Shown: positions 1 to 24,000, counted from the stretch's first letter. The stretch: 24,000 bases of DNA from Alteromonadaceae bacterium 2753L.S.0a.02 (GCA_007827375.1 VISH01000002.1:1366045-1390044), one strand, 5' to 3'. Notes: generated by a model not told the origin, from the sequence alone. Numbers and translations are program-made.

Positions 1-885
1 GCCATTGATTTTCTAAAACATGTTAACGAACGAGTTTATAAGAATTTTCCAGATGCAATGATGGTTGCTGAGGAATCGACTGCATGGCCCGGGGTTTCCA
101 AGCCCACACATTTCGGTGGCCTGGGCTTTGGGTTCAAGTGGAATATGGGGTGGATGAATGACAGTTTGGAATACATTTCTAAAGAGCCGATTCATCGTCA
201 GTATCATCACCACGACATGACTTTTAGCTTGTATTACGCTTTCAGTGAAAATTTTATTTTACCGTTGAGTCATGATGAAGTTGTCCATGGGAAACGCTCA
301 ATCTTGGGGAGGATGCCCGGTGACAGCTGGCAGCAGTTTGCAAACTTGCGTGCTTATTATTCGTTTATGTGGACTCACCCAGGTAAGAAACTCCTCTTCA
401 TGGGAAGCGAATTTGCACAAGGCGCTGAATGGAATCACAACAACAGCCTCGATTGGCATCAACTGGAAATTGATGAGCATGCCAGCGTACAGCGTCTTAT
501 TACAGATTTAAATAAAGTATATGTAGCCACTCCGGCGCTATATGAATTAGACAGTGAGGGTTCCGGTTTCGAGTGGGTGGAGGCAGATGATCGACACAAC
601 TCGGTTTTTGTTTTTTACCGCAAGGCAAACGATGGCAAATCCAAAGTTCTCGTTGTATGTAACTTTACACCGGTAGTGCGTGAGTCGTATCGCGTGGGAG
701 TGAATGATCCGGGTGTATACACAGAAATATTGAATACTGATGATTCCCGTTACGGGGGTGGCAATATCGGCAATAAAAAGCCGATCGAATCCCAAGCCAA
801 AGACTGGCACTTTCGAGAGCATTCTATCGAAGTGACGATTCCACCTCTGGCAACCTTGATTTTTTCGTGCCAGGAATCTGAGTGA
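1..885 (+). CDS. glgB: 1,4-alpha-glucan (glycogen) branching enzyme, C-terminal 294 codons; 5' end lies upstream of the window
   Basis: Frame 1 is open from base 1 ([33 protein letters not shown]...), so the ATG at 58 is internal. GH13 branching-enzyme signatures [12 protein letters not shown] and [12 protein letters not shown] are present. The gene is followed by glgX-glgP-glgC-glgA. Confidence 0.95.
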
Positions 886-966
886 GCCCTATTGAAAATC
901 AGCATATTGCCCCTGAATTTGTCAGCACCAACGGCATGTTGCGACTAACGAAATTTGAGATAAGCA

Positions 967-3168
967 GTGAAAGTGGTTTTTAAAAATAAGCGTAATTTCA
1001 CTACAAAAGAGGGTAAGGCCTATCCCTTAGGTGCGACTGTGCTCGATAATGGAGTGAACTTCGCGCTGTTCTCAGGCAATGCAACGCGTGTCGATTTGTG
1101 TTTGTTTGATGAGGAAGATATTGAAGTTGCTCGGTTAAATTTAAAGGGACCGACAGAACAGGTATGGCATCTAATGGTTGAAGGTCTTGGCGCTGGCGCT
1201 AAATACGCGTATCGCGTGCATGGTGCTTTTGAGCCGGAAAACGGGCATCGCTTCAACGCAAAAAAACTGCTCCTCGATCCTTACGCCCGTAAGTTATCGG
1301 TTCCATTCGAATGGTCCAATAGTTTATACGCTTATGAATTGGAAAACGCCAAGCTCGATTTAAACGCGAGTAAGTCCGATAGCGCCGCTTCTCTACCTAA
1401 GTGTGTCGTCGTAGATGAGCGTAGCCGCGCCCAATCTGGGGAGCAGGGTCGTCCCCATAAGCCGAGAGTAGCCTGGTGTGATACTGTGCTCTACGAGTGC
1501 CATGTTAAGGGTTTTACCAAACTGCATCCGGCAGTGAGTGACGCTCACAAAGGGACTTTCGCTGGCATGATGCATCCAGAGGTTATTGGGTATCTTAAAG
1601 ATCTCGGCGTCACAACTGTAGAGTTATTGCCTGTTCATCAATTTGTATCGGAATATTTTCTAATCGGCAATAGCCTGAGTAATTATTGGGGTTACAACAC
1701 GCTCTGTTTCTTTGCTGTGCACCCAAGTTATTTAAGTCAGGGCGACATCAGTGAGTTTCGCGAAATGGTGGATGCCTATCACGAGGCCGGGCTCGAAGTT
1801 GTTTTAGATGTTGTTTATAACCATACAGCTGAGGGCAATCAGCTTGGCCCCACCTTGAGTTTGCGGGGTATAGACAACATTTCTTATTACTCGCTGCAGG
1901 CTCACGACAAGCGTTACTACGTTAATGATACTGGTTGTGGCAACACTTTAAATTTAAAACACCCTCGGGTTTTGCAGTTGGTTATGGATAGCCTGCGCTA
2001 TTGGTACTGTGATGTGGGGGTTGATGGTTTCCGATTTGATCTGGCAACCGTTTTGGGGCGTGAATCCTATGGGTTTGATTCTGGAGCAGGTTTCCTCGAT
2101 GCAGTGAGGCAAGATCCACACCTCGCAGGCTGTAAGCTAATTGCAGAACCATGGGACATCGGGCCTGGGGGGTATCAGCTGGGCAATTTTCCCAGTGGCT
2201 GGAGTGAGTGGAACGACCGCTATCGTGACACTTGCCGGCGCTACTGGCGCGGAGATCGCGGTATCGTTCCCGAGTTCGCCCGTCGTATTCACGGCAGCTC
2301 CGATTTTTTTGAATATTCCGGAAGAGGTCCGGCCGCCAGCATAAATTTTATCACCAGTCACGATGGCTTTACGCTCCACGATTTAGTGACCTACAACCAA
2401 AAACATAACGAACTTAACAAAGAGGAAAACCGCGACGGTCACAACGGTAATTTCAGCTATAACTATGGTGAAGAGGGGGAAACCAAAGATCCCTGGCTTT
2501 TGAATTTAAGGTTGCGCCAAAAGCGGAATATGTTGGCGACACTGATTCTTTCACAAGGAACACCGATGATACTCGGCGGCGATGAAATGAATCGTTCGCA
2601 AAAAGGTAACAATAACGCCTATTGCCAGGACAATTCGCTCAATTGGGTGGCGTGGGATAGCATTGATCGTGTTGCTAAAGATCTTCAGGGCTTCGTAAGC
2701 TATGTATTGTCATTAAGACGTAAATATCCACTACTCACGGCCAAACGCTACATTCATCGCCCCGATGAGCCAGATAACGAAGTCAAATGTGTGGTGCGCT
2801 GGGTAAATTCACTGGGTTCCGATATGGCGGAAAGTGAATGGAATAATCAAGACCTTAAAGCTTTTGGATGGATACTGGAGCAATATCCGGTGTTTTGTCG
2901 TATTTTCCCTGACGATGCAGAAAGTGATTCACTGTTTGTAGAGCAGGAAAAAAGCCGTATTTTGATTCTCTTTAATTCTGGCGAAGGGGATTTAGTGTTC
3001 AAAGTTCCCATTGGTACCCCCGATGCAGATGGTATTGAAGCCAATTATTGGGATTGCGTGCTCGACACCTATGAAAGCGATGGAATCCCCAAAACACTGA
3101 TTCAAAAACGGGGTGGCAAGGTGTTGCTCCGGGCTCGCTCGATGCAAATGTTGATCGCGAAATTTTAG
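967..3168 (+). CDS. glgX: glycogen debranching enzyme (GH13 isoamylase-type, GlgX)
   Basis: 733-aa ORF collinear with E. coli GlgX. Conserved GH13 regions are YWGYN, DVVYNHT, GFRFDLA (nucleophile Asp), AEPWD (acid/base Glu), ITSHDGFTL and NNAYCQDN. The GTG start at 967 is the first start in the ORF, so the exact start is uncertain. Confidence 0.93.
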   Translation: MKVVFKNKRNFTTKEGKAYPLGATVLDNGVNFALFSGNATRVDLCLFDEEDIEVARLNLKGPTEQVWHLMVEGLGAGAKYAYRVHGAFEPENGHRFNAKKLLLDPYARKLSVPFEWSNSLYAYELENAKLDLNASKSDSAASLPKCVVVDERSRAQSGEQGRPHKPRVAWCDTVLYECHVKGFTKLHPAVSDAHKGTFAGMMHPEVIGYLKDLGVTTVELLPVHQFVSEYFLIGNSLSNYWGYNTLCFFAVHPSYLSQGDISEFREMVDAYHEAGLEVVLDVVYNHTAEGNQLGPTLSLRGIDNISYYSLQAHDKRYYVNDTGCGNTLNLKHPRVLQLVMDSLRYWYCDVGVDGFRFDLATVLGRESYGFDSGAGFLDAVRQDPHLAGCKLIAEPWDIGPGGYQLGNFPSGWSEWNDRYRDTCRRYWRGDRGIVPEFARRIHGSSDFFEYSGRGPAASINFITSHDGFTLHDLVTYNQKHNELNKEENRDGHNGNFSYNYGEEGETKDPWLLNLRLRQKRNMLATLILSQGTPMILGGDEMNRSQKGNNNAYCQDNSLNWVAWDSIDRVAKDLQGFVSYVLSLRRKYPLLTAKRYIHRPDEPDNEVKCVVRWVNSLGSDMAESEWNNQDLKAFGWILEQYPVFCRIFPDDAESDSLFVEQEKSRILILFNSGEGDLVFKVPIGTPDADGIEANYWDCVLDTYESDGIPKTLIQKRGGKVLLRARSMQMLIAKF

Positions 3169-3208
3169 CAATACGAGATTATTCTCTATAAATCGTGAGG
3201 AAGGTGTT

Positions 3209-5659
3209 ATGGAATCAAAATATATTAAACCTGTTCTCAGTAATGATCACGAAGAAGTCAAAGACGACCTTCATCGGCATTTCAATTTTACCTTAGGGCG
3301 CTTTGATACCGATGATATCAGCGGCTATATGCTGACGGCTTTAGCATTGACTGTGCGTGATCGATTGATGGAGCGGTGGCGTATAACCAAGTCTCACGAA
3401 ACGGGAGCAAAGATTCGCAAAGTCTATTATCTATCGTTGGAGTTTTTGCTGGGGCGTAGTCTTGGCAATGCCATTTTGAATTTGAACATGCAGGATTCTG
3501 TACGGCAGGCGCTGGGTGATTTTAGCTGCGTGCTAGAAAATATCGAAATGGATGAAAAGGACGCGGGCCTGGGCAACGGTGGTCTTGGACGGTTGGCGGC
3601 GTGCTTTATGGATTCCTGTGCAACCCTGGCTTTGCCGGTTATTGGCTATGGGATTCGCTACGAGTACGGCATGTTTCAGCAAAGCTTTGTGGAAGGGCGC
3701 CAAGTGGAACAACCTGATCACTGGCTAATTGCTGGTAACCCCTGGGAAATTGAGCGACCTGGGCATTCCCAGGTGGTGCGTTTTTACGGGCGTTCTGAAT
3801 ATTACACTAATCACTTGGGGCGCAGTTGTGTGCGTTGGATAGACACTCAGAATGTGCTAGCCGTGCCTTACGACATGCCAATTCCAGGCTATAAGAACGA
3901 CAAAGTCAATACCTTGCGTTTGTGGAAAGCTGCAGCAACAGAGGAATTTAATCTTCAGGAATTCAACGAAGGTGATTATGCTGACGCTGTGGCGCAAAAA
4001 AATCTCGCTGAGCAAATTACCATGGTGCTCTATCCCAATGATGCCAGTGAGAACGGTAAGGAATTACGTTTACGACAGCAATATTTCTTGGCGTCTGCCA
4101 GTTTGCAGGATGTGATAGCAGATTGGATAAAAGAACACGGATCAGATCTTAGTGATTTCGCCAAATACAACTGCTTCCAACTAAATGATACTCACCCCAC
4201 TTTAGCGGTCGCGGAACTTATGCGATTGCTGGTCGATGTGCATGGTCTCGAATGGGATGACGCTTGGCAAATTACCTGCGACACCATGGCGTACACCAAT
4301 CATACGTTGTTGCCTGAAGCCTTGGAGCGTTGGTCGGTCCACTTAATGGGGGAATTGTTACCTCGCCTGTTGGATATCATCTATGAAATCAATGCGCGTT
4401 TTCTCGCAGTGGTCGCTCACAAATGGCCTGGTGATGTCGCTCGGCAGCAGCGCATGTCTCTTATCGAAGAAGGAGAGCATCCCCAGGTGCGCATGGCTTA
4501 TCTTGCCATCGTGGGAAGTTTTTCTGTAAATGGTGTGGCCGAGCTGCATTCTAGACTGTTAACAACGGGATTATTTAGAGATTTTTATGAACTGTGGCCA
4601 GAAAAATTTAACAATAAAACGAACGGTGTGACTCCACGACGCTGGTTGGCACACTGTAACCGTGGCTTGGGTGATTTACTTACAGAAATTATTGGCGGAG
4701 AGTGGAAAACGAATCTTGCACTCGTCGAAAAACTAACACCATATGCGGATGATCCAGAATTTCAAGCTCGCTGGGAGCAGGTAAAACAAAATAACAAAGA
4801 GCGCTTACGCGAACGCGTCGTGCAAAAATGTGGTGTGGATTTCGATCCGCAAAGTTTGTTTGATGTTCAGGTTAAACGAATACACGAATATAAACGTCAA
4901 CTCCTTAATATTCTGCACGTGATCCACCTCTACGATCGAATAACACGTGGTGACACAGTTGGTATGGTGCCTCGTTCGGTATTGCTTGGTGGTAAAGCCG
5001 CACCTGGTTATGCATTGGCGAAGCTTATTATTAAGCTGGCGAACAATGTTGCCAAAGTTATTAATTCTGATAAGGCCGTAACTCCATGGCTAAAAATGGC
5101 CTTCCTGCCAAATTATCGGGTTAAATCCATGGAGACCATTTGCCCCGCTGCCGATCTTTCTGAGCAAATTTCTACAGCGGGAAAAGAGGCTTCTGGCACG
5201 GGTAACATGAAATTCATGATGAACGGTGCCCTAACAATTGGGACCTACGACGGCGCTAATATTGAAATATTGGATGCAGTTGGGGAGGAGCACTTCTTTC
5301 TTTTTGGCTTACGTGTTGAGGATATTCCAGAATTCAGGCTCCATAATGATCCTAACCACATCATTGAAAAAGATGAGGATTTAAAGAGAGTAATGCGTTT
5401 AATTGAATGCGGTCATTTTAGCATGTTCGAACCTGGAATATTCGAACCGATTATTCGTTCGATTCGTAACCCCATGGACCCGTGGATGGTCGCCGCCGAT
5501 TTTAGAAGTTACGTTGATGCGCAAAAGCAAGTTGCTGAAGCCTATACCAATCGCAGCAGTTGGTTGCGTTCCAGTATTTTGAATACCGCCGCCAGTGGGT
5601 ACTTTTCCAGCGATAGAACCATCTCTGACTACGCCCGCGAAATTTGGAAATTAAAATAA
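3209..5659 (+). CDS. glgP: glycogen/maltodextrin phosphorylase (GT35)
   Basis: 816-aa ORF. It carries the PLP-lysine motif EASGTGNMKFMMNGALTIGTYDGANIE and the N-terminal LGNGGLGRLAACFMDS motif. A strong SD GAGGAAGG (3197-3204) lies 4 nt before the ATG. Confidence 0.96.
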   Translation: MESKYIKPVLSNDHEEVKDDLHRHFNFTLGRFDTDDISGYMLTALALTVRDRLMERWRITKSHETGAKIRKVYYLSLEFLLGRSLGNAILNLNMQDSVRQALGDFSCVLENIEMDEKDAGLGNGGLGRLAACFMDSCATLALPVIGYGIRYEYGMFQQSFVEGRQVEQPDHWLIAGNPWEIERPGHSQVVRFYGRSEYYTNHLGRSCVRWIDTQNVLAVPYDMPIPGYKNDKVNTLRLWKAAATEEFNLQEFNEGDYADAVAQKNLAEQITMVLYPNDASENGKELRLRQQYFLASASLQDVIADWIKEHGSDLSDFAKYNCFQLNDTHPTLAVAELMRLLVDVHGLEWDDAWQITCDTMAYTNHTLLPEALERWSVHLMGELLPRLLDIIYEINARFLAVVAHKWPGDVARQQRMSLIEEGEHPQVRMAYLAIVGSFSVNGVAELHSRLLTTGLFRDFYELWPEKFNNKTNGVTPRRWLAHCNRGLGDLLTEIIGGEWKTNLALVEKLTPYADDPEFQARWEQVKQNNKERLRERVVQKCGVDFDPQSLFDVQVKRIHEYKRQLLNILHVIHLYDRITRGDTVGMVPRSVLLGGKAAPGYALAKLIIKLANNVAKVINSDKAVTPWLKMAFLPNYRVKSMETICPAADLSEQISTAGKEASGTGNMKFMMNGALTIGTYDGANIEILDAVGEEHFFLFGLRVEDIPEFRLHNDPNHIIEKDEDLKRVMRLIECGHFSMFEPGIFEPIIRSIRNPMDPWMVAADFRSYVDAQKQVAEAYTNRSSWLRSSILNTAASGYFSSDRTISDYAREIWKLK

Positions 5660-5741
5660 ATATTAAACCTACTAGTTAGATGAATACCAGCGCAGCTAAG
5701 TTGATTAGAGGTTCCCTAACTAACACTATTGGAGGAAGCCG

Positions 5742-7004
5742 ATGTTAGACCCGAACTCCCGTTATGTAAGTCGTCTCACCCGCGACACAATGGCACTGAT
5801 TCTCGCCGGTGGTCGTGGCAGCCGCTTGCATGAACTCACGGATTGGCGCGCGAAACCAGCGCTTCATTTTGGAGGTAAATTTCGTATTATCGATTTTCCT
5901 CTGTCGAATTGTGTTAACTCAGGGATAAGGCGCATAGGAGTGCTCACTCAGTACAAAGCGCATTCGCTTATTCGGCACTTGGTGCGTGGCTGGAGTCACT
6001 TTAAAAAGGAACTCGGAGAATATGTTGAGATTCTGCCCGCGTCGCAGCGATATTCTCCCAACTGGTACCAGGGAACTGCGGATGCTATTTACCAGAATCT
6101 CGATATCATTCTGGATGAGGCACCTAAATATGTCATGGTGTTATCAGGGGACCACGTTTATCAAATGGACTATGGGTCAATGCTGGCCTATCACGTTGAA
6201 AGTGGCGCAGACCTAACAGTGTCTTGTATCGAGGTACCCATCGAGGAAGCAGCTGGTGCGTTTGGGGTTATGACGGTTGATAATCAGAATCGCATTTTGC
6301 GCTTTGATGAAAAGCCCAAGAACCCATCTGAATTACCCGATCAGAAAGGCATGACCTTGGCATCAATGGGGAATTATATTTTTAATACTGAATTTCTTTT
6401 TGAACAATTGCGTCAAGACGCCGAAGATCCGGATTCTGAACACGACTTCGGTAAAAATATTATCCCAAAGATTATTAAAAATAGTAACGTTCTGGCTTAT
6501 CGCTTTCGTGATCACGATACTGATCAAGCCTCCTATTGGCGTGATGTAGGTACTTTGGATTCGTTTTGGCAGGCTAATATGGAGCTGGTTGAGCCATCGC
6601 CGGCATTGAATCTCTACAATCACGACTGGCCAATTTGGACTTATCAGACCCATTTGCCACCTGCTAAGTTTGTGTTTAACGACGATGACCGTCGTGGCTA
6701 TGCGGTCGACTCCATGGTATCGGGTGGTTGCGTAATTTCTGGAGGTAAAATAAATAAGTCGCTTCTATTTTCCGATGTACATGTCCATTCTTTCACTGAT
6801 ATAGAGCAATCTGTGATATTACCCGAAGCTGAAATTCATCGTAGCGCGAAAATTAAGCGAGCAATTATTGATAGTGCCTGTAAGATTCCCGAAGGTATGG
6901 TGATCGGCCACGATCATGAGCACGATGCTGCGCGTGGCTTTCGGGTTACAAAAAAAGGTGTTGTGTTGGTAACGCGTGAAATGCTCGGTCAACAGCGCCC
7001 CTAA
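5742..7004 (+). CDS. glgC: glucose-1-phosphate adenylyltransferase (ADP-glucose pyrophosphorylase)
   Basis: 420-aa ORF. N-terminal motif [42 protein letters not shown], a WYQGTADA motif and a C-terminal left-handed beta-helix region. SD GGAGGAAG at 5731-5738. Confidence 0.96.
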
Positions 7005-7079
7005 AGAATTATATGAATCTAAAAATGAAACCCATTCGCTGGGTTTGGCAGATGAAGTTTTTTGTAGTAAGACGTTTCA

Positions 7080-8636
7080 ATGAATAACAATAAAAGAATC
7101 CTAATGGTTGCCGCGGAAAATGATGCGCTTCGTGGCGCGAAGGTTGGCGGCGTGGGCGATGTGTTGCGTGATTTACCTAAAGCCTTGGCTGAGCAGGGGG
7201 CTACATTAGATGTGGTGCTACCGTCCTACGGCTTTCTGGCGCGGCTTCCGGGCGTGGAAATACGCAATGAATTTGATATTGTTTTCTCTGGAAAACGGGA
7301 GCGCGTTAAATTAATGCTCGCCTCCCAATCGCAAGGAGTTTCTAATTGGATTCTGCATCATCCTGCATTTTCGCCACAAGGTGATAAGGTTTACTGTAAC
7401 GATGAGTTTCAACCCTTTGCTACAGACGCTACCAAATTTGCGTTTTTTTGCCTCGCCGTAGCCGAGGCGTTAAAGCAAGGCGTTCTTCCCCGGCCGGACG
7501 TGCTTCACTGTCACGATTGGCACGCGGCCTTTCTGCTTGTTTTAATTCAATTCGCCAGTGAATACGCCGACTTGGCAATGATAAAAACGGTTTTCACAAT
7601 ACACAATTTGGCTATGCAGGGGGTGCGCCCTTTCAAGCATGATGCCTCATCACTCGAAGCCTGGTACCCAACCTTGCATTACAATGGTGTGGAGATTTGT
7701 GATATCGCAAATCCGTTTTGTTTTAATCCAATGCGAGCAGCAATTCGCTTAGCAGACAAAGTTCACACAGTTTCACCAACCTACGCTGAAGAAATTTTAC
7801 GTCCCAGTGATCACAATCTGGGTATTTACGGCGGCGAAGGTCTTGAGGCGGACCTGCGAGCACGGCATGCGACCGGTGATTTAATCGGTATTATCAATGG
7901 CTGCGAGTATCCCAAAGGAGCACGATATGCCGACCCCGCAAAGAAAAAAGTACTCGCCCTTGCGCAGGAGAGCCTGGCGCAGTGGGCAAGTAAAACGCGA
8001 CAATTGCTGAGCGCACATTTCGTTGCCGAAAAGCGCCTACAACATTGGGCGCTTAAAAAGACGCGGGGTTTAACGCTTACCTTTGTTGGGCGGTTGACAG
8101 AGCAAAAGGTCAGGTTATTCGAAACGCCGGTTGCAAATGGTGGATCGGCGTTACAGACGATATTAGATTTGTTGGGTGAGCACGGACAGATCATATTCTT
8201 GGGAAGCGGTGACGCTTATTACGAAGATTTCCTGGTGGAGCTGAGCGGCAACAATGAGAATTTTATTTTTTTAAACGGCTATGCTCAGGAATTATCGCTT
8301 TTACTGTACCGCTATGGTGATTTGTTTTTAATGCCGAGTTCTTTTGAGCCCTGTGGGATCAGTCAGATGCTGGCGATGCGTGCCAGTCAGCCTTGTCTGG
8401 TGAATGCAGTAGGGGGCTTACGTGATACTGTGGAGCACAATAAAACCGGTTTTTGCTTCGGTGGAACCAATGTGAATGCGCAAGCTGATGCACTTGTTTC
8501 AGAGTTTTCTCGCATTCTGGCGCTTTATCTGGAAGATCCCAAGCCTCTCAAGGATGTCGCTGCAGCGGCTTCGGAAGTGCGGTTTTTGTGGGATGAAGTT
8601 GCTAAAAACTATTTAGAACAGTTGTATACCGACTAA
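7080..8636 (+). CDS. glgA: glycogen (starch) synthase, GT5 family, long form (518 aa)
   Basis: N-terminal K-x-G-G motif appears as AKVGGVGDV. The GT-B C-terminal motif is PSSFEPCGISQMLAM...GGLRDTV. Last enzyme gene of the glg cluster. There is no clear SD before 7080, and the in-frame ATG at 7104 is an alternative start. Confidence 0.9.
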   Translation: MNNNKRILMVAAENDALRGAKVGGVGDVLRDLPKALAEQGATLDVVLPSYGFLARLPGVEIRNEFDIVFSGKRERVKLMLASQSQGVSNWILHHPAFSPQGDKVYCNDEFQPFATDATKFAFFCLAVAEALKQGVLPRPDVLHCHDWHAAFLLVLIQFASEYADLAMIKTVFTIHNLAMQGVRPFKHDASSLEAWYPTLHYNGVEICDIANPFCFNPMRAAIRLADKVHTVSPTYAEEILRPSDHNLGIYGGEGLEADLRARHATGDLIGIINGCEYPKGARYADPAKKKVLALAQESLAQWASKTRQLLSAHFVAEKRLQHWALKKTRGLTLTFVGRLTEQKVRLFETPVANGGSALQTILDLLGEHGQIIFLGSGDAYYEDFLVELSGNNENFIFLNGYAQELSLLLYRYGDLFLMPSSFEPCGISQMLAMRASQPCLVNAVGGLRDTVEHNKTGFCFGGTNVNAQADALVSEFSRILALYLEDPKPLKDVAAAASEVRFLWDEVAKNYLEQLYTD

Positions 8637-8655
8637 AAATATTATGGGGGTTATA

Positions 8656-9018
8656 ATGCGTAAACTGTTGGTGTGTCTGGTGTTTATAAGTTTGGTGGCA
8701 GGGTGCTCGCAACCAAGTGAGTTGCACAAATCTATGGAAACCATGGGTGATGCGTTCAAAGCTATGCGCAAGGAACCGAGCCTTGAAATGTTTTCCAAAG
8801 AGCTACCTGCTTTTACCGAAGCGTTAAGTATCGCTAAAGCACAAGCTGTGAAACCAGAGCATCAGGAGCGCTTCGATGAGGGCATGAAGGAAATCGAAAC
8901 CGTGCTTACATCATTCCAGATTGCTGTTTCAACTGGTGATTTGGAGCAGGCGACAGATGCGCTGAAAAAATTGGGAGATACCCGTAAAAAGTTTCACGAA
9001 GAGCTTGGCGTTAAATAA
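8656..9018 (+). CDS. cytochrome b562-family four-helix-bundle protein with lipoprotein signal peptide
   Basis: The ORF opens at 8644, but ATG 8656 is preceded by GGGGG at SD distance and gives MRKLLVCLVFISLVAGC, a signal peptide with lipobox VAG|C. The mature part aligns by eye with E. coli CybC: SMETMGDAFKAM vs NMETLNDNLKVI (axial Met) and LKKLGDTRKKFHEE vs LKTTRNAYHQKY (axial His). Confidence 0.7.
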   Translation: MRKLLVCLVFISLVAGCSQPSELHKSMETMGDAFKAMRKEPSLEMFSKELPAFTEALSIAKAQAVKPEHQERFDEGMKEIETVLTSFQIAVSTGDLEQATDALKKLGDTRKKFHEELGVK

Positions 9019-9028
9019 ACTTTTAATC

Positions 9029-11851
9029 TTATTCGAGCAAGGGTTTTAAAAATCTTCCTGTATGGGAGTTGCGTTTTTTCGCAATTTGCTCCGGTGTTCC
9101 CTCGGCTATAATACTACCGCCGCCGCTGCCGCCTTCCGGGCCGAGATCGACGATCCAGTCGGCGGTTTTTATTACATCAAGATTATGCTCAATAACAACT
9201 ATGGTGTTGCCGTGGTCACGGAGTTTATGTAGAACCAATAGCAATTGCTGAATGTCGTGAAAGTGTAAGCCTGTGGTTGGCTCATCAAGAATATATAGGG
9301 TTTTTCCAGTGTCGCGTTTTGAGAGTTCTCGACTCAGCTTAACACGTTGCGCTTCTCCTCCTGATAGTGTCGTGGCCGCTTGTCCGAGTCGGATGTATGA
9401 AAGACCGACATCTATGAGTGTTTGTAGTTTTTTTGCGATAGCAGGTATCGCATCGAAAAAATCACGGGCGTCTTCCACAGTCATTTCGAGACATTCGTGA
9501 ATATTTCTCCCTTTATATTTAATTTCCAATGTTTCACGGTTGTAGCGCATACCCTTGCAAACATCGCATGGCACGTATACGTCCGGTAGGAAATGCATTT
9601 CAACTTTAACAACGCCATCGCCTTGGCAGGCTTCACAGCGACCACCCTTTACGTTGAAGCTGAAGCGACCAGGTTTATAACCGCGCGAACGTGCTTCCTG
9701 CGTACCGGCGAATAGATCGCGCATTGGGGTAAATATGCCCGTGTAAGTGGCGGGGTTGGATCGAGGGGTTCTGCCAATTGGGCTTTGATCGATATCGACA
9801 CACTTATCGAGGTTTTCAAGTCCTTTGATATTGCGGTACTCTGCAGGTGTTAGTGTGCTCGCTTTATTCAATGCCGTAGCTGCTAAGGGGTAAAGGGTTG
9901 CGTTTATCAATGTGGACTTTCCTGAACCCGAAACCCCAGTTATACAGGTCATAAGACCCAGCGGAATGTTCAAATCGACATTTTGGAGGTTATTACCTTT
10001 GGCACCTTCAAGCCGTAGAGTTTTGTCCACTTGTGCTTTATGGCGAATTTTAGGCACCGGGATTTTTTTACGTCCACTGAGGTAGGCGGCTGTCAGCGAT
10101 TTTTTATTCTTTTCGATTTGTTTATAAGTTCCTGCTGCAATGATTTCACCGCCGTGTACACCGGCGCCAGGGCCAATGTCGACAATATAGTCTGCGGTGC
10201 GTATTGCATCTTCATCGTGTTCGACCACAATCACAGTATTGCCGAGATCCCTTAGATGGGTGAGCGTTTTTAATAGGCGGTCATTGTCGCGCTGGTGCAA
10301 ACCAATTGATGGTTCATCGAGAATATACATAACGCCAACCAAGCCAGCCCCGATTTGACTGGCGAGCCGTATGCGTTGTGCTTCGCCGCCAGAGAGCGTA
10401 TCGGCGCTGCGGCTTAAAGTGAGATAGTTAAGCCCAACGTTGTTGAGAAATTTATAGCGATCGCGAATTTCTTTAAGGATTTTTTCAGCAATTTCCTGTC
10501 TAGAGCCGCTAAATGCTAATTGCTCGAAATATTCACACGCATCAGCAACTGGCAAGTCGGTAATCTCGGGAAGCGTTTTTTGATCGATAAACACGTGACG
10601 AGCATCTTTCTTAAGTCGAGCTCCACCGCAACTGGGGCATTTCATGGTTGAAAGATATTTGGCGAGTTCTTCGCGAACAGAGTTGGAGTCGGTGTCTCTG
10701 TAGCGGCGCTCCAGGTTGGGTATCACACCCTCGAACGCATGATTGCGGTGGTAAGTATCGCCGCGATCATTAACGTAGCTAAAATCAATTTGCGCACCAT
10801 TGGAACCGTAGAGAATCACTTCTTTGTGTTTTTTAGCGAGTCGTTTCCAGGGTTTGTCGACATCGAAGCCATAGTGTTCCGCAAGCGACGTTAGCATGTG
10901 GAAGTAATACAGATTGCGTTTATCCCAACCACGGATGGCACCTTCAGATAATGACGATTCTGGAAACTGAACCAGCTTGTTCTCCGAAAAAAACTGTTTA
11001 ACGCCGAGGCCATCGCAAGTGCTACAAGCTCCGGCAGGGTTATTAAACGAGAATAAACGCGGTTCTAATTCTGCTAGTGAGTAATCACAAACTGGGCACG
11101 AATGTTTCGCGGAAAAAACTTGATCTTCTGCCACGCCATCCATATCGGCAACAATCGCAATGCCATCCGCGAGATTAATAGCGGTTTCAAAGGATTCCGC
11201 GAGCCGGATTTTAATATCATCACGAATTTTAAAACGATCCACAACCACTTCGATGGAATGTTTTTTGCGCTTGTCCAATTTCGGCGTATCGTCGAGGTCA
11301 ACCACCAAACCGTTGATGCGCGCACGTATAAAACCGTCGCGGCGCAAATTTTCGAATACGTGTAAATGTTCCCCTTTGCGCTCACGCACAATGGGTGCAA
11401 GTAGCATGGTCTTACTACCTTCAGGCATCGTAAGCACCTGATCAACCATTTCAGAAATTGTTTGCGCGGCTAGCGGCTCGTCATGCTCAGGACATCGTGG
11501 CTCGCCAACTCTTGCAAATAAAAGCCGCAGGTAATCGTAAATTTCGGTAATGGTACCTACGGTAGAACGTGGGTTGTGCGATGTCGATTTTTGCTCGATC
11601 GAAATCGCTGGACTTAAACCCTCGATGTGGTCGACATCGGGTTTGTCCATCATGGAGAGAAATTGACGAGCGTAAGTGGACAAAGATTCTACATAGCGTC
11701 TTTGCCCCTCGGCGTAGAGCGTGTCGAAAGCCAGCGACGATTTACCGGAACCCGATAAGCCGGTAATTACGATAAGTTTGTCGCGCGGCAATTCCAGGTC
11801 GACATTTTTTAAATTGTGAGTGCGCGCTCCACGTACAACAATGGTGTCCAC
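9029..11851 (-). CDS. uvrA: excinuclease ABC subunit A
   Basis: 940-aa ORF collinear with E. coli UvrA from [13 protein letters not shown] to ARFLKPLL. It has two Walker A sites ([18 protein letters not shown]), two LSGGEAQR signatures and Cys4 zinc modules (CPVC...CSTCDG; CEACQGDG...CDVC). The start is GTG. Confidence 0.98.
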
Positions 11852-11883
11852 AGCTTGATCCGGTTTTAATGGGCGAAGAGCGG

Positions 11884-11889
11884 ATTATA
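11884..11889 (-). promoter_or_regulatory. candidate sigma70 -10 box (TATAAT) for uvrA
   Basis: Perfect TATAAT on the minus strand about 33 nt upstream of the uvrA GTG. The -35 is poor (GAACTT/TGAACT). Confidence 0.35.
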
Positions 11890-11942
11890 CGCTTCTGATA
11901 GTGATGAAGTTCAGCTCGACGATGGTATATTTCTATTGGAAT

Positions 11943-11971
11943 AAAAAACCCGGCGAAAAGCCGGGTTTTTC
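11943..11971 (-). terminator. rho-independent terminator downstream of the LuxR-type regulator gene
   Basis: Stem CCCGGC (11949-11954) / GCCGGG (11960-11965) with loop GAAAA. It is flanked by an A-run on the left and a T-run on the right, so it is U-tailed on either strand. Confidence 0.8.
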
Positions 11972-12037
11972 TAGATTTTTCCGCGGATGGAACAAATCGA
12001 TTTTCCTTGGCGAAGGAGCTTGAAGCAGGTTTGGGGC

Positions 12038-12700
12038 TTAGTCCTCAAGGTCATCCATATCGCGAACCCAGTTACTGGCTTCGAGACGGTTACGTACACC
12101 AATTTTTTTGTATACGTTATACAGGTGACTTTTAACGGTGTGTTCGCTCACTGATAAGGCTTCGGAAATGTCGGCGTTGGTTGCGCCTTCCTTAATCAAT
12201 TTCAGTATTTGTCGCTCTCTTTTTGTGAGTTTGACATTGGGTCGTTTTATATTTGTAGGTGCTTTACGATTTTTGTCGAGGAAGGTGTGCAACAAGCGCC
12301 GCGGCACCCAGAAGTCCCCATCAAGTAGACACTTTAAACCGCGAATCAATTGCTCCTGTTCGGTGTCTACATAAAACAAGCCAGAAACACATGGCCATTC
12401 CAATAGACTCTCTTGTTCGCTTTCGTACTCTGCATTGAGCAATGCTGCCGTTACTGCGTCGAAAGTGTCCTGAATCTCTCGCACATATTTGCTAAGTGTT
12501 TCCAAGTCTTGGCCGTTGCAGTCGATGAGCAATACCGTTGTGGTGTCGGGTATTGTGTTTAGCTCCCTATGAACACTGCAGTCGAGCGTAAGCTCATCGC
12601 CAATGAGCTTTGCCAGCAAGCCAGTTTGCAGGCTGCTGTTCGCCGAAAATAAAACGATCTGTTGACCTTGTTCCGCGGTGTCTGGTTCTGATAAAGACAC
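12038..12700 (-). CDS. VpsT/CsgD-family transcriptional regulator (atypical receiver-like N-domain plus LuxR-type HTH)
   Basis: 220 aa. The C-terminus KLTKRERQILKLIKEGATNADISEALSVSEHTVKSHLYNVYKKIGVRNRLEA is a LuxR/FixJ HTH. The N-domain aligns with CsgD/VpsT (WPCVSGLFYVDTEQEQLIRGLKCLLDGDFWVPRRLL vs VpsT LKGVFYIDDDMDTLIKGMSKILQDEMWLTRKL). GTG start, and no internal Met until the C-terminus. Confidence 0.85.
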   Translation of the reverse strand: MSLSEPDTAEQGQQIVLFSANSSLQTGLLAKLIGDELTLDCSVHRELNTIPDTTTVLLIDCNGQDLETLSKYVREIQDTFDAVTAALLNAEYESEQESLLEWPCVSGLFYVDTEQEQLIRGLKCLLDGDFWVPRRLLHTFLDKNRKAPTNIKRPNVKLTKRERQILKLIKEGATNADISEALSVSEHTVKSHLYNVYKKIGVRNRLEASNWVRDMDDLED

Positions 12701-13060
12701 GTTATTACCTGAGTAGCTAGGGGCACATCTGACTTTTCAGGCTGCGCCGAGGTGGTTATTTTTGTTATCTCTTCCGCCATTTACAGCAGAATCACAGATC
12801 ATTGTAACCCATATTTATCTTATGCAGTACCAAAAAGGATTATTAAAGGGGTGCCAAAACCATAAAATTCTCATTCTTAAGTGCTTAAAATTTACAAAAA
12901 TAAATATAATCACCTTTATAGATAGTAATTTACTATGCATAAATAATAATGCGTACCTTATCGTGTCTTCCAATAATTCTGAGTTTCTTCGGCTTGCCGG
13001 TGTCACAGGCTGGGTCGGACTGCTAGAATCTCGGTCTTTTTAAGAACAGGAACATTCGCT
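12701..13060. promoter_or_regulatory. 360-bp divergent control region with a strongly AT-rich core between the regulator and the MFS gene
   Basis: Non-coding gap whose core (about 12781-12960) is far more AT-rich than its flanks. It contains a perfect 15-bp palindrome ATAGTAA-T-TTACTAT (12922-12936) and TTAAG-TG-CTTAA (12877-12888). The short ORFs here have no homology support. Confidence 0.6.
13021..13029 (+). promoter_or_regulatory. candidate extended -10 promoter (TGcTAGAAT) for the MFS gene
   Basis: TG at 13021-13022 and TAGAAT at 13024-13029. A GTGTCA -35-like hexamer lies 18 nt upstream. The element is about 32 nt before the TTG start at 13061. Confidence 0.35.
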
Positions 13061-14404
13061 TTGCACCCACAGGTAAAAACCGTTGCTTCTTTATCCCTGC
13101 TATACGCCTTCCGCATGCTTGGCCTGTTTATGGTGTTGCCCGTGCTCATGTTGTACGGGGAGCGGTATTCCGGTGCCACCCCGTTTTTACTTGGGTTGGC
13201 ACTCGGCGTGTACGGGCTCACCCAGGCGGTGTTTCAAATTCCACTGGGCATGCTATCAGATATCTTTGGCCGCAAGCCCATTATCCTGATAGGTCTACTG
13301 ATATTTGCCACCGGCAGTCTTATTGCTGGCCTATCAGAATCTATTGAAGGGTTGATTTTAGGGCGGGCGCTGCAGGGGTCTGGCGCAATAGCAAGCGCAA
13401 TTATGGCAATGGTGGCGGACCTCACAACGGAAGAAAATCGTACTAAAGCCATGGCGGCCATTGGCGCTTCCATCGGACTTTCGTTTTCGATCGCGATGAT
13501 TTTAGGCCCCGCGATGGCGAGTTTTGGTGGTTTACAGGGTGTGTTTTTGTTTTCCGCGTCACTCGCGATTATTGGCGCGTTTATTTTGATCTTAATTGTT
13601 CCTACCCCACATCGGGTAGGTAACTCGCACCGCGATAGTGGTGCGATTCCGTCGCTGATTTTGCAAACCATAAGAAATGCACAACTGTTGCGTTTAAATG
13701 TGGGTATTTTTTCGCTGCATTTTATATTGATGAGTGTGTTCGTCGTGGTTCCTCCTCAGTTGGAAACTCATCTGGGTATTGCCAGAGAACATCATTGGTG
13801 GGTGTATCTCGGCTTGCTGGGCGGAGCTTTCGTGATCATGCTGCCGTTCATGTTGGTTGCAGAACGCAAACGTGTGGTAAAGCAGGTGTTTTTGGGCGCT
13901 ATTTTTTGTCTCAGCGTGTCCCTGGCGGTGCTTGCTGAATTTGAGCTCGCAGTGTTGGTTTGGCTGTTGGTGCTATTGGTGTTTTTCTCTGCGTTTAATC
14001 TTTTGGAGGCGTCACTTCCGTCATTGGTAAGCAAGCTTTCTCCGGCTGGAGCGAAGGGTACTGCGATGGGCCTGTATTCAACCAGTCAATTTCTTGGCGC
14101 GTTCGGTGGAGGTACCTGCGGTGGATGGTTATTGCAGAACTATACGTATAAGCAGGTGTTCGCCCTCGCTGCTGCTGTTGCGATAACCTGGTTGGTGGTT
14201 GCCATTTCAATGCGAGCCCCCAAATACCTAACAAGCCTGTGTGTTGCGGTGAGTGGCAACTTCAGCGCGACAATGGAGGTGTTGCAAGTCGAGGGCGTTG
14301 AAGAAGCGCTGCTCGTGCCCGAGGATGGCTTGCTTTATTTGAAGGTTGATAGTCGCGGGCTCGATCAGCAGGCCTTGGCACATCTTATTGGTAAAGATGT
14401 GTAA
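13061..14404 (+). CDS. yajR: MFS transporter of the YajR type, with C-terminal cytosolic YAM-like domain
   Basis: 447 aa, collinear by eye with E. coli YajR: FRMLGLFMVLPVL, GLTQAVFQIPLGMLSDIFGRKP (motif A), GRALQGSGAIA, NRTKAMA, EASLPSLVSK, SPAGAKGTAMGLYSTSQFLG. About 60 residues follow the last TM helix (EVLQVEGVEEALLVPEDGLLYLKVDS). TTG start with AGGA 8 nt upstream. Confidence 0.85.
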   Translation: MHPQVKTVASLSLLYAFRMLGLFMVLPVLMLYGERYSGATPFLLGLALGVYGLTQAVFQIPLGMLSDIFGRKPIILIGLLIFATGSLIAGLSESIEGLILGRALQGSGAIASAIMAMVADLTTEENRTKAMAAIGASIGLSFSIAMILGPAMASFGGLQGVFLFSASLAIIGAFILILIVPTPHRVGNSHRDSGAIPSLILQTIRNAQLLRLNVGIFSLHFILMSVFVVVPPQLETHLGIAREHHWWVYLGLLGGAFVIMLPFMLVAERKRVVKQVFLGAIFCLSVSLAVLAEFELAVLVWLLVLLVFFSAFNLLEASLPSLVSKLSPAGAKGTAMGLYSTSQFLGAFGGGTCGGWLLQNYTYKQVFALAAAVAITWLVVAISMRAPKYLTSLCVAVSGNFSATMEVLQVEGVEEALLVPEDGLLYLKVDSRGLDQQALAHLIGKDV

Positions 14405-14441
14405 TTCGGCACAAATACAAGCAGTAGCGCTCAAAAATCGC

Positions 14442-14447
14442 TAGAAT
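14442..14447 (+). promoter_or_regulatory. candidate -10 box (TAGAAT) for ssb
   Basis: TAGAAT lies about 45 nt upstream of the ssb GTG start. It is embedded in the 9-mer GCTAGAATC, which also occurs upstream of the MFS gene (13022-13030). Confidence 0.3.
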
Positions 14448-14492
14448 CGGATCGAACAAAACAAGTATTAAGCAAAAAAGCAGGAGGGCAAA

Positions 14493-14984
14493 GTGGCCAG
14501 TCGCGGTGTGAATAAAGTAATTCTGGTGGGTAACCTGGGGCAGGACCCTGAAACAAGATATTTGCCGTCCGGCGGAGCGGTGACTAACGTCAGCATTGCA
14601 ACTTCCGAATCCTGGAAAGACAAGCAAACCGGGCAGCAGCAGGAACGTACAGAATGGCATCGAGTTGCTTTCTTTGGTCGTCTTGCTGAAGTGGCCGGTG
14701 AATATCTACGTAAAGGCAGTAAAGTTTATGTCGAAGGCGCCTTGCGCACGCGTAAATGGCAAGACCAGCAGGGGCAAGATCGTTACACAACGGAAATCGT
14801 CGCCAGCGATATGCAAATGCTGGATGCCAGAGGCGCTCAGGATGGGCAGAATTACGGCGGCGATTACGGCGCTGCAACGCCACAACCTTCACGGCCAGCG
14901 CAGGCGCCCCAAGCCCAAGCGGCACCACAACCGCAGTCCCCTCCACCATCGATGGACAGCTTTGACGACGATATTCCGTTCTAG
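14493..14984 (+). CDS. ssb: single-stranded DNA-binding protein
   Basis: 163 aa. The N-terminal OB fold begins [23 protein letters not shown] Gly/Gln/Pro-rich linker follows, and the C-terminus has the canonical acidic tip DDDIPF. GTG start preceded by AGGAGGG. Confidence 0.97.
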
Positions 14985-15062
14985 TTGGTTCGTTGTTGGG
15001 CTAGGGGTGGGCGAAATAACTCTGTTTATCTCTCCGTTTGCCGCTGCATTTGAGGGTAATTT

Positions 15063-15947
15063 TTGAGTTATCGCATATTAATACGCCAACATACCGCTGA
15101 TCTCGCGAGATTGTTTTTGGCCGCTATGGAAGATTATCCTTTCGTGCTGCTAACGCCATCGGATGAAAATCTCGATTGGGAAAATCCAAAAGCCGTTGCG
15201 GGTTATGTTAACGAGAAGAGCCCAAATCTCGTTATAAACTTCAACGCGCAATACAATCGGGTAACAGAACAAGATCTCGCCGTGGCCAAAGCGTTGGCCT
15301 CGGTGAGCATGGCCCGTAAGTTACCTTTTCTTCAGTTGTCGTCGTTCAGGGTGTTTTATGCCGTTAACGATGATGCACAAGAATTACCAGAGAGCCCCGT
15401 GGTATGCGCGCCCGAGGCGCCTCTTTGCGTTCAGCTCGAAAACAGTGTCCTCGCCTCTGATGTCGCGCTCATACTACGTTTGCCCTGGCTTCTCGATGGG
15501 GTGAACGGCTGCCTGTTTGACGAAATCAACTCAAAGCTGGTGCGTGGGTCATTGGGGCCGGTGTCCGATTTTCACCGCTTGACGCTTGTGCACTCGCCTT
15601 ATGTAATACGTTGCCTTATTGCGATGATCCAGCAGATCTTTTGCGGAGCCAATAATTGGGGAGTGTTTCATTTGCGGGCTTCCGATTCATGTTCTGAGGC
15701 GGAACTTGTTGACACTATTGTTCGCATGATCCACAACGAAACCGGTTCAGAAACGCCGACGCCCAATGTGGTCGTGGGAAAGGATGAGGGGCGTTTGTTG
15801 GCTGGTGCTGCAAATCTCGCAGGTCGTCGGTGTACCGATGAGTTTGGAATACAATTTCCCTCATGGAGGCACGGATTTAAATCGCAAATTAAGCGCTGGC
15901 TGCACGATCAAGGCATGCTTCCCGACATGCGAAAAGTCGATCGGTAA
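15063..15947 (+). CDS. RmlD-like (dTDP-4-dehydrorhamnose reductase fold) protein with degenerate cofactor and catalytic motifs
   Basis: 294 aa, collinear by eye with RmlD: NPKAVAGYVNEKSPNLVINFNA vs NPKGVAETVRKLRPDVIVNAAA, GVFHLRAS vs GLYHLVAG, and C-terminal FPSWRHGFKSQIKRWL vs LPQWELGVKRML. The Gly-rich loop is replaced by IRQHTADLA, and the YxxxK position reads C-V-Q-L-E. TTG start with GAGGG 6 nt upstream. Confidence 0.6.
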   Translation: MSYRILIRQHTADLARLFLAAMEDYPFVLLTPSDENLDWENPKAVAGYVNEKSPNLVINFNAQYNRVTEQDLAVAKALASVSMARKLPFLQLSSFRVFYAVNDDAQELPESPVVCAPEAPLCVQLENSVLASDVALILRLPWLLDGVNGCLFDEINSKLVRGSLGPVSDFHRLTLVHSPYVIRCLIAMIQQIFCGANNWGVFHLRASDSCSEAELVDTIVRMIHNETGSETPTPNVVVGKDEGRLLAGAANLAGRRCTDEFGIQFPSWRHGFKSQIKRWLHDQGMLPDMRKVDR

Positions 15948-15955
15948 AAATAAAA

Positions 15956-15979
15956 AAAGCGCCATTAAAGGCGCTTTTT
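15956..15979. terminator. bidirectional rho-independent terminator between the convergent RmlD-like gene and fabB
   Basis: AAAGCGCC (15956-15963), loop ATTAAA, GGCGCTTT (15970-15977). An A-run lies upstream and a T-run downstream. Confidence 0.85.
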
Positions 15980-15998
15980 GGATATCTATAAACGCAAA

Positions 15999-17213
15999 TT
16001 AGTTTTGATATTTGCCAAATACCAAAGTTGCGTTTGTGCCGCCAAATCCGAAACTATTCGACATTGCCACATTGAGTTCTGCATCTTCGGCAGCTTTAAC
16101 AATGGGTAGCCCTGCAGCTTCTGGGTCCAGTTCAGTAATATTTGAAGAACCCGCCACAAATCCGTGTTGCATCATCAAAAGTGTGTAAATGGCTTCCTGA
16201 ACGCCGGTCGCGCCGAGAGAGTGGCCTGTGAGAGATTTGGTGGAACTGATTTTCGGCATATTATTGCCAAACACTTCTTTCACCGCCTTCAATTCAGCGA
16301 GGTCACCGACTGGAGTACTGGTGCCATGTGAATTAATGTAATCGACCGGGCCCTGAACCCCAGCCATGGCCTGGCGCATACAACGCGCAGCGCCTTCACC
16401 GGAAGGGGCTACCATATCGTAGCCGTCGGAGGTTGCGCCGTAGCCAACCAGTTCAGCATAAATTTTCGCTCCGCGAGCAAGAGCGTGATCGAGTGATTCA
16501 ACCACAAGGCAGCCGCCGCCGCCGGCAATGACAAAACCATCGCGAGTGACATCATAGGGGCGTGATGCTGTTTGAGGTGTGTCGTTGTATTTAGTAGATA
16601 ATGCTCCCATGGCATCGAACAGACCAGTTAGGGTCCAGTGTTCTTCTTCACCGCCGCCGGCAAACACAATATCCTGTTTACCGAGTTGGATAAGCTCCAT
16701 CGCGTTGCCAATACAGTGGGCGCTAGTCGCGCAAGCAGAAGATATGGTGTAGTTGACACCTTTGATTTTGAACGGTGTTGCCAGGCATGCGGAGGTCGTG
16801 CTACCCATGGTTTGGGTCACCCGGTAAGGGCCGGCGCGTTTTACACCGCGGTCGCGCATAATGTCGGCTGAGTCGACCACACTTTTCGTAGATGCGCCGC
16901 CAGAGCCCATAATAATGCCGGCACGTTCGCTCGAAACCATGTGGGGCTCAAGGCCTGAGTCTGCAATTGCCTGCTCCATGGCTACATAAGCGTATCCTGA
17001 GGCATCACCCATGAATCGTAATATTTTGCGATCAATACGTTCGCTAAGATCCAGGTCTATGGAGCCGGCAACCAAACTGCGAAACTTCATTTCCTGGTAG
17101 CTTTCGCTAAATGTAATGCCGGATTTTCCCGTTTTCAGAGATGAGAGTACGGTGTCTACATCATTTCCAATGCACGAAACGATTCCCATGCCAGTTACGA
17201 CAACGCGTTTCAT
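15999..17213 (-). CDS. fabB: 3-oxoacyl-ACP synthase I (KAS I)
   Basis: 404 aa. Active-site Cys in [13 protein letters not shown] and the two His residues in [10 protein letters not shown] and TGHSLGATG. Its length and its position immediately downstream of fabA favour FabB over FabF. SD AAGAGGA. Confidence 0.92.
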
Positions 17214-17301
17214 AATTATCCTCTTGAAGCGAGTAAAGTGAATACAATTGTGCGATGTAACTTGAAAAAGCTCAATTGTATCGCTCTAGTGGGTGGTTTT
17301 C

Positions 17302-17826
17302 TTAAAAGGTATCTGTATTGGTAAATAATCCGACACGTAAATCCTTTGCGAAATAGATTTCTTTGCCATCGACCGCAACCCTGCCATCTGCTATACCCAT
17401 GATTAGTTTGCGTTCGATGACGCGCTTCAAATGAATATGATAGGTCACTTTGTGGGCAGTGGGCAGAATTTGGCCGGCAAATTTTACTTCTCCAGAACCC
17501 AGCGCTCGGCCGCGCCCGGGATTGCCTTTCCAGGCGAGGAAAAAGCCCACCAGTTGCCACATGGCATCGAGGCCCAAACACCCTGGCATCACTGGGTCGC
17601 CAGGGAAGTGACAGTCGAAGAACCATAGGTCAGGGCTTATATCCAGCTCGGCGATGATCTCACCCTTGCCGTACTCGCCGCCGGTTTGGCTGATGTGGGT
17701 AACGCGATCGAGCATCAGCATATTTGGCACGGGTAGCTGCGCATTGCCGGGGCCGAACATATCTCCGGTGCCACAAGATATGAGTTCGTCACGCGTATAG
17801 GATGAGTTTTGTTCAAATGATTGCAT
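17302..17826 (-). CDS. fabA: 3-hydroxydecanoyl-ACP dehydratase/isomerase
   Basis: The 174-aa product starting at ATG 17826 ([25 protein letters not shown]...) is collinear with E. coli FabA (172 aa). Active-site His is in [14 protein letters not shown] and Asp in [10 protein letters not shown]. The 250-aa ORF in the track is an upstream read-through with no homology. Confidence 0.93.
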
Positions 17827-17956
17827 AAGCAAGAAGTTCCGAACGGGTAATGAGGTTATCCTCAGAAAAAGGCGCCATTCTACCCTGTAGGCTTGGCTTG
17901 TCCAGTATACCTGGGTTAAAAGCTCGAGTAGCCCGTAAAAAAGTGTCACCTGAATG

Positions 17957-17965
17957 TGGTATATT
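17957..17965 (+). promoter_or_regulatory. candidate extended -10 promoter (TGgTATATT) for galU
   Basis: TGn plus TATATT, about 80 nt upstream of the galU ATG. There is no convincing -35. Confidence 0.3.
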
Positions 17966-18043
17966 TCCTGCCTATGTAAATAGGAGGTTCGATAGGATCT
18001 TTTCGCTATTTCCTTTTCATTAGACAACAAGGTGTCGTTCATT

Positions 18044-18877
18044 ATGATCAGCAAGTGTTTATTCCCGGTAGCCGGTTATGGAACCCGGTTTTTACCAGCC
18101 ACAAAATCAATGCCGAAAGAAATGTTGCCCGTCGTAAACAAGCCTTTGGTGCAATATGGTGTTGAAGAGGCTCTCCAGGCGGGGTTACACGAAATAGGCT
18201 TCGTTACCGGTCGAGGAAAGCGAGCTATCGCCGATCACTTCGACGTGAGTTATGAGTTGGAGCACCAAATCGCCGGTACTAGTAAAGAGCAATATCTCAC
18301 ATCTATACGTGACGTTATTGCGAAGGGTTCATTTTCTTTTACGCGCCAAAGTGAAATGCGCGGCCTGGGGGATGCGATTCTGAATGGCCGCCGCCTCATT
18401 GGCAATCAGCCTTTTGGTGTTGTGCTTTCTGATGACCTGTGTGTTGCCGACGAAGACGGCGAAGGCGTGCTCGCGCAAATGGTGAAACTCTTCAAGCAAT
18501 TCCGCTGCAGTATTGTAGCTGTGCAAGAAGTGCCTCAAGAGCAAATTAGCGCTTTTGGTGTAATTGCGGGTAGCCCTCTTAAAGAAAATATCTATCAGGT
18601 GAATGAAATGGTTGAAAAACCTGCGCCTGAAGATGCACCCAGTAACTTGGCGATCATTGGCCGTTATATCCTCACGCCGGACATTTTCGAAATTATTGAA
18701 AACACGCCTCCCGGCAAAAACAACGAAATTCAGCTTACCGATGCGCTGATGACGCAAGCGCGCAATGGCTGCGTATTGGCATACAAATTTAAAGGACGTC
18801 GTTTCGATTGCGGTAGTGTTGCGGGCTTCGTGGAAGCCACAAATTTCGTTTACGAAAACGTATACAGTCAAGATTAA
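18044..18877 (+). CDS. galU: UTP-glucose-1-phosphate uridylyltransferase
   Basis: N-terminal motif [33 protein letters not shown]...[18 protein letters not shown], and EIQLTDA. ATG 18044 ([11 protein letters not shown]) is preferred over the GTG at 18032 that opens the ORF. Confidence 0.93.
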
Positions 18878-18897
18878 TTTTTATTTACTTTCTCTTC

Positions 18898-18930
18898 GGG
18901 GTGATAGTCCTATCGCCCCTTTTTATTTTT
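18898..18930 (+). terminator. rho-independent terminator after galU
   Basis: 10-bp stem GGGGTGATAG (18898-18907) / CTATCGCCCC (18910-18919) with one G-T wobble. It is followed by TTTTTATTTTT. Confidence 0.85.
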
Positions 18931-18974
18931 GGCGTAGCGATCTATAGGTGCTACGACAAATGGATTTACATTTC

Positions 18975-20336
18975 ATGAAAAAAGAAATCACCTGTTTTAA
19001 AGCTTACGACATTCGTGGCCGTGTACCCGAACAGCTGAATGAAGACGTTGCCTACCGTGTTGGGCGCGCCTATGTGGATTATTTAAATGCTTCAAAAATA
19101 GTAGTGGGCCACGATGTTCGCCTCACCAGTGAGGCTCTCACTGAGGCGCTTGTGAACGGTATTACAGATGCTGGGGCCGATGTGATTCATATCGGTCAGA
19201 TTGGGACAGAAGAAGTATATTTCGGCACATTTCATTTGGGCGTTGATGGAGGCATTTGCGTCACAGCTAGCCATAACCCGATGGATTACAACGGTATGAA
19301 ATTAGTACGTGAAGGTTCCAAACCCATTTCGGGAGATTCAGGGCTTGATGCTATTCGCGCAATTGCGGAATCTGGTAATTTTCGAGAACCGGTGCGTCGC
19401 GGTGAGGTGGAGCATCGTAATATCCGACCAGATTATATAGAGCATCTTCTCAAGTACGTGGATATCAACAACTTCAAACCTCTGAAGATCGTTTGTAACG
19501 CGGGTAATGGTGGTGCTGGGGCTGTCGTCGATGCCTTGGAACCACACCTGCCGCTCGAGTTTGTAAAAATATTTCACAACCCTGATGGGTCGTTTCCCAA
19601 CGGTATTCCCAATCCATTGTTGCCGGAGAGGCGTGCAGCTGCGATTACTGCTGTAAAAGAATCCGGCGCAGATTTAGGAGTGGCGTGGGATGGTGATTTC
19701 GACCGTTGTTTTTTCTTTGATGAAACCGGTGAATTTATTGAAGGTTATTATGTTGTTGGTTTACTTGCCGAAGCGTTTATTAAAAAATTCCCCGGTTCAA
19801 AAATAGTTCACGACCCAAGACTTTCATGGAATACGGTCGATATTGTCGAAGCGGGCGGCGGTGTGCCAGTCATGAGTAAAACCGGGCACGCATTTATCAA
19901 AGAAAGAATGCGTGAAGAAGATGCTGTATACGGCGGTGAAATGAGTGCACATCACTATTTTCGCGATTTTGCTTATTGTGATAACGGCAATATTCCGTGG
20001 TTGTTGGTTGCTGAATTAATGTCAATTACGGGGAAAAAACTCTCGGAATTGGTTGCTGACCGCGTCGCCAAATACCCCTGCAGCGGTGAAATAAACAACA
20101 CCGTGAATGACCCAGTGAAAATTATCGAATCAATCGAAGCGCACTATGCTGCTGACGCGATTCTGATGGATAAAACCGATGGTTTGTCCGTTAACTTTGA
20201 GTCTTGGCGCTTTAATATCCGTATGTCCAGTACTGAACCGTTACTCCGATTAAACATAGAGAGTCGTGGAGATAAGGCACTGATGGAGCAAAAAACCAGC
20301 GAACTACTTGTATTGGTGAAAGAGTTTGATAACTAA
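18975..20336 (+). CDS. manB: phosphomannomutase/phosphoglucomutase, ManB/CpsG type
   Basis: From ATG 18975 the product ([33 protein letters not shown]...) is collinear with E. coli CpsG/ManB. Phosphoserine loop [13 protein letters not shown], metal site WDGDFDRC, and GEMSAHHYF. The upstream GTG at 18948 is probably not used. In vivo substrate preference (Man vs Glc) cannot be called from sequence. Confidence 0.9.
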
Positions 20337-20352
20337 ATAAACACTGGTGCTC

Positions 20353-20382
20353 GAAAAAAGCCTGGCGATTGCCAGGTTTTTT
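20353..20382. terminator. bidirectional rho-independent terminator between manB and the DoxX gene
   Basis: A-run 20353-20358, stem CCTGGC (20360-20365) / GCCAGG (20370-20375) with loop GATT, and T-run 20376-20382. It abuts the DoxX stop codon (20382-20384). Confidence 0.85.
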
Positions 20383-20843
20383 TATGTGCGTCGAATATTT
20401 TCCAGGGCAATTGCACCGCTGCCATTTTTCAGTAAGTAAATGAGTACCACTGCCCAGAGTAGGTGGGATGCCCAAGCGCCTGGATAAACAAACACCTGAA
20501 TCACTAAAGTTATTATTATCAGTGACAGCGCACTTACTCGTGTAAATAAACCCAATAGTAGGAACAGAGAAAGGAAAAACTCTGCCCAGGTGGTTATGTA
20601 CGCGGCTGTTTTTGCTGGAATAAACGGGAGTGCATATTCGTATTCAAATAACATTAAAGTCGAATGGTTGACATCCCAAAACATCCATTTCTGACCCATT
20701 ATTGTAGAACCCCCCAGCTTGTTTTGCGCAGATGTCCAGAAAATCATAAATACTGCTACCCGGCTTGCCAATAATAGTAACCATTCAGGTAAGAGGGTAC
20801 CCAATTTTTTTGCATAGACGTCTATGAGGAAGATAAGTTTCAT
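20382..20843 (-). CDS. bufD: DoxX-family integral membrane protein (bufferin-operon BufD-like)
   Basis: 153 aa with about four hydrophobic helices and DoxX-like sequence (RVAVFMIFWTSAQNKL..., WAEFFLSLFLLLGLFTR). Its ATG overlaps the stop of the upstream DUF2063 gene (ATGA at 20840-20843). Confidence 0.75.
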   Translation of the reverse strand: MKLIFLIDVYAKKLGTLLPEWLLLLASRVAVFMIFWTSAQNKLGGSTIMGQKWMFWDVNHSTLMLFEYEYALPFIPAKTAAYITTWAEFFLSLFLLLGLFTRVSALSLIIITLVIQVFVYPGAWASHLLWAVVLIYLLKNGSGAIALENIRRT

Positions 20844-21628
20844 GCGCTCGCGCCGGGGTAAATAGAGACTACTAACTGAGAAGCTATCAGGAAAGCGACC
20901 GCTTCACTTGAATTAAAGGCTTCTTTGTAGTGGTACATAGTATGCGCTAGCGCATCATGCAGTGTTTGACCGTTAAAAAGGCATTCAACAAAAGTAAATA
21001 TAGAGTCGCTCAACCTGTAAGTTTCAATTTTAGCGTCCGGTCGAACCACCAAAATACTCTCAGCTGAATTAACCTCTAACTTTGAGGTCGTATTTTTCTG
21101 TTCAGCATGCGCCAACTCCCACAAGCTAAATATTGCGAATTCTGAGCGCAACAGTTGTTTACTGGGATGGAAAGAAAAGTGCGCGCGCGCGAGATGTTGG
21201 TCAGCTATCAATGCGAAGGCTTCGGGTTTTAAGGGTGTTGCCTCTGCGGCGTGGTATGCGCAATGCCGCGCCCAATCCAAACGCGCTAAATCGCTCAAAT
21301 AAGGGAGTTTCTGAACCGGTTCAAAGGATGCAATAAAACGTGGGAATTCTTCGCCAAGTAAAACCATTGCAGTATGTTTTGGCGGATATTGTTCGATGTA
21401 AACTTTAGTCATCGCGTTAAAGAAATCCTCACCGACCATGTTGGCAACGCTGGTGAAGGTCTCTTTCAGTGCATCAATAAGGCCGTAATACACATTGTTA
21501 CGGTAGATACTGAGGCGTTCTTCCAACTCTTCGCGTGAGTAAGGAACAAGTTCCGTCTCGAGTTCAAAAGGCGCCTGATGGCTGAAAACCATTTTTCTAA
21601 ATGCCCGCTGGATCTCTTTAATGGCCAC
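20840..21628 (-). CDS. bufC: DUF2063-family protein, RiPP maturase partner (BufC-like)
   Basis: 262 aa with DUF2063-type N-terminal signature (LSIYRNNVYYGLIDALKETF...VGEDFF...LPYLSDLARLDWARHCAYHAAE). The GTG start is 4 nt after the stop of the DUF692 gene. Confidence 0.75.
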   Translation of the reverse strand: MAIKEIQRAFRKMVFSHQAPFELETELVPYSREELEERLSIYRNNVYYGLIDALKETFTSVANMVGEDFFNAMTKVYIEQYPPKHTAMVLLGEEFPRFIASFEPVQKLPYLSDLARLDWARHCAYHAAEATPLKPEAFALIADQHLARAHFSFHPSKQLLRSEFAIFSLWELAHAEQKNTTSKLEVNSAESILVVRPDAKIETYRLSDSIFTFVECLFNGQTLHDALAHTMYHYKEAFNSSEAVAFLIASQLVVSIYPGASA

Positions 21629-21632
21629 GACC

Positions 21633-22490
21633 TTAACGCAACTCCCTCAGGTATTTTTCAGCTGTTTCGGCTTCATCGAGTAATACTTTTAAGGGAGGGA
21701 TATCGGTATCCCATTCGATCAGCGTTGCTACAGGTTGCATTGTTTTTTGTAAGAAATATTTGAAAAGTTGCCACACATCCTGTTTTACCTTTGAGCCGTG
21801 GTTGTCGATACGTAAAATTTTACCATTGCTTAGGGTTGTTTCACTGTGACCAGCTAGATGGACTTCAACAACGGCGCTGGGATCTATCTGATCGATGTAG
21901 GCGTAGGGATCGAAGCCGTTATTGGTGGCTGAAACAAATATATTATTGATGTCGAGTAGGAGCCCACAATCGGTGTGCTCCACCAGTGCTTTTAAAAATT
22001 CTGTCTCAATATAGTCGTTATTTTTGTATGCGACATAGGTGGATGGATTTTCGACGATGATCGTTCTTTTCAAAAAATCCTGCGTTGCTAGTACATTATC
22101 GCAGGCCAACGCCAAGGTTTCATGAGTGTAGGGAAGTGGCAGAAGATCATTGAAGTAGATGTTATCAACGTGGCTCCAAGAGAGATGTTCTGACACTTGA
22201 TGGGGCTGATAGCGCTCACAAAGCGTCTTCAATCGTTGCAGGTGATCCCTATCAATACCATCAGTGCTGCCGAGTGAGAGCCCAACCCCATGCATGGATA
22301 CCGGGTACAAATTGCGGATGGCTTCCAGGTAGCGATGCTGGGGGCCGCCGTCGCCCATATAGTTTTCAGGATGAATTTCCAAAAAACCAAGATCTGGCTG
22401 GTGTTCAAGAATATCTTGGTAGTGTTGTGCCTTGAGGCCAATGCCAACGCGTTTTGGGAGCTGTAGAGGGAGGATTTGGCTGTTTAGCAT
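21633..22490 (-). CDS. bufB: DUF692 / MNIO (multinuclear non-heme iron oxidase) RiPP maturase (BufB-like; MbnB/TglH/ChrH superfamily)
   Basis: 285 aa. UPF0276/DUF692 TIM-barrel signature: VGIGLKAQHY, FLEIHPENYMGDGGP, VSMHGVGLSLGS, VSEHLSW, VENPSTY, LLDINNIFVSA, EVHLAGH, DNHG. Located immediately downstream of a Cys-rich small precursor gene. Confidence 0.85.
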   Translation of the reverse strand: MLNSQILPLQLPKRVGIGLKAQHYQDILEHQPDLGFLEIHPENYMGDGGPQHRYLEAIRNLYPVSMHGVGLSLGSTDGIDRDHLQRLKTLCERYQPHQVSEHLSWSHVDNIYFNDLLPLPYTHETLALACDNVLATQDFLKRTIIVENPSTYVAYKNNDYIETEFLKALVEHTDCGLLLDINNIFVSATNNGFDPYAYIDQIDPSAVVEVHLAGHSETTLSNGKILRIDNHGSKVKQDVWQLFKYFLQKTMQPVATLIEWDTDIPPLKVLLDEAETAEKYLRELR

Positions 22491-22534
22491 GAAAAAATAG
22501 CCCGCCAGCTAGCGAGCTAGGTCGGTACACTGAT

Positions 22535-22813
22535 TCATTTGTCGGTTTTAGGTTCTAGGCTGCCACCGATAATTGCTTCGCACTTACCGTTAGGTACATA
22601 AATCCACGCATCGCCAATGCCATCTTTTTTAGCTTGCCCTGCACAGCTAGTGCCCTGGCTTTTGATGGCGCAGTCATTCTTGCCAGCTTTAACGATGCCG
22701 TAACATTTTTCCATGGTGGGTTTAGCGGCGTGAGCAATAGTCGTCGAAGATACCATGGCAACCCCGGCGGCGATTGCACTGGAAATGGCGAGATTTTTTG
22801 ACAAATTTTTCAT
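22535..22813 (-). CDS. bufA: DUF2282-family secreted 4-Cys peptide, predicted bufferin-type RiPP precursor (BufA1-like)
   Basis: 92 aa. The Sec signal peptide MKNLSKNLAISSAIAAGVAMVSSTTIAHA|AKP is followed by the DUF2282 pattern EKCYG-x-KAGKNDCA-x7-SCAGQ...W-x-YVP-x-GKCE (Cys37, 48, 57, 78). SD TAGGAG at 22820-22825. Confidence 0.85.
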   Translation of the reverse strand: MKNLSKNLAISSAIAAGVAMVSSTTIAHAAKPTMEKCYGIVKAGKNDCAIKSQGTSCAGQAKKDGIGDAWIYVPNGKCEAIIGGSLEPKTDK

Positions 22814-22847
22814 TGAATACTCCTAAGAGTTCGTGGCTCCATTGAGG

Positions 22848-22890
22848 GAGCGAATTATTAATTGGGGGTTGAGCGAACGCTCGTGAGCGA
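22848..22890 (-). promoter_or_regulatory. candidate operator/promoter region of the buf-like operon
   Basis: Overlapping dyads GAGCG-AA-CGCTC-GT-GAGCG (22871-22889). GAGCGA occurs three times (22848-53, 22871-76, 22885-90). A -10-like AATAAT (minus strand, 22859..22854) lies about 41 nt upstream of the ATG and has no good -35. Confidence 0.3.
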
Positions 22891-22951
22891 TTCTTTTCAC
22901 AGTTGGAAATTGAGACTAAGGCAAACGGCGCTAATTGCCAAAGAGATTTTT

Positions 22952-22982
22952 AAAAAAAGCGCGACCCTAGTCACGCTTTTTT
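22952..22982 (-). terminator. rho-independent terminator after pgi
   Basis: Stem AGCGCGAC (22958-22965) / GTCACGCT (22970-22977) with one mismatch and loop CCTA. It is flanked by A7 and T6 runs, and starts 18 nt downstream of the pgi stop. Confidence 0.7.
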
Positions 22983-22999
22983 GAGCTTGGTGTTTGAAT

Positions 23000-24000
23000 T
23001 TAAAGCGATTTGTTGGCTTCGTTGAATTTACGCACTAACGTTTGAGTGGATGAGTCCCAATCGCCAGGAATATCGGTGGTGCTAATGGCGGTGGCGATAT
23101 GTGTGCCGAGTAGCTTACCGAGCTCTACGCCCCATTGATCGTAAGAGTTGATATTCCAGAGCACGCCGAGGGTGTAAACCTTGTGCTCATAAGCCGCGAT
23201 TAGTGCGCCAAGTGTTTCGGGCGTGAGCTTTTCCATGAGTACCACATTGCTAGGGCGGTTGCCTGGGTGAACCTTGTGCGGCGCCAGAGTGGCAATTTCC
23301 GCTTCACCGACGCCAGCTGCACGCAGCTCGGCTTCTGTCGTAGCCAGGTCACGCCCGGTCATCAATGCTTGGCTTTGCGCTACGCAATTAGCGAATAAAT
23401 ACTTATGTTGGTGCGCAATCGGGTGGTGAGCTTGCAGGGTCGCGATGAAATCGATGGGCACCATAGTGGTTCCCTGATGCAACAATTGGTGGAATGAGTG
23501 TTGACCGTTAGTGCCTTCAGTTCCCCAAACAATGGAACCCGTTTGGTAATCGACTTTTACGCCATCTTTGGTCACGCTTTTACCGTTGCTTTCCATCTCT
23601 AATTGCTGAAGGTAGGCGGGCAATAGCTGCAAGTGGTACGCATAGGGCAATATGGCCTGGGTGTCGCTACCCATTAAATTGCTGTACCAAAACATCAGTA
23701 ATCCCATTAGCACGGGAATATTTTTGTCCAGTGGGGCGTTGGCGAAATGCTCGTCCATGGCTGCGGCGCCGAGCCGCAATTTGTTAAAGTTTTCCATACC
23801 CACAGCAAATGCGATTGGCATTCCAATAGCGGACCACAGTGAGTAACGGCCGCCTACCCAGTCCCACAAGGGGTAGACGTTCTCAGCATCGATACCGAAT
23901 TCCACCGCCTTGTCGACCTTGGAGGATATTGCCACGAAATGATATTTCAGCTGGTTTTCGGCACAGCCGTTATCGAGCATCCATTTGCGAGCAGTTAACG
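23000..24000 (-). CDS. pgi: glucose-6-phosphate isomerase, C-terminal ~333 codons; 5' end lies beyond the window
   Basis: The reading frame stays open past the ATG at 23980 to the window edge (..LTARKWMLDNG..). It is collinear with E. coli Pgi: WDWVGGRYSLWSAIG, QQLEMESNGK, GTNGQHSFHQLLHQGT, FDQWGVELGK. Confidence 0.96.
   Translation of the reverse strand, partial: LTARKWMLDNGCAENQLKYHFVAISSKVDKAVEFGIDAENVYPLWDWVGGRYSLWSAIGMPIAFAVGMENFNKLRLGAAAMDEHFANAPLDKNIPVLMGLLMFWYSNLMGSDTQAILPYAYHLQLLPAYLQQLEMESNGKSVTKDGVKVDYQTGSIVWGTEGTNGQHSFHQLLHQGTTMVPIDFIATLQAHHPIAHQHKYLFANCVAQSQALMTGRDLATTEAELRAAGVGEAEIATLAPHKVHPGNRPSNVVLMEKLTPETLGALIAAYEHKVYTLGVLWNINSYDQWGVELGKLLGTHIATAISTTDIPGDWDSSTQTLVRKFNEANKSL

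Follow-up and report, generated by a model that had tools for sequence, protein, structure and literature searches.

A Buf1-type bufferin operon, very probably complete, at a conserved chromosomal site in a shipworm gill symbiont

The only Buf1 system that has been tested experimentally is that of Caulobacter vibrioides, in which BufB and its partner BufC modify the precursor BufA, as demonstrated both in vivo and by in vitro reconstitution (PMC11626156). The modification consists of 5-thiooxazoles on the central cysteines (PMC11626156), an assignment that has since been re-confirmed (10.64898/2025.12.15.693703; PMC13097082). The phenotype of this system is copper-specific and its binding is copper-selective, with femtomolar or tighter affinity; 1:1 copper binding and protection from copper stress are known for C. 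vibrioides only (PMC11626156). The same work names the gig/GIG operons as orthologous to bufferin operons (PMC11626156). Oxazolin, fontiphorin, gonophorin and bulbicupramide also carry 5-thiooxazoles on the cysteines of a copper-binding peptide, and all of them are called captophorins (PMC13097082; PMC12538549). An adjacent pair of genes encoding an ECF sigma factor and the NrsF anti-sigma factor is found in a fraction of Buf1 clusters only and is not obligatory. An earlier note on the DNA studied here had mentioned the 5-thiooxazoles of Caulobacter, as well as the fact that gig operons were formerly of unknown function, and it is accurate on both counts (PMC11626156).

The window, that is, the whole stretch of 24,000 nucleotides that we analyzed, comes from Alteromonadaceae bacterium 2753L.S.0a.02 (GCA_007827375.1, VISH01000002.1:1366045-1390044). 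Strain 2753L is an intracellular shipworm gill symbiont (PMC7329324). It is a cellulolytic member of the Cellvibrionaceae, a marine gammaproteobacterial endosymbiont. Four packed genes on the minus strand had been described in this window, and the ORFs lie exactly where the earlier note placed them: bufA (22535..22813, minus strand, ATG start, TVZ38282.1) encodes a 92-aa Buf1-type bufferin precursor; bufB (21633..22490, minus strand, ATG start, TVZ38281.1) a 285-aa MNIO, formerly DUF692, predicted to be the thiooxazole-forming maturase; bufC (20840..21628, minus strand, GTG start) a 262-aa DUF2063 partner of PME type 1; and bufD (20382..20843, minus strand, ATG start) a 153-aa DoxX-family integral membrane protein. 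The MNIO gene thus adjoins that of the precursor, with the DUF2063 gene directly 3' of it and the DoxX gene within the cluster. The gap is of 44 nt between bufA and bufB and of 4 nt between bufB and bufC, while bufC and bufD overlap by 4 nt that read ATGA, the ATG of bufD overlapping the stop of bufC, and bufD is translationally coupled to bufC. Each of the families foreseen from the sequence (DUF2282, DUF692/MNIO, DUF2063 and DoxX) was recovered by profile search against Pfam and NCBIfam. The four ORFs are untruncated, their domains being covered from end to end, and each protein far exceeds its Pfam gathering score. These family matches are well beyond chance.

We consider it very probable (roughly 0.9) that this locus is a complete and intact Buf1-type bufferin (captophorin) operon, bufABCD, as the earlier note had proposed. 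This reading is based on gene content, order and coupling, on family membership, on the conserved cysteines and iron-site residues, on the fold of the partner protein, on synteny and on signs of purifying selection, and we found nothing in the sequence that contradicts it.

The product of bufA matches Pfam DUF2282/BufA1 (PF10048) along the entire profile (positions 1-53 of 53; 2.9e-24, 85.2 bits, gathering score 22.4). In the NCBIfam profile search no BufA1 model matched, and the only match was a sub-threshold one to the BufA2 equivalog NF050166 (21.8 bits versus a cutoff of 60), so the precursor assignment rests on PF10048 and on named homologues. The best-matching of these is 81% identical and is called 'BufA1 family periplasmic bufferin-type metallophore', the name that RefSeq also gives to a Teredinibacter orthologue. 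That the gene encodes a putatively secreted 92-aa peptide with four cysteines was borne out by the ORF, the layout of the signal peptide and the cysteines themselves, at residues 37, 48, 57 and 78 (core positions 8, 19, 28 and 49); the count is four, not 6 or 12. By inspection and hydropathy, a Sec-type signal peptide covers residues 1-29 (nt 22727-22813), with an n/h/c layout of MKNLSKN, a 17-residue hydrophobic core and TIAHA|A, and with a predicted cleavage site at AHA|A, after residue 29. The remaining core is of 63 aa (nt 22535-22726, including the stop). Its computed monoisotopic mass is 6541.26 Da when unmodified, and the predicted modified form would weigh about 6531.18 Da (net -10 Da). 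BufA is 52% identical to Caulobacter BufA1, with the EKCYG, NDC, SCAG and AW motifs aligned and the four cysteines (CysI-IV, in an EKCYG...NDC...SCAG...C context) falling on Cys12/23/31/52. The protein sequence contains no EGKCG repeat, and a PDB sequence search with it returned no match. The loop between CysII and CysIII has 8 residues in the window and its clade (CAIKSQGTSC) versus 7 in Caulobacter and most loci, and this longer loop could alter the geometry of the copper site and its metal preference with respect to Caulobacter. We considered and rejected the idea that the spacing defines a new variant: loops of 6 residues (CQTNSNAC) and other loops of 8 are common in DUF2282 proteins, whose range is 6-8, and lengths of 6, 7 and 8 are ordinary family variation.

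BufB matches Pfam PF05114 (MbnB_TglH_ChrH/MNIO) with 351.8 bits (2.7e-105) and passes the cutoff of the NCBIfam MNIO_BufB equivalog NF050167, 'MNIO family bufferin maturase' (378.5 bits, cutoff 310), staying below the NCBIfam equivalog cutoffs of HvfB (235.9 versus 360), MbnB (45.5 versus 325), ChrH and ApyH. Its sequence matches in the PDB are 3BWW (7e-44), TglH and MbnB, and nine metal-site residues (H67, H102, E147, D180, N183, H211, D229, H231 and E259) fall on motifs aligned with these three proteins and are invariant in 81 out of 81 homologues. The assignment of these residues to iron sites 1-3 follows in part the arrangement in MbnB. The other part comes from published work, in which the HvfB site-3 residues N175/D242/H244 also correspond to metal-site residues of BufB (10.64898/2026.07.17.739211).

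BufC, which is 32-46% identical to its closest relatives, matches Pfam DUF2063 with 72.8 bits, and since position 1 of the profile falls at residue 5, the GTG start is supported. It misses the HvfC equivalog cutoff of NCBIfam (27.3 versus 142), and because a PDB sequence search with it gave no match, a fold search was needed. The AlphaFold2 model (mean pLDDT 94.1, pTM 0.90) consists of a helical N-terminal domain and an RRE-like C-terminal domain, and its best Foldseek matches in the PDB are TglI (8HI7_A and 8HCI_A; TM 0.62) and NGO1945 (3DEE; TMt 0.68), along with a weak RRE match to TbiB1. BufD contains hydrophobic segments and matches Pfam DoxX (50.8 bits, gathering score 23.6); its match to the NCBIfam HvfX family is weak, at 35.7 bits where the cutoff is 80.

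The chromosomal setting led us to depart from the earlier note on one point, since it had regarded the four genes as an accessory module. The position of bufABCD between pgi and pmm is the same in T. turnerae, T. purpureus, T. waterburyi, strain Bs31 and several Cellvibrionaceae MAGs, and the GC content of the operon is unremarkable within the window. We therefore rejected a reading as a horizontally transferred or accessory island, because of conserved synteny and ordinary composition: the operon is a syntenic core locus of the lineage, beside central carbohydrate genes. More broadly, the order A-B-C is kept in 80 of 80 related loci, and bufD was detected in 70 of them; the 10 where it is missing or went undetected include several that lie at the end of a contig and several from Thalassospira. 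Against a gill-metagenome contig, 14 codon differences are synonymous and 3 are non-synonymous. These mostly synonymous differences look like signs of purifying selection on the operon.

A Shine-Dalgarno sequence, AGGAG (22820..22824, minus strand), can be read 6 nt upstream of the bufA ATG, and CAGGAG is kept upstream of bufA across loci of the Teredinibacter clade. About 20 nt upstream of it, a 5-bp hairpin shows some compensatory changes across 7 sequences of this clade, with a consensus of only -1.14 kcal/mol, and an Rfam search of the bufA 5'-UTR found nothing (best E of about 0.3). In the 44-nt spacer between bufA and bufB, a GC-rich hairpin with a T-run (22492..22519, minus strand) has the pattern of a terminator, the terminator-like site running from 22519 to 22498 and being followed by TTTTTT. 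Its fold (-16.3 kcal/mol, z = -1.49 versus shuffles) is not significant alone, and the region has 3 terminator-like sites versus 3.2 in shuffled sequence. Most related loci have a hairpin at this same position, of unrelated sequence. It is possible that it acts as a partial terminator or as an mRNA stabilizer favoring the precursor over the enzymes; we rejected it as a demonstrable attenuator, as its stability is not above that of shuffles, and keep this role as a weak inference backed by recurrence in relatives. At the other end of the operon, an intrinsic-terminator-like hairpin (20361..20376, minus strand; CCTGGCAATCGCCAGG followed by CTTTTTT) is common, back-to-back, to the convergent phosphomannomutase gene, with an A-run and a T-run on its two flanks.

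Upstream of bufA, a candidate promoter region (22911..22941, minus strand) can be read as GCAATT-N17-TCTCA or as the sigma-70-like TTGGCA-N17-TAGTCT that overlaps it. Among relatives, 11 Cellvibrionaceae loci carry GAACYW-N16/17-TCnnA at a distance of 86-190 nt upstream of bufA, and about 70 other loci all lack it. Shuffling predicts 0.89 matches, and the motif agrees with the published AlgU/RpoE consensus GAACTT-N16/17-TCtgA (PMC10651043; PMC4336711). This conserved RpoE/AlgU-like promoter of the relatives is the sole addition of our analysis to the known facts about bufferins. In strain 2753L, the candidate shares its -10 part (CTTAGTCTCA) letter for letter with the T. purpureus RpoE/AlgU-like promoter, and its -35 part is unlike GAACTT; neither the strain nor the gill-metagenome contigs that match it retain the GAAC element. 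No strict RpoE-type match occurs anywhere in the 24-kb window, and we rejected the idea that the window has such a promoter, with the -10 half alone kept and the -35 degenerate. Neither a gene for an ECF factor (Sigma70_r2/r4) or NrsF nor another copper regulator is found in the 24-kb window, where the sole regulator, at about 8 kb from the operon, is of LuxR/GerE type.

By homology to C. vibrioides buf1, we can propose how the system would work. BufA would be synthesized as a 92-aa precursor, and the iron enzyme BufB, together with its partner BufC, would act on it in the cytoplasm, using O2 on Cys19 and Cys28 of its core, the four-electron oxidation of each of these central cysteines yielding a 5-thiooxazole ring. 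The peptide would then be exported by Sec and cut by signal peptidase after AHA (residue 29), and a disulfide would join the outer Cys8 and Cys49 of the core. The folded periplasmic mini-protein of 63 residues that results is expected to chelate one Cu(I) or Cu(II) through the N and S atoms of its thiooxazoles, and mature bufferin would buffer the cell against excess copper. The DoxX protein would be a conserved membrane accessory, dispensable for modification in Caulobacter. What we say of the chemistry of BufA, of its export, of its binding of copper and of its role in the cell is inferred from the model system.

One alternative is that the same modified peptide is made but that its main job is not copper detoxification, and rather belongs to an RpoE/AlgU-type envelope or oxidative-stress response, or consists in storing and chaperoning periplasmic copper for exported copper enzymes such as AA10 LPMOs. 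The bufA promoter of relatives, with its motif confined to the Cellvibrionaceae loci, looks like one for envelope stress and not a copper-specific one; the related hvf operon of H. influenzae is reported to belong to an ECF (RpoE2) hypochlorite-response regulon (PMC7907618); the operon is a fixed core locus adjoining central carbohydrate genes; and Teredinibacter has a characterized Cu-dependent AA10 LPMO (PMC6767633). However, the one Buf1 system tested is copper-specific in phenotype and binding (PMC11626156), an affinity of 1e-15 to 1e-20 M suits a copper sink better than a donor, and in the window the -35 element is degenerate with no strict RpoE-type match, so that we hold this alternative to be unlikely. 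A bolder version, which we offer as speculation and regard as improbable, is that in cellulolytic Cellvibrionaceae, shipworm endosymbionts included, the bufferin operon has become a fixed core set under an RpoE/AlgU-type envelope-stress promoter instead of a copper-specific circuit, providing a periplasmic copper buffer that also governs supply to exported cuproenzymes (AA10 LPMOs) or survival in host bacteriocytes, and that 2753L has been rewired, losing the GAAC -35 and now using the sigma-70-like TTGGCA.

The loss of that -35, from an otherwise conserved promoter and also in the matching gill-metagenome contigs, could be taken in another way, as could the intracellular life of the strain (PMC7329324) and the low identity of BufC (32-46%) to its nearest relatives: in this endosymbiont genome the operon might be a remnant that is decaying or silent, with recognizable genes and no functional product. 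We find this very hard to reconcile with four full-length ORFs covered end to end by their domains, nine metal-site residues and four cysteines that are all intact, a confidently folded BufC model, metagenome differences that are mostly synonymous (14 versus 3), a good Shine-Dalgarno and translational coupling that are kept, and TTGGCA-N17-TAGTCT at the promoter site. There is next to no chance, finally, that the legacy annotation is right and that these are a small membrane protein, a sugar-phosphate-isomerase-like enzyme, a DNA-binding regulator and an oxidoreductase unrelated to RiPPs. Such is the picture given by the GenBank names of TVZ38279-82, by old Pfam descriptions ('Predicted integral membrane protein', 'Putative DNA-binding domain') and by the structural paper of 2009 on NGO1945, which proposed transcriptional regulation (PMC2954202); but the sole hydrophobic stretch of BufA is, by hydropathy, a cleavable signal peptide, the BufC fold best matches TglI, an MNIO partner whose structure is known together with that of its enzyme, and the reconstitution of BufB and BufC on BufA has superseded this annotation (PMC11626156), published biochemistry having already refuted it for the family. 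The bufferin operon stands as our preferred reading: its BufB passes the equivalog cutoff, its cysteines align with those of Caulobacter BufA1, its iron-site residues are intact and the model of its partner matches TglI and NGO1945.

The locus is not new. The family is well described, and the BufA and MNIO of strain 2753L already appear in the bufferin catalogue of Antoine et al. 2025 (PMC12452194), whose Table S1 lists TVZ38282.1 as 'Buf1' and TVZ38281.1 as 'MNIO_associated_with_Buf1'. The expectation that such genes are usually annotated as four hypothetical proteins holds for the GenBank record of 2019, where TVZ38279-82 read 'putative membrane protein', 'hypothetical', 'putative DNA-binding protein' and 'putative oxidoreductase', and fails for current Pfam and RefSeq names (BufA1, HvfC_N, 'BufA1 family periplasmic bufferin-type metallophore'). 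Our literature search yielded no paper that connects MNIO, DUF692 or DUF2282 with Teredinibacter or shipworm symbionts, nor did it yield copper-binding or protection data for a bufferin of Teredinibacter or 2753L. The survey of secondary metabolites in shipworm symbionts mentions neither RiPPs nor copper (PMC7329324), so it would lack this ribosomal copper-binding peptide. Copper-binding small molecules, the teredinibactins, have already been described from Teredinibacter, and mutants of T. turnerae exist from a study of turnerbactin and TonB (PMC10734418). The import of the locus beyond annotation is therefore small, its genes being better named as BufA1 bufferin precursor, BufB MNIO maturase, BufC partner and BufD/DoxX. 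That a bufferin operon is conserved at one chromosomal site across Teredinibacter, whose members rely on copper LPMOs, is of modest interest, and the RpoE-like promoter of relatives provides a testable idea about how bufferins are regulated in Gammaproteobacteria without SigF/NrsF.

Set against known systems, the window resembles methanobactin MbnBC in having an enzyme of the same superfamily with alignable iron-site residues, but methanobactin involves oxazolone and thioamide chemistry, an MbnC partner instead of a DUF2063 one and another precursor, its product is a secreted chalkophore for copper acquisition, and the MNIO of the window scores 45.5 bits against MbnB, whose cutoff is 325. Oxazolin (hvfABC-X, Haemophilus influenzae), fontiphorin, gonophorin and bulbicupramide (Microbulbifer mmrABC, from the same order, Cellvibrionales) share with it an MNIO and a DUF2063 partner, with or without DoxX, but their precursors are made of repeated EGKCG units whereas that of the window is a folded 4-Cys DUF2282 domain, and the enzyme falls short of the HvfB equivalog (235.9, cutoff 360). 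The gig/GIG operons of Cupriavidus metallidurans and Legionella pneumophila, likened here through their published description, have the same four-gene architecture and are metal-induced, with induction by gold, copper or cadmium known. Bufferin 1 of C. vibrioides (buf1ABCD, CCNA_03363-03366) differs from the window in its adjacent sigF/nrsF, in its cysteine loop (7 residues versus 8), in its core (68 aa versus 63) and in its C-terminal tail, which is of a longer KTPKGMGSLTPKA type where the window has IIGGSLEPKTDK. With this system, however, the window has all four genes and their order in common, with identities of 52% for BufA, 46% for BufB, 30% for BufC and 41% for BufD: a DUF2282 precursor with a Sec signal and four aligned cysteines, a BufB-equivalog MNIO, a DUF2063/RRE partner and a DoxX protein.

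The window carries a bufferin operon which, judged from its profile matches, is of subtype Buf1 and has already been catalogued. Its four minus-strand ORFs lie exactly where the earlier note had placed them, with bufA at 22535-22813 (92 aa, ATG start), bufB at 21633-22490 (285 aa, ATG), bufC at 20840-21628 (262 aa, GTG) and bufD at 20382-20843 (153 aa, ATG), and the window sequence holds the spacing it had claimed, of 44 nt, 4 nt and a 4-nt overlap reading ATGA. The Pfam and NCBIfam searches likewise bore out the proposed families: DUF2282 for BufA (E 2.9e-24, 85.2 bits), MbnB_TglH_ChrH (MNIO) for BufB (E 2.7e-105, 351.8 bits), DUF2063 for BufC (E 2.8e-20, 72.8 bits) and DoxX for BufD (E 2.6e-13, 50.8 bits). 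Among NCBIfam equivalogs, BufB passes 'MNIO family bufferin maturase' (378.5 bits versus a cutoff of 310) and fails HvfB (235.9 versus 360), ApyH (69 versus 400), ChrH (61 versus 600) and MbnB (45.5 versus 325). The sole NCBIfam match of the precursor is sub-threshold (BufA2, 21.8 versus a cutoff of 60), and those of BufC (HvfC) and BufD (HvfX) are weak. These results make the subtype Buf1, as opposed to Buf2, oxazolin or methanobactin. Profile matches, the BufA1 alignment and gene order together support the reading as a bufferin operon.

The four proteins exactly match TVZ38282.1 to TVZ38279.1 ('Alteromonadaceae bacterium 2753L.S.0a.02'), labelled in GenBank as putative membrane, hypothetical, putative DNA-binding protein and putative oxidoreductase. 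Strain 2753L, a cellulolytic member of the Cellvibrionaceae, lives as a symbiont in the gills of the shipworms Bactronophorus thoracites and Dicyathifer mannii; neither 'RiPP' nor 'copper' occurs in the text of the paper that surveyed its biosynthetic clusters (PMC7329324). Bufferins were described as a family in 2024 and mapped in 2025-2026, and over 20,000 'captophorin' clusters are now known from RefSeq (PMC13097082); Pfam now calls PF10048 'BufA1' and PF09836 'HvfC_N', and the BufA of T. purpureus (81% identical) is a RefSeq 'BufA1 family periplasmic bufferin-type metallophore'. It is decisive that TVZ38282.1 (BufA) and TVZ38281.1 (BufB) are listed in Table S1 of the published bufferin catalogue (Antoine et al., 2025; PMC12452194), and the earlier note has thus correctly re-identified a member of a known family that had been catalogued before. 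A literature search found nothing linking Teredinibacter or shipworm symbionts to bufferin genes, so the remark that no product, metal specificity or phenotype is known for this lineage holds.

What does not stand is the view of the operon as an accessory module. It lies between pgi and pmm in Cellvibrionaceae MAGs (loci L001-L004, L013 and L014), in T. turnerae T7901, T. purpureus, T. waterburyi, strain Bs31 and GCA_000964245.1, and on two contigs from gill metagenomes that are almost identical in sequence to the window; at the related locus L010 the pgi side alone was detected, and T. haidensis has kept the pmm side alone. Given this shared position across Cellvibrionaceae, bufABCD is a vertically inherited core locus. 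T. turnerae (L081/L082, 7533-8147) has one more gene between doxX and pmm, OMP_b-brl, which encodes an outer-membrane beta-barrel protein of 204 aa; the window and the other Teredinibacter loci lack it. Among the 80 loci of a BufB scan of species-representative genomes, A-B-C homologues keep the same order in all, with D next in 70. The buf genes evolve faster than their neighbours: identity to relatives is 62-81% for BufA, the most conserved of the four, 50-60% for BufB, 46-62% for BufD and 32-44% for BufC, versus 81-94% for pgi and 73-79% for pmm. BufC is by far the fastest-evolving, its nearest non-self homologue being 46% identical. Codon differences between the window and a metagenome contig (14 synonymous, three non-synonymous) are consistent with purifying selection, the numbers being small.

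Apart from bufABCD the window encodes housekeeping functions: glycogen genes, cytochrome b562, uvrA, a LuxR-type regulator, an MFS transporter, ssb, fabB, fabA, a nucleotidyltransferase, pmm and pgi. The glycogen row (58-8636, plus strand) is complete, with a branching-enzyme C-terminus, a CBM48/isoamylase-type debrancher, phosphorylase, ADP-glucose pyrophosphorylase and synthase, and the cytochrome b562 gene follows at 8644-9018. The FabA ORF as called (17216-18054, minus strand) has a TTG start 106 residues ahead of the FabA domain and runs into a 136-aa ORF for which Pfam gives no match; fabA itself probably starts further in.

BufB matches solved MNIOs in sequence (3BWW, 7e-44; TglH; MbnB). 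Nine of its residues, H67, H102, E147, D180, N183, H211, D229, H231 and E259, are invariant in 81/81 sequences (the window protein and 80 homologues) and fall in motifs aligning with 3BWW; among them are the equivalents of N175, D242 and H244, the site-3 residues of HvfB whose mutation abolishes activity (10.64898/2026.07.17.739211). A PDB sequence search with BufC found no relative. Its AlphaFold2 model, for which 44 homologues were used, is of high confidence (mean pLDDT 94.1, pTM 0.90) and best matches TglI (8HI7_A, 8HCI_A; TM 0.62), the partner of the MNIO TglH, and NGO1945 (3DEE; TMt 0.68), the founding DUF2063 structure; the match to the RRE protein TbiB1 is weak. This fold therefore supersedes the old label of BufC as a 'DNA-binding regulator'.

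Only the regulatory findings go beyond the literature consulted. In Cellvibrionaceae relatives a motif GAACYW-N16/17-TCnnA (for example GAACTT-16-TCAGA, GAACTT-16-TCTCA or GAACCT-17-TCCAA) lies 86-190 nt before the bufA start codon, its flanks showing no conservation. It was found at nine of 85 scanned loci, all Cellvibrionaceae (0.89 expected from shuffles), and at none of the ~70 bufferin loci outside that family; the loci of Bs31 and T. waterburyi, additional to that scan, bring the count to 11 (L081-L084, L087, L089, L001-L004, L014), carried by T. turnerae, T. purpureus, T. haidensis, T. waterburyi, Bs31 and five Cellvibrionaceae MAGs. The motif coincides with the AlgU/RpoE consensus known from earlier work, GAACTT-N16/17-TCtgA (PMC10651043; PMC4336711). 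The 24-kb window has no strict match; at 22911-22941 (minus strand) it and its metagenome twins keep the -10 half, CTTAGTCTCA, identical to T. purpureus, with GCAATT as -35, or TTGGCA in a sigma-70-like reading. RpoE-type control of bufA is therefore likely for the clade and no more than possible for strain 2753L. The 24-kb window encodes neither an ECF sigma factor nor NrsF nor a copper regulator. A broader reading, in which envelope-stress control is joined to a role in copper supply or host adaptation in cellulolytic symbionts, with the promoter rewired in 2753L, is a long shot (roughly one chance in ten).

A good Shine-Dalgarno sequence, AGGAG at a spacing of 6 nt, precedes bufA, and ~20 nt upstream of it is a small 5'-UTR hairpin, GCTCC...GGAGC (22836-22851, minus strand), in which some of the changes among Teredinibacter-clade sequences (alignment A1) are compensatory and the consensus energy is very weak. 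After the bufA stop, a GC-rich hairpin (22519-22498, minus strand) is followed by TTTTTT, the whole spanning 22492-22519. Most relatives have one too (L002, L004, L010, L014, L081, L083, L084, L088, L089), with unrelated sequences across species; such a hairpin would agree with the precursor usually outnumbering the enzymes, and that of the window is not significantly stabler than shuffles (z = -1.49). The Rfam search gave no match. The terminator of pgi, upstream of bufA, is at ~22951-22978, and a minus-strand hairpin and T-run at 20361-20376 close the operon against the convergent pmm. This last hairpin, between doxX and pmm, has an A-run on one side and a T-run on the other, and could be a bidirectional terminator.

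The BufA N-terminus consists of MKNLSKN, a 17-residue hydrophobic core and a predicted cut at TIAHA|A, leaving a 63-residue core peptide with Cys at positions 8, 19, 28 and 49 and predicted masses of 6541.26 Da unmodified and ~6531.18 Da mature. By inspection, the numbering of BufA from a Caulobacter vibrioides MAG (L056) fits every residue named for Buf1 (PMC11626156): T9, C12, Y13, C23, K24, S30, C31, A32, W44-K48 and C52. Window BufA is 52% identical to it, the four Cys and the EKCYG, NDC, SCAG and AW motifs aligning, and the functional regions differ solely in the CysII-CysIII loop, one residue shorter in Caulobacter (CKAGAGTSC versus CAIKSQGTSC). The extra residue is common to the Teredinibacter clade, and since DUF2282 proteins in general have this loop at 6, 7 or 8 residues, it is no special variant.

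In C. vibrioides, the modification of Buf1 requires BufB (two Fe per molecule) and BufC, and these two suffice, the signal peptide being dispensable; CysII and CysIII are each oxidised by four electrons to 5-thiooxazoles, Sec exports the peptide, a disulfide forms between CysI and CysIV, and DoxX is needed for neither modification nor phenotype (PMC11626156). Independent work has since borne out the thiooxazole assignment (10.64898/2025.12.15.693703; PMC13097082). Mature Buf1 binds one copper via 2N/2S (KD ~6e-15 M for Cu(II), ~7e-20 M for Cu(I)) and improves growth under copper stress (PMC11626156). By homology, we infer that BufB and BufC of the window would convert CysII and CysIII of BufA to 5-thiooxazoles by the same four-electron oxidations, that Sec export and a CysI-CysIV disulfide would follow the Caulobacter pattern, and that the mature mini-protein, like Buf1, would bind one copper and aid growth under copper stress.
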